Below the pieces are notes generated by a model. It was not told the DNA's origin. It saw nothing but the letters and a program-made list of their open reading frames with translations, and ran no database searches. A stretch of DNA of 49,606 nucleotides, from assembly GCA_903929735.1 (NCBI GenBank), contig CAIYVW010000043.1, forward strand, positions 1-49,606. The letters are read 5' to 3'. The position numbers and the translations under genes were made by a program. Shown here one piece after another: positions 1 through 49,606 of this stretch. Position 1 is the stretch's first letter, and each line of letters opens with the position of its first letter. Origin of the DNA: an uncultured bacterium. Its GTDB lineage: Bacteria > Patescibacteriota > Minisyncoccia > Phycocordibacterales > UBA9973.

Positions 1-30
1 AAAAACCACCAATAATTATTGGTGGTTTTT
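1..30 (-). terminator. Rho-independent terminator hairpin downstream of CDS 47..463(-)
   Basis: Perfect 30-nt palindrome AAAAACCACCAATAATTATTGGTGGTTTTT, with a GC-containing stem flanked by A5/T5. Confidence 0.7.
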
Positions 31-46
31 ATATAAGAATTATAAA

Positions 47-463
47 TTATTTCTTTGGGCAAGCTTTAATAGCAGCAGCATAATCACTCTTAGCTACTTT
101 TAGAGCAGCTGATAATGTTGAAGTTGCAGATTTAATAGCAGCTTTGTAGTCTTTGTTGGCAGCTTTAATGGCTAGTGCAGATGCTTTTTTGTCAGTATTT
201 GCTTTAGCTAGAGTCATAGCTCCATCTTTAGCTGTTTTAGCATCTAATTTGGCTTGTTTAGCGGCGTCAGTAGCTGCTTTGATAGCTGTAGCACGTGCTG
301 TTTTAGCATTTGCAATACAAGCCTTCTTTGTAACAGTACTAGTAGTTGTTGTAGTTCCTGTATTTGTTCCTGTTGTAGTTGTTGTTTCTGCAGCAAAAGC
401 TGTTCCTGTCAACATTATACCTAGAGCCAATACTGGGAAAATAAACTTAATTTTATTTGTCAT
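47..463 (-). CDS. Secreted Thr-rich / Ala-Lys-rich repeat protein (hypothetical)
   Basis: Signal peptide MTNKIKFIFPVLALGIMLTGTAFA/AE, poly-Thr linker, then AK-rich helical repeats bracketed by two Cys. Terminator at 1..30. The mirror ORF 153..470(+) is judged an antisense artefact. Confidence 0.6.
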   Translation of the reverse strand: MTNKIKFIFPVLALGIMLTGTAFAAETTTTTGTNTGTTTTTSTVTKKACIANAKTARATAIKAATDAAKQAKLDAKTAKDGAMTLAKANTDKKASALAIKAANKDYKAAIKSATSTLSAALKVAKSDYAAAIKACPKK

Positions 464-541
464 ATTTTAAAAAAATTTAATATTAAATCGACCACTACTC
501 TTAGTACGCACTTGATCCTAGTTTTATCTCAAAATTAACTA

Positions 542-1153
542 TCATAAATTTTTATTTAGTCTATTTACGATTTTTTTCCAAAAAAGTGATATTCCTAATG
601 CAATTAAGGAAAATAGAAGAATAGTAAAGTTTCCAATAAGTTTACTTACAGCTTGCCAACTGTCCCCAAAAGAATAACCTATAATTGCGTAAAATAATAC
701 ACTAGAAAATGTTCCTATTATTTCATATATCATAAATTTTTTAAAAGTAGTCCTACCTAATCCACAAATAAAATTTATTGTAAGGGTAGATATAACTTCA
801 AAACGACTTAAGATTATTACAAAACCAGGTCTTTTGCTTATATTTCTTTCTATAATATTAAAATTCTTGGAATTTAATATTTTTTTTATAAAATATATTT
901 TAGATAATACTTTTTCTCCATATAATCTTGCCATCCAATATGATATATTATCTCCAATAAGATTTGCTAATATTACTACTATAAGGAGAGTAAAAAGATT
1001 AAAATAGCCTTGACTGGCAAAAGCAGCAGATGCTATGAGTAAAGTCCCAGCCGGAACAGGTATCGCTAAAGAAGCTAAAAATGTAATTATAAATATAGCC
1101 CAGTATTTATAGAGTAATACAAAAGGGAGAATAGCTTGGACGAGTAAATCCAT
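542..1153 (-). CDS. DedA/VTT-family membrane protein
   Basis: Polytopic protein with DedA-type segments (NLIGDNISYWMARLYGEK, RPGFVIILSRF). Confidence 0.75.
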   Translation of the reverse strand: MDLLVQAILPFVLLYKYWAIFIITFLASLAIPVPAGTLLIASAAFASQGYFNLFTLLIVVILANLIGDNISYWMARLYGEKVLSKIYFIKKILNSKNFNIIERNISKRPGFVIILSRFEVISTLTINFICGLGRTTFKKFMIYEIIGTFSSVLFYAIIGYSFGDSWQAVSKLIGNFTILLFSLIALGISLFWKKIVNRLNKNL

Positions 1154-1154
1154 A

Positions 1155-1550
1155 TTAATTATTGTTTCGGTAGTTAATAATTAAACTTTTAATATCAGTA
1201 AGTAGTGATATGAGATTTATTTTATATTTTTTTGCATATTTGTCTATACGAATATTGGGATATCTTGAATCACTTATATTTAAATTTTTCTGAAAATAAG
1301 AAGGATTTAATCTAAATATTATATTTATATAATCAAAAGTCATCCAGGGTTGAATATTTTTTACTGCTAATTCTTTACTATAATATAATTTATGTTTATT
1401 TATACTATTTTCAATTTTTAGGTTACCATTTTTATTTAATTGTTTAAATGTAATTATTAACCATATTAATGAAATAAAACATACTATTAATAGTATTATA
1501 TTGTAATATATTTTTTTTGTAGCACATTTATTTTTATCAAAAATTTTCAT
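1155..1550 (-). CDS. Hypothetical membrane-anchored protein
   Basis: Single N-terminal TM helix (IILLIVCFISLIWLIITF). Ends 1 nt before the DedA gene start. No recognisable domain. Confidence 0.5.
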   Translation of the reverse strand: MKIFDKNKCATKKIYYNIILLIVCFISLIWLIITFKQLNKNGNLKIENSINKHKLYYSKELAVKNIQPWMTFDYINIIFRLNPSYFQKNLNISDSRYPNIRIDKYAKKYKINLISLLTDIKSLIINYRNNN

Positions 1551-1675
1551 ATGATTTATTTTTTACTATTACATCAGTTAAATTTGTTTAATTATAACAT
1601 ACTTTTTTAATTGCTATTTATAGAATATATGTTATATTTACAAAAAATATTCTTTAAAAAACATAAAATTTTAGT

Positions 1676-2530
1676 ATGAGACAATTAAAAATCTTAAAAT
1701 CTATTACGAACAATGAAAGTCCTTCTTTGTATAAATACTTTAACGAAATTTCTAAGGTAAGTTTACTTTCCGTTGAAGAAGAGCTTGACTTGATAGTGAA
1801 AATAAAAAAAGGTGATAATGTTGCTTTTGAAAAATTTATTAAGTCGAATTTACTTTTTGTAGTTTCAGTAGCTAAACAATACCAGAATTTAGGATTATCT
1901 TTACCAGATCTTATAAATGAGGGAAACTTAGGTTTAATAAATGCTGTAAATAAATTTGATGAAACGAGAGGTTTTAAATTTATTTCTTATGCAGTTTGGT
2001 GGATCAGAGAATCTATAATGAGAGCTTTATCTCAAGAATCTATAATTCGTACCCCTATAAATTATATATCCTTGAAACATAAAATTAATAAAAAGAAGGA
2101 AGAGTATTTTAAAAAACATGAAAGAATTCCTTCTTCTTTTGAGTTATCTCAAGAGTTAAAGATAAAAGAAAAAGATATACAAAATTATTTATCTGTGTCT
2201 ATCGGATGTATTTCTTTAAATTATCCTATTGGTACTGACGGAGGTTCTATTATAGATATATTAATAAACGAAGAATCTGTTATACCAGATAGAGCTTTAA
2301 TGTATGAATCTCTTAAGAAAGAAATAAATATGATACTCAAAGAGCTCTCTAGTAAAGAAGCTTTTGTTTTACGTATGTATTTTGGTCTTGATTGTGATAA
2401 TTTGACTTCTGAACAAATAGCAGACCGTTTAGGTTTAACTTTTACAAGAGTTGACCAAATAAGGAGAGAAGCAATAGATAAGATTAAAAAAACGGAAAAA
2501 TTTATTATATTAAAATCTTATTTAGGTTAA
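1676..2530 (+). CDS. RNA polymerase sigma-70 family factor (RpoD/SigA-like, no long region 1.1)
   Basis: Region 2 (NLLFVVSVAKQYQNLGLSLPDLINEGNLGLINAVNKFDETRGFKFISYAVWWIRESI) and region 4 HTH (SEQIADRLGLTFTRVDQIRREAIDKI). Confidence 0.9.
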   Translation: MRQLKILKSITNNESPSLYKYFNEISKVSLLSVEEELDLIVKIKKGDNVAFEKFIKSNLLFVVSVAKQYQNLGLSLPDLINEGNLGLINAVNKFDETRGFKFISYAVWWIRESIMRALSQESIIRTPINYISLKHKINKKKEEYFKKHERIPSSFELSQELKIKEKDIQNYLSVSIGCISLNYPIGTDGGSIIDILINEESVIPDRALMYESLKKEINMILKELSSKEAFVLRMYFGLDCDNLTSEQIADRLGLTFTRVDQIRREAIDKIKKTEKFIILKSYLG

Positions 2531-2539
2531 AAATTTATT

Positions 2540-2565
2540 GGCCTCACTTTAAGTGAGGCCTTTTT
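2540..2565 (+). terminator. Intrinsic terminator of the sigma factor gene
   Basis: GGCCTCAC-TTTAA-GTGAGGCC followed by TTTTT. Confidence 0.8.
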
Positions 2566-2666
2566 AATTTCTTATTTAGGTTTTTTTATCATATTAGGTT
2601 ATAATAGTTAAATCTTATTAATAATATGATTGTCTTAAATTAATTTAGACAAATCTAATAATATAT

Positions 2667-2792
2667 ATGGCCAAAAGAGAAACAGGGCTTAAACCCCACA
2701 AAAAGTCACCAAGATCGCATAAAACAGTAAAACGTTTAGCTGTCAAGAAAGTTATGCTAGCTAAGAAAGTCGGTAAATCAAAATCTAAATAA
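2667..2792 (+). CDS. Small (41 aa) highly basic protein, unassigned
   Basis: ATG..TAA ORF below the ORF-track cutoff: MAKRETGLKPHKKSPRSHKTVKRLAVKKVMLAKKVGKSKSK. TATAAT-like box about 60 nt upstream. Its stop codon runs into a 48-nt perfect palindrome. Confidence 0.4.
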   Translation: MAKRETGLKPHKKSPRSHKTVKRLAVKKVMLAKKVGKSKSK

Positions 2793-2838
2793 CTTCTATA
2801 ATAAAACACTCCATCTGGAGTGTTTTATTATAGAAGTT
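2791..2838 (+). terminator. 48-nt perfect palindrome (23-bp arms), probable strong or bidirectional terminator
   Basis: AACTTCTATAATAAAACACTCCA-TC-TGGAGTGTTTTATTATAGAAGTT. The inner GC stem ACACTCC/GGAGTGT is followed by TTTTA. Confidence 0.65.
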
Positions 2839-2842
2839 ATTA

Positions 2843-3247
2843 ATGATTTTTTCATCAAAAAATGTTATTATCTGTCATATGAAATATACAAAACGTATAA
2901 TGAAATTTTTAAATCACTTAAACTTGAAAATAAGACATAATTTAAGTCATTGGCCAGTTCTTTATGCTTTTATTGGTAGTATTGGTGTTGTTTTAATATG
3001 GAGAGGGGTTTGGAAAATAGCAGATGACATAATGATGCCTGGATGGCTATCGATGTTTTTAGGGGTATTATTATCTCTTTCAACAGGTTTATTTGTATCC
3101 TTTTTTGTTGGTGATCAGATAATAATATCTGGTATTAAAAGGGAAAAAAGAATTGATGAAAAAACAGAAGCAGAAATAAAGAAAGAAGAAATTACATTAG
3201 ATGAAATAAAAGAGGATTTATCTAGGATAGAAAAGGAAATTAAATAA
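2843..3247 (+). CDS. Hypothetical two-TM membrane protein with charged C-terminal coiled-coil tail
   Basis: TM segments (WPVLYAFIGSIGVVLIW, LSMFLGVLLSLSTGLFVSFFV) and a K/E-rich tail. The true start may be an internal Met (2879). Confidence 0.5.
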   Translation: MIFSSKNVIICHMKYTKRIMKFLNHLNLKIRHNLSHWPVLYAFIGSIGVVLIWRGVWKIADDIMMPGWLSMFLGVLLSLSTGLFVSFFVGDQIIISGIKREKRIDEKTEAEIKKEEITLDEIKEDLSRIEKEIK

Positions 3248-3289
3248 TATGTTTTTAGTAAAAATTATAAATTTATCTGTATTATCTAA

Positions 3290-4783
3290 ATGAACAATCT
3301 ACCTATTACTTTATCTGTTATACCATTTTTATTTTTTGTATTTTTCTTAATAATAAATAAAACTTCTCTTTTAAAAGCTTCGGTTATTACTTTGGTTTTG
3401 TATACTTTACTTGCATTATTTTACTGGAAAATGATTCCTAGCCTTTTTTATGTTTCTTATGCAAAAGGATTTATGGTAGCTTTTGATATTTTTATCATAA
3501 TATTCGGAGCTATATTCTTCTTAGAAGTACTAAATGATTTAAAGATAATAAATAATATTTCTTATTATTTAGAACATTTTTCAAAGGATTATAGAGTACA
3601 GATAATAGTTATAGCTTGGTTCTTTGAAGCTTTTTTAGAAGGTACAGCTGGTTTTGGAACTCCAGCTGCTATAGCAGTGCCTTTATTAATAGGTTTAGGT
3701 TTACCTCCAATAAGAGCTTTAGTTGTTGGACTACTAGGCAATAGTACTGCTGGTGTTTTTGGGGCAGCTGGTACTCCTATAAATGTAGGTTTTGCTGGCT
3801 TAAAATTTGGATTAGTTCCATCTATGGCAGCTATGATTAACTGTGTTGGTTTTATTGTGCCAATTTTTATGCTCTGGGTTATTACTGAAGATAGAAAAAA
3901 TAGAAAATATGAATTTCTAAATGCTTTACCATTTGCAATATGGTCAGGTATTTTATTTGTAATTCCTTCATTTATTATTTCATTATTCTGGCCTGAGTTT
4001 CCTTCAATTATTGGTTCTTTAGTAGGTATTATTTTAATAATGATTACTACTAAGCTTGGTTTGTTTGTTCCTAAAGAAATATTAAGTCTAAAAAATGAAA
4101 AAGAATTAATTTCTACTATGTCACCATTTAAATCTTTCTTGCCATATCTGATTTTAGTATTTTCCCTTATTTTAGGAAAAATTTTCTTTGGGAGTATTGG
4201 AATACCTATTAAATTGGGATTTACACACATATTTAATTTATTTAATCCTGGTTTTGCTTTTATCATCTCTGGAGTTTTAGTTGCTCTAATTTGGAGAAGT
4301 AAAAAAGAAATAATAAAAGATTCAGTAAAATCTGCGATAAAGGGAGCTGTGGGACCATTCTTTGTGATAGTTTCTATGCTAGCTATGGTTCAAGTGATGA
4401 TAAATTCTGGTCAAAATTCATCAGGTCTTCCTTCTGCTATTATCGTAATTGCTAAGTTTTTCGAAACTTCTTTTTTGCCATTTTTTGCCCCATTTATTGG
4501 AGCTTTTGGTGGGTTTATAACAGGTAGTGTAACTGTTTCAAATATTTTATTTGGGCATTTATTTTTTACTGCTGCAACAGGATTAAATTTAAATACACAA
4601 TTTATTCTATCTCTGGGAGTTGTAGGAGCGGCAGCAGGTAATATGATAGCCTTAGCTGATATATTAACAGCTGAGGCTGTTGTTGGTGTTAAAAATCAGG
4701 AAAGACAAATATTAAAAGGAGTTTTTGTTCCATGTCTTATTTATTTAATTTTAGTAGGTATTATAGGAATGATATTTTTGTAA
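3290..4783 (+). CDS. lctP: L-lactate/glycolate permease (LctP family)
   Basis: About 13 TM segments with the LctP-type motif EGTAGFGTPAAIAVPLLIGLG and a C-terminal GAAAGNMIAL segment. Confidence 0.8.
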   Translation: MNNLPITLSVIPFLFFVFFLIINKTSLLKASVITLVLYTLLALFYWKMIPSLFYVSYAKGFMVAFDIFIIIFGAIFFLEVLNDLKIINNISYYLEHFSKDYRVQIIVIAWFFEAFLEGTAGFGTPAAIAVPLLIGLGLPPIRALVVGLLGNSTAGVFGAAGTPINVGFAGLKFGLVPSMAAMINCVGFIVPIFMLWVITEDRKNRKYEFLNALPFAIWSGILFVIPSFIISLFWPEFPSIIGSLVGIILIMITTKLGLFVPKEILSLKNEKELISTMSPFKSFLPYLILVFSLILGKIFFGSIGIPIKLGFTHIFNLFNPGFAFIISGVLVALIWRSKKEIIKDSVKSAIKGAVGPFFVIVSMLAMVQVMINSGQNSSGLPSAIIVIAKFFETSFLPFFAPFIGAFGGFITGSVTVSNILFGHLFFTAATGLNLNTQFILSLGVVGAAAGNMIALADILTAEAVVGVKNQERQILKGVFVPCLIYLILVGIIGMIFL

Positions 4784-4786
4784 TTT

Positions 4787-5023
4787 ATGTATATAAAAAT
4801 TAAAGTGGAAGTAGGTAGTAAAAAAGAGAAAATAATTAAAAAAGGGGATATCAGATATGAAATAAAAGTTAAAGAACCAGCTGAGAGGAACCTTGCTAAT
4901 ACACGCATTCGTGAAATAATAGCTAGTATTTATAAGATTAATATAAAATCTACCCGTATTATAAGTGGACATCAAAGTCAAAATAAGATAATTTCAGTTA
5001 ATTTGCCTGAAAATTTGCTATAA
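4787..5023 (+). CDS. DUF167 (YggU-like) small protein
   Basis: Pattern IKVKEPAERNLANTRIREIIASIYKI...IISGHQSQNKII matches the YggU/UPF0235 layout (P..G.AN..L...L; G..S..K). Confidence 0.65.
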   Translation: MYIKIKVEVGSKKEKIIKKGDIRYEIKVKEPAERNLANTRIREIIASIYKINIKSTRIISGHQSQNKIISVNLPENLL

Positions 5024-5055
5024 TGTAAGTATTATTAATAATCTATTATTAAAAT

Positions 5056-5439
5056 ATGACTACAAATATAAAAGGAACTAATATGGAGTTAACATTAGCT
5101 ATTAGTGATTATATTAATAAAAAGACTGAATCTATAAATAAGTTTGTTTCAGAAGGAGAAGAATTATCTATCTATGTAGAAGTAGGAAAGACTACAAACC
5201 ATCATAAACAAGGAAATTTTTATAAAGCTGAATTTGATGTGCAGATTAATGGAGAAAAGTTTTTTACTGATTCAGAAAAAAGTGATTTATATAAAGCAAT
5301 TGATGATGCAAAAGATGAAGTTGTCAGAAAAATAAAAAGTAATAAAAAAAGAAAAAATACTCTTTTTAAAAGAGGAGCTATAAGCTTGAAGAAAATGGTT
5401 AAAGGTATATCAAGTAGAAATCCTTTTACATCTAAATAG
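5056..5439 (+). CDS. hpf: Ribosome hibernation promoting factor / RaiA family
   Basis: MTTNIKGTNMELTLAISDYINKK... and DLYKAIDDAKDEVVRKI are typical of the sigma-54 modulation/HPF fold. Confidence 0.8.
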   Translation: MTTNIKGTNMELTLAISDYINKKTESINKFVSEGEELSIYVEVGKTTNHHKQGNFYKAEFDVQINGEKFFTDSEKSDLYKAIDDAKDEVVRKIKSNKKRKNTLFKRGAISLKKMVKGISSRNPFTSK

Positions 5440-5444
5440 TAACA

Positions 5445-6299
5445 TTAATTCCATTTTAGGAATTCCTCGTAACTTATTTCTTTTCTACCTTCAGGAACAA
5501 CTCGTTTTATTATAAACGAGTTGTTTTCATAATTAGCTTCAGTTATTTTTACTCTAATCTTTTTTCCTTTTTTAATTATATAAAAAAATACATTAGGCCA
5601 ACCATAAAAAGCTCTATATTTATTCCAGTTTTCTTTTCCATTACCATTTATATCTATTTCTCCGTCTTCCTTTTTAATTTTTTTGCAAAATGTAGCTCTA
5701 CTTTCATCTTGAGGTTTTGGTTTTAATTCTTTATTTATTATCTTTGGTAGAATATCACATAGAACTTTTCCTCCTAAGTTTACTAATTGATTTTTGATCT
5801 CTTCTTTTGTTGTTTCTGTTGGAATTTCAATTTCACTTTCTGCCAATATAGGACCACTATCTAATTTCCATTCCATTTGTTGTATGCTTATGCCTGTTTT
5901 TGAGTCCCCGTTTAGGAAAGAAGCTTCCAGAGGGGATGCTCCTCTCCATAAAGGAAGAAGGGAGTAATGTATATTAATAGTTCCTAACTTCGGAGTTTTT
6001 ATTAGTAATTCTGGTAAAATTTTTCCATAAGCAACTACGATAAATAAATCTAAATTTAATTTATTTAGTTCTTCTGTGAATTCACCAGTAATTTTATCTG
6101 GCTTTATACATTTTATATTATTTAAATTTGCCCAGGTACTTACGGGAGTTTCTTTCATCATTAGGCCTCTACCTGAGGGTGTGTCAGGAGAAGTAATAAT
6201 TAATTCAGGGATATATCCGTTATCTTTTAATATAGATAAAGTTTTACTAGCTATTTCTGGAGTGCCAAAGTATGCAAATTTTAAATTATTGTTTGGCAT
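5445..6299 (-). CDS. fmt: Methionyl-tRNA formyltransferase
   Basis: FGTPEIA N-terminus, INIHYSLLPLWRGASPLE motif, C-terminal fmt domain. Directly downstream of def. Confidence 0.9.
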   Translation of the reverse strand: MPNNNLKFAYFGTPEIASKTLSILKDNGYIPELIITSPDTPSGRGLMMKETPVSTWANLNNIKCIKPDKITGEFTEELNKLNLDLFIVVAYGKILPELLIKTPKLGTINIHYSLLPLWRGASPLEASFLNGDSKTGISIQQMEWKLDSGPILAESEIEIPTETTKEEIKNQLVNLGGKVLCDILPKIINKELKPKPQDESRATFCKKIKKEDGEIDINGNGKENWNKYRAFYGWPNVFFYIIKKGKKIRVKITEANYENNSFIIKRVVPEGRKEISYEEFLKWN

Positions 6300-6310
6300 T
6301 TTGTTTAAAA

Positions 6311-6856
6311 TTAATTAAGTAATTCATCTAAGGATTCGTGTATATCTTTTGCTTTATCTATAAATAGAATGCCGTCTAAATGGTCTGTTTCATGTTGAAA
6401 TATATGAGCAAGTAAACCACTTGCACTCTTCGTAAATTTCTTACCATCCTCATCATAAGCTTCTACTGTTGCTCTTGTTGCTCGACGAACTTTTCCGTAT
6501 AAGGGTCTGACAGATAGACATCCTTCTGAAAGTAGTTTTCTATCCTTGGACATTTTTTTTAATATAGGATTTATGAAAACTATATCACTTTGTCGTGCTT
6601 TCTTGTATAAGTCACCCTCGATAGAACTTTTCTCTCTTATAAAATCTTCATCGAATATTCTTCCAGATACTACAAATATTCTTAATGATACTCCAATCTG
6701 AGGAGCTGCAATAGCAACTCCATCACTTTGAGAATCTAAAGCCAGTATCATATCTCTTATAATGGATTTGATCTTTGGTTTTGTTATATCGGTTACTGGA
6801 ACTTCTTTCGAGACTATACGTAAGACTGGATTTTCGCTTTGAATAATTTCAACCAT
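6311..6856 (-). CDS. def: Peptide deformylase
   Basis: All three PDF motifs are present: GVAIAAPQIG, EGCLS, HETDHLDG. Confidence 0.93.
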   Translation of the reverse strand: MVEIIQSENPVLRIVSKEVPVTDITKPKIKSIIRDMILALDSQSDGVAIAAPQIGVSLRIFVVSGRIFDEDFIREKSSIEGDLYKKARQSDIVFINPILKKMSKDRKLLSEGCLSVRPLYGKVRRATRATVEAYDEDGKKFTKSASGLLAHIFQHETDHLDGILFIDKAKDIHESLDELLN

Positions 6857-6860
6857 ATTT

Positions 6861-8138
6861 TTATTTTAGATTTTTAATATATTCTAGCAACTCGGGTAGC
6901 TTAACTGTATCTTGAGATCGATTGCTCATATCTCTAAAGATTACTGTATTATCCATTACTTCTTTTTGACCATAGATTATTGCATATCTCATTCCTAGTT
7001 TTTCTGCTACTGCTAACTGTGCTCCCAAATTATCCTTAGAGATAGACTGAGCTATGGCAACTTTACCCTTACGAAGAATTTCAATAACATTTAAAGATTT
7101 TAACTTAGCATCAAAACCAAGTTGTATGAAATATATTTTAGGTTTTTTGATTATTCTTGGAGAAAGTTTGGCAAACCAAGGTGATTCAACAACTCTATCT
7201 ACTCCTATAGCAATACCAACAGCAGGAACATCCTTTTTACCTCCTAATTGCTTACCTAAGTAGTCATAACGTCCTCCTCCAGCTATAGTTATCTTTTTAC
7301 CTGTTTCTTCGTCATCTACCATTATTTCAACAACAGTTCTAGTGTAGTATGAAAGACCACGAACCAGACACTTGTTTATATTGTAAGGTATTTCCATTTT
7401 TTCAAGATATTCTAATACTTCTTTGAAATGTTTTTTACAAGCAGGACAGAGATGAGAAAGAGTATCAGGAGCATTTTGATTTAGCTCTATGGTTTTCTCT
7501 TCTTTTGAATCTAAAATACGAAGTGGATTAGTTTTTAGTCTTTCTCTGTCTATAGCAGGAAGAATGTTTATATTTTTCTTATAGAAAGATACTAGTTCTT
7601 TTATATAAGAAGAACGGCACTCTTTGTCTCCAATAGAATTTATATCAACTGTTAGATTTTTGGCTCCGGCTTCTTCTAGTATCGTCCATGTTGTTTTAAT
7701 TACCAAAGCATCTAAAATACTTTTTTCACTTCCAAGAGCATCTAAATCAAATTGTGAAAATTGACGGTAACGTCCTTTTTGGGGATTGTCATGTCTAAAG
7801 CTAGGTCCATAAGTGTAGAAAAGTAAAGGTTGTGGTAAAGATTGCATACCATGTTCTATATAGCTTCTCATGAGACCTGCAGTGTGTTCAGGCCTTAATG
7901 CTAAATGGTCTCCACCTTTAGTTTTAAGTGTATACATTTCTTTATCTATAATATCTGTACCTTCTCCAATAGAAGATGTAAAAACTCCTTCTTGTTCGAC
8001 AATAGGTGTACTAATAGGTTTAAAACCATAATAAACAGATATCTCTTGTGCTTTTTCGAAGAAACCTTGAAAGTGGTAGTATTCTTCGTCTATGATGTCT
8101 CTCATTCCCTTTAGGGATAAAAATGGATCTTTGCTCAT
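6861..8138 (-). CDS. hisS: Histidine--tRNA ligase
   Basis: GMRDI, LRPEHTAGLMR, YYTRTVVE and AGGGRYD class II HisRS motifs, plus a C-terminal anticodon-binding domain. Confidence 0.93.
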   Translation of the reverse strand: MSKDPFLSLKGMRDIIDEEYYHFQGFFEKAQEISVYYGFKPISTPIVEQEGVFTSSIGEGTDIIDKEMYTLKTKGGDHLALRPEHTAGLMRSYIEHGMQSLPQPLLFYTYGPSFRHDNPQKGRYRQFSQFDLDALGSEKSILDALVIKTTWTILEEAGAKNLTVDINSIGDKECRSSYIKELVSFYKKNINILPAIDRERLKTNPLRILDSKEEKTIELNQNAPDTLSHLCPACKKHFKEVLEYLEKMEIPYNINKCLVRGLSYYTRTVVEIMVDDEETGKKITIAGGGRYDYLGKQLGGKKDVPAVGIAIGVDRVVESPWFAKLSPRIIKKPKIYFIQLGFDAKLKSLNVIEILRKGKVAIAQSISKDNLGAQLAVAEKLGMRYAIIYGQKEVMDNTVIFRDMSNRSQDTVKLPELLEYIKNLK

Positions 8139-8143
8139 ATTAA

Positions 8144-8740
8144 TTATTGGTTAAAAACACCTGGTAAATAAGAAGCTGTCTTTAATGGTAGTAATCTTAA
8201 GAAAGCTCTACCTATTAATAACTTTTTAGGAAGTAATCCCCATGTTCTTGAATCAGAACTTCTGTTTCGGTTATCTCCCATTACAAAGTATTCGTCATTT
8301 CCTATTGTGATAATTTGAGTGGTATCAAATGGTTCATCTATGTATGGTTCGTCTAATAATTTTCCTACGCAATCAGTTGTATTTCCACAAGAGTAAACTG
8401 TAACTTTTCCATTTTCTATCTTAACTGTTTCATTAGGTAAACCTATTATTCTTTTAATAAAGAAACGAGATGTGTCTCCTGGGTATCTAAACACTACAAC
8501 ATCCCCTCTATGAGCTGAACCTATAATATAAGAAAGTTCATCTACTATTAAATATTGACCATTATCGAAAGTAGGGAACATAGATTCACCAGATACTATA
8601 AAAGGTTGTGCAACCCACATACGTATAGGAATAACTATAACTAAAGCAATGATAGCAAATTTAAGAAGTTCCCATCCACTTTCTAAAAATTCATTAAGTT
8701 TCGTTTTTGTTGGCACATTTCCATTTAAATTATTTTCCAT
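8144..8740 (-). CDS. lepB: Signal peptidase I
   Basis: N-terminal TM, catalytic-Ser box GESMFPTF, Lys box FIKRIIGLP, GDNRNRSSDSR box. Confidence 0.9.
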   Translation of the reverse strand: MENNLNGNVPTKTKLNEFLESGWELLKFAIIALVIVIPIRMWVAQPFIVSGESMFPTFDNGQYLIVDELSYIIGSAHRGDVVVFRYPGDTSRFFIKRIIGLPNETVKIENGKVTVYSCGNTTDCVGKLLDEPYIDEPFDTTQIITIGNDEYFVMGDNRNRSSDSRTWGLLPKKLLIGRAFLRLLPLKTASYLPGVFNQ

Positions 8741-8952
8741 ATATGCGCTATTTTAGCATATAAATTATATTGACAGAATATGTTTTAGTGTGTTGTGGTA
8801 TAATATTTTGTAATTAAAATGAATTCTGTAAAAGTAAAAATATAATTTAAACGAAAAATTTGCTTTATTTTTTTAATGCTGACTTTTATAATACATTTCT
8901 AATTAATTATTTAATTTCGTAATTATAGTTATTTTATGATAATATAAAACTT

Positions 8953-9540
8953 ATGATGTTAATTGTTGGTCTTGGAAACCCAGGAAAAGAATATGAGAAT
9001 ACTCGTCATAATGCTGGACGAATTATTTTAGAAAAAATTGCTAAAGCAAATGATTTTATGGATTGGAAAGATGATATGAAATTGAAATCTTTCCGATCTA
9101 AAGGAGAACTTAATAGAGAAAAAGTAGAATTTTTATTACCTAATACTTTTATGAATAATTCAGGTATAGCTGTTTGTCAGATCATTGATAATCCTAAGAA
9201 ATTGAAGAATCTAGTAGTTGTCTATGATGACATGGATTTGCCTGTTGGAAGTTTAAAGATCTCATTCAATAGAAGTTCTGGTGGTCACAATGGTCTTGAA
9301 TCTGTAATAAAGAAGGTTAAATCTCGCGAATTTGTGCGTATTCGTATCGGTGTCTGTCCGGTAACTCCTACAGGTAAATTCAAAAAACCAAAAGGGGAAG
9401 AAGCAGTATTGAAATTCTTACTAGGTGTCTTTAAAGAAGATGAATTAAAAATAGTTAAAAATCAAGCTAAAAAAGTTACTGAAATTATAACGATGCTTTC
9501 TGCTGAAGGGAAAGATAAAGCGATGACGTTGTTTAATTAA
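8953..9540 (+). CDS. pth: Peptidyl-tRNA hydrolase
   Basis: LIVGLGNPGKEYENTRHNAG and SGGHNGLES motifs. Confidence 0.93.
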   Translation: MMLIVGLGNPGKEYENTRHNAGRIILEKIAKANDFMDWKDDMKLKSFRSKGELNREKVEFLLPNTFMNNSGIAVCQIIDNPKKLKNLVVVYDDMDLPVGSLKISFNRSSGGHNGLESVIKKVKSREFVRIRIGVCPVTPTGKFKKPKGEEAVLKFLLGVFKEDELKIVKNQAKKVTEIITMLSAEGKDKAMTLFN

Positions 9541-9551
9541 TAGAAAATAAT

Positions 9552-9854
9552 ATGAAAAATATAGATGTTAATGTAAGATTTGTTATATTAGGAATTCTCG
9601 GTACAGTTAATATTTTTTTTAAAAGTATACTTTTAGGAATTATTTCTCTTTATCCAATAACGATTTTGGGTTTTTGGGCATTAAGCGGTTTATTAGGATC
9701 ATTCCCTAATTTTACAAGTATAAATCAAATGGAAGCTGGCCAAAATATTATTATCGTTTATTTCAAAAAGATTTTAACTATTTTTACTAAATTTATATTA
9801 GCAATGTTATCTTTTTCCTTGCCTTTTGTAATTTACTTATATTTAAAACCATGA
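9552..9854 (+). CDS. Hypothetical three-TM membrane protein
   Basis: Hydrophobic 100-aa ORF with no recognisable domain. Followed by the terminator at 9867..9897. Confidence 0.45.
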   Translation: MKNIDVNVRFVILGILGTVNIFFKSILLGIISLYPITILGFWALSGLLGSFPNFTSINQMEAGQNIIIVYFKKILTIFTKFILAMLSFSLPFVIYLYLKP

Positions 9855-9866
9855 AAATATGGTAAT

Positions 9867-9897
9867 AAAAATGCCTGAGTGTTACTCAGGCATTTTT
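9867..9897. terminator. Bidirectional intrinsic terminator between convergent genes
   Basis: AAAA-ATGCCTGAGT-GTT-ACTCAGGCAT-TTTT. Confidence 0.85.
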
Positions 9898-9913
9898 ATT
9901 AGAAACATATTTG

Positions 9914-11050
9914 TTATTTACTAGAAACTGATTCTTTTTCACTATCTAAGTGAACTAAAGTCATTCTCTGATCCTTTGGTTCGAATAATGTTACTTGGAA
10001 GTTATAAGTTTTACCTAGTTCCAAAGTCTTTTTTAGTTTCTCTTCAGATCCGAAGCTTGAATTGTGTACCAATCCAGCGACTCCTTGCTTGATAGAAACT
10101 AGAGCTCCATGCTTGTTGAATTTAATAACAACTCCAGAAACGATGTCTCCTTTCTTAAGTGTATTTTCAAATTCTTTCCATGGATTTTCTTTAAGAGCTT
10201 TAATTGATAGTGATATTTTACCATCTTTAATATCTATAATTTTAGCTTTTATTTTATCTCCAACTTTAAACATAGAGCGTGGGTCTTCTACTAGACCCCA
10301 GTCAATTTCTGATATATGAACAAGACCTTCAAGACCTTCTTCAACTTTAAGGAATACTCCGAAGTCTACTATTCCAGCAACTGTACATTCTATTTCATCT
10401 CCAACTCCATATTTACCGATAATTTCTCTTCTTTCTTCAGGGTTATTGTCTTTTTCTGAGAAAATTAGTTTACCTTCTTTGGGAAGAGCTGAAATCATAA
10501 CTACATTAATACGTTTACCAACAAGCATTTTCAAAGCTTTAAGAATTTTATCTTTGTCTGAATCTTCTACTCGTGGATAGTGTTCACTCTTAAGTTGTGA
10601 AGCAGGTAAAAATCCTGCAATACCTTGCCAGTCGAGAATTAGTCCTCCTTTATTTGCTTCTTTAACTGTAAGTTCAAGAGGAGATTTCGACTTGATCGCT
10701 TTGTCAGCTTCACTCCATATAAGAGCCTGTTTAGCTTCTTTAAGTGATAGTTCTATATATCCTTCTTCATTATCAGTAGAAACAACTTTAGCTTTAACAA
10801 CATCACCAATATTTATTTTCTTAATGATATCTTTAGCATTAATAAATTCACATCCATATATTATACCTGTTCCAAAAGGAGCTAGGTCTATATAAACCGA
10901 AGATTTCTGTATTGAAATTACAGGACCTTCTACTAGAGCATCAACTTGTGGTGGCAATTCTGCTTTATCAAGCATTTTACCTATACTTGAAAGTTCAATT
11001 TTTGCATGTTCTGCGATGCTTGAAACAACATCATTCTCTTCATTTTTCAT
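9914..11050 (-). CDS. rpsA: 30S ribosomal protein S1 (short, four S1 domains)
   Basis: Repeated S1/OB modules (GDVVKAKVVS, GDEIECTVAGIVDFGVFLKV..GLVHISE, GDKIKAKIIDI, GDIVSGVVIKFNKHGALVSI). Confidence 0.85.
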   Translation of the reverse strand: MKNEENDVVSSIAEHAKIELSSIGKMLDKAELPPQVDALVEGPVISIQKSSVYIDLAPFGTGIIYGCEFINAKDIIKKINIGDVVKAKVVSTDNEEGYIELSLKEAKQALIWSEADKAIKSKSPLELTVKEANKGGLILDWQGIAGFLPASQLKSEHYPRVEDSDKDKILKALKMLVGKRINVVMISALPKEGKLIFSEKDNNPEERREIIGKYGVGDEIECTVAGIVDFGVFLKVEEGLEGLVHISEIDWGLVEDPRSMFKVGDKIKAKIIDIKDGKISLSIKALKENPWKEFENTLKKGDIVSGVVIKFNKHGALVSIKQGVAGLVHNSSFGSEEKLKKTLELGKTYNFQVTLFEPKDQRMTLVHLDSEKESVSSK

Positions 11051-11086
11051 AATAATATTTTTTTCCAGATTTATATTACTGGAACT

Positions 11087-11107
11087 AAAAAAACCGCATT
11101 TTGCGGC
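11087..11107 (-). promoter_or_regulatory. Terminator-like hairpin plus U7 inside the rpsA 5' leader (possible attenuator)
   Basis: Minus strand reads (G)CCGCA-AAA-TGCGG-UUUUUUU, about 37 nt upstream of the rpsA ATG and downstream of the putative promoter at 11186..11214. Confidence 0.35.
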
Positions 11108-11185
11108 ACAGTTTGAATATCTTTATATCGTTTGGCTTCCAAATCGAAAAAAGGGTTAAATTCAAGCTGAACTGTTAATATTTGA

Positions 11186-11214
11186 ACTATACTATAAAAA
11201 TAAGCATACTGCAA
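11186..11214 (-). promoter_or_regulatory. Putative sigma-70-type promoter for rpsA
   Basis: Minus strand TTGCAG-N17-TATAGT. Confidence 0.4.
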
Positions 11215-11220
11215 GAGACC

Positions 11221-11243
11221 AGATAGAGGCTTCGCCTCTATCT
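11221..11243 (+). repeat. REP-like hairpin copy 1 (upstream of the RAYT gene)
   Basis: AGATAGAGGC-TTC-GCCTCTATCT, 10-bp stem. Confidence 0.85.
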
Positions 11244-11279
11244 ATTAATAAAGAATTTAAATTATAGTATAATAAGTTT

Positions 11280-11996
11280 ATGAGCACCAGAAGACAGCCT
11301 CTTATAACAGGAGAAATGTATCATGTTTACAATCGAGGAGTGGATAAGCGAGATATTTTTTCTGATATAAATGATCTTTATCGTTTTATAGAAAGTATTA
11401 AAGAATTTAATAGGGTAGGAAAAATAAATAGTCTTGCTAACTTAAGAAAATCTAAAAATCCTCAGATAGAGGCTTCGCCTCTATCTGAGGAGGAACATTT
11501 AGTGGAAATTATTGCTTATTGTTTTAATCCGAATCATTTTCATTTAATACTAAAACAGTCAAGAGATGGTGGTATAGCTGACTATATGAAAAAATTACAG
11601 GGAGGTTATACTTATTATTTTAATGTAAAAAATTCTAGATCTGGTTCATTATTTCAAGGAGTTTTCAAATCAAATTTAATAAGTAATGAAAATTATTTTA
11701 ATAAGTTGATTGGGTATGTCAATAAAAATTATTTAATTCATAGCATTCCAGAGAATAAAAATAATTTAATTTTTTCTGGAGATTATGAATATGAAAATAA
11801 TAAATTTAATATTATTTCTAAAAAAGAAGGTCAAAGAATTTTAGAGTTATTTGGAGGTGTAAATAAATTTAAAAAACATTGCGATGAAATAGTTTCTATA
11901 ATTAAGGAAGAAAGAGGGAAGAAATCTTTACTCGAAGATGAAGATTTAAATGTAATTATAGAAAGTCTTCCAGATAGAGGCGAAGCCTCTATCTGA
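11280..11996 (+). CDS. REP-associated tyrosine transposase (RAYT; Y1_Tnp / IS200-like)
   Basis: N-terminal YHVYNRG, HUH motif NPNHFHLIL, YTYYFNVKNSRSGSLFQGVFKS, catalytic-Tyr region LIGYVNKNY. Confidence 0.85.
   Translation: MSTRRQPLITGEMYHVYNRGVDKRDIFSDINDLYRFIESIKEFNRVGKINSLANLRKSKNPQIEASPLSEEEHLVEIIAYCFNPNHFHLILKQSRDGGIADYMKKLQGGYTYYFNVKNSRSGSLFQGVFKSNLISNENYFNKLIGYVNKNYLIHSIPENKNNLIFSGDYEYENNKFNIISKKEGQRILELFGGVNKFKKHCDEIVSIIKEERGKKSLLEDEDLNVIIESLPDRGEASI
11464..11486 (+). repeat. REP-like hairpin copy 2, embedded in-frame in the RAYT CDS
   Basis: Identical 23-mer, extended to CTCAGATAGAGGCTTCGCCTCTATCTGAG. Encodes PQIEASPLSE. Confidence 0.85.
11972..11994 (-). repeat. REP-like hairpin copy 3 (inverted), overlapping the RAYT stop codon
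   Basis: AGATAGAGGCGAAGCCTCTATCT is the reverse complement of copy 1. Encodes the C-terminal DRGEASI, and the TGA stop begins at its last base (11994). Confidence 0.85.
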
Positions 11997-12082
11997 TAAT
12001 TTTTAGGGAAAATGGTCTTTATATTGTGTTTAAGGCTATTTTTCTTTCTTTCTTTTTTATTATTATTTGATATAATATAAGT

Positions 12083-12709
12083 ATGATTATTACATATCTA
12101 GGTAAGCAGTTTTTTAAAATCGCACAAGGGAGTTTAGTTGTGGCGGTTAATCCCATAAGTAAAGATTCTAAATTGAGTTTAAAAGTAGCACGTTTTGGTT
12201 CTGATATAGCACTATCGACAACAAATCATCCTGATTATAATGGTTTAGATACAGTTTCTCATGGAGAAAGTGTACCTTTTGAAGTTAAGGGTCCAGGGGA
12301 TTATGAAATAAAAGGAATTTTTATTAAAGGTATAATGACGGAGTCTATTATCAATGAGAAAAAGTATATTAATACTATATATACTTTTTCTATAGATAAC
12401 ATTTCTATATGCTTTTTAGGTTGTATGTCTAATAATAAAATAAATGCAGAGACTCGAGGTGAGATTGGATCCCCTGATATTTTATTTGTTCCTATTGGTA
12501 ATCATGATTTACTGGATCCTTCTGAGGCCTATAAATTAGCAGTTTCTCTAGAACCTAAAATTATTATACCAATGGACTATGATGATAAAACTTTGAAAGC
12601 TTTTCTTAAAGAAGGAGGTCAAGATAAAGTAGAATCTATAGAAAAATTAACTATTAAAGCAAAAGATATTGTAGGTCGTGAAGGTGAAATAGTAGTATTA
12701 TCAATTTAG
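12083..12709 (+). CDS. MBL-fold (UPF0173-like) protein with degenerate metal-binding motifs
   Basis: Collinear with metallo-beta-lactamase-fold hydrolases (MIITYLGKQFFKI..., PDILFVPIGN..., IIIPMDY), but HxHxDH reads TTNHPDY. Confidence 0.65.
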   Translation: MIITYLGKQFFKIAQGSLVVAVNPISKDSKLSLKVARFGSDIALSTTNHPDYNGLDTVSHGESVPFEVKGPGDYEIKGIFIKGIMTESIINEKKYINTIYTFSIDNISICFLGCMSNNKINAETRGEIGSPDILFVPIGNHDLLDPSEAYKLAVSLEPKIIIPMDYDDKTLKAFLKEGGQDKVESIEKLTIKAKDIVGREGEIVVLSI

Positions 12710-12731
12710 TAGGGGTTTAATTAAAAAATTT

Positions 12732-13058
12732 ATGCATAATTATATAAAAAAAATACAATCAAAAACTGAAGAAACCCGAAAGCAAATTCTAGCAGGTGTT
12801 ATGATAGTCTCTATGTCTTTGGTTGGTTTTATTTGGGTTCATAGTTTAGGTACTCGTTTTGGTAGTCCTAAAATACAAGAACAAGCAAATGATAATGTTA
12901 AACCTTTTAAACTTTTTGGAAATTCGATATCAGAAACTTTTAGTAGTATAAGTGCTAGTGTAGGAAATGCTACTTCTAAAATTGATATAAAGAAGGAAGT
13001 CGTAGTTCCTAAGTCTGAAAAAATCATAAATTTAATACCAGTAGAAAGTACTAACTAA
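12732..13058 (+). CDS. Hypothetical membrane-anchored protein
   Basis: One TM ([18 protein letters not shown]) and no recognisable domain. Confidence 0.45.
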
Positions 13059-13063
13059 TAATT

Positions 13064-15517
13064 ATGCCTAAAGAAAAAGAAGAAGAAATAAAAAAGGAAC
13101 ACGTGAATGTTGTCTCAGTAGATATAAGTAGAGAGATGAAAGAATGTTTTATAGACTATGCGATGTCTGTTATTACTGATCGTGCTTTGCCTGATGTTCG
13201 AGATGGACTAAAGCCAGTTCATAGACGTATTCTTTATGCTATGAATGAAATGGGTCTTACTTCTTCGTCTCGTTTTCGTAAAAGTGCAGCCGTGGTTGGA
13301 GATGTTTTGGGAAAATATCATCCTCATGGAGATGTAGCTGTTTATGACACAATGGTGGGAATGGCTCAAGATTTTTCTTATAGATATCCACTTGTTCATG
13401 GTCAGGGTAACTTTGGTTCTATCGATGGAGATGGAGCAGCTGCTATGCGTTACACAGAAGCTAAAATGTCTAAAATTTCATCTCTTTTACTTCTTGATTT
13501 AGAAAAAGAGACCGTAGACTTCCGACCAAACTATGATCAAACTCGTAAAGAGCCTATAGTTTTACCAACTGCCGTCCCTAGCTTACTTTTGAATGGAACA
13601 TTAGGTATTGCGGTTGGTATGGCTACAAATATCCCTCCTCATAATTTGTCAGAGGTTATAGATGCAACAGTTCATCTTATAGAAAATAAAGATGCAACTA
13701 CTGAAGATCTTATGCAATTCGTAAAAGGTCCTGACTTTCCTACAGGAGGAGTCGCTTATAATCAAGCTGATCTTCTTCATGCTTATTCTACTGGACGAGG
13801 TGGTGTTGTCACTCGTGGTGAAGCTGAAATAGTAGAACAAAAGTCTGGTACTTTCCAGATAATTATTACATCCATACCCTATAGAGTAAATAAATCAAAT
13901 TTAATAGAGTCAATTGCTCTTTTGGTCCAAGAAAAGAAGCTTGAAGGAGTTAAAGGTCTAAGAGATGAATCTACCAAAGACATACGTATAGCCATAGACT
14001 TGAAAGGAGGAATTATACCAGAAAAAGTTTTAAACTATATCTATAAACACACACAGCTAGAACAATCATTTAATTTTAATATAGTGGCTTTAGTTGACGG
14101 AGTTCCTCAGACTTTATCACTAAAGAGTTTGCTTTCAGAGTTTATAGATCATAGAGTAATAATAGTTCGAAGACGTACAGAATTTGATTTAAGAAAAGCA
14201 AAAGAGAGAGAACATATACTTCTAGGTTTGAAAAAAGCACTTGATCATATAGATCTTGTAATTTCTGTTATACGAGCCTCTAAGGATACAGCTACAGCTA
14301 AAGTTAACTTAATGAAAGAGTTTAAATTTTCAGATCTTCAAGCTACTGCTATTCTCGAAATGAAGTTACAGAAACTTGCAGGTTTAGAGAGAAAGAATGT
14401 AGAACTTGAATTGAAAGAAAAACAAGAATTAATTAAAGAGCTAGAAGCTTTGCTTGCAAGTCCAAAGAAGATGCTTAAAGTTATAAGTGATGAATTAAAA
14501 GATATAAAAGAAAAATATGCAGACGATAGAAGAACTCGTATTGTAAAAGGAGGGGTTAAATCTATAAATGAAGAAGATCTTATTCCTGAAAAGGAGTCAG
14601 TCTTGGTCTTTACTAAGGGTGGATATGTTAAACGTACAGATCCAAGTGAGTATAAGAATCAGAAACGTGGAGGTGTCGGAGTTATAGATATTGAAACCAA
14701 AGATGAAGACTTTGTAACTATGCTTGTCTCAGCTAATACTCATAGTGATTTACTATTCTTTACTAATAAAGGTAAGGCTTACCAAATAAAAATGTATGAC
14801 ATACCAGAAGGAAGACGAGCAACTAAAGGTAAATCTATTATGAATTTTATGTCCCTAGAAGGAGATGAAAAAGTGACTTCAATATTACCAATCGATAAAG
14901 AAACAAAGAAAAATGTAGAGCATTTAATGATGGTAACTAAGATGGGTATCACTAAGAAGGTTTCAGCTGAGAGTTTCAAAGATGTAAGAAGAAGTGGTCT
15001 TATAGCAATTCGGTTAGATAAAGATGATGAACTTGAAGCCGTATTAGCTGTGGTGAAAGGTGATGATATAATGCTTGCTACTACCTTAGGTCAGTCTATA
15101 AGATTTAAAGAAAATGATGTTCGTGAAATGGGTAGATCAGCTGGAGGAGTAAGAGCTATGAAATTATCAAAAGGAGATTTCATAATAGGAGTTGATAGAA
15201 TACCTAAAGGGGAAACAGCATTAGCTTTACTTACTTTGTCTTCAAACGGCTTGGGTAAGAAAACAAATATCAAAGAATACAAAACACAGAAGCGTAGTGG
15301 TTCAGGTATTAAAACTGCAAAAGTAACTCCAAAGACTGGTAAATTAATTGTCGCTAAAATAGTCGGAGAAGAGAATGAAATAATTGCAGTATCTCAAAAA
15401 GGACAAGTTATTCGAGTAGATCTAAAGTCTATTCCTACTTCGGGACGTCAAACTCAAGGAGTGACAATAATGAAATTGCATTCAGGAGACAGTATTGCTT
15501 CTATCACATGTTTATAA
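13064..15517 (+). CDS. gyrA: DNA gyrase subunit A
   Basis: [14 protein letters not shown], active-site region [15 protein letters not shown]-like [12 protein letters not shown]-terminal beta-pinwheel repeats. Confidence 0.97.
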
Positions 15518-15535
15518 ATATGATATAATAATTAT

Positions 15536-16063
15536 ATGTTTTCAAACCCAGAACAAAATATTCTACAATTAGGATTAAGGGAAGGTATGAAAGTGGCAGA
15601 CTTTGGTGCTGGGAATGGCGCTTATTCTTTGGCAGCTAGTAAGAGAGTAGGACATACAGGTCATGTTTATGCTATTGAAGTTCAAAAGGATCTTGTCCGT
15701 AAATTAGAAAGTGAAATAAAAGAATTACATATTTCAAATATAGAATGCATATGGGGTAATATAGAAAAAATGCATGGATCTAAGATCGCAGATTCTTCTA
15801 TGGATATGATTATAATTTCTAATGTTTTATTTCAAGCTGAAGATAAAATTGGTCTAATCGATGAAGCTAAAAGAATTCTCAAAAAAGGAGGTAAAGTTCT
15901 TGTTATTGATTGGTTAGTTTCTTCTGACGGTGTCGGTCCAGCCCAGTCTCAGTCTATCAAGGAAGAAGTTTTAAATAATTTATTTTTAAAAAGAGGCTAT
16001 AAATTTTTAGAAAAAATTTCTACAAGCAGTCATCATTATGGTATAATTTTTACACATGAATAA
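15536..16063 (+). CDS. Class I SAM-dependent methyltransferase
   Basis: Motif I VADFGAGNGAYS and post-I/II spacing (IISNVLFQ). Overlaps the next gene by 8 nt. Confidence 0.75.
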   Translation: MFSNPEQNILQLGLREGMKVADFGAGNGAYSLAASKRVGHTGHVYAIEVQKDLVRKLESEIKELHISNIECIWGNIEKMHGSKIADSSMDMIIISNVLFQAEDKIGLIDEAKRILKKGGKVLVIDWLVSSDGVGPAQSQSIKEEVLNNLFLKRGYKFLEKISTSSHHYGIIFTHE

Positions 16064-17363
16064 TTTTCAAACAATTCTCATCGCATCATTTTTAGCATTT
16101 TTTATTTTTGGAGTATTAATATTCTCAGGTCTTATAAATATCGGTAATAGTGGTAAGTCTACTATCGCAGGTAAAGTAACTATATGGGGTACTATACCTT
16201 ATGATCAAGCAGGAGAGTTATTTAAAGATATGGGTGGATCAAATGGCTCTGTAACTATAGATTACACAGAGCAAGATAAAACAACCTACCAGCAAAATCT
16301 CATAGAAGCTTTTGCTAAAGACCAAGGCCCTGATTTGTTTATACTAACTCCAGATATGCTTCTAAAGAATAAAACTTTTATTAGTGAGATACCATATGCT
16401 AGTTATTCACAAAGTTTATTTAAAACCAATTACATAGATGGAGCAGATATTCTTCTAGATACAGATGGATTTATGGGATACCCTTTATTAGTGGATCCTA
16501 TAGTTCTTTATTATAATAAGAATATTCTAGCAAATAATTCTGTCCTTTATCCACCCTCTACTTGGGATGATTTAATAAATCTAAGTACTACTCTTATTAA
16601 AAGAGATCCAGATGGAACTTTATCTCAGAAAATGATAGGACTAGGTGAGTATGATAATGTGAATCATTCTAAAGATTTACTTTCTTTAATTTTGATTCAA
16701 AGTGGTAATCCTATGGTGACTACGACAGATAAAGGCTATCGTATGACACTGAAAGATGATGCTCCTGATAAAACATATCCATTTGAACAAGTCATTAATT
16801 TCTTTTTAGGTTTTTCAAATCCATCGAAAGATTCATATACTTGGGATAGATCTATGCCTAATTCTTTTGATGTGTTCACTTCGAATAAGCTTGCTTTCTA
16901 TTTAGGATATTCAAGTGAGTTATTTAAAATAAAGTCTATGAATCCAAATATGAGTTTTGATGTCACTTCTGTTCCTCAGCCAAAAGGCACGGATACACTA
17001 AGAACTTATGGTAATATATATACTCTCGTTGCAAATAAAAAATCAAAGAATTTAAATTCTGCTTTTGGGGTAGCATCTTTAATAACAGATCCTGCTAATC
17101 TTAAAGAGCTAGGAATCAGAGCATCTTTACCTACAGCATCAAGAGCCTTACTTTCAGTTAAGCCTTCTGATCCCTATCTTCTAACATTTTTTAATTCGGC
17201 AATTATTTCTCATTCATGGTTAGATCCAGACAGGGAACAGACGGATTCTATTTTTAGAAACTTGATAGAGAATTCACTATCGAATAAGTTATCAGTTGTA
17301 GATGCAATAGATAAAGCATCAGGTCAAATGGATTTAATAATTAAAAATTATAATAAAAAATAA
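16056..17363 (+). CDS. Extracellular solute-binding protein (family 1, sugar-type), TM-anchored, with no cognate permease nearby
   Basis: N-terminal TM anchor. SBP_bac_1-like segments (GPDLFILTPDML, MGYPLLVDPIVLYYNKNIL, PPSTWDDLINLS). Confidence 0.7.
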   Translation: MNNFQTILIASFLAFFIFGVLIFSGLINIGNSGKSTIAGKVTIWGTIPYDQAGELFKDMGGSNGSVTIDYTEQDKTTYQQNLIEAFAKDQGPDLFILTPDMLLKNKTFISEIPYASYSQSLFKTNYIDGADILLDTDGFMGYPLLVDPIVLYYNKNILANNSVLYPPSTWDDLINLSTTLIKRDPDGTLSQKMIGLGEYDNVNHSKDLLSLILIQSGNPMVTTTDKGYRMTLKDDAPDKTYPFEQVINFFLGFSNPSKDSYTWDRSMPNSFDVFTSNKLAFYLGYSSELFKIKSMNPNMSFDVTSVPQPKGTDTLRTYGNIYTLVANKKSKNLNSAFGVASLITDPANLKELGIRASLPTASRALLSVKPSDPYLLTFFNSAIISHSWLDPDREQTDSIFRNLIENSLSNKLSVVDAIDKASGQMDLIIKNYNKK

Positions 17364-17365
17364 TT

Positions 17366-18460
17366 ATGAATAAAAAACTTTTCGGTATTATATTTTCTTT
17401 TGTTTTAATTTTTACTATATTTCCTTTAATTATTAATAGAAATACAAATATAGTTAGTGCTGCAACATCTGGAACTTTATCTTTTAGTAGTCTTACTTCT
17501 ACTGGTGTTACTTTATCTATATCTGGAGCTTCTCCTTCTCAAGATATAACTATCTATATTTTTAATGATCCAAATTTAAGTCCTACTCCTTCTTTTTCTG
17601 TTAATGCAAGTGTAACAACAGATGATTTTGGAAATGCTAGTGCTAATTTTGTTTTACTATCTGCTAAAAGCTATGTAGCCTCTACAAGTTTAATGTCTGC
17701 AATTCCATCAATTTCTTTTAGTACTCCTCCAGGTACTAATTCTAACCCCCCTCCTACTTCTTCTTTAGAAATTCAGTTAAAATCTGGAACATTAACTTCA
17801 AATTCTGTAACAGTAGAGGCACTAGGAACAGTAGCAAATACTTCCTACCGATTTAGTATATACGATACAGCTAACTATCCTTCTGGATCACCATTGGCTA
17901 CTAGTTTAGTTACATCTAGTCCTTTTGAAGCTAGTTTTTCTACAGGGTTATTACCAAATCAAACATATGTTGCAACTTTAGCTCCATCAACTGATCCTAC
18001 TTCTGTTGTTGTTTATACTTTTACTACTTTAACTTCTAATGCTAATGCTAATGGTAATGGTAATACAGGTACAAATACAGTTTCAAATACAGGTACGAAT
18101 ACAGCCACTTTCACTTCTTCTTCTGGTAATGGTATAATCCCTGCTTGTAATGTAGGGCCTATTGTAGCTAGTACCGGGATGTATGCAAATCCATGTGATT
18201 TTAACTTCTTTATACAGCTTATAAACAATATAATTAAATTCTTATTGTTTGTTATAGCTACACCTTTAGTGGCATTGATTATAATGTATACAGGATATTT
18301 ATACTTAACTTCTGGTGGTAGCAATCAGACAGAAAAAGCCAAGCATATACTTTTCAATGTAGTAGTCGGTTATGTTATAGCTCTAGCTGCATGGTTAATT
18401 ATAAATGCTATTATTACATCATTAAACTTAGATCCTACAATTAACACTTTCTTAAAATAA
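17366..18460 (+). CDS. Large surface protein: signal peptide, two Ser/Thr-rich Ig/FN3-like repeats, N/G/T linker, then a VirB2/T4SS-pilin-like two-TM C-terminal domain
   Basis: C-terminus is C..C-FLLFVIATPLVALIIMYTGYLYLTSGGSNQTEKAKHILFNVVVGYVIALAAWLIINAI, the same hairpin architecture as the four downstream genes. Confidence 0.6.
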   Translation: MNKKLFGIIFSFVLIFTIFPLIINRNTNIVSAATSGTLSFSSLTSTGVTLSISGASPSQDITIYIFNDPNLSPTPSFSVNASVTTDDFGNASANFVLLSAKSYVASTSLMSAIPSISFSTPPGTNSNPPPTSSLEIQLKSGTLTSNSVTVEALGTVANTSYRFSIYDTANYPSGSPLATSLVTSSPFEASFSTGLLPNQTYVATLAPSTDPTSVVVYTFTTLTSNANANGNGNTGTNTVSNTGTNTATFTSSSGNGIIPACNVGPIVASTGMYANPCDFNFFIQLINNIIKFLLFVIATPLVALIIMYTGYLYLTSGGSNQTEKAKHILFNVVVGYVIALAAWLIINAIITSLNLDPTINTFLK

Positions 18461-18481
18461 TTTTTATTAATAATATTATAT

Positions 18482-18949
18482 ATGAAAACATCAATACAAA
18501 AAATGAATTTAGTTATGCAAAGTATTTCAAAATATAGTTTTATATTAATAATGATTTTATCATTATTAATACCAGTAGTATTTATTAGAGCTGCTGGTAC
18601 GGGGACTTCTACTGAATCAGGATTTAACACAGGTACTGGAACTTCTACAGGATCAGGATTAACAATTAATTCTAAAATAGAAAATCCACTACCAAACGGT
18701 CCACAAACTATTCCTGAGTTTATCAAAAAGATTATCGAAATAGTTCTTGTTGTGGGAGTTCCTTTACTTGTTTTAGCTTTTATCTATGCTGGTTTCCTTT
18801 TTGTAAAAGCACAAGGGAATTCAGGAGAAATAGAAGTAGCCAAACGAACTTTTGTATATACGATTATAGGAGGAGCTCTACTGTTAGGAGCCTTTGTTAT
18901 AGCAGATGCAATAGGTCAAACAGTTAAAGATATCGGTAATGGTGTGTAA
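18482..18949 (+). CDS. VirB2/TrbC-like (T4SS-pilin-type) protein, paralogue 2
   Basis: Signal/TM, a GTGTSTESG repeat linker, then IVLVVGVPLLVLAFIYAGFLFVKAQGNSGEIEVAKRTFVYTIIGGALLLGAFVIADAI. Confidence 0.6.
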   Translation: MKTSIQKMNLVMQSISKYSFILIMILSLLIPVVFIRAAGTGTSTESGFNTGTGTSTGSGLTINSKIENPLPNGPQTIPEFIKKIIEIVLVVGVPLLVLAFIYAGFLFVKAQGNSGEIEVAKRTFVYTIIGGALLLGAFVIADAIGQTVKDIGNGV

Positions 18950-19010
18950 TTAAAGATTTCCAGATTGATAAAATGGTCGAAGGTATTAAAAATAAAACAT
19001 AATTTACAAA

Positions 19011-19367
19011 ATGATAAATAATATAATTATACGCACAGCAGAAGCAGCAGGAAACTTACCAGGGACAAATATTTCTTGTGATGGAGGTATAAAAAGTCTG
19101 ACTGATTTGATAAACTATTTTACTTGTACTCTGATGAATGCTGTTGCTCCTATGCTTGTTTCTCTTGCTGTTGTTTCTTTTGTTTATGGAATTATTCAGT
19201 ATTTCTTGTATCCTGATAATGAAGAGAAACGTAAAGCGGGTAAGCAATTTATGTTTTGGGGAATTGTAACTTTGTTTGTGATGGTAAGTATATGGGGGCT
19301 TGTCGGTATTCTATCGAATACATTTTTGAATGGTAAACCAGTAATGCCTTTCCTTCCGCAAGCATAA
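19011..19367 (+). CDS. VirB2/TrbC-like (T4SS-pilin-type) protein, paralogue 3
   Basis: Cys pair, then APMLVSLAVVSFVYGIIQYFLYPDNEEKRKAGKQFMFWGIVTLFVMVSIWGLVGIL. Confidence 0.6.
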   Translation: MINNIIIRTAEAAGNLPGTNISCDGGIKSLTDLINYFTCTLMNAVAPMLVSLAVVSFVYGIIQYFLYPDNEEKRKAGKQFMFWGIVTLFVMVSIWGLVGILSNTFLNGKPVMPFLPQA

Positions 19368-19493
19368 ATAGTTGTGTATCTTAGTTGTTATTTGGTATAA
19401 TAGTGGTTAGTAAGATTAGTTTATTTTTACTTCCTACGGTCGGTAGGATTTAATAAAATTATTATAAAGTCGTTTTAATTTAGTTATTAATTT

Positions 19494-19853
19494 ATGAAAA
19501 AATTTATAGCATTAGGTTTCGTTGTTAGTGCTCCTTTGTTCGCTTCAGCAGCTGTTTCTACTATTGGTAGTATCTTAGATCTATTAGTAGGATTTTTAAA
19601 TTATTTTGTTCCAGCATTGATTACAATAGCTGTTGTTTACTTTATCTGGGGAGTTATTACTTTTATGACTTCTTCAGACGAAGAAGCAAAGAAGATGGGA
19701 CGTACAAAGATCATCAATGGTCTTATTGGTCTATTCGTTATTGTTGCTTTCTGGGGAATTATCGGAGTAGTTAAGAGAACTTTCGGTATTGATGCAGCAA
19801 CAGGTGACAAAGTAGTTCCTTGTACTCCTACAGCATATAGTAACTGTAACTAA
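19494..19853 (+). CDS. VirB2/TrbC-like (T4SS-pilin-type) protein, paralogue 4
   Basis: Signal peptide (..PLFASA/AVS), then VPALITIAVVYFIWGVITFMTSSDEEAKKMGRTKIINGLIGLFVIVAFWGIIGVV. Confidence 0.62.
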   Translation: MKKFIALGFVVSAPLFASAAVSTIGSILDLLVGFLNYFVPALITIAVVYFIWGVITFMTSSDEEAKKMGRTKIINGLIGLFVIVAFWGIIGVVKRTFGIDAATGDKVVPCTPTAYSNCN

Positions 19854-19863
19854 TCTTTATATT

Positions 19864-20184
19864 ATGAACTTTGGACTAATTCCTATAGCAGAAGCAAATA
19901 TAACAACTTTAATGAGAAGTATAACTAAGGTTGTTATCAATCCTCTTATAACTGCGTTATTTGCTTTTGCTGTTATTTATTTCCTGTATGGTCTTGCTCA
20001 GTTTCTGATGTCTCCAGATAATGAAGAGATAAAGAAAAATAGTAAGCAACATATGATCTGGGGGATAATTGGAATGTTCATTATGGTTGCAGTATTTGGA
20101 ATTATGAATATTATAATAACTACACTAGGGGTAAAAGGTGTAACTGTACAAAATGGTAGTTATACTGTAACAGTACCTAATTAA
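19864..20184 (+). CDS. VirB2/TrbC-like (T4SS-pilin-type) protein, paralogue 5
   Basis: ITALFAFAVIYFLYGLAQFLMSPDNEEIKKNSKQHMIWGIIGMFIMVAVFGIMNII. Shares the PDNEE.KK loop with paralogue 3. Confidence 0.62.
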   Translation: MNFGLIPIAEANITTLMRSITKVVINPLITALFAFAVIYFLYGLAQFLMSPDNEEIKKNSKQHMIWGIIGMFIMVAVFGIMNIIITTLGVKGVTVQNGSYTVTVPN

Positions 20185-20198
20185 TTATTATATATGAT

Positions 20199-20240
20199 AA
20201 AAGCGCCGAAGGATTAATCCTATCGGCGCTTTTGTTTTTT
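20199..20240. terminator. Bidirectional terminator separating the pilin array from the accessory stretch
   Basis: AAAGCGCCGA-(AGGATTAATCCTA)-TCGGCGCTTT followed by a T-run. Confidence 0.85.
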
Positions 20241-20257
20241 AAATTTATAAATCTTAA

Positions 20258-21091
20258 TTAATGATTGTCATCAGCATCTATTCTGGTGACAGTGGGTGAA
20301 CTAGTTATGACCTTCTTGGCCTTAGAGAGTTGTACCTGCACAGCATTCCGTATATCTTCCAATTCTTGATGGGTAAACTTGTGGCCTGTTGGATAATGTT
20401 TCTTCTCTTCTTCAAATAGTTCCTTTGCGAACGCATTTGAATTTTCTTGTTTAAGATCTGCTAATACAGAACTAACAAGAAGGTTATGAAACTCTACTCC
20501 ATATCTTCTACATTCTCCCCTGAAGAAGTCATCAGATAAAACCATTTGACCTAAATCAGTCATGTCTCCTTTTATGTAATCTTTGTAGGCAATTTTTCCA
20601 CATGCTTTAATTACATATTTTTTGACTAAACTGATAAGGTTAGAAACCATTTTATCTTCTTTTTGTACTTTGAAATTATCAAAGTTTGATATCTGCCAGT
20701 CACCGTCGGCATCTATCGTGATACTCTTACCAGTTTTATCCTGGCAAGTAAATGAAGGAACTATTACGTTCCGTATTTCCATATCATCAGATTCACCTTC
20801 GGCAAAAGAGAAAATCCAGAACATAAAATAATTTCCAGGGCCTACCCATGTACTATTTCCAAATTCATCTTTAACTTCTGAGCCATTGAAAATTAGGAGC
20901 TTCTCAGTCATGATGGGGACATTTTTTCTATCGCCAAATGCAATTAATGCACCTACAACGATTGAACCAATGAGCCAGAATTTACCATCTAAGTCTCCGT
21001 ATAAACAAAGACCATGCAATAAAAAGAAAGATACCATCCACACTATAACAGATAGTGGATAATTCAAGTTTTTGTTTGAAATAATTTCCAT
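20258..21091 (-). CDS. Membrane protein with SPFH/band-7-like domain (tentative)
   Basis: Two N-terminal TMs. Motif order then resembles SPFH (VGPGNYFMFW ..., FTCQDKTGKSITIDADGDWQI, LISLVKKYVIKACGKIAYKDYI, RRYGVEFHNLLVSSV) and ends in a helical tail. Visibly richer in G+C than its neighbours. Confidence 0.45.
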   Translation of the reverse strand: MEIISNKNLNYPLSVIVWMVSFFLLHGLCLYGDLDGKFWLIGSIVVGALIAFGDRKNVPIMTEKLLIFNGSEVKDEFGNSTWVGPGNYFMFWIFSFAEGESDDMEIRNVIVPSFTCQDKTGKSITIDADGDWQISNFDNFKVQKEDKMVSNLISLVKKYVIKACGKIAYKDYIKGDMTDLGQMVLSDDFFRGECRRYGVEFHNLLVSSVLADLKQENSNAFAKELFEEEKKHYPTGHKFTHQELEDIRNAVQVQLSKAKKVITSSPTVTRIDADDNH

Positions 21092-21117
21092 AATAATAAT
21101 TTTTTTTAAAGTTGTTT

Positions 21118-21591
21118 TTATTTCTGCGTTACTATTATTATTAAAGATCCATTTCCACCATCGGTAGACTTGAATCTCAAGTTCATGTTGGCATGACTAT
21201 CATCAAGCCTTACTGAAGCATCTTCACCTGCTATTCCACATACCTCTGCACTGCCACTAAGGCAACAATAGGCTCTGGTTGCACTGATGAAGAAGAAATT
21301 ACATCCAGAAGGGATGTTTACTATATTCCCGTAATTAGGTCCATACTGGACCGTTATTCTATCAGAGTATTTATTACTCTGAGAAGGGGAATACTGTTGG
21401 GCACTAGGCTGACTATTATTATTTTTGTTAGTTTCTTCTCCTTTATTTGATGGGAAAAAGATTACTTTCAAAATAATAATAAAAATAAAACCTAATATTA
21501 TTGCAATAATAATTCCTCCGTAGGAACTATTTTCCTTTTTTGCACCATGGTCATCATGACCACCGTGTCCTCCATGTCCTGCTCCGCTCAT
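21118..21591 (-). CDS. His/Gly-rich N-tail, single-TM protein with a 4-Cys beta-rich ectodomain (hypothetical)
   Basis: MSGAGHGGHGGHDDHG tail, TM IIIAIILGFIFIIILKVIFF, Q/S/N linker, Cys-containing C-terminal domain. Lies 26 nt upstream of the SPFH-like gene on the same strand. Confidence 0.5.
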   Translation of the reverse strand: MSGAGHGGHGGHDDHGAKKENSSYGGIIIAIILGFIFIIILKVIFFPSNKGEETNKNNNSQPSAQQYSPSQSNKYSDRITVQYGPNYGNIVNIPSGCNFFFISATRAYCCLSGSAEVCGIAGEDASVRLDDSHANMNLRFKSTDGGNGSLIIIVTQK

Positions 21592-21705
21592 AATTAACTG
21601 TTTTTTTTAAGATTTAATTTAATTGTAAAGTTCTTATTTTTATATATTATATCATTAAATTATAAGAAAGTCAATAGCAAAAAACATAGTAATATATAGC
21701 TTTAT

Positions 21706-21734
21706 TTGACATTCATTACTATTTATTGTAATCT
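21706..21734 (+). promoter_or_regulatory. Putative promoter for 21768..22624
   Basis: TTGACA-N17-TAATCT, about 34 nt upstream of the ATG. Confidence 0.45.
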
Positions 21735-21767
21735 AAGTAAAAATTCGTTAAATTTAAATAAAAAATC

Positions 21768-22148
21768 ATGAACGGAAAAATTTGTGTAGGAGTATTTGAT
21801 GGAGATAAATCAAATAGAATGCTCATTCGAGCTTTATCTAGGAGGATTTCTAGTAATATTATTAAAGAAGCTGCTGATGGCTTGACTGCTTTAGATGTTA
21901 TCGAAGAGAATCAAATAGATATTTGTTTTATTAACCTTAGATTGCCTGTTATTGATGCTGTTAATGTAGCTTTGTCTTTGAAAAATGAGAATTATGAATC
22001 ATTGATTGTTGGATTAAATTCTGATTTTTTTAACAAATCAAATATTGTTAATTTATCTAATTTTAATTCTTGTATAGATATTACACATCCTTCTTTTTCA
22101 GAGTCTATTTCAAATGAAATTATTCAATATATTTTTAAATTAAATTAA
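21768..22148 (+). CDS. Stand-alone receiver (CheY-like) domain lacking the phospho-acceptor Asp (pseudo-receiver)
   Basis: KICVGVFDGD...EAADGLTALDVIEENQIDICFINLRLPVIDAV aligns with the REC consensus (DlvllD.MP.mdG), but Asn occupies the acceptor position. Confidence 0.45.
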   Translation: MNGKICVGVFDGDKSNRMLIRALSRRISSNIIKEAADGLTALDVIEENQIDICFINLRLPVIDAVNVALSLKNENYESLIVGLNSDFFNKSNIVNLSNFNSCIDITHPSFSESISNEIIQYIFKLN

Positions 22149-22159
22149 ATTTTGTAATT

Positions 22160-22624
22160 ATGAATGAATTTGATATCAAAAGTTTTATTTTAAAAACTAA
22201 AGTCCCAGATGATATGTCTTTAATAGGCATTATTGTTCAGAGGAATTTAGCCAAGACTAACATTAAGCTCTGGAGAAAAATTTTCAAAAAGTTACCAGTT
22301 GTTTTGAAGTCTTATGATTATTCAAATGGTCTTCCTTATAATTGTCTGATTGAGCTTGAAGTTTGTACTACACTTGTAGCTTTTCTAAATGAAAGTATAT
22401 CTGACAGTATGACCTTACGGCTGAATATCGATGGAAATATTATTTTCCCGAATGATAATTTTAAACAAGAGTCAGATGATTCTACTTTCATTTTTGAGAA
22501 ATGGAAAAGGGAATATTTCCCCAATAATATTTTCCCTTTCAATTTTGGCTATAAAGAGCTAACAGATTGTTTGGGAGAACTTGGTATTCTCTATAAAGAA
22601 ATGATTCCTGAATCGAAAGATTGA
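22160..22624 (+). CDS. Hypothetical protein
   Basis: 154-aa ORF starting 11 nt after the receiver-like gene. No recognisable domain. Terminator follows. Confidence 0.45.
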   Translation: MNEFDIKSFILKTKVPDDMSLIGIIVQRNLAKTNIKLWRKIFKKLPVVLKSYDYSNGLPYNCLIELEVCTTLVAFLNESISDSMTLRLNIDGNIIFPNDNFKQESDDSTFIFEKWKREYFPNNIFPFNFGYKELTDCLGELGILYKEMIPESKD

Positions 22625-22656
22625 ATTAAATTGTTATTTTAAATGTAAATATAAAG

Positions 22657-22685
22657 CACGCACCAGAAATGGGCGTGTTTTTTTT
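22657..22685 (+). terminator. Intrinsic terminator
   Basis: CACGC(A)CC-AGAAAT-GGGCGTG followed by T8. Confidence 0.65.
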
Positions 22686-22779
22686 GTGTATTATTATATA
22701 TAAAATAGTTTTAATATTTTGTATTGCCAGAATAGCTAATATGAGGTAATGTAAAGAAAATTCACCAATCTTTTATATT

Positions 22780-23184
22780 ATGAAGAAAGTAATAATTTTT
22801 CAGAGTTTGCCTATTTGGCTTGGTATTATTAAAGATGCTATTAATGAGGCATTTCCGGAAAAAGTGCCAGATGTAGATTATTCTGAAACTTTTGATCAGT
22901 GTTTAGGTCTTATTCCTAAAGAAGGGGAAGTGCTTGTTATTTGTAGCTCAATTTTCCATGGAGATGATTCTCCTTATAAAAAAGGCTTATCAGAAGAGGA
23001 TAAAAAAGATGCTGATACTCTCGCTAGGTTGATTAAAGAAATCAATAAAAAAGCGAAGGTATGGGTTTACTCAGAGTATCCACCTAAAACAATTATTCAC
23101 ATTGATGGTTTTATTTCTAAAGACTTTTATAATGAAAGCCTTAAAAAAGTTGTAAAATTAATCAAAAAAGATTGTTTTATTTAA
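22780..23184 (+). CDS. Hypothetical protein with a flavodoxin/receiver-like beta-alpha pattern and no acidic pocket
   Basis: KKVIIFQS / EVLVICSSIFHG / KVWVYSEYPP / IDGFISKDF is spaced like REC beta1/3/4/5, with the beta5 Lys kept and the Asp residues absent. Confidence 0.35.
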   Translation: MKKVIIFQSLPIWLGIIKDAINEAFPEKVPDVDYSETFDQCLGLIPKEGEVLVICSSIFHGDDSPYKKGLSEEDKKDADTLARLIKEINKKAKVWVYSEYPPKTIIHIDGFISKDFYNESLKKVVKLIKKDCFI

Positions 23185-23205
23185 AATTATAATGTTAAAA
23201 ATATT

Positions 23206-23240
23206 AAATATGCTCACATTAATTTGTGGGCATATTTTTT
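23206..23240. terminator. Bidirectional terminator between convergent genes
   Basis: ATATGCTCACA-TTAATTT-TGTGGGCATAT (one G-U pair) followed by T6. Confidence 0.8.
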
Positions 23241-23285
23241 ATGGTATTCAGAGTTAGAGTATAACCTTAATTTCATTTGTTACTC

Positions 23286-23810
23286 TTAAGCTTCTTCATT
23301 TAGTAACTTTTCTATATTTAACTTTCTAGGGCTGTTTGTGACAATAACTTTTTTATCTTTTATGAACCCTAATTTTAAGAACATTTCCTTTTTATGACTT
23401 CGATTCCAATTCAATACCCATTTAAAAAATTTATAATCAACTGTATCTTTTCTATCTTTTTCCATGCCATGTCTTTTCTCTAGTCCTATATTAACCATAA
23501 ATGATCTTTTGAAAATATTAAATATATGACGACGAGTAGGTACATTTATGAAAATTATTAAATCAGCCCAATCTATTCTTTCATTGAGTACTGATCCATA
23601 GTTGCCATCTACAACCCCCGTGTCTCTTGAGAGAAATTCTTTTTTACAAATATTTAACCATTCACTTTTTTCTTTTTGTGACCAGTCTGAATTTAAAAGC
23701 AAATTATCTAGATGGTAAATAGGATAACCTGTATATATACTAATTCTATTTGCTAGAGTAGATTTACCAGAACCACTACCACCTAGAATTATTATCCTTT
23801 TGTATTTCAT
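23286..23810 (-). CDS. P-loop kinase, adenylate-kinase-like 'topology modulation protein' (FlaR-like)
   Basis: IIILGGSGSGKSTLANRI, IYHLDNL, VVDGNY, ADLIIFINVPTRRHIFNIFKR. Size and order are typical of the family. Confidence 0.7.
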   Translation of the reverse strand: MKYKRIIILGGSGSGKSTLANRISIYTGYPIYHLDNLLLNSDWSQKEKSEWLNICKKEFLSRDTGVVDGNYGSVLNERIDWADLIIFINVPTRRHIFNIFKRSFMVNIGLEKRHGMEKDRKDTVDYKFFKWVLNWNRSHKKEMFLKLGFIKDKKVIVTNSPRKLNIEKLLNEEA

Positions 23811-23891
23811 AATTTTATTATAGCAGATTACAAATCATTAAAATATTCCATTAGGTCTAATTGAATAACCTATATAAAATAGGTGTTAAAA

Positions 23892-23905
23892 ATGTTGTGA
23901 ACCTA
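23892..23905 (+). repeat. Distal copy of the tRNA-Glu 3' end plus trailer
   Basis: ATGTTGTGAACCTA compared with ATGTTGTGACCCTA at 25909..25922 (13 of 14). Confidence 0.5.
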
Positions 23906-23909
23906 GGGG

Positions 23910-23929
23910 GTTCAAATTGGAAGCAGATT
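23910..23929 (+). repeat. 20-nt direct repeat, left flank of the APH-like gene
   Basis: GTTCAAATTGGAAGCAGATT compared with GTTCAAATTGGAACCAGATT at 24844..24863 (19 of 20). Confidence 0.75.
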
Positions 23930-23976
23930 TTTAAACAGATAATGAAGCTTTCACTAAAATATGATAAAATATCTAT

Positions 23977-24814
23977 ATGAAAATAAATTATGGAGTAAAA
24001 ATTGCCCCACCTACTATAGAAATAGCCAGAGCATTTGGCTCAAAGGAAGAACCAATTCCACTTAAAGGTGGTCAAAATACTTCATATATCGCTGGTAACA
24101 TTGTTTTGAAACCAGCCGGAGGGAAAAGTGGCACCGAGTGGAGAGCCCAAGGTTTTTGTTGTTTCATCAGAAAGTAAAGAGGTACGTTTTCATAGACCCA
24201 TAAAATCAATTCATGGAGAATGGGCACATGAGGGTTATGTAGCTTGGACTTTTTTGAAAGGAGAACATATGAAAGGACAATATGATAAAAAATTAAAAGC
24301 TAGTCGTGCATTTCATGAATTGCTAAAGGGAGTTCCCCAACCTGAAGGTTTAAAAACCCCAAAGGGCCCATGGTCTACTGGTAATTGGGTAGCCTTAAGT
24401 CAAAAAGAATTTGATTACGGTCAAGAATTTATGGATTTATATAACCAGATTAAACCGCACTTAAAACCTTTGCCAGAAGATAGGCAACTAGTTCATGGTG
24501 ATATGTATCAAAATTTTCTTTTAGATGAAATTTTACCCCCAGCTCTTATAGATTTTTCTGGTGTTTGGGCACCGAATGGTTTTGCCGAAGGTATTATGCT
24601 TGCTGATGCTATAAATTGGGGGAATGCAACGGATGAGGAATTAGAAGTATTTAAACAAATTCCCAACATTGAACAAATGGCCTGGAGAGGTGCCCTAACT
24701 AGAATTGCTGAACTAGCGGAACATATTAAATTCTTTGGAAAAGAAAAAGCTGACGCTGTACAAGAGGCTAGAAAACTCCAAAAGGTATTTGACTATTTGA
24801 ATCAAAATTTTTAA
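23977..24814 (+). pseudogene. APH/choline-kinase-fold phosphotransferase, split by a 1-nt frameshift
   Basis: ORFs 23977..24177 and 24128..24814 overlap. Removing one T from the T5 run (24153..24157) joins them as ...EWRAQGFVVSSESKEVRF.... Catalytic loop LVHGDMYQNFL and IDFSG are present. G+C is visibly higher than in neighbours. Confidence 0.7.
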
Positions 24815-24843
24815 TTTTTTTCTTTTAAAATCTGTGATTCCAA

Positions 24844-24863
24844 GTTCAAATTGGAACCAGATT
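24844..24863 (+). repeat. 20-nt direct repeat, right flank of the APH-like gene
   Basis: Lies within the hairpin TTCCAA-GTTCAAA-TTGGAA. Pairs with 23910..23929. Confidence 0.75.
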
Positions 24864-24901
24864 ATAGATAATATAAGGGGATTTCAAGATTTGCAGTTAA
24901 G

Positions 24902-25249
24902 ATGCTAAAATATAATAACAATATGACAACAATAAGTATAAATATAATAGAGCCATATCTATCCTATATTTTAAATGGCCAAAAGATTATCGAAGGTCGT
25001 TTGAATAAGGGTAAATTTAAAGATTTAAAAATAGGAGATATTTTGCTTATTGGTACCGAGAAAAAAATATTTAATATAGAAAGAATAAGTATATATGATA
25101 ATTTTAAAGATATGCTTAGTAAAGAAGGTGTTCATAATGTAGTTCCCAATAAAGATACAGTAGAAGAAGCTGTAGAAGTTTATTATGGTTTTTATACTAA
25201 AGAACAAGAGAGTAAATTTGGAGTTCTTGCTATTAAAATTAAAGAATAA
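24902..25249 (+). CDS. ASCH (ASC-1 homology, PUA-like) domain protein
   Basis: ISINIIEPYLSYILNGQKIIEGRLNKGKFKDLKIGDILLI is typical of the ASCH N-terminus. The likely true start is Met8 (24923). Confidence 0.65.
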   Translation: MLKYNNNMTTISINIIEPYLSYILNGQKIIEGRLNKGKFKDLKIGDILLIGTEKKIFNIERISIYDNFKDMLSKEGVHNVVPNKDTVEEAVEVYYGFYTKEQESKFGVLAIKIKE

Positions 25250-25253
25250 ATAT

Positions 25254-25733
25254 ATGATTATATTTCTTAATGGTTCGATAAATTCAGGTAAAACAACAAT
25301 AGCTAATATATTAGCTAAAAAAAATTCTAATACTGCATTATTAGAAATAGATACACTTAGGCAAATGATAAACTGGATGCCTATTGATAAGGCAGTTCCT
25401 ATAAATTTAGAAAATGTAGTATCTTTAATAAGAAATTTTTCAAACAAAAAATTTAATGTAATAGTTCCATATCCACTTTCTCAAAAAAATCATGATTATG
25501 TAATGAACGAATTAAAAGATATTAATACTAAAATATTTGTATTTACTCTTTCTCCTAAATTGGAAAAAGCTCTTACTAATCGAGGGAATAGGGAATTAGA
25601 TGATTGGGAAGTTGAAAGAATTAAATATCATTATAATATTGGTATACATAATCCAATATTTGGAGAAATTATAGATAATACTGAACAGACACCAGAAGAA
25701 ACCGCAAATTATATTTTGAGAAAAATATCTTAA
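25254..25733 (+). CDS. P-loop kinase, chloramphenicol-phosphotransferase-like / AAA_33
   Basis: MIIFLNGSINSGKTTIANILAKK...LLEIDTL. Start moved to the ATG at 25254, since track ORF 25185 overlaps the ASCH gene. Confidence 0.6.
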   Translation: MIIFLNGSINSGKTTIANILAKKNSNTALLEIDTLRQMINWMPIDKAVPINLENVVSLIRNFSNKKFNVIVPYPLSQKNHDYVMNELKDINTKIFVFTLSPKLEKALTNRGNRELDDWEVERIKYHYNIGIHNPIFGEIIDNTEQTPEETANYILRKIS

Positions 25734-25738
25734 TTTAA

Positions 25739-25810
25739 TTGTGAACCTACCGGGACCGTGAGTACACTTATCGAACCTTACAGGTTCAGTACACCTTTTC
25801 CGTTCGTATA
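25739..25810 (-). repeat. Decayed tRNA-Glu 3'-half remnant (direct repeat of the tRNA 3' end)
   Basis: TTGTGAACCTACCGGGA compared with TTGTGACCCTACCGGGA at 25912..25928. A further ATCGAACC (T-arm) match follows a 14-nt insertion. Confidence 0.55.
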
Positions 25811-25841
25811 CTCACACGGAAAAGGTTTTCGCTTCCCGGAC

Positions 25842-25885
25842 GCAAAGTATGCAGATACTTTGCTTAGGGTCATAACAGAAAATAC
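25842..25885 (+). repeat. Structured repeat, copy R1 (partial)
   Basis: GCAAAGTAT-GCAG-ATACTTTGC, then AGGGTCAT and ..CAGAAAATA. Matches the 5' hairpin, AGGGTCAT box and 3' arm of R2. Confidence 0.5.
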
Positions 25886-25900
25886 ACTCTTGACGAGTGT
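25884..25900 (-). terminator. Weak hairpin downstream of tRNA-Glu
   Basis: Minus strand ACACTC-GTCAA-GAGTGT followed by ATTTTCT. Confidence 0.3.
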
Positions 25901-25914
25901 AAATTTTCATGTTG

Positions 25915-25986
25915 TGACCCTACCGGGAATCGAACCCGGATTACCGGCTTGAAAAGCCGATGTCCTAACCGTTAGACGATAAGGCC
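25915..25986 (-). tRNA. tRNA-Glu (anticodon UUC), CCA not encoded
   Basis: Hand-folded cloverleaf: GGCCTTA/TAGGGTC acceptor, GTCT..GGAC D-arm, anticodon loop TTTTCAA, T-arm CCGGG-TTCGATT-CCCGG, discriminator A. Confidence 0.88.
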
Positions 25987-26020
25987 AATATTAAACTTTA
26001 CTAACTTTATCTTCTAATTG

Positions 26021-26037
26021 GTCAGACGATAAGGCCA
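26021..26037 (-). repeat. Duplicate of the tRNA-Glu 5' end, 50 nt upstream of the gene
   Basis: GTCAGACGATAAGGCCA compared with GTTAGACGATAAGGCCA at 25971..25987 (16 of 17). Confidence 0.6.
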
Positions 26038-26142
26038 GATAATTACTAATTAATAATTACGAATTAGTATAACATTTTTTGCCAAAAAGACAAATTATTA
26101 ATCTAAATTTATAAAGAAATATTTTTATGATATAATTATAAA

Positions 26143-27648
26143 ATGATTAAAAAACAAATTGCATTAATAGTTCTAGATGGCTGGGGTTACAGAGAAGATA
26201 AGAAAGATAATGCTATAGCTGCTGCTCATAAGCCAAATTTTGATGAAATATGGGCAAAGTATCCTCATACAACTTTAGATGCTTCTGCGTTTGCTGTAGG
26301 GCTACCTAGCGGGCAGATGGGTAATAGTGAAGTGGGTCATATGACTATAGGAGCAGGAAGGCCACTTGATCAAGATTTAGTAAGAATAGATAAATCTATA
26401 TCTTCGGGTGATTTTGCCAATAATTTGGCTTTTGTTGAATTATTCAATCATATAAAAATGAATGACTCGACTCTTCATGTTATGGGTCTTTTGTCTCCTG
26501 GAGGAGTCCATAGTCATATGAATCATCTTTTTGCTTTTCTTAAAGTAGCATTTGATAATGAAATTAGTAAAGTTGTAATTCATGTTTTTACTGATGGACG
26601 AGATGTTCCTCCTCAGAGTGCAGCTGGATATATAAAAGAATTAGAAGAAAAAATTAAAGAAATAGGCATAGGGTCTATTGCTTCAATTTCAGGACGTCTT
26701 TATGCTATGGATAGGGATAATAATTGGGATAGATTATCGAAAGTAGAAGAAGTAATAATGAAAGGAGAAGGTAAAGTCTGCGATGTGGATCCATCTTTAT
26801 ATGTAGAGAATTTATATAAAGAAGGAGTTGTAGATGAACACATCGAACCATTTATATGTTTAGATAAAGAAGGACAGAAACATACAATTCAGAAAAATGA
26901 TGGAATTTTCTTTTTCAATTTTAGAGCAGACAGAGCTCGTATGCTTACACATAAGATAATAGAAATGAAAGAAACGATGAATATTCTTTTGGTTACTATG
27001 ACAGACTATGGTTCAGAATATAAAAGTTTGGTGGCTTTTCCTCCGATTAAGATCGAAACTACTTTAGCAAAAGAATTGTCTAATGCAGGTCTTACTCAAG
27101 CTCATATAACAGAAACAGAGAAATTTGCACATGCTACTTACTTTTTAGATGGAGGAGTAGAGAAGCCTTATCCTGGTGAAGAATATATTCTGATACCTAG
27201 TCGTAAGGATATACTCACTCATGACTTAGCTCCAAAAATGAAAGCTGAAGCAATAGCAGATAAAGTAATAGAGCAAATAAAGAAGGGGACTGATTTTATT
27301 TTTATTAATTTTGCCAATGCAGATATGGTAGGTCATACAGCAAATGTTCCTGCCATAATAACTGCTGTAGAAGAAATAGATAAAGAATTAGGTAGAGTTT
27401 TGGAAGTATTACATTCAAATGGAGGAGTGGCTTGTATAACAGCTGATCATGGGAATGCAGAAATAAATATAGACCAAAAGACAGGAGAAAGACATACTTC
27501 GCATACAACTGATCCTGTGCCTTTCATACTTACGAATATGACTGGAATTTTGCATGAGGGTACATTAGCAGATGTAACTCCTACAATTCTTAAAATTATA
27601 GATATTAAAAAGCCTGATTGTATGACGGGGAATAGTCTTATTGATTAG
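26143..27648 (+). CDS. gpmI: 2,3-bisphosphoglycerate-independent phosphoglycerate mutase
   Basis: LIVLDGWGYRED, GNSEVGHMTIGAGR, catalytic-Ser context, C-terminal ADHGNAE. Confidence 0.95.
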   Translation: MIKKQIALIVLDGWGYREDKKDNAIAAAHKPNFDEIWAKYPHTTLDASAFAVGLPSGQMGNSEVGHMTIGAGRPLDQDLVRIDKSISSGDFANNLAFVELFNHIKMNDSTLHVMGLLSPGGVHSHMNHLFAFLKVAFDNEISKVVIHVFTDGRDVPPQSAAGYIKELEEKIKEIGIGSIASISGRLYAMDRDNNWDRLSKVEEVIMKGEGKVCDVDPSLYVENLYKEGVVDEHIEPFICLDKEGQKHTIQKNDGIFFFNFRADRARMLTHKIIEMKETMNILLVTMTDYGSEYKSLVAFPPIKIETTLAKELSNAGLTQAHITETEKFAHATYFLDGGVEKPYPGEEYILIPSRKDILTHDLAPKMKAEAIADKVIEQIKKGTDFIFINFANADMVGHTANVPAIITAVEEIDKELGRVLEVLHSNGGVACITADHGNAEINIDQKTGERHTSHTTDPVPFILTNMTGILHEGTLADVTPTILKIIDIKKPDCMTGNSLID

Positions 27649-27714
27649 AATATTAATAATTATAAACCTTGATAATTAGAGGTTTTTTGAGTATAATCAA
27701 GAAGTTAATATTTA

Positions 27715-27801
27715 GGAAGCGTGGCTGAGTGGTTGAAAGCACCGCTCTCGAAAAGCGGCAGGGGTGAAAACTCCTCGTGAGTTCAAATCTCACCGCTTCC
27801 G
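27715..27801 (+). tRNA. tRNA-Ser (anticodon CGA), long variable arm, CCA not encoded
   Basis: GGAAGCG/CGCTTCC acceptor, anticodon stem CCGCT/AGCGG with loop CTCGAAA, T-arm GTGAG-TTCAAAT-CTCAC. Confidence 0.9.
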
Positions 27802-27825
27802 CATTGATATTGACTAAAAACCTTT

Positions 27826-27898
27826 GCGCGGTTAGCTCAGTTGGTAGAGCGACCCCTTGACGTGGGGTAGGTCACAGGTTCGACTCCTGTATCGCGCA
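27826..27898 (+). tRNA. tRNA-Val (anticodon GAC), CCA not encoded
   Basis: GCGCGGT/ATCGCGC acceptor, GCTC..GAGC D-arm, loop TTGACGT, T-arm ACAGG-TTCGACT-CCTGT. Confidence 0.9.
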
Positions 27899-27979
27899 CA
27901 AAGTATAGGAATACTTTGTACGAGGCCTAGTGCGACGGCACGAGCCAGGGTCATGCAAATTTTCAGTAGAAAATTATGC
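27898..27979 (+). ncRNA. Structured repeat, copy R2 (candidate ncRNA or MITE-like element abutting the tRNA-Val 3' end)
   Basis: Three hairpins: ACAAAGTAT-AGGA-ATACTTTGT; GTGC-GACG-GCAC inside a GC-rich arm; GCAAATTTTC-AGTA-GAAAATT(A)TGC. AGGGTCAT box. Homologous to R1 and R3. Confidence 0.45.
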
Positions 27980-28028
27980 CTGAACACAAAATTACCATTA
28001 GGTTATTTTTTAAATTAATTTTAGATAC

Positions 28029-28787
28029 ATGAGTACACAAATAATAATTTTAGCAGCGGGAAAAGGTAAAAGAATGGAATCAGATGATCCTAAAGCTTTG
28101 GCTCCTCTTAGAGGGAAGCCATTTTTAGAACATATCTTAGGAACATTATCTAAGCTTAATTTACCGATAGAACCAGTTATCGTTGTTGGTCATAAGAAGG
28201 AAAGAATTTTTGAAGTATTTGGAGAAAATCATAAATATGCTCATCAAAAAGAACAATTAGGTACAGGGCATGCTGTTTTGTCAGCAAAAGACTATGTTAA
28301 CTCAAATCATGAAATGGTTTTTGTTGTTTCATCAGACCAACCTTTAATATCAGAACAAACTATTAATGATATTATAAATGCTTATCAAAAAGAAAAATCA
28401 GTAATAACAATGGGCACCGTAATTCTTCCTGATTTTAATGATTGGAGAGCAGGAGCATATAATTTAGGTAGGATAATAAGAGATGAAAATGGAGAAGTTT
28501 TAAAAATAACAGAATACAAAGATGCCACAGAAGAAGAGAGGCAAATAAAAGAAATAAATCCTGCTATCTATGCTTTTGATTCAAAATGGTTATGGAGTAA
28601 TATAAATAATTTGAAGAATTTAAATGCTCAAGGTGAGTATTATCTTACAGACTTAGTAAAAATAGCTCAAGAACAAGGACATAAGATAAAAGCTATTCCT
28701 GTTTCAAATATGATGGAAATATTCCAGCCTAATACAAAAGCAGAATTAGAATTACTTGAAGAAATTTTAATAAAAGAAGGAAAATAA
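28029..28787 (+). CDS. Sugar-1-phosphate nucleotidyltransferase, GlmU N-terminal (uridyltransferase) domain only
   Basis: [22 protein letters not shown] and [11 protein letters not shown]. Ends at 252 aa with no left-handed beta-helix acetyltransferase repeats. Confidence 0.8.
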
Positions 28788-28829
28788 AAATAAGCTGTAA
28801 ATCTATTCTAGATTTACAGCTTATTTTTT
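28786..28829. terminator. Bidirectional terminator (nucleotidyltransferase / trxB convergent pair)
   Basis: AAGCTGTAAATCTA-TTC-TAGATTTACAGCTT flanked by A-rich and T-rich runs. Confidence 0.88.
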
Positions 28830-28836
28830 ATGATTT

Positions 28837-29763
28837 TTATTTATTCTTCTGTATCCATATATAGATATCTTCGACTGCCTTTACGGCATCTCCGACAGCT
28901 ATATTGTTTTGGTGATATTTACAGTTTGTACAGTCTCCAGCAGCCCAGATACCTTCATTTGAAGTGGCTTGAGTTGTCGGATCTACTATGACTTTATTAT
29001 TCTCATCAATAGAAACTATGTCTTTTACAAATTCAATATTAGGTGTTTGTCCAATTTCTACAAAAATACCGTTTGATTCTAATGTATGTTCTTCTCCTGT
29101 AATTTTATCTTTATAAGTTAAAGAATTAACAAATTGATCTCCATCTACTTTTAGAATTTCTGCATTTTTTATCGCTTTAAATTTTGGATTTTCTAATAAT
29201 TTTTTAATTGTAATTTCATCTGCTCTGAATTTTTCACTTCTATGAATTAAAGTTACACTTTTACAGTATGCTAGAAGTTGAGCTGCTGTTTCAAATGCTG
29301 CATTTCCTCCACCAATTACAAGCACATCTTGATCTCCATATAATGGTCCGTCGCAAGAGGCGCAATAAGTTATTCCTTTATGTTCATATTTATCTGCATT
29401 GATTGCCTCTAATTTTCGTCTACCACTACCTGTGGCTACTAATATAGTTTTAGAAGTAAATTCTTTACCTGTTTCTGATTTAATAGTAAAAATATTATCG
29501 TTTTTAGTTATGGATATTATCCTTTCTCCTTCTATTAGATCTAAATGTTCTCCTTTATAATATAAAACATGTTTTTTAAGACTAGAAACTAATTCCATCC
29601 CTGATATTTCAGGAGTTCCAATCCAATTATAAATAACTTCAGAAACCATTGACTGGCCACCAAATTCACTTGTGATAAGAGCTGTTTTTAGATGTTTACG
29701 AGCTCCATATATAGCAGCAGCTGAGCCTGCTGGTCCTCCTCCTAATATTATTAAATCATACAT
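28837..29763 (-). CDS. trxB: Thioredoxin-disulfide reductase
   Basis: GGGPAGSAAAIYGAR FAD motif, redox CASC, GGGNAAFE NADPH motif, AAGDC. Confidence 0.93.
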   Translation of the reverse strand: MYDLIILGGGPAGSAAAIYGARKHLKTALITSEFGGQSMVSEVIYNWIGTPEISGMELVSSLKKHVLYYKGEHLDLIEGERIISITKNDNIFTIKSETGKEFTSKTILVATGSGRRKLEAINADKYEHKGITYCASCDGPLYGDQDVLVIGGGNAAFETAAQLLAYCKSVTLIHRSEKFRADEITIKKLLENPKFKAIKNAEILKVDGDQFVNSLTYKDKITGEEHTLESNGIFVEIGQTPNIEFVKDIVSIDENNKVIVDPTTQATSNEGIWAAGDCTNCKYHQNNIAVGDAVKAVEDIYIWIQKNK

Positions 29764-29794
29764 AGTATCTATATTATACTAAATAAATTAAAAA

Positions 29795-29917
29795 ACAAAA
29801 AAAATCCAAATAAGATTTTTCCAAAAGGTCCGGATAATTTTCTGCTGAAAATTTCCTTATAGCTCGGCCCGTCGGCCTTGTGCATGCCCTTTTGGTAAAA
29901 CTTATTTGGAATTTTTT
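29795..29917 (-). ncRNA. Structured repeat, copy R3: nested multi-stem element filling the ftsZ-trxB spacer (candidate ncRNA or complex terminator)
   Basis: Outer stem TCCAAATAAG/CTTATTTGGA, second stem CCAAAAGG/CCTTTTGG. Inner hairpins GGAT-AATTTTC-TGCT-GAAAATT-TCC and GGCC-CGTC-GGCC. U-runs on both strands. Confidence 0.5.
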
Positions 29918-29922
29918 GTTCT

Positions 29923-31110
29923 TTACTTCTTATTTCTTCTTAAGAATGCTGGAACTGTACTCCAATCATCTGTATCGTCTATAAATAAATCGTCTTCTAT
30001 TTTTTCTACCTTATCAGCTTTTTTTAAATATTCTGATGAGTTATCTTTTATTTGTTCTTTATTTACAGTATGACTTATTTCTTCCTTAGGAGAAGAGGTG
30101 GCTATAGTTTCAGTGGTCTTTTGTTGAATTTGGAATAATGAACGTTTAGGCATATCAGTAGGGAATCCAGTAGCAATAACTGTTACTTTCATTTCTCCTT
30201 TCTTAAGCTTGTCGTCACTTATAGTTCCAAAAATAACTTTGGCTTCTTTGTCTATAGATTCAGTTATAACTTTTGCAGCTTCTTGTATTTCATGGATAGT
30301 AAGATCTTCACCTCCAGAGATAGCAAATAATACTCCTTTTGCTCCTGATATAGAAAGATCAAGGAGAGGAGAATTAATAGCTTGAAGGGCAGCTTTTTCA
30401 GCTCTACCTTCTCCTGCGGCTATTCCTACTCCCATTAATGCACTTCCTGCATCAGACATAACAGCTTTAATATCAGCAAAGTCTACATTTATCATTCCTG
30501 GTGTTGTAATAAGTTCTGAAATACCTTCAACTGCTTGTTTTAGGACTTCATCACAAAGACCAAATGCTTGTCTGAATCCTACATCTTTACCAGAGATAAC
30601 TATAAGTCTATCATTTGGAATTACTAGAATAGCATCTACTTCTTTTTCTAATTCAGAAAGTCCCATTTCTGCTAATTTCATTCTTTGATTACCTTCAAAA
30701 GAAAAAGGTTTAGTAACAACAGCAACAGTAAGAATACCTTGTTCTTTAGCAGCTTGGGCTACTATAGGAGCAGCTCCAGTACCTGTTCCACCTCCCATAC
30801 CACATGCTATAAATACCATATCAGCTCCTTTTATAACATCTTGTATTTCTGCTTTTGTTTCTTCGGCAGCTCTTCTTCCTATATCTGGATTCATACCAGC
30901 TCCTAGTCCTTTGGTAAGATTTTTACCAAGATGAACTTTTTTCTCAGCTAATGAGTTGTGTAAATCTTGAGTATCAGTATTCATAACAATGAATTCTACT
31001 CCTTTTACTTTTGAAGCTATCATATGATTCAGTGCATTTTTTCCTGAGCCACCAATTCCGATAACTTTAATTCTTGCAAATGATTCAATTTCTGGATTTA
31101 ATTTAGGCAT
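29923..31110 (-). CDS. ftsZ: Cell division protein FtsZ
   Basis: GIGGSGKNALNHM and the tubulin signature GMGGGTGTGAAP. C-terminal linker ending in DDWSTVPAFLRR. Confidence 0.97.
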   Translation of the reverse strand: MPKLNPEIESFARIKVIGIGGSGKNALNHMIASKVKGVEFIVMNTDTQDLHNSLAEKKVHLGKNLTKGLGAGMNPDIGRRAAEETKAEIQDVIKGADMVFIACGMGGGTGTGAAPIVAQAAKEQGILTVAVVTKPFSFEGNQRMKLAEMGLSELEKEVDAILVIPNDRLIVISGKDVGFRQAFGLCDEVLKQAVEGISELITTPGMINVDFADIKAVMSDAGSALMGVGIAAGEGRAEKAALQAINSPLLDLSISGAKGVLFAISGGEDLTIHEIQEAAKVITESIDKEAKVIFGTISDDKLKKGEMKVTVIATGFPTDMPKRSLFQIQQKTTETIATSSPKEEISHTVNKEQIKDNSSEYLKKADKVEKIEDDLFIDDTDDWSTVPAFLRRNKK

Positions 31111-31201
31111 ATATGTATAGCGTCCATTCGCGTCTTTTAGACGAAAAAGAGGATACGCTTGTTAATAATAATTTACGCTATATATAATACCAGAAATTCA
31201 T

Positions 31202-31233
31202 AAAAAGGAAACATTTGACAAATGCTTCCTTTA
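31202..31233 (-). terminator. Intrinsic terminator after ftsA
   Basis: Minus strand AAAGGAAGCATTT-GTC-AAATGTTTCCTTT + TTAT. The single non-Watson-Crick pair is G-U only on the minus strand. Confidence 0.7.
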
Positions 31234-31250
31234 TTCTCTAATTATATTAA

Positions 31251-32423
31251 TTATGGTAAGAGTTGAGATAAAATAGATTTGAAAAATCCTTTTACTTGTT
31301 TTACATTATCACCTATGGGATTTAAAGTATTATTATTTGATCCTTGGTTGAAATTTAATGCTAAACCGAAAGCTGTATACCAAGAAGAATCTTTAATTTT
31401 TAATTTACCATTGATTGTTGTATCTGTTGGTCCTACTTTAGCAGGAAGGTTCAATTGTTTTTTAGCTATTTCATCTATTCTAGTTATGTGAGCACCTCCT
31501 CCAGTTATTATAACGCCTGCTGGAAGCAGTTCACTACGTTTCATTCTCTTTAAGTGATTTTCAACAAGTTCAAAAATATCACCTAGTCTTGCTTCTATTA
31601 TTTCATCTACTTTTTTTCTTGGGTAATCGCCACTTAAGACACTACCAAGTTTTACACTTTCTGCTTCTTCTAATGCTATTTTGAATCCTAAAGCTACGTC
31701 TTTTGTTATATCCATACTACCTATAGAAAATACTTGTAAAGATACGAGAAGATTATTTTCAAATACAGATAATGATACTGTTTCAGCTCCTATATCTATT
31801 AATGCGCAGCCTGCTGTTTTTTGTTTAGTATTAAGTAGAATAGTAGAAAGAGCAACAGGTGAAGCAATAACATCTGTGACTTCTATATTTGCAAGTCCTA
31901 GAGCTGTTATTAAATCTTCAATATTTTGCTTAAGGCAAGTAATGAATAAAGTTTTTACTTCTAACTTGATGCCATGCATACCAAGAGGTCGTGTATGTAT
32001 ATCTTTACCATCCAGTTTATATTGAACAGGAATTATATGTATTATTTTTTTGTTTACTATTTCAAGATTTTCTTCACTAGAAGCTAATGCTTTAGAAATA
32101 TCTAGCTCTGTAATTTCTTGATCTGCTCTAGAAATAATTACTGACCCAGTAGATACTGATGATCCTAAGCTTATACCTCCGATAGAAACACAAGCTTTTT
32201 TTATTTTTGAATCTAATGTGCTTTCTGCTTGCTTTACTGCCTTTTTAATACTTTCTGCTATTTGGTCTATATTAGTAATGTAACCTAATCTCATTCCATT
32301 TGTTTCAGATGAACCAGTTGCAAGTAGACAAGGTGAATTTGTCTCCTTGTTGTACCCAGTCACTACTACCTTAGTAGTATTGGTTCCTATATCTATACCA
32401 ACATTGAAATTATTTTTAGTCAT
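31251..32423 (-). CDS. ftsA: Cell division protein FtsA
   Basis: Actin-fold phosphate-1 motif GIDIGTNTTKVVV, later ALIDIGAETVSLSVF and ITGGGAHI motifs. Immediately upstream of ftsZ. Confidence 0.9.
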   Translation of the reverse strand: MTKNNFNVGIDIGTNTTKVVVTGYNKETNSPCLLATGSSETNGMRLGYITNIDQIAESIKKAVKQAESTLDSKIKKACVSIGGISLGSSVSTGSVIISRADQEITELDISKALASSEENLEIVNKKIIHIIPVQYKLDGKDIHTRPLGMHGIKLEVKTLFITCLKQNIEDLITALGLANIEVTDVIASPVALSTILLNTKQKTAGCALIDIGAETVSLSVFENNLLVSLQVFSIGSMDITKDVALGFKIALEEAESVKLGSVLSGDYPRKKVDEIIEARLGDIFELVENHLKRMKRSELLPAGVIITGGGAHITRIDEIAKKQLNLPAKVGPTDTTINGKLKIKDSSWYTAFGLALNFNQGSNNNTLNPIGDNVKQVKGFFKSILSQLLP

Positions 32424-32434
32424 TATTTAAGTTA

Positions 32435-32821
32435 CTAAGGAAACATTTTTAGGAATTTTATTTCTTGTCTGTCCATTATAGCACTATGATCTAATCCTTT
32501 CAAATGTAAACATCCGTGGACAAACAAATATTTTAAAAATTTAGAATAACTCATTTTAAAGAGAGGTGCGTCTTTTTTGACTTTAGATAAATCAAAAGTA
32601 ATATCACCAGATTTAGAAGTCAAAGGGAAAGATAATATGTTGGTTGTTTTATTCATGCCACGATATGTAAGGTTTATTTCTTTTTGTTTACGAGGGGATA
32701 GAAAGCTTACTCCAAGTTCGTAATCTTCTCCTAAGATAGCATTTTTTATATAGACAAAAGGCAAGCGTGGTGGCTTGCCTTTTGTTTTGTTTATAATTGT
32801 ACAGAATTCTGTTTCTGTCAT
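32435..32821 (-). CDS. ybeY: rRNA maturation endoribonuclease YbeY
   Basis: Zn-binding motif HGCLHLKGLDH near the C-terminus and typical size. Confidence 0.88.
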   Translation of the reverse strand: MTETEFCTIINKTKGKPPRLPFVYIKNAILGEDYELGVSFLSPRKQKEINLTYRGMNKTTNILSFPLTSKSGDITFDLSKVKKDAPLFKMSYSKFLKYLFVHGCLHLKGLDHSAIMDRQEIKFLKMFP

Positions 32822-32832
32822 AATTTAATTAA

Positions 32833-33102
32833 TTAACGATGTCCACGTTTTGTCTGTATAGGAGCTTTACCTAGTTTTTGAAGCTTCTCTTGTACTTTTT
32901 TACGGTTAATTCTTTTAAGAGTAGCTATCTTTACTTTTACTTTTGATTCAGCTCTTTCGTTATAACGTTTACTTTTGACCTTTTGGATAATTCCAGATTC
33001 TAAAACCTTACGGCTGAATCTTCGAACGAGATTCATATTGCTCTCGTTTGTATTCTTTTTTACTTCAATTACAGTAATCATATATGCGGATAATATTAGC
33101 AC
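32833..33102 (-). CDS. rpsU: 30S ribosomal protein S21
   Basis: VIEVKKNTNESNMNLVRRFSRKVLESGIIQKVKSKRYNERAESKVK matches the bS21 pattern. The probable true start is Met8 (33081). Confidence 0.8.
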   Translation of the reverse strand: MLILSAYMITVIEVKKNTNESNMNLVRRFSRKVLESGIIQKVKSKRYNERAESKVKVKIATLKRINRKKVQEKLQKLGKAPIQTKRGHR

Positions 33103-33145
33103 ATCTTTTAATTACAAGCAAGATAATGTTAATAGAGTTTTTATT

Positions 33146-35113
33146 CTATAGTAAATCCTCAGGGTCGACATTTATAGAAAAGGCTGGAGAGAGATGACGT
33201 AGACACTCTAGTAAATGTTCATTAATTTTTCTATTTTCAGTAGTTAATATAGGCCAAGATGATGGGTTAATTTTTATTACAGTATTTGTAATATATTGTC
33301 CTTTTATTTTACCCACAAATGCGCTAAATATTTGTGGTTCATATTCTCCTAATAGTTTGTCTATAAAAGCTCTGGCCTTTTCTGTTTCTGAAGCTGACCC
33401 AGTAAATGTAATTTTTATAAGTCTTTTAAAAGGAGGATATCCGAATTGTTTTCTTTCCTTAAGATCTTCTCTGTATAATGGTAAAACATTACCAGCTAGT
33501 ATATGTTCTAAGATAGGATTTTCTGGAATACGAGTTTGTATAATTAAATTACGTTTTGTAATTTCATGTAATTTTTCTATTATGTGTAAAATTTTTTGTG
33601 TTATGTTAAAGCTTGGAATTGATAATAATCCATCTAAAGATATGATTGCACTATGGATAACTTCTTTATTAATATAAGAAAATATCATTTCTGTTCCTAT
33701 AAGGATACTTCCAGGATTCTTGTAGAATTCTATCATGGCTTCTCTGGCTTCTTTGTCAGAAGAAACTGTTTCTTTATCAATTTGAATTATTTTGGCATTG
33801 GGATAAAGTTTCCTAGTTTCTTCATAAACTCTGTCAGTTCCTATGCCTAGTGGAGTTAGATTCCAACTCTGACATTCTACACACCTTACTTCAGTTGTTT
33901 CTTTTCTTCCACATTTATTACACATGAATATTCTTGAATTAACAATTTTAGTAGCATTTCTCTGTTTTGATCCATATAGCACTACAGGAGTTGAACATGT
34001 AGGACAAAGAAGAGTATTTCCACAGTCATGACATACAGTTACTCCAGCTAAGCCTTTACGAATAGTGAATAGAACTACAGACTCATTATTTGTAAGGGCA
34101 TAGTTTATCATATTCTGTGTTGTGTCTGATAAAACAGTGAATTTTTTGGCTCCATTGGAATCTAGTTGTTCTTTCATGTCTACAATTATTTGTCTTTCAG
34201 CTTGAGGTAAACGGAAAAGAGGGGAAGCGACTTCTCCAAGTTCTCCTTCATCATGTCTGTGAAGAGTATCTGGTCTTAATAATGTATCACCGAAGATTAA
34301 TTTAGTTTTATTTATAGAAGATAATATTTCGGCAAATGTACGTATATCTATATAAGGTCTATTAAATTGTTTATATGCATCAGAATTCTCATTTTCTATA
34401 ATAATAGTTTTAATATCGCTCCTGGGGATAGATAGGAATTTACCTGTTCCTATGATAAGAATTGGGTGAGCTTCATTTAGGCATGAATTATAGGTATTTA
34501 TTAATGTTTTCTTACTTAAATCTCCATGAAAAGAGAAAACATATTGACTGATACCTTTAGTGAATTCGATTTTTAGTTGTTCAATATCAAACCTTGTGGG
34601 TACACAAATAAATACTGATTGCTTTTTGGCAAAAGCTTCTCTAACTAAAGTTCTATACCAGCTTATGCGGTCTGGAGTCAGAGCTTGGAATATTAACTTT
34701 TCTTGCTTTACATTTTCTGATTCTACTTCTTGTTCTTTGTTTATGATTTCATCTTTTCTATTTTTACTTAGCTCTTTTAAATTTTCTAGAAAAGTTGAAG
34801 GTAGTAGAGTTTTTATTATGGTGCCTGTATTACTAACTGTATAATCCTTCATTATTTCACAAGCTCTGAAAAAATTCGAAGAAAAAGGAGATGTTCCTTT
34901 AATTGAAATTATTTTCTTTAATTGAAAATTAGCCTTTTTAATATCAGACTTCAAATCTCGAACATTGTCTATGTTTATGACAATAGCATCAACATTTTTA
35001 GACCTAATAGGAATCACAACTATGTTACCAAGTTCAATTTTTGTGGGAGAAAAATAAGTAAGATTCTCTTTTTGAAATCCTTTTTGTATCGGAATTACGG
35101 TAACTATATACAT
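33146..35113 (-). CDS. priA: Primosomal protein N' (PriA)-like, with helicase ATPase motifs degenerate
   Basis: Collinear with PriA, including the 8-Cys zinc region (CHDCGNTLLCPTC...CNKCG...CVECQS) and the YPPF tail. Walker A reads ALTPDRIS and DEEH reads ENEN. Confidence 0.8.
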   Translation of the reverse strand: MYIVTVIPIQKGFQKENLTYFSPTKIELGNIVVIPIRSKNVDAIVINIDNVRDLKSDIKKANFQLKKIISIKGTSPFSSNFFRACEIMKDYTVSNTGTIIKTLLPSTFLENLKELSKNRKDEIINKEQEVESENVKQEKLIFQALTPDRISWYRTLVREAFAKKQSVFICVPTRFDIEQLKIEFTKGISQYVFSFHGDLSKKTLINTYNSCLNEAHPILIIGTGKFLSIPRSDIKTIIIENENSDAYKQFNRPYIDIRTFAEILSSINKTKLIFGDTLLRPDTLHRHDEGELGEVASPLFRLPQAERQIIVDMKEQLDSNGAKKFTVLSDTTQNMINYALTNNESVVLFTIRKGLAGVTVCHDCGNTLLCPTCSTPVVLYGSKQRNATKIVNSRIFMCNKCGRKETTEVRCVECQSWNLTPLGIGTDRVYEETRKLYPNAKIIQIDKETVSSDKEAREAMIEFYKNPGSILIGTEMIFSYINKEVIHSAIISLDGLLSIPSFNITQKILHIIEKLHEITKRNLIIQTRIPENPILEHILAGNVLPLYREDLKERKQFGYPPFKRLIKITFTGSASETEKARAFIDKLLGEYEPQIFSAFVGKIKGQYITNTVIKINPSSWPILTTENRKINEHLLECLRHLSPAFSINVDPEDLL

Positions 35114-35188
35114 AACTACATGTTATCATAAAATCAAGCTTTTGAAGCATAATATATAAATTTATTTTTTAATTCATTTTGTGATATA

Positions 35189-36220
35189 GTGAATGCATTA
35201 AATTATATGGCAATTTTTTCTAAAAAATTAGGTATAGACTTAGGCACAGCAAATACTCTTGTATACTTACCTAATAAGGGTGTTGTTTTGAATGAACCCT
35301 CTGTTGTGGCTGTTTCAGAGCAGGATAATACTATATTAGCTATCGGACTTGAAGCTAAAGATATGATAGGGAAAACACCAGAAAGTATAATAGTCTATCG
35401 TCCTATGAAAGATGGAGTTATAGCTGATTATAGAGTCACAGAAGCTATGCTTCGTTACTTTATTACTAAAACTTTAGGTAAATATAATTTTTTTAAACCA
35501 GATGTTATGGTGTCTGTTCCTGCAGGTATAACTTCTACAGAAAGACGAGCTGTAGTAGAAGCAGCTGTAAAAGCAGGAGCTAAAAATGCTTATGTTGTTA
35601 AAGAGCCTATTTTGGCTGCTATAGGAGCTGGAATTCCTATACATGAATCAAAAGGACATATGATTATGGATATAGGAGGAGGAACAACTGATGTTGCTGT
35701 TATAGCTCTTGGAGGTATTGTAGCTTCAACCTCAGTTAAATGTGCTGGAGATAAAATTGATTTGGCAATTGCAGATTATATTAAGAAAACTTTTAATTTA
35801 GCTATAGGAGATAGAACAGCTGAAGCTATAAAAATTAAAATAGGAGCTGCTATTCCTCTAGAAGAAGAAATAACTATTACGATTAAAGGAAGAGATTTCA
35901 TACAAGGATTACCTAGAACAGCTCAAATTTCCACAAATGAAATTGTGAGAGCGATAGATAAAGAATTAAGAGTTATGATTAGTGCTATTAAAGAAGTTTT
36001 ATCTCAGACACCTCCAGAACTTGCTGCAGATATAATAGATGATGGTATAATAATGACTGGAGGAACTTCACAGCTTAGAAATTTAGCAGATTTAGTTTAC
36101 AGACGTACTGGAGTGAAAGCGAGAGTTGCAGATGATCCACTGCTTTGTGTAGTGAAAGGAACAGGAGAAGCATTAAACCATTTGGAAACTTATAAGAAAA
36201 CTATTTTAAGTAAGAGATAA
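35189..36220 (+). CDS. mreB: Rod shape-determining protein MreB
   Basis: LGIDLGTANTLVY, DIGGGTTDVAV, MTGGTSQL. The track start is GTG at 35189; ATG at 35207 is a plausible alternative. Confidence 0.95.
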   Translation: MNALNYMAIFSKKLGIDLGTANTLVYLPNKGVVLNEPSVVAVSEQDNTILAIGLEAKDMIGKTPESIIVYRPMKDGVIADYRVTEAMLRYFITKTLGKYNFFKPDVMVSVPAGITSTERRAVVEAAVKAGAKNAYVVKEPILAAIGAGIPIHESKGHMIMDIGGGTTDVAVIALGGIVASTSVKCAGDKIDLAIADYIKKTFNLAIGDRTAEAIKIKIGAAIPLEEEITITIKGRDFIQGLPRTAQISTNEIVRAIDKELRVMISAIKEVLSQTPPELAADIIDDGIIMTGGTSQLRNLADLVYRRTGVKARVADDPLLCVVKGTGEALNHLETYKKTILSKR

Positions 36221-36222
36221 TT

Positions 36223-37344
36223 ATGAAATTTAAAAAAAATAAAAGAGTCATAAAAATAATATTAATTACCGCTCTGTTTGGTTTTGCTGGTGTTGGATTA
36301 ATTTTTTCTGGAGTTTTTGTTGCAATGAGATTACATCTTACAGATGTAAAAGGTAGTATAGATTCTAGAAATGAATTTTTCAATAAGATAAAAAAAGAGG
36401 AAGCTCGCTTTCCTACTATTAAAAGAGCTCAAGCTGCGACATCTTTTAATAAATTAAATCCAGAAATAGAATGTAAAATAATGACTGTCCTATCTGTCCT
36501 ACCTGCTAATGGTCAAAAAATTCTAGATACATATATGACTACTAAGTCAGAAGTGGTAGCAGATCGCATGATTAATGCTATTGTTCTGGTTACTGAAAAT
36601 AATAATACTTTCTTAAAAGATAAAATTGATAAATGTGTAGGGGTTATTGATACACCTTCTGTCTATGGAGATAATCCTTCTAGCCAAAGTATATTCAGTT
36701 GGATGACTTCTCCTGAATGGCAAACTCTAAGTGATGCTTTAGTGAAAGATAAGGATGTTATAAACCAAGCAAGTCATGATTCTGGAGTTCCAGCTAGAAT
36801 GATTGTTTCCACTGTAATATCAGAACAATTTAGGTTTTTTACTGCTAATCGTGAAGCTTTTAAAAAGTACCTAGAACCTTTAAAGGTCCTAGGTAATGGA
36901 ACAAAGTTTTCTTATGGAGTAGCTGGAGTTAAAATTGAGACAGCAAAAGTTATAGAGTCTAATCTTAAAGACAAAACTAGTCCTTTCTATCTAGGTGCTG
37001 ATTTTGAAGATATATTAAATTATGGAGATAGAGATCCTAGTACTGAACTTATGTCTAGGCTAACTGACAATACTAACCATTATTATTCATATTTGTATAC
37101 AGCTCTTTTCTTGAAACAAATAATGCATCAATGGGAAACAGCAGGATTTCCTATTAATGATCGTCCTGAAGTTTTGGGTACTTTATTTAATATTGGTTTT
37201 AATAAATCTGAACCGAAAGCAAATCCAGATGTAGGTGGTTCTACTATAACAATAGAACAAAGAGACTATACTTTTGGAGACCTTTCTTATGAATTTTATT
37301 ATTCAGGAGAGCTTTCTGAATACTTCCCATTAGGAGTACAATAA
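36223..37344 (+). CDS. Hypothetical membrane-anchored extracytoplasmic protein
   Basis: One N-terminal TM and no domain recognised. Sits where mreC usually lies but does not resemble MreC. Confidence 0.5.
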   Translation: MKFKKNKRVIKIILITALFGFAGVGLIFSGVFVAMRLHLTDVKGSIDSRNEFFNKIKKEEARFPTIKRAQAATSFNKLNPEIECKIMTVLSVLPANGQKILDTYMTTKSEVVADRMINAIVLVTENNNTFLKDKIDKCVGVIDTPSVYGDNPSSQSIFSWMTSPEWQTLSDALVKDKDVINQASHDSGVPARMIVSTVISEQFRFFTANREAFKKYLEPLKVLGNGTKFSYGVAGVKIETAKVIESNLKDKTSPFYLGADFEDILNYGDRDPSTELMSRLTDNTNHYYSYLYTALFLKQIMHQWETAGFPINDRPEVLGTLFNIGFNKSEPKANPDVGGSTITIEQRDYTFGDLSYEFYYSGELSEYFPLGVQ

Positions 37345-37348
37345 AGAT

Positions 37349-38047
37349 ATGAATAATTTTAGCCAATTATTTCCTGAAAATTTATATCATAGTTATATAA
37401 TAGAAGGTAATCCAGAAAATATAGTTTATATTTTACGTGACTATTTAGAAAATAGAGGGGAGATAAATAAAAATAGCGTAGATTTACTTCTTAATCTTTA
37501 CGATTCTTTTACTGTTTCTGATAGTAAAGAGATAAAAGAATGGCATAATAATAAACCAACAGAAGGGAATAAAAAGATTTGTATTATAGGGACTAAATTT
37601 ATAAATAAAGATGCAGAACAAACACTTCTTAAAATAATCGAAGAACCAAATCCTTATACGCATTTCTTTATTGTGGTTCCTGATTCGTCACTTTTATTAA
37701 GTACAATTTTATCAAGAGTTCAATTGATTGATAATTTAAAAATTGGTAATGGAATAGATGATAATGAAGCTGAAGATTTCTTTAAAGCCAATCTTAGTAT
37801 AAGGATAGAAAAAGTAGCTCAGATTATAAAAAAATTTAAAGATAATGAGAACAGTGGAGGATTAAGACATGAAGCGATAATGCTTATAAATGGAATAGAG
37901 AAAATAGTTTATTTAAAATGGAAAAAAGATTTAGACAATAAGGACTTGAAATTTATTTTAGAAGAATTAAAAAAAAGTCGAGAATATCTAAGTATTCCTG
38001 GTGCGTCTGTGAAGATGATTTTAGAACATATAGCACTTATGATATAA
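37349..38047 (+). CDS. holB: DNA polymerase III delta' subunit-like
   Basis: LLKIIEEPNPYTHFFIVVPDSSLLLSTILSRVQLI (sensor/SRC region) and no Walker A, as is typical for delta'. Confidence 0.72.
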   Translation: MNNFSQLFPENLYHSYIIEGNPENIVYILRDYLENRGEINKNSVDLLLNLYDSFTVSDSKEIKEWHNNKPTEGNKKICIIGTKFINKDAEQTLLKIIEEPNPYTHFFIVVPDSSLLLSTILSRVQLIDNLKIGNGIDDNEAEDFFKANLSIRIEKVAQIIKKFKDNENSGGLRHEAIMLINGIEKIVYLKWKKDLDNKDLKFILEELKKSREYLSIPGASVKMILEHIALMI

Positions 38048-38081
38048 TATAAGTAATTAAGAATAATTAGAAATCAAATTT

Positions 38082-38618
38082 ATGGCATACAATACAACAA
38101 ATTTTAAGGCAGAATTAAAAAAGATAGAAGAATGGCTAAGTAAGGAATATGGTTCAGTTCATACAGGTAGAGCGACACCTATGATACTCGATTCTATAAA
38201 TGTAGAGAGTTATGGATCATATATGCCTATTAAGAACATTGCTAGTGTATCTATCGAAGACCCAAAAACCTTGAGGATAGCTCCTTGGGATAAGAGTCAA
38301 ATAAAAGCTATTGAAGGTGCAATTAGCGCTGCGAATCTCGGACTTTCGGTTTTATCAGATAGTGATGGAGTTAGAGCAATATTCCCAATGCTTACAACAG
38401 AAAATAGATCAAAACTGGTAAAGATATTGAAAGAAAAGCTTGAAGATGCTCGTATAAGTGTTCGTAAGGAAAGACAATCTGAAATAGATAAAACTACAGA
38501 TTTACCAGAAGATGATGCTAAAAATGCAAAAGATGATATTCAGAAATGTGTTAATGAGGTAAATGCAAACCTAGAAGCGATTTTTGCTAAAAAAGAGACG
38601 GATTTAATGACAAATTAA
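38082..38618 (+). CDS. frr: Ribosome recycling factor
   Basis: GRATPMILDSINVESYGSYMPIKNIASVSIEDPKTLRIAPWDKS and a C-terminal helical bundle. Confidence 0.95.
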   Translation: MAYNTTNFKAELKKIEEWLSKEYGSVHTGRATPMILDSINVESYGSYMPIKNIASVSIEDPKTLRIAPWDKSQIKAIEGAISAANLGLSVLSDSDGVRAIFPMLTTENRSKLVKILKEKLEDARISVRKERQSEIDKTTDLPEDDAKNAKDDIQKCVNEVNANLEAIFAKKETDLMTN

Positions 38619-38654
38619 ATAAGTTCTCTAGTTGTTTCTATTGTGAATGAATAC

Positions 38655-38686
38655 AAAAAACAGCATGGTTCACCCAGCTGTTTTTT
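38655..38686 (+). terminator. Intrinsic terminator after frr
   Basis: AAAAACAGC-(12 nt)-GCTGTTTTT + TATTTT. Confidence 0.75.
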
Positions 38687-38701
38687 ATTTTATTAGTTTA
38701 G

Positions 38702-38729
38702 TTGACAAAATATAGAATAGTTGTAATAT
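38702..38729 (+). promoter_or_regulatory. Putative promoter of the 515-aa membrane protein gene
   Basis: TTGACA-N16-TAATAT. Confidence 0.45.
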
Positions 38730-38786
38730 AAAGAAAAATTTATGAATATAAACCGAGCTTGAAATAGCTCTTTAAAATTTAAAAAC

Positions 38787-40334
38787 GTGAAAGAAAATTT
38801 GGCTTTAGTTAAGACTATTTTGAAAGAACAATCTTCTATGAGGATTGTATTGAATGGTGGAAAGTATGAATTGGAAGATTCTACTATTCCATTCCAAATT
38901 GGCTTTGATTTATCAATAGCCGAGCAGAAGCCTACCCATATACTTGTGGTAGATGTAACAGAAGAATATATTATTGATTCTGCGTGTAAAGATAATTGTC
39001 AATCAGATTATAAATCTGAAAGAACAATCTTTAAGCTTGAACCGATTCATTATTTACAATTGAAAAGACCGGGTGTTCATCATCTGATTTTTATTTTGTT
39101 CAATGAGATGAATCGGAAATCAGAGAAATTCTATTTGGAAAAAAAACACTACGGTTACGAGAATGATATATATTTTAATACCATTGAAGGTATTAGATTG
39201 GATAATCAGATATCGTATGCTGAAGCAGTCGTTGATGTTCCAAAAGAATTCTTTGCTGATGAACCGGAAACAAAATTTCAGAAAGTAATTTATTCCTGGG
39301 TTAATAATTGGTACAGATTCGGACCCATAGATGAGTGCGAATACCGCAAGAGGAAAATTTTCGCATTCACTGGTAAACCACTGTTGTGGCTTTTTGGTTT
39401 AATTCCAAGAATTATGAGTTCAGTTTTCTTGCAGGCATTCTTCTTTGTTATCAAAACGATTGCATTTTTCTTTGGAGTTCAGTCTGTTTCTTTTCTTCCA
39501 AACAAGAAAAAGATTTGGATTGATTTTCTTTTAAAATATCCAATTCTTGGGTATAAGGATGTATTCAAAGGAGACTTTTGGTTTGGAAAAAGTACCGGGG
39601 GAAAAGATGATATTAACGACTATGGTTTCAAAACACTAGCTGTATGGAAATGGAGGTTTTACACACCTCTTACTCTTTGTGGAATATCTTTCTATTCAGC
39701 TTGTATTTACTATTATTTTTGCAGTGTTTATAAACTTTTTACTTCTAGTGTTGAAGGACATGCAGCTATTCTGTTGCTTACAGCTTCAACGGTAGTGGCT
39801 GTTATGACTTTATTTTTGGTTATGGTGACATTACCTTCTTGGAAGAAAGGTAAAGAATGGGAGAATAAATGGAATGTAGACCAAAAAGAAGGAAAGAAAA
39901 AAACTAGTAAAACAGCTAGCCGGATATTTTTTCCAATGATAATTGTTTTATTTTTTGCATTTATTACCCCCTACATTTCCTGGAATGATTTCAGTCAATT
40001 TATTGCTTCTTCATTCAAAATTATTGTCATTATGGTTATTATATTGGTGATATATAGTTTTTCATTAAAAATAATAGCACCTGTAATTAGCAAAAAGATT
40101 GATAAAATTAAGGAAAAGAATGCTATTTTGAGAGCAAATCTTCCAAAAGAGACAAAAGTAGACAGGGAAGAAATCAGAAAATTGGAATGGTTGAAAAAAA
40201 GCTTTGACATTGAAAAGCTTCCTGAAAGAGTAAGATTTAAAACAGCTCCTACTTCATCAAGTGTTCTTCACGAGTTTACGATCGGCTTCTGGCGGTTAAA
40301 GGCAAAAGTTTGCAAGCCTTATGCTAAAAAGTAG
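38787..40334 (+). CDS. Orphan polytopic membrane protein (515 aa): soluble N-domain of about 190 aa, 6 or more TMs, basic C-tail
   Basis: GTG start in the track (an internal ATG is possible). No family recognised. C-terminus FWRLKAKVCKPYAKK. Has its own promoter-like box and terminator. Confidence 0.55.
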   Translation: MKENLALVKTILKEQSSMRIVLNGGKYELEDSTIPFQIGFDLSIAEQKPTHILVVDVTEEYIIDSACKDNCQSDYKSERTIFKLEPIHYLQLKRPGVHHLIFILFNEMNRKSEKFYLEKKHYGYENDIYFNTIEGIRLDNQISYAEAVVDVPKEFFADEPETKFQKVIYSWVNNWYRFGPIDECEYRKRKIFAFTGKPLLWLFGLIPRIMSSVFLQAFFFVIKTIAFFFGVQSVSFLPNKKKIWIDFLLKYPILGYKDVFKGDFWFGKSTGGKDDINDYGFKTLAVWKWRFYTPLTLCGISFYSACIYYYFCSVYKLFTSSVEGHAAILLLTASTVVAVMTLFLVMVTLPSWKKGKEWENKWNVDQKEGKKKTSKTASRIFFPMIIVLFFAFITPYISWNDFSQFIASSFKIIVIMVIILVIYSFSLKIIAPVISKKIDKIKEKNAILRANLPKETKVDREEIRKLEWLKKSFDIEKLPERVRFKTAPTSSSVLHEFTIGFWRLKAKVCKPYAKK

Positions 40335-40361
40335 TTTAATAAACGAAAGTAATATAATTTG

Positions 40362-40396
40362 AAACCCCTACTAAGAAATTAGATTAGGGGTTTTTA
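40362..40396 (+). terminator. Intrinsic terminator
   Basis: AAACCCCTA-(14 nt)-TAGGGGTTT + TTATTTT. Confidence 0.8.
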
Positions 40397-40432
40397 TTTT
40401 ATCTAAATATCAAATTATGCTATGATATTCTC

Positions 40433-41524
40433 ATGTCAATTATAATTTTCATTGTTATTTTATTAGTTCTTGTAGTTTCTCATGAATTCGGACATTTTAT
40501 TGTTGCCAAGAAGTCTGGAATACGAGTAGATGAATTCTCTTTTGGTTTTCCTCCTAAAATTTTTGGAAAAAAGATAGGTGAGACTACTTATAATTTAAAT
40601 GCATTACCATTAGGTGGGTATGTCAAAATATTTGGAGAAAATGGTGATGATCCTTCGGTGAGTGAAGAAGACAAAAAAAGAAGTTTTACTAGTAAACCTA
40701 GATATATACAAGCAGCAGTACTTTTTGCTGGTGTTGTTATGAATTTCCTAGTAGCTTGGTTTTTACTTACAGTAGGCTTCATGTCAGGTTTACCATCTGT
40801 TGTTTCTATGGCTCCGAAAGGAGTAGAAGTAAGTAATCAACATTTAACTATTACTAGTATCGTTAAAGGAAGCCCTGCTGAATTATCAGGTCTTAAAATA
40901 GGAGATAAACTTATTAAACTTTCTACCCCAAAAGATTTTACTGAAACTCCCTCTCCTGAAAGTGTTCAATATTTTGTAAAGAAACATGTAAATGAAGCTA
41001 TTAAGGTGGATTTACTAAGAGGTCCTGAGAGTAAGGAATTAGAAGTAACTCCTAAGAATAACAAAGAAGGGAATGTAGCTATAGGTATAGCTATGGATAC
41101 GATAGGAACATTACAGTTACCTGTACATAAAGCTGTTTGGGAAGGTTTAAAACTTAGCTCTGAATTAACTGTAAGTACAGCAAAAGGATTTTATAAACTT
41201 ATAAAAGGTGCTGTGACTGGGAAGGGAGATATGTCATCGGTAACTGGTCCTATTGGAATAGTAGGAGTAGTAGGTGATGCAGCAAAGTTTGGATTTATTT
41301 ATTTACTTTCATTTACTGCTCTTATTTCTATTAATTTAGCAGTCATAAATTTATTACCATTTCCAGCTCTAGATGGTGGGAGATTACTTTTTCTCTTGAT
41401 AGAGAAAATAAAGGGATCACGTATTAAACCTGAGATTGCAAATGTTGTAAATATGGTAGGTTTTGGAATTTTAATGTTATTGATGGTAGTTATAACTTAT
41501 CATGATATTATTAAATTGATTTAA
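40433..41524 (+). CDS. rseP: RIP (site-2) metalloprotease RseP, M50 family with PDZ domain
   Basis: HEFGHFIVAKKSGIRV, PDZ (GSPAELSGLKIGDKLIKL), NLLPFPALDGG. Confidence 0.9.
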   Translation: MSIIIFIVILLVLVVSHEFGHFIVAKKSGIRVDEFSFGFPPKIFGKKIGETTYNLNALPLGGYVKIFGENGDDPSVSEEDKKRSFTSKPRYIQAAVLFAGVVMNFLVAWFLLTVGFMSGLPSVVSMAPKGVEVSNQHLTITSIVKGSPAELSGLKIGDKLIKLSTPKDFTETPSPESVQYFVKKHVNEAIKVDLLRGPESKELEVTPKNNKEGNVAIGIAMDTIGTLQLPVHKAVWEGLKLSSELTVSTAKGFYKLIKGAVTGKGDMSSVTGPIGIVGVVGDAAKFGFIYLLSFTALISINLAVINLLPFPALDGGRLLFLLIEKIKGSRIKPEIANVVNMVGFGILMLLMVVITYHDIIKLI

Positions 41525-41531
41525 TTAAATA

Positions 41532-41570
41532 AAATAACCCCAATAAAGCTTTGCTTTATTGGGGTTATTT
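41532..41570 (+). terminator. Strong intrinsic terminator after rseP
   Basis: AAATAACCCCAATAAAGC-TTT-GCTTTATTGGGGTTATTT (18-bp stem). Confidence 0.88.
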
Positions 41571-41641
41571 TGACTTTTTAGCTTTATTTTGCTTTAATCA
41601 ATTAAAGTATCATTCTAGTTATTTATTTTAAAATTAAAAAA

Positions 41642-41761
41642 ATGAGCGAAGAAAAAATTAAAGAGACAATCGATGAAAGTGTTGTCGAAGAAGATGTTAT
41701 TGAGGAAAATTATGGCCAGATTAGTACTGCAGAGGGAGAATTAGGTTCGTGTCTATACTAA
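41642..41761 (+). CDS. Candidate 39-aa acidic peptide
   Basis: MSEEKIKETIDESVVEEDVIEENYGQISTAEGELGSCLY, below the ORF-track cutoff. Followed 20 nt later by a terminator. No clear SD. Confidence 0.3.
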   Translation: MSEEKIKETIDESVVEEDVIEENYGQISTAEGELGSCLY

Positions 41762-41781
41762 ATAATGACCTCTAGTTTTAT

Positions 41782-41816
41782 AGACCGGTTTTTCTTATGG
41801 ATAACCGGTCTTTTTG
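41782..41816 (+). terminator. Intrinsic terminator after the acidic small ORF
   Basis: AGACCGGTT-(12 nt)-AACCGGTCT + TTTT. Confidence 0.75.
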
Positions 41817-41898
41817 TTTACAAATCTAAAAAAGTATGATAGAGTATTAATAGCTCGCCACAAGGCGTTTTTATTTTTAACTCAAGGAGAATTTTAAT

Positions 41899-43719
41899 AT
41901 GAAATTAAATGAAATCAGAAATATAGCCATAATTGCACACGTTGACCACGGTAAAACAACTCTTACAGATCAACTAATGAAACAGTGTGGAATGGTAGAA
42001 GATGGTGTCACGATGGATTCGAATGCTCTAGAACTTGAGCGAGGTATTACTATTTATTCTAAAAATACTTCTGTTAACTATAAAGGAACTAAAATAAATA
42101 TAGTGGATACTCCAGGTCACGCTGATTTTGGTTCTGAAGTTGAGCGAGTTTTACGTGCGATCGATTCTGTATTACTACTAGTTGATGCTCAAGAAGGTCC
42201 TATGCCTCAAACAAGATTTGTTCTTAAAAAATCACTAGAATTAGGTCTTAAACCGATTGTTGTTATAAATAAAATTGATAAACCAGCAGCAAATCCAGAT
42301 CGTGTACACGAAGAAGTCCTTGAATTATTTCTAGAGTTAGGGGCTACAGAAGATCAAATAGATTTCAAAACTATTTATGCTATAGGTAGAGAAGGTAAAG
42401 CCTTTCTTAAGCTGGGTGATGATTCTAAAGACCTTACTCCTTTATTGGATTTGATACTTTCAGATGTCAAAGAGGCTTCTTCTGACTTAGATGGACCTTT
42501 CCAAGCACAAGTTTTCAACTTAGGTTATGATAATTTCTTAGGACGTTTAGCTATTGTTCGAGTTTATGCTGGATCAATAAAAACAGGCTCTCAAATTATA
42601 GTAAAAAAAGCAGATGGAACTTCTAGAAATTCAAGAATTACTAAAATGTTTACATTCGAGGGTATTGCTCGTAAAGAAGTTGATACTATAAATGTTGGTG
42701 ATATTGCTATAATTGCTGGAATTTCTGATGTATTTATAGGTGAAACTCTTTGTGATAATCTTGAGACTGTAGCTCTACCATCTATAGCTATTGATGAACC
42801 AACAATTTCTCTTAACTTTTTAGTTAACGATTCTCCTTTTGCTGGACGTGAAGGTAAATATGTAACTAGTCGTCAGATTAGAGAAAGATTAGAAAAAGAA
42901 CTTGAAATAAATGTAGGTCTTCGTATTAGTTTTGATAAACCCGATGAAGAAGAAGTTCAAGAGGGTTATTTGGTTTACGGAAGAGGAGAATTACATATTT
43001 CTATTTTACTTGAAAATATGCGTCGTGAAGGATATGAACTTCAGGTTTCTCAACCACATGTAATTATAAAAGAAGAAAATGGACAAAAGTTAGAACCTTA
43101 TGAAGAAGCAACTATAGATGTTAGAAATGATGTTTCAGGTGCTGTCATAGAAAAGCTTACAGCTCGTCGTGGAATAATTACTAGTATGCACGATAAAGAT
43201 GGAATTGTTAGAATGCTTATAGAAATTCCTACAAGAGGATTGCTTGGTTATAGAGGTCAGTTTGTTGTTGATACTAAGGGTGAAGGACTTTTAGCTTCTA
43301 GATTTATAGGTTTTAAAGAGTATGCAGGAGAGATAAAGAAAAGAGATGTAGGATCTATGTCTTCTATGGTTACAGGTAAGGTTGCTGCTTTTTCTCTTTG
43401 GACATTGCAAGAGAGAGGTATACTTTATGTTGAACATGGAGATGAAGTTTATGAAGGAATGGTTATAGGTAATGTTACAAAAGGGGATGAAATGACTGTA
43501 AACCCTACAAAAGGAAAACAACTTTCAAATATGCGTTCATCTGGTACAGATGAGGCTGTTAATGTTAAACCTCCTTATAAACTTTCTATAGAAAGAGCTC
43601 TTGAAGTTATGGCTGATGACGAATTTTTAGAAATTACTCCTAAAAATGTACGTTTAAGAAAGAAGCTTCTTACAGAACAAGACCGTTCAAAAGCTAAAAC
43701 TTCATCAGGAAAAAAGTAA
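41899..43719 (+). CDS. typA: Translational GTPase TypA/BipA
   Basis: IRNIAIIAHVDHGKTTL, DTPGHADF, NKID. BipA-specific C-terminal domain. AAGGAG SD 8 nt upstream. Confidence 0.96.
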   Translation: MKLNEIRNIAIIAHVDHGKTTLTDQLMKQCGMVEDGVTMDSNALELERGITIYSKNTSVNYKGTKINIVDTPGHADFGSEVERVLRAIDSVLLLVDAQEGPMPQTRFVLKKSLELGLKPIVVINKIDKPAANPDRVHEEVLELFLELGATEDQIDFKTIYAIGREGKAFLKLGDDSKDLTPLLDLILSDVKEASSDLDGPFQAQVFNLGYDNFLGRLAIVRVYAGSIKTGSQIIVKKADGTSRNSRITKMFTFEGIARKEVDTINVGDIAIIAGISDVFIGETLCDNLETVALPSIAIDEPTISLNFLVNDSPFAGREGKYVTSRQIRERLEKELEINVGLRISFDKPDEEEVQEGYLVYGRGELHISILLENMRREGYELQVSQPHVIIKEENGQKLEPYEEATIDVRNDVSGAVIEKLTARRGIITSMHDKDGIVRMLIEIPTRGLLGYRGQFVVDTKGEGLLASRFIGFKEYAGEIKKRDVGSMSSMVTGKVAAFSLWTLQERGILYVEHGDEVYEGMVIGNVTKGDEMTVNPTKGKQLSNMRSSGTDEAVNVKPPYKLSIERALEVMADDEFLEITPKNVRLRKKLLTEQDRSKAKTSSGKK

Positions 43720-43812
43720 ATTACAACACGAATTAATTGCTATTTGACTTTATCTGATAGTAATGATATTATAAAAAAGTATAAATAATTATTAAATTAA
43801 TTTCATTAAAAA

Positions 43813-44844
43813 ATGGCAAATACTGTTACATTTAAACCTAAACAAGTTACTAAAAGAATTCTTTCAAATTTACCTCCTAGAGCATATGAGGTAGTAGTTA
43901 ATCGATTTGGACTTATAGATGATGGTGAAAGAAAAACTTTAGAAGCTATAGGTAAGAAATACGGTATTACTCGAGAGCGCGTACGTCAAATCGAGAATGG
44001 AGCTCTTTCTATGATCCGTAAAAGTGAAAGTTTTAAAGGAGAGAAAGCTGTTTTTGAAGAGTTAAAAAAGTTAATGCATACTATGGGAGCAATAGTTTCT
44101 GAGCAAGAATTTTTAAATAATTTATCTAAAGACAAAATAACACAGAATAATATACATTTGTATCTTACTCTTAGTGATGATTTTACTAAGCATAAAGAAG
44201 ATGCTCACTTTAAGACTCGTTGGAGTGTTGATAGTGATGTGTCAGATCAAGTTCATAAATCATTAAAAAATCTTTTTGAAAATCTTACAGATGATCAGTT
44301 AGTTCCTGAAGCTGAACTTGTTACTAAATTCTTGGAAGAAGTTAAAGATCTATCAGAACAATATAAAAATGAAGAGATTGCTAGAAGATGGTTATTAATA
44401 TCAAAAACCTTAAATAAAAATCCTTTAGGCGAATGGGGTAAGTCTACTTCTTCTTCTATTAAAGCGAGAGGAGTTAAAGATTATGCTTTTCTTATGATGA
44501 GAAAACATGGTTCACCAATGCACTTCAGAGAAGTAGCTAAAGCTGTCGCAAGCACTTTTGATAAAAAATGTCATACAGCTACTTGTCATAATGAACTCAT
44601 TAAGGATCCTAGATTTGTTTTAGTTGGTAGAGGAATATATGCACTTTCTGAATGGGGTTATAAGTCTGGAGTTGTCAGAGAGGTTATTAAAGAACTTTTG
44701 AAAAAGAACGGTCCTATGCTTAAAGATGATATAGTAGAACAGGTTATGAAAGAAAGATATTTGAAAAAGAATACTATTCTAGTAAACTTACAAAATACAA
44801 AATATTTTAAAAAGAATAAATCAGGATTATACACAGCTTGTTAA
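43813..44844 (+). CDS. Sigma-70 region-4 HTH protein fused to a C-terminal HARE-HTH (RpoE-delta-like) domain
   Basis: N-terminus LEAIGKKYGITRERVRQIENGAL (sigma r4.2). C-terminus GSPMHFREVAKAV...DPRFVLVGRGIYALSEWGY (HARE-HTH pattern). No sigma region 2. Confidence 0.65.
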   Translation: MANTVTFKPKQVTKRILSNLPPRAYEVVVNRFGLIDDGERKTLEAIGKKYGITRERVRQIENGALSMIRKSESFKGEKAVFEELKKLMHTMGAIVSEQEFLNNLSKDKITQNNIHLYLTLSDDFTKHKEDAHFKTRWSVDSDVSDQVHKSLKNLFENLTDDQLVPEAELVTKFLEEVKDLSEQYKNEEIARRWLLISKTLNKNPLGEWGKSTSSSIKARGVKDYAFLMMRKHGSPMHFREVAKAVASTFDKKCHTATCHNELIKDPRFVLVGRGIYALSEWGYKSGVVREVIKELLKKNGPMLKDDIVEQVMKERYLKKNTILVNLQNTKYFKKNKSGLYTAC

Positions 44845-44846
44845 AT

Positions 44847-44880
44847 AAAATTCCTCCTTTAAATTGGAGGAATTTTATTT
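44847..44880 (+). terminator. Intrinsic terminator
   Basis: ATTCCTCC-(8 nt)-GGAGGAAT + TTTATTTTTTT. Confidence 0.75.
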
Positions 44881-44887
44881 TTTTATA

Positions 44888-44896
44888 TGTTATAAT
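44888..44896 (+). promoter_or_regulatory. Extended -10 promoter (TGTTATAAT) positioned for a leaderless transcript
   Basis: TGnTATAAT ends 6 nt before the ATG at 44903. Confidence 0.4.
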
Positions 44897-44902
44897 ACTC
44901 TT

Positions 44903-45007
44903 ATGTACAATAGAGGTATTACAAATATTGTAATGATAATACTGGGTATAATTTTGATAGCTATTTTGTTAGGTTTTTTTACTTCATCATCTTTACGATT
45001 ATGGTAA
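44903..45007 (+). CDS. Candidate 34-aa single-TM peptide (possibly leaderless)
   Basis: MYNRGITNIVMIILGIILIAILLGFFTSSSLRLW, below the ORF-track cutoff. Lies 19 nt upstream of the 431-aa gene. Confidence 0.3.
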   Translation: MYNRGITNIVMIILGIILIAILLGFFTSSSLRLW

Positions 45008-45026
45008 ATAGATATATTTTTTAAAC

Positions 45027-46322
45027 ATGATTCAAGAATTTCTTAGTTCACACAATATAAATCTTTTACAATTATTGATTGTCTCAATAGGTTATTTGAT
45101 GCCTATTCCTTTGACCTACATAGCTCTTAATCTTTGGCATCATTATAGACAAGAGAGATTCATAATGGGTATAAAATGGGTTTTACTTGAGATACAAGTA
45201 CCTAGAGACGTTATTAAATCTCCGGCTGCAATGGAACTTATATTTACGAATGCTCTATTTCATCAAAGTAAAAAGGGTTTTTGGGAGCAATATATTCAAG
45301 GTGCTCCTTGGTTTTGGTTTTCTCTTGAGATAGTTTCTATTGATGGTAGAGTTCACTTTTTCATACGTACTCCTACAAGAATGAGAAATCTAGTAGAAAC
45401 TCAAATTTATGGTCAGTATCCTCAAGCAAAAGTTGTTGAGGTAGATGATTATGCTTTTCATGTTCCTCAGTATAAAAAAGATGGAGAATGGAATATGTGG
45501 GGGTGTGAATTTAATAAATTAAAAGAAGATTTTTTACCCATTAAAACATATAAAGGTTTTGGTGATGATATGAAGACAGGGGTAAAAGAAGAATATAAAA
45601 TAGATCCTATAACACCAGTAATAGAATATTTAGGCTCTCTACCTAAGGGTCAACAAGTTTGGATACAAATAATAGTTCGCCAGAGTATTAAGACTTATCA
45701 TAGTCATACTGGTAAACATGTAGAATTTATGGATGCTGCAGTTGAATATTTGGAAAAAATATTATTACCTTATACTAAGTTGCAAGATAGTGGAACTCCT
45801 GATGTTTTAGCGAGACAGGTCTTTTTGCCTGAGTATATTAAACCTGTAGTGACAGCTGTTACTGAGAATATGGCAAAAGTACATTTTGATTGTGGTATTA
45901 GATTAGTTGCTTTGTCTGATAATAAGCATTGTACAGAAGATCAATTCCAAAATTTACGTCGTGAGGTTCGTTTACTTTTCAGACAATATGCTCAACCTTC
46001 TATAAATGAATTAAATCGTGTTAATTCTACGCAGTTTGATGCTCCGTGGTCAGATCCTACAGGTTTGGCTTTGGTTAAGATTAAAAAAAGAATGCTAGAT
46101 TTCTATAGAATGAGAACATTTTTTCATCCTCCTTTACAATATGCTATGGATTACCCTAAGGTTTTATCTGCTCTTTTTCCTTCAAATAAGCCAAAACCTT
46201 TTGTTATATCTACTGAAGAACTTGCAACACTATTTCACTTTCCAGGTATGGTTTCAGAAACTCCTAGTTTTAAGCGTATTGAATCTAAAATCGCTAAACC
46301 ACCTTCAAATTTACCTATTTAA
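45027..46322 (+). CDS. Hypothetical membrane-anchored protein (431 aa)
   Basis: N-terminal TM, then WVLLEIQVPRDVIKSPAAMELIFTNALFH...FSLEIVSIDGRVHFFIRTP. No NTP-binding motif seen and no family assigned with confidence. Confidence 0.55.
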   Translation: MIQEFLSSHNINLLQLLIVSIGYLMPIPLTYIALNLWHHYRQERFIMGIKWVLLEIQVPRDVIKSPAAMELIFTNALFHQSKKGFWEQYIQGAPWFWFSLEIVSIDGRVHFFIRTPTRMRNLVETQIYGQYPQAKVVEVDDYAFHVPQYKKDGEWNMWGCEFNKLKEDFLPIKTYKGFGDDMKTGVKEEYKIDPITPVIEYLGSLPKGQQVWIQIIVRQSIKTYHSHTGKHVEFMDAAVEYLEKILLPYTKLQDSGTPDVLARQVFLPEYIKPVVTAVTENMAKVHFDCGIRLVALSDNKHCTEDQFQNLRREVRLLFRQYAQPSINELNRVNSTQFDAPWSDPTGLALVKIKKRMLDFYRMRTFFHPPLQYAMDYPKVLSALFPSNKPKPFVISTEELATLFHFPGMVSETPSFKRIESKIAKPPSNLPI

Positions 46323-46331
46323 TTATTTTAT

Positions 46332-47249
46332 ATGGATGATTTAAAAACAGAAATAATAACGAAGAAAAAAACTTCAGTCTTTCCTTATGTATTAGATTTC
46401 ATTTTATTGATTGGTGTTTTTTTAATATTCTTTCATTATGTATTTTCTGCCCCCTCTAGAGAGAGGGATGTGACTATTCATATAACTTCAAATGAATCCT
46501 TAGATAAGGTAGCAAAAGATTTGAAAGATTTTAAGATAATTAGATATCCTGTAGCTTTTAAAATTTTTATTACTATTTTATCTTTAGATAAGCATATCCA
46601 AAATGGAGATTATCTATTTAGTAAAGAAGATAATTTATTTAGTGTTACATGGCAGATAATAAAAGCTAATCATAAAGTAAGTAAAGTCAAAGTTACTTTT
46701 ACTGAGGGTATGACAAATGAAGATATGGCTAATGTTTTATCTGATAAAATATCAAGTTTCCGTAGGGACTTATTTTTGAGTGATCCAAGAAGTAAAGAAG
46801 GCTATTTATTCCCAGATACATATTTCTTTTATCCATTATCTACTACCGATGAAATTTTAAATGAAATGAGTTCTGATTTTAATAAGAGAATAGCCCCTTT
46901 AAACTTAGAGATAAAATCATCTGGTAAGAATTTATCACAAATTATAACTATGGCTTCGATTTTAGAGAAAGAAGCTAAAGGTAAAAATGATTCATCAATT
47001 ATTTCAGGTATTTTATGGAAAAGAATCAAATTAGGTATGCCTCTTCAAGTAGATGCCGCTCCTGTTACCTATAAAAGAAGTGATTTACCTGATAGTCCTA
47101 TAGGTAATCCAGGTTTGCTTGCTATTAATTCAGCTTTACACCCTACACCTTCACCTTATTTATTCTATTTACATGATTCTAGTGGACAAGTTCATTATGC
47201 CGAAGATTTTAGTGAACACAGAAGTAATATAGCTCATTATCTTAAATAA
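46332..47249 (+). CDS. mltG: Endolytic murein transglycosylase MltG (YceG-like)
   Basis: N-terminal TM, ASILEKEA, LQVDAAPVTY, LPDSPIGNPGLLAINSALHP, YLFYLHDSSGQVHYAEDFSEH. Confidence 0.88.
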   Translation: MDDLKTEIITKKKTSVFPYVLDFILLIGVFLIFFHYVFSAPSRERDVTIHITSNESLDKVAKDLKDFKIIRYPVAFKIFITILSLDKHIQNGDYLFSKEDNLFSVTWQIIKANHKVSKVKVTFTEGMTNEDMANVLSDKISSFRRDLFLSDPRSKEGYLFPDTYFFYPLSTTDEILNEMSSDFNKRIAPLNLEIKSSGKNLSQIITMASILEKEAKGKNDSSIISGILWKRIKLGMPLQVDAAPVTYKRSDLPDSPIGNPGLLAINSALHPTPSPYLFYLHDSSGQVHYAEDFSEHRSNIAHYLK

Positions 47250-47251
47250 TT

Positions 47252-48136
47252 ATGATATTAAAAACTAAAAAACAAAAAGACTATGAATTAATAGATTCAG
47301 GTAATGGTCAGAAACTTGAAAGATATGGTTCTTATATTTTATCGCGTCCAGATCCAGAAGCTTTGTGGAAAAAATCTTTAAGTAAAAATGAATGGGAAAA
47401 TTGTAATTTAGAATTTATAAGAAATGGAACTAAGAATAAATGGATAATTAAGAATGAAGTTCCAAATAATTGGAATATATCATATGGAGATTTAGTTTTT
47501 TCTATTCGTCCAACTTCTTTTAAGCATATCGGTATTTTTCCAGAACAATTGCCAAACTGGGAATGGATGAGGAAAATAATTACTGATTATAAATTACTAG
47601 TTAATAATGAAGAACAAAAACCTAAGGTTCTAAATCTATTTGCTTATACAGGAGGAGCTACTATGGCTTGTGCTAAAGCTGGAGCAGAAGTTTGTCATGT
47701 AGATGCTTCTAAGGCTGCTGTAGTTTGGGCTAGAGAAAATGCAGAGATATCTTTATTAAAAGATGCTCCTATAAGATGGCTAATAGAGGATGTTGTTTTA
47801 TTTCTTAAAAGAGAAATTAAGAGGGGAAGAAAATATGATGCTATTATAATGGATCCTCCATCTTTTGGTCATGGTCCTAAAGGTGAACTTTGGAAGATAG
47901 AAGAACAATTTATAGATTTAATGGATCTTTGTGGTCAAGTTTTATCTGATGACCCTTTATTTATTCTTATAAATGGTTATACTGCTGGTTATTCATCTAT
48001 AGTTTATGAAAATAATTTAGTTGATTTAATGAAAAATCACAAAGGTATTATTGAATCTGGAGAGTTAGTAATAGAAGAAACCGAAAGTAAAAAACTATTA
48101 CCTTGTGGAATATTTGCAAGATGGCAAAAAAAATAG
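47252..48136 (+). CDS. Class I SAM-dependent (rRNA) methyltransferase, RlmI/RlmK-like
   Basis: FKHIGIFPEQ, LNLFAYTGGATMACAKAGAEVCHVDAS, IIMDPPSFG. Confidence 0.78.
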   Translation: MILKTKKQKDYELIDSGNGQKLERYGSYILSRPDPEALWKKSLSKNEWENCNLEFIRNGTKNKWIIKNEVPNNWNISYGDLVFSIRPTSFKHIGIFPEQLPNWEWMRKIITDYKLLVNNEEQKPKVLNLFAYTGGATMACAKAGAEVCHVDASKAAVVWARENAEISLLKDAPIRWLIEDVVLFLKREIKRGRKYDAIIMDPPSFGHGPKGELWKIEEQFIDLMDLCGQVLSDDPLFILINGYTAGYSSIVYENNLVDLMKNHKGIIESGELVIEETESKKLLPCGIFARWQKK

Positions 48137-49200
48137 ATAAAACTGTATTCGTTGGAGTCTCAGGAGGAGTGGATAGTTCTGTGGCTGCTGCTTTATTAAA
48201 AGAACAAGGATATAATGTCGTTGGAGTTTTTATTCGTACTTGGACACCAGAATTTATAAAGTGTACATGGAAAGAGGAACGTCGTGATGCCATGAGAGTT
48301 TGTGCTCATTTAGATATTCCTTTTTTAGAATGTGATGCAGAAGAGTCTTATAAAAAAGGAGTTGCTGATTATATGATTAATGAATATAAAATAGGTAATA
48401 CTCCAAATCCTGATGTCATGTGTAATCGTGAAGTTAAGTTTGGTATTTTTTGGGAGTTTGCAAAAGCTCGTGGAGCAGATTTTATTGCAACGGGTCATTA
48501 TGCAAGGGTATTACCAGTTATTTCTCAAGATAAATTTGAGCTCCATACCGGCTTAGATTTTTCTAAAGATCAGTCGTACTTTCTTTGGACTCTTACTCAA
48601 GATGATTTAGATCATACGATTTTTCCTGTTGGTCATTTACAAAAGATAGAAGTTAGAAAGATTGCAAATAAATATAATTTACCTACAGCAACTAAAAAAG
48701 ATAGCCAAGGTGTTTGCTTCCTTGGTCCCTTAGATATGAAAGATTTTCTAAAACATTATATAGAACCTAAGATGGGTGATGTTATAGATGAAGAGGAAAA
48801 TGTTATAGGTTCTCATGATGGAGCAACATTTTTTACTCTAGGAGAACGTCATGGTTTTACTATCAATAAAAATATAAATAATAGTTTAGCTTTATATGTT
48901 GTGTCTAAAAATATTGAAGCTAATACACTGACTGTTTCAAGTAAGAATAAATTAGAAGATTATTATTTAAATAACAATATTTCAGGTTTTAGAACTAATT
49001 GGATATTTAGCTTACCCAAAAAAGATAAAAAATATACAGCTCAGATTCGTTATCACGGGGAACTTCTAATTTGTAGTATTAAGATTTTAGAAGATAACAA
49101 ATGTCAGTTATTTTTTGATAAAAATATAATTATAGATAAGGGTCAATCCATTGTATTTTTCGATAAAGATAATTGCCTAGGTGGGTGTATTGTGGGATAA
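48121..49200 (+). CDS. mnmA: tRNA 2-thiouridine(34) synthase MnmA
   Basis: PP-loop VGVSGGVDSSVAA, NPDVMCN, GHYAR, SQGVCFLG. Start set at the ATG at 48121 (16-nt overlap with the upstream gene) rather than track start 48103. Confidence 0.92.
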   Translation: MAKKIDKTVFVGVSGGVDSSVAAALLKEQGYNVVGVFIRTWTPEFIKCTWKEERRDAMRVCAHLDIPFLECDAEESYKKGVADYMINEYKIGNTPNPDVMCNREVKFGIFWEFAKARGADFIATGHYARVLPVISQDKFELHTGLDFSKDQSYFLWTLTQDDLDHTIFPVGHLQKIEVRKIANKYNLPTATKKDSQGVCFLGPLDMKDFLKHYIEPKMGDVIDEEENVIGSHDGATFFTLGERHGFTINKNINNSLALYVVSKNIEANTLTVSSKNKLEDYYLNNNISGFRTNWIFSLPKKDKKYTAQIRYHGELLICSIKILEDNKCQLFFDKNIIIDKGQSIVFFDKDNCLGGCIVG

Positions 49201-49201
49201 T

Positions 49202-49606
49202 ATGTATATGAATATAACTGAAAAAATAGAAAAAGGATCAAATAATATAGTATTTGTTTATACTATTTGTGCCGATAAAGCAGAGGCTCTGTCTTTGGGT
49301 TATAGTGCTATTTTAAATAAATTAGCTATATCTATGGATTACTGGAATATCGATTCTATCTATCCATGGCAGGGGGTAATACAAGAAGTATCTCAGCTTA
49401 TTTTGATGTTTTCTACTGAAAAATATTTAAGTAGTAAATTAATGAAACATATAGAATCAGAGCACTCTTATAATATCCCTATGGTAATTTGTAGTGATAC
49501 AAATATAGCTAATATTCCTTATTCACTCTGGGTTACTAATACTTTAAAGAGTGAAGATAAATACACAACGATATTAGAAAACAAAGAAGACATTAATAGT
49601 CTAAAT
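49202..49606 (+). CDS. cutA: CutA1-like divalent-cation tolerance protein (runs off the window end)
   Basis: Open frame to the last base and absent from the ORF track. VFVYTICADKAEALSLGYSAILNKLAIS...SIYPWQGVIQEVSQLILMFST...HSYNIPMVI follows the CutA pattern. Confidence 0.55.
   Translation, partial: MYMNITEKIEKGSNNIVFVYTICADKAEALSLGYSAILNKLAISMDYWNIDSIYPWQGVIQEVSQLILMFSTEKYLSSKLMKHIESEHSYNIPMVICSDTNIANIPYSLWVTNTLKSEDKYTTILENKEDINSLN

Follow-up and report, generated by a model that had tools for sequence, protein, structure and literature searches.

Three short segments (R1, R2 and R3) of the window, the 49,606-nt stretch of DNA analysed here, appear to be three copies, each of a different architectural type, of one modular family of non-coding elements, a reading to which we assign a probability of about 0.55. 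The family consists of small hairpin-built elements that adjoin tRNA genes and lie within terminator hairpins, and it is widespread in Parcubacteria; its hosts are Parcubacteria/Paceibacteria (Nomurabacteria to Kaiserbacteria), which are CPR bacteria, and the GC content of element-bearing sequences ranges from 0.26 to 0.59. Overall, we somewhat favour a non-autonomous family that is repeatedly gained and lost, folds as a single strand in a strand-specific manner, is co-transcribed with tRNA operons and may spread between sites.

A sequence-only reading of this DNA had proposed a new ncRNA or MITE-like family, and this proposal was supported by the silence of Rfam, many further copies and covariation. 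Rfam 15 returned only three tRNAs from the window, both at the gathering threshold and at E ≤ 10, leaving the claim of novelty standing; no Rfam family matched 20 loci with canonical copies, and we found no earlier description of the family in the literature. At least 120 metagenome loci matched a strict pattern with 25 specified bases (metagenome counts below are among the loci listed), and tandem arrays of elements occur.

Three architectures in one window

Analysis of the elements revealed modules T (a spacer or terminator hairpin), X (a hairpin with a CUGC or GGGA loop), Y (a variable hairpin), Z (a hairpin with a UGUAA loop), W (a hairpin with a UACU loop), hp1 (GACG loop, closed by a nearly invariant GGA/GA internal loop) and hp2 (a long hairpin with an AGCA loop). 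In the general tRNA-linked layout, the tRNA 3' end (S) is followed by a spacer hairpin, an antisense copy (S'), the core hairpins and a distal sense copy of S. As had been claimed, the segments are GC-rich (0.45-0.57) compared to their surroundings (about 0.2-0.35).

Table 1. Positions of the elements, their modules and the adjoining tRNA genes in the window
Feature	Position	Strand	Description
R1 distal sense copy of tRNA-Glu 3' end	25740..25755	-	TCCCGGTAGGTTCACA vs TCCCGGTAGGGTCACA in tRNA
R1 box W	25756..25772	-	mini-hairpin GATAAG TG TACT CA CGG
R1 hairpin Z	25773..25787	-	GAACC TGTAA GGTTC
R1 hairpin Y	25794..25825	-	variable hairpin, 9-bp stem
R1 S'T	25826..25842	-	CGTCCGGGAAGCGAAAA; antisense copy of tRNA-Glu T-stem 3' strand and T-loop
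R1 hairpin X	25843..25862	-	CAAAGTAT CTGC ATACTTTG
R1 S'acc	25863..25873	-	ATGACCCTAAG; antisense copy of tRNA-Glu acceptor 3' strand; reads AGGGTCAT on plus strand
R1 module T	25874..25913	-	terminator-like hairpin ACACTC GTCAA GAGTGT and T-rich tail, directly 3' of tRNA-Glu
tRNA-Glu(UUC)	25914..25986	-	ARAGORN; Rfam tRNA, 63.2 bits; 3' end is the S copied by R1
tRNA-Val(GAC)	27826..27899	+	ARAGORN, Rfam; R2 abuts directly
R2 X-type hairpin	27899..27918	+	CAAAGTAT AGGA ATACTTTG; extended by CAC/GTA pairing with tRNA end
R2 helix P1 (GGC/GCC) enclosing hp1	27924..27946	+	hp1 is GTGC GACG GCAC; covariance-model match, covariation
R2 long hp2	27948..27985	+	GGGTCATGCAAATTTTC AGTA GAAAATTATGCCTGAAC, bulged A
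R3 outer stem, 3' arm	29791..29828	-	pairs with 29887-29924
R3 hp2	29832..29856	-	GGAAATTTTC AGCA GAAAATTATCC
R3 hp1	29866..29877	-	GGCC GACG GGCC
R3 outer stem, 5' arm	29887..29924	-	AT-rich; homologous to a terminator stem

R2 is the short form and, as had been noticed, lies directly behind tRNA-Val; judged from its position, it would have to be transcribed with the tRNA-Ser/tRNA-Val/nucleotidyltransferase unit. Its fold is more stable than those of shuffled sequences (z = -3.5). The 21-nt core that R2 was said to have in common with R3 occurs exactly twice in the window, at 27957-27977(+) and 29834-29854(-), and none of 100 shuffles contained two or more matches. The reported AGYA-looped hp2 with its bulged A and the pair-preserving change in the hp1 stem, GTGC/GCAC in R2 and GGCC/GGCC in R3 around the same GACG loop, were likewise confirmed.

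R1, previously described as a partial copy at 25842..25885 on the plus strand between a kinase gene and tRNA-Glu, proved to be the long form of the tRNA-linked layout: its structured block covers 25740-25913 (174 nt) of the minus strand, is read in the direction of the minus-strand tRNA-Glu gene and stands behind it, with a different module set (T, X, Y, Z and W). Its fold is also more stable than those of shuffles (z = -5.7 to -6.9). Of the hairpin and box thought to be common to R1 and R2, the hairpin is genuine (CAAAGTAT-N4-ATACTTTG is perfect at 25843 and 27899), making X the sole module common to both. Homology of the box, AGGGTCAT, was rejected as coincidental: in R1 it is the complement of the antisense tRNA-Glu acceptor copy, and in R2 the foot of the long hp2 helix. 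R2 and R3 do have covarying hp1 and hp2 hairpins in common, but R1 is of a different module type and on the opposite strand, and the description tRNA-end-linked modular elements fits the family better than three copies of one RNA.

The modules of R1 recur in relatives. The stems of X covary around an unchanged loop (CGAGATAT/ATATCTCG, CACGACAT/ATGTCGTG and CAAAGCAA/TTGCTTTG); four of the five pairs of Z covary across 30 copies with an invariant TGTAA loop, part of the paired signal being ascertainment since these copies were gathered by a rule demanding pairing; and a U-A pair of W is replaced by C-G in 6 of 13 copies. In metagenome loci, W is also found 3' of B cores. Loci L005, L024, L034 and L042 carry A-tract/stem/T-tract hairpins at the position of module T, and in L042 the acceptor copy extends with the local trailer (GCGGTGACCCTA vs tagggtcaccgc). 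In tRNA-Val-linked copies, an antisense copy of the tRNA-Val T-arm takes the place of that of tRNA-Glu.

R3 is the free-standing palindromic (MITE-like) form, with the hp1-hp2 core within the loop of the ftsZ terminator hairpin. It is bounded by a 38-nt outer inverted repeat (29791-29828 and 29887-29924), its fold deviates strongly from shuffles (z = -7.7), and compensatory change affects 21 of the 33 pairs of this type. In relatives, the R3 type is found between ftsZ and trxB in 8 loci, once inverted; many loci have a simple terminator in this spacer, and others have unrelated cores. The presence of simple terminators at the R3 site, together with the terminator-like T modules, could suggest ordinary intrinsic terminators with chance similarity. 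However, the hp1-hp2 core is a specific covarying motif that recurs in hundreds of places, and R2 is located within an operon and lacks a U-tract; we consider this explanation, whose probability is negligible, refuted by the covariance-model and covariation results.

Conservation of the hp1-hp2 core

A covariance model was seeded with 61 cores, comprising R2, 53 metagenome copies and 7 copies from the loci of related genomes. Across the window it matched R2 and R3 and nothing else: R2 at 27924-27985 with 71.3 bits, a score that is partly by construction because R2 is in the seed, and R3, which is outside the seed, at 29832-29883 with 36.5 bits (E 2e-6). Among 44 related genome loci there were 24 matches, in 17 of the loci. 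Paired cells made up 98.2% of the 61-copy alignment compared to 85.1% in shuffles and 35-49% in slid controls, although part of this signal is ascertainment, the copies having been gathered by a pattern fixing 25 columns. Double-change cells numbered 170 vs 46, a count that none of 500 shuffles reached, and P1 and hp1 covary across the 61 copies. Together with the changes in R3-type stems, Z and W, covariation extends far beyond the two pairs first noticed, just as further copies were found elsewhere, some also abutting tRNA 3' ends.

The conserved part of the elements folds on one strand only, the tRNA-sense strand. A G30.U58 pair is present in 60 of 61 copies, though the search pattern permitted A-U, and G32.U56 in 31 of 61. 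Orthologous cores are 67-100% identical, compared to 38-55% at third codon positions of trxB. Copies within one genome differ (about 81% identity between the Val and Ser copies of L036), and orthologous copies can be identical, a pattern that looks more like long-lived selected features than recent bursts and weighs against the mobile-element reading favoured here.

These features raise the possibility, which we regard as tentative and rather doubtful, that the elements form a cis-acting RNA domain within the transcripts of tRNA operons and benefit the host, their copies having arisen by duplication and been retained by selection. The core, with its GGA/GA loop and G.U pair, would bind a conserved protein, and the antisense and sense arms would mimic the helix of acceptor and T-stem, leading RNase P, RNase Z or the CCA-adding enzyme to process or insulate the transcript. 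Such a domain would account for constraint far above that on synonymous sites, for the conserved G.U pair and near-invariant internal loop, and for orthologous copies being closer than copies within one genome. In addition, R2-type copies must be transcribed, because the L003 element lies only about 10 nt from the next ATG. In contrast, the long forms are positioned after terminators; RNA-level selection on their cores is not self-evident, because these terminators appear efficient. Moreover, the R3 type occurs in both orientations and in L022 is antisense to both flanking genes.

Linkage to tRNA ends, gain and loss

Among the listed metagenome loci, 90 of the 91 cores with a tRNA no more than 300 nt away were co-oriented with it, including units upstream of a tRNA, as an RNA domain would also predict; the flanking tRNAs span more than 30 isoacceptors. 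Element flanks match their own tRNA and not other tRNAs, with sense copies scoring at least 10 in 36 of 79 cases (3% in controls; P about 1e-17) and antisense copies in 43 of 79 (10% in controls; P about 5e-19). The direct repeat runs from the T-loop to the tRNA 3' end, leaving the tRNA intact, and in some loci (L029, L009) the distal copy is not identical to the resident end. Among positions at which tRNA end and distal copy disagree, S' matches the tRNA in 21 cases and the distal copy in one, as expected if S and S' arrived as a pair and displaced the old end. This result also speaks against a tRNA-like S'/S helix as the selected pairing of a cis-acting RNA.

Presence at the same site differs between related species. 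For example, among 44 related species the tRNA-Val site is occupied by a short B element in 8 cases and by a T-X-Y-Z element in another 8, and it is empty in at least 11, where the ATG of the next gene follows only a few bases after the tRNA. Empty sites in many close relatives and two unrelated module sets at one site both argue against a host-beneficial RNA domain.

The elements are non-autonomous and are gained and lost between related species. In the favoured reading, they would spread as DNA, recombining within the stretch of the tRNA gene from T-loop to 3' terminus; a newcomer would supply a replacement tRNA 3' end together with its terminator and an antisense arm, the previous 3' end would stay behind as the distal copy, and the inserted element would be co-transcribed, folding as an independent RNA domain without disturbing the tRNA. 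We infer this mobility from presence/absence and direct repeats only; we found no sign of an excision product or circular form, nor of a recombinase or autonomous partner. A difficulty for this route is that a crossover in the common T-loop would at first yield a chimeric tRNA, which would probably be non-functional.

Within the mobile-element reading, a special case that we consider unlikely is a folded single-stranded-DNA recombination substrate, its structure conserved for DNA transactions, in which the S/S' stem would mimic a double-stranded tRNA-end target, as in CTX-phage attP(+), and a trans-acting tyrosine or HUH (Y1) recombinase would read the core hairpins. The order S, spacer, S', core, S is, by our own derivation, what would result if a hairpin stem and a tRNA end exchanged a single strand, and the match of S' to the tRNA rather than the distal copy, the strand-specific fold with a bulged base and a Y1 transposase gene in the same window (11280-11996) are also consistent with it. 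Transfer RNA genes usually point with replication, in which case the tRNA-sense strand would be the lagging-strand template. However, the Y1 gene is flanked by hairpins (CCAGATAGAGGC...) that bear no relation to hp1 and hp2, a distinction already drawn in the sequence-only reading, both the tandem G.A-type internal loop and the conserved G.U pair are of a kind typical of RNA, and circular or excised forms were not seen. Nor was a recombinase linked to the elements: no protein recurs among the neighbours of the 120 listed metagenome loci, the largest cluster (9 of 120) being housekeeping.

Transfer RNA genes are classic integration sites, and the duplication of their 3' ends as direct repeats could suggest that larger integrative elements such as prophages or ICEs once sat in these genes and left decayed attachment-site scars. 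We consider this very improbable: the same 60-170-nt modules, covarying and strongly constrained, lie behind over 30 tRNAs, the surroundings show no recurrent integrase or phage gene, a search of viral contigs, phage genomes and plasmids gave no match to the elements, and neither the antisense arm nor the conserved loops would persist in scars.

Comparison with known systems

Like the attL/attR of tRNA-gene-targeting integrative elements, the family has a direct repeat from T-loop to 3' end beside an intact tRNA and a distal copy that may differ from the resident end; unlike them, it is only 90-250 nt long, lacks an integrase, has an extra antisense target copy and places the same cargo 3' of over 30 different tRNAs. 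Integron attC, CTX-phage attP(+) and other Xer-exploiting elements similarly have stems conserved in structure rather than sequence, a strand-specific fold with a bulged base and an inverted target-like pair that could mimic a double-stranded target, but the present family has no R/L core-site consensus and targets tRNA ends instead of attI or dif. REP/BIME with RAYT and the IS200/IS605-derived PATEs likewise consist of extragenic hairpins whose single strands could be recognised by a Y1 HUH enzyme; here, the conserved 5' tetranucleotide and clustering around a RAYT gene are absent, and the Y1 gene of the window has its own flanking hairpins, unrelated in sequence. By analogy with mascRNA (MALAT1) and plant mitochondrial t-elements, a helix in which a 3' strand resembling that of acceptor and T-stem pairs with its complement might serve as an RNase P/RNase Z substrate, although the family has no T-loop hairpin or cloverleaf and its kept pairing is with the real tRNA end.

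Finally, Correia/CREE, ERIC/IRU, pneumococcal BOX and Rickettsia RPE are likewise small, non-coding, long imperfect palindromes, intergenic, often co-transcribed and found in either orientation (as is the R3 type), with presence/absence differing between relatives and, in BOX, a modular composition. Unlike these MITE-like repeats, the present family has no known transposase partner and no fixed terminal inverted repeat, its arms being sense and antisense copies of the flanked tRNA; most copies are linked to the ends of tRNA genes, whose number seems to set a limit on copy number, and the core keeps its sequence in hosts ranging from 26-59% GC.

Recurring modular elements in the window and at syntenic loci

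Comparison of the window with 44 syntenic loci, obtained by a trxB-based scan with one genome per species and covering the DNA 3′ of tRNA-Glu, 3′ of tRNA-Val and in the ftsZ-trxB spacer, revealed that its segments R1, R2 and R3 (table) are instances of recurring modular elements, 60-170 nt long, non-coding and without an ORF. The window, which has a GC content of 30.7% and proteins whose nearest relatives are from Candidatus Nomurabacteria/Paceibacterota MAGs, holds only three copies; a covariance model gave 24 matches in 445 kb of related loci.

Positions of the features discussed
Feature	Position	Strand
Perfect 26-nt inverted repeat, 2-nt gap, just 5′ of an ORF at 2843	2788-2841	
Hairpin copies bracketing the Y1 gene	11219, 11462, 11970 (span 11219-12006)	
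Y1 transposase ORF	11280-11996	
36-nt inverted pair at the Y1 gene	11452-11487 / 11971-12006	
P-loop kinase-like gene	25185-25733	+
R1, structured block	25740-25913	-
tRNA-Glu	25914-25986	-
iPGM	26143-27648	+
tRNA-Ser	27715-27802	+
tRNA-Val	27826-27899	+
R2	27898-27979	+
Nucleotidyltransferase gene	28029-28787	+
37-nt inverted repeat, bidirectional terminator	28769-28845	
trxB	28837-29763	-
R3	29791-29924	-
ftsZ	29923-31110	-

The sequence-only reading had taken the three segments for a candidate new ncRNA or MITE-like family. Its description was confirmed in part. The three are GC-rich islands and fold better than shuffled controls; the 21-nt core occurs exactly twice in the window (R2 and R3), with two or more matches in no shuffle; the CAAAGTAT-N4-ATACTTTG hairpin has two perfect occurrences (R1 and R2); and hp1, the hairpin with the GACG loop, shows two compensatory pairs between R2 and R3. 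R1 had been described as a plus-strand partial copy of R2, which is excluded by the strand of tRNA-Glu and by the module comparison in related loci: the structured block reads in the tRNA-Glu direction. The AGGGTCAT box, proposed as a motif common to R1 and R2, was discarded because its origin differs between the two. With R1 re-assigned, the finding is real and the reading as a new family is supported. Searches of Rfam 15 (the window at gathering score, 25600-30100 at E≤10 and 20 canonical-copy loci at E≤0.1) brought up tRNAs, a single rRNA fragment and otherwise noise below threshold, none of it placing the elements in a family at or near its gathering score.

R1 exemplifies type A, in which the tRNA is followed by a terminator-like hairpin (T), the antisense of the acceptor 3′ strand, hairpin X, the antisense of the T-stem and T-loop, a variable hairpin Y, hairpin Z (loop TGTAA), a mini-hairpin W (loop TACT) and a sense copy of the tRNA 3′ end. 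Type A lies behind tRNA-Glu in the window and in the related loci L005, L024, L034 and L042, and behind tRNA-Val in L002, L009, L020, L021, L029, L032, L041 and L044; the sense and antisense pieces correspond to the preceding tRNA in every one of these. R2 represents the short form of type B, which consists of a tRNA ending in GCGCAC, an X-type hairpin, GTGCGAG, a helix (P1) enclosing hp1, and a long hairpin with an AGYA loop (hp2) that ends in GTGACC AC. The GTGCG that follows the hairpin in short forms, comparable to the 5′ GUGYG of IIC introns, is the antisense of CGCAC, and a group II (IIC) intron remnant is not supported, there being no domain V and no Intron_gpII match at E≤10. The short form lies behind tRNA-Val in eight loci; in at least 11 others that site is empty, and the nucleotidyltransferase ATG follows the tRNA by a few bases. 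Short forms such as R2 would, from their position, be transcribed within the tRNA-Ser/tRNA-Val/nucleotidyltransferase unit.

The R3 type is a three-way junction of hp1 and hp2 within a long AT-rich stem. It was found in the ftsZ-trxB spacer of eight loci, inverted in one (L022), and, in either orientation, in the convergent trxB/nucleotidyltransferase spacer of several. Loci without it have a simple terminator with a stem resembling the R3 outer stem, and where the window has a bidirectional terminator between the nucleotidyltransferase gene and trxB, an R3-type element is present instead in L002, L004, L011, L029 and L034. At a given site, the family may be present in one species and absent from a relative. 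Intrinsic terminators consist of a GC-rich stem and a following U-tract where a gene ends; on visual inspection, module T and the outer stem of R3 appear to fit this pattern. A U-tract is lacking from R2 and from the hp1-hp2 core.

Several other arrangements were observed in these regions. At R3's site in the ftsZ-trxB spacer, L019, L027, L032 and L034 carry other, unrelated GC-rich cores in long AT-rich stems, identical and in opposite orientations in L019 and L027; further families built in this way, as a "core in a terminator loop", are probable. In L003, L008, L009, L028, L033 and L040, this spacer has, 5′ of trxB, a different palindromic arrangement, rich in CTAG words (TAGGTTCTAGTGACTAGTTGCTAGTG ... 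CTAGAAACTAGAACCTAGCTACTAG), around a terminator and a TATAAT-like box. A perfect inverted repeat (AATAACTTCTATAATAAAACACTCCA / TGGAGTGTTTTATTATAGAAGTTATT) lies elsewhere in the window (table). Finally, tRNA-Glu is directed away from iPGM in the window, L002, L011, L034-L036 and L042, and toward it in L003-L005, L014, L021, L024 and L025. Recombination between inverted tRNA-end copies in the elements could have produced this flip, and element-derived repeats may drive local inversions of which it is one example.

Linkage to tRNA genes in metagenomes

A scan of metagenome contigs with a pattern fixing 25 bases of hp2 yielded at least 120 loci from groundwater, lake and sediment metagenomes, many of them from Hainich groundwater, with host GC contents of 0.26 to 0.59; one GC-rich locus belongs to Kaiserbacteria, judged from a neighbouring protein. 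Copies elsewhere, like R2, lie behind tRNA 3′ ends: among the matches listed, a same-strand tRNA of one of more than 30 isoacceptors ends within 400 nt upstream of 81 of 125 cores, and 90 of the 91 cores having a tRNA within 300 nt are co-oriented with it. In one clade, about half of the sampled tRNA-Val and tRNA-Glu loci contain a member of this single family, and tandem arrays are present.

The long form, among the matches listed, keeps a constant order of tRNA 3′ end (S), T, an antisense copy of that end (S′), CCGGAG, hp1, GAGGCG, hp2, an optional W and a distal sense copy of S, which begins in the T-loop (GAATCC...). Element flanks resemble their own tRNA far better than other tRNAs. A direct repeat of the tRNA 3′ end flanks the insert, as in L021, L032 and L085; it was seen in 36 of 79 copies among the matches listed, compared to 3% in controls, and its length is not fixed, ranging from 2 to about 24 nt. 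Units located 5′ of a tRNA (L076, L086, L168, L149 and L156) carry sense and antisense copies of that tRNA's 5′ end, and their core keeps the tRNA's orientation. B cores embedded in truncated tRNA copies were seen in these five loci, in L139 and in L036 (10700-10880). Such copies were of two kinds: the 5′ two-thirds of tRNA-Glu followed by a B core, and a free-standing unit, repeated 5′ of the genuine tRNA, which is closed by a 5′ end like that of tRNA-Ser or tRNA-Asn together with the antisense of that end.

At positions where the tRNA end and the distal copy differ, S′ matches the tRNA in 21 cases and the distal copy in one. Given this preference of S′ for the tRNA end, a helix of S′ and distal S around the core is not supported as a selected tRNA-like structure. 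Between S and S′, G.U outnumbers A.C by 42 to 28, leaning to the tRNA strand, a lean to which we give little weight because aligning without gaps over the X insertion introduces noise. Priming of reverse transcription by the mature tRNA 3′ end at S′ was also considered, and on inspection rejected because the complementarity enters the genomic trailer (CAC; CACCGC in L042) and not CCA.

Fold and conservation of the core

Among 61 distinct 62-nt cores (53 from metagenomes, seven from related genomes, and R2), 98.2% of cells pair, compared to 85.1% in shuffled and 35-49% in slid alignments, and double-sided changes number 170 versus 46 shuffled, figures subject to ascertainment by the search pattern and to the fact that a single-stranded DNA fold would give the identical signal. 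The covariation signal sits in columns that the pattern left free, namely P1 (C-G 36, A-U 16, G-C 6 and U-A 2), each of the four pairs of hp1 and the central part of hp2. Although the pattern would also have accepted A-U, 60 of 61 copies have G.U at the base of hp2, and 31 of the 61 have G.U at a further position, which places the fold on the tRNA-sense strand. Compensatory change affects 21 of 33 pairs in the R3 type, and Z and W covary in a collection with ascertainment bias. A covariance model of the 61 cores scored 71.3 bits for R2, a seed member, and 36.5 bits (E 2e-6) for R3, which was outside the seed, with no further match in the window.

The GGA/GA internal loop beneath hp1 is almost invariant. 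A kink-turn consists of a C-stem, a 3-nt bulge, tandem sheared G.A/A.G pairs and an NC-stem; compared by eye with this consensus, the loop (GCC-G-GA-stem / stem-GA-GGC) has a fitting tandem G.A arrangement, but its bulge is 1 nt and not 3, and the identity is not supported. In one B core (L087), the hp1 position is enlarged by three tandem copies of GGGGCGATTTAACAAAATCGTCCT, showing that hp1 can accommodate large insertions.

Orthologous tRNA-Val-linked cores are 67-100% identical, far above the 38-55% at third codon positions of trxB for the same pairs of genomes; the cores are thus either under purifying selection or recently spread. Copies inside one genome differ from each other, and discrete hp2 variants recur behind different tRNAs across samples, with that of L024 (Val) equal to those of L061 and L131 (Arg). 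The tRNA-Val(GAC) gene is itself a mosaic across L002-L044, with two anticodon-stem versions (GACCCC/GGGGT and GCGTCA/TGACG) and at least five T-stem versions, a pattern that suggests recombination within the gene. The distal copy in L029 has a T-stem allele found in tRNA-Val of other species.

The main rival explanation, a host-selected RNA domain of tRNA transcripts, would account for the strong constraint and the co-orientation with the tRNA, but sits poorly with empty sites, alternative module sets at one site, inverted R3 copies and long forms positioned behind terminators.

Interpretation and comparison with known systems

The data reveal a large family of non-coding, modular elements that fold strand-specifically, are linked to the ends of tRNA genes and to terminator loops, and have arms that fit the local tRNA. 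We infer that they spread by recombination inside the tRNA end, in which an incoming element would bring a new 3′ end, terminator and antisense arm and displace the old end; the observed order S, T, S′, core, S would result from a Campbell-type event and likewise from strand exchange with a folded hairpin. Tentatively, with a probability of about 0.3, we read the family as a new class of CPR tRNA-gene-end elements whose target-matching arms are re-templated for each tRNA. They may be miniature mobile elements whose folded hairpin mimics a tRNA end and which would use host or trans-acting recombinases, or a new protein-binding RNA domain marking tRNA precursors; in both forms the hp1-hp2 core would be the handle for a putative conserved protein.

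CPR/Parcubacteria genomes are tiny and streamlined. To our knowledge, very few mobile elements or non-coding RNAs have been described in them, and no account of elements of this kind in CPR came up in full-text literature searches. If mobile, the family would be a target-matched, protein-less passenger of tRNA genes; if a functional RNA, it would be a new motif linked to tRNA operons, probably with a protein partner. Either way, it bears on the annotation of CPR genomes, in which it creates pseudo-copies of tRNA 3′ ends, tRNA-like fragments and inverted repeats, and it supplies a concrete, testable motif.

Several known identities were considered and rejected. The Y1 (IS200-like/RAYT-like) transposase ORF of the window is flanked by CCAGATAGAGGCTTCGCCTCTATCTG repeats and bracketed by copies of a hairpin, CCAGATAGAGGC-TTCG/GAAG-GCCTCTATCTG; as the sequence-only reading had noticed, X, Z, hp1 and hp2 are unrelated to these repeats, which does not fit a REP/BIME-RAYT system. 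Two pattern scans of IMG/VR gave chance matches only, lying in GC-rich coding sequence, in an AT-rich phage and in an array of tRNAs, and BLAST found nothing similar in phage and plasmid collections. A box C/D-like guide is not supported for want of C/D boxes, and a TnpB omega-RNA-like scaffold-plus-guide for want of an adjacent nuclease gene. Clustering of ORFs around 120 loci revealed housekeeping neighbours, with no recurrent neighbour gene or autonomous partner.

Two known systems come closer. Like MITEs, the elements are short, non-coding and multi-copy, but they lack a fixed-length target-site duplication and a related autonomous transposon (neighbours of 120 loci, phage and plasmid searched). 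As regards the element-specific terminal inverted repeats of MITEs, the R3-type arms are imperfect and conserved at two different sites (ATAGTCTTATCAAAGGGG.../...CCCTTTGAGAAGAGCTAT), and the arms of tRNA-linked copies are tRNA-derived and differ from copy to copy. Like the att scar of a tRNA-targeting integrative element, a direct repeat of the tRNA 3′ end flanks the insert, but integrase and cargo genes are absent between the repeats in the 120 loci and in the enlarged spacers of L025 and L014, which hold ordinary ORFs. The family stands close to both MITE-like repeats and tRNA-targeting integrative elements, and is set apart from them by its tRNA-templated sense and antisense arms.
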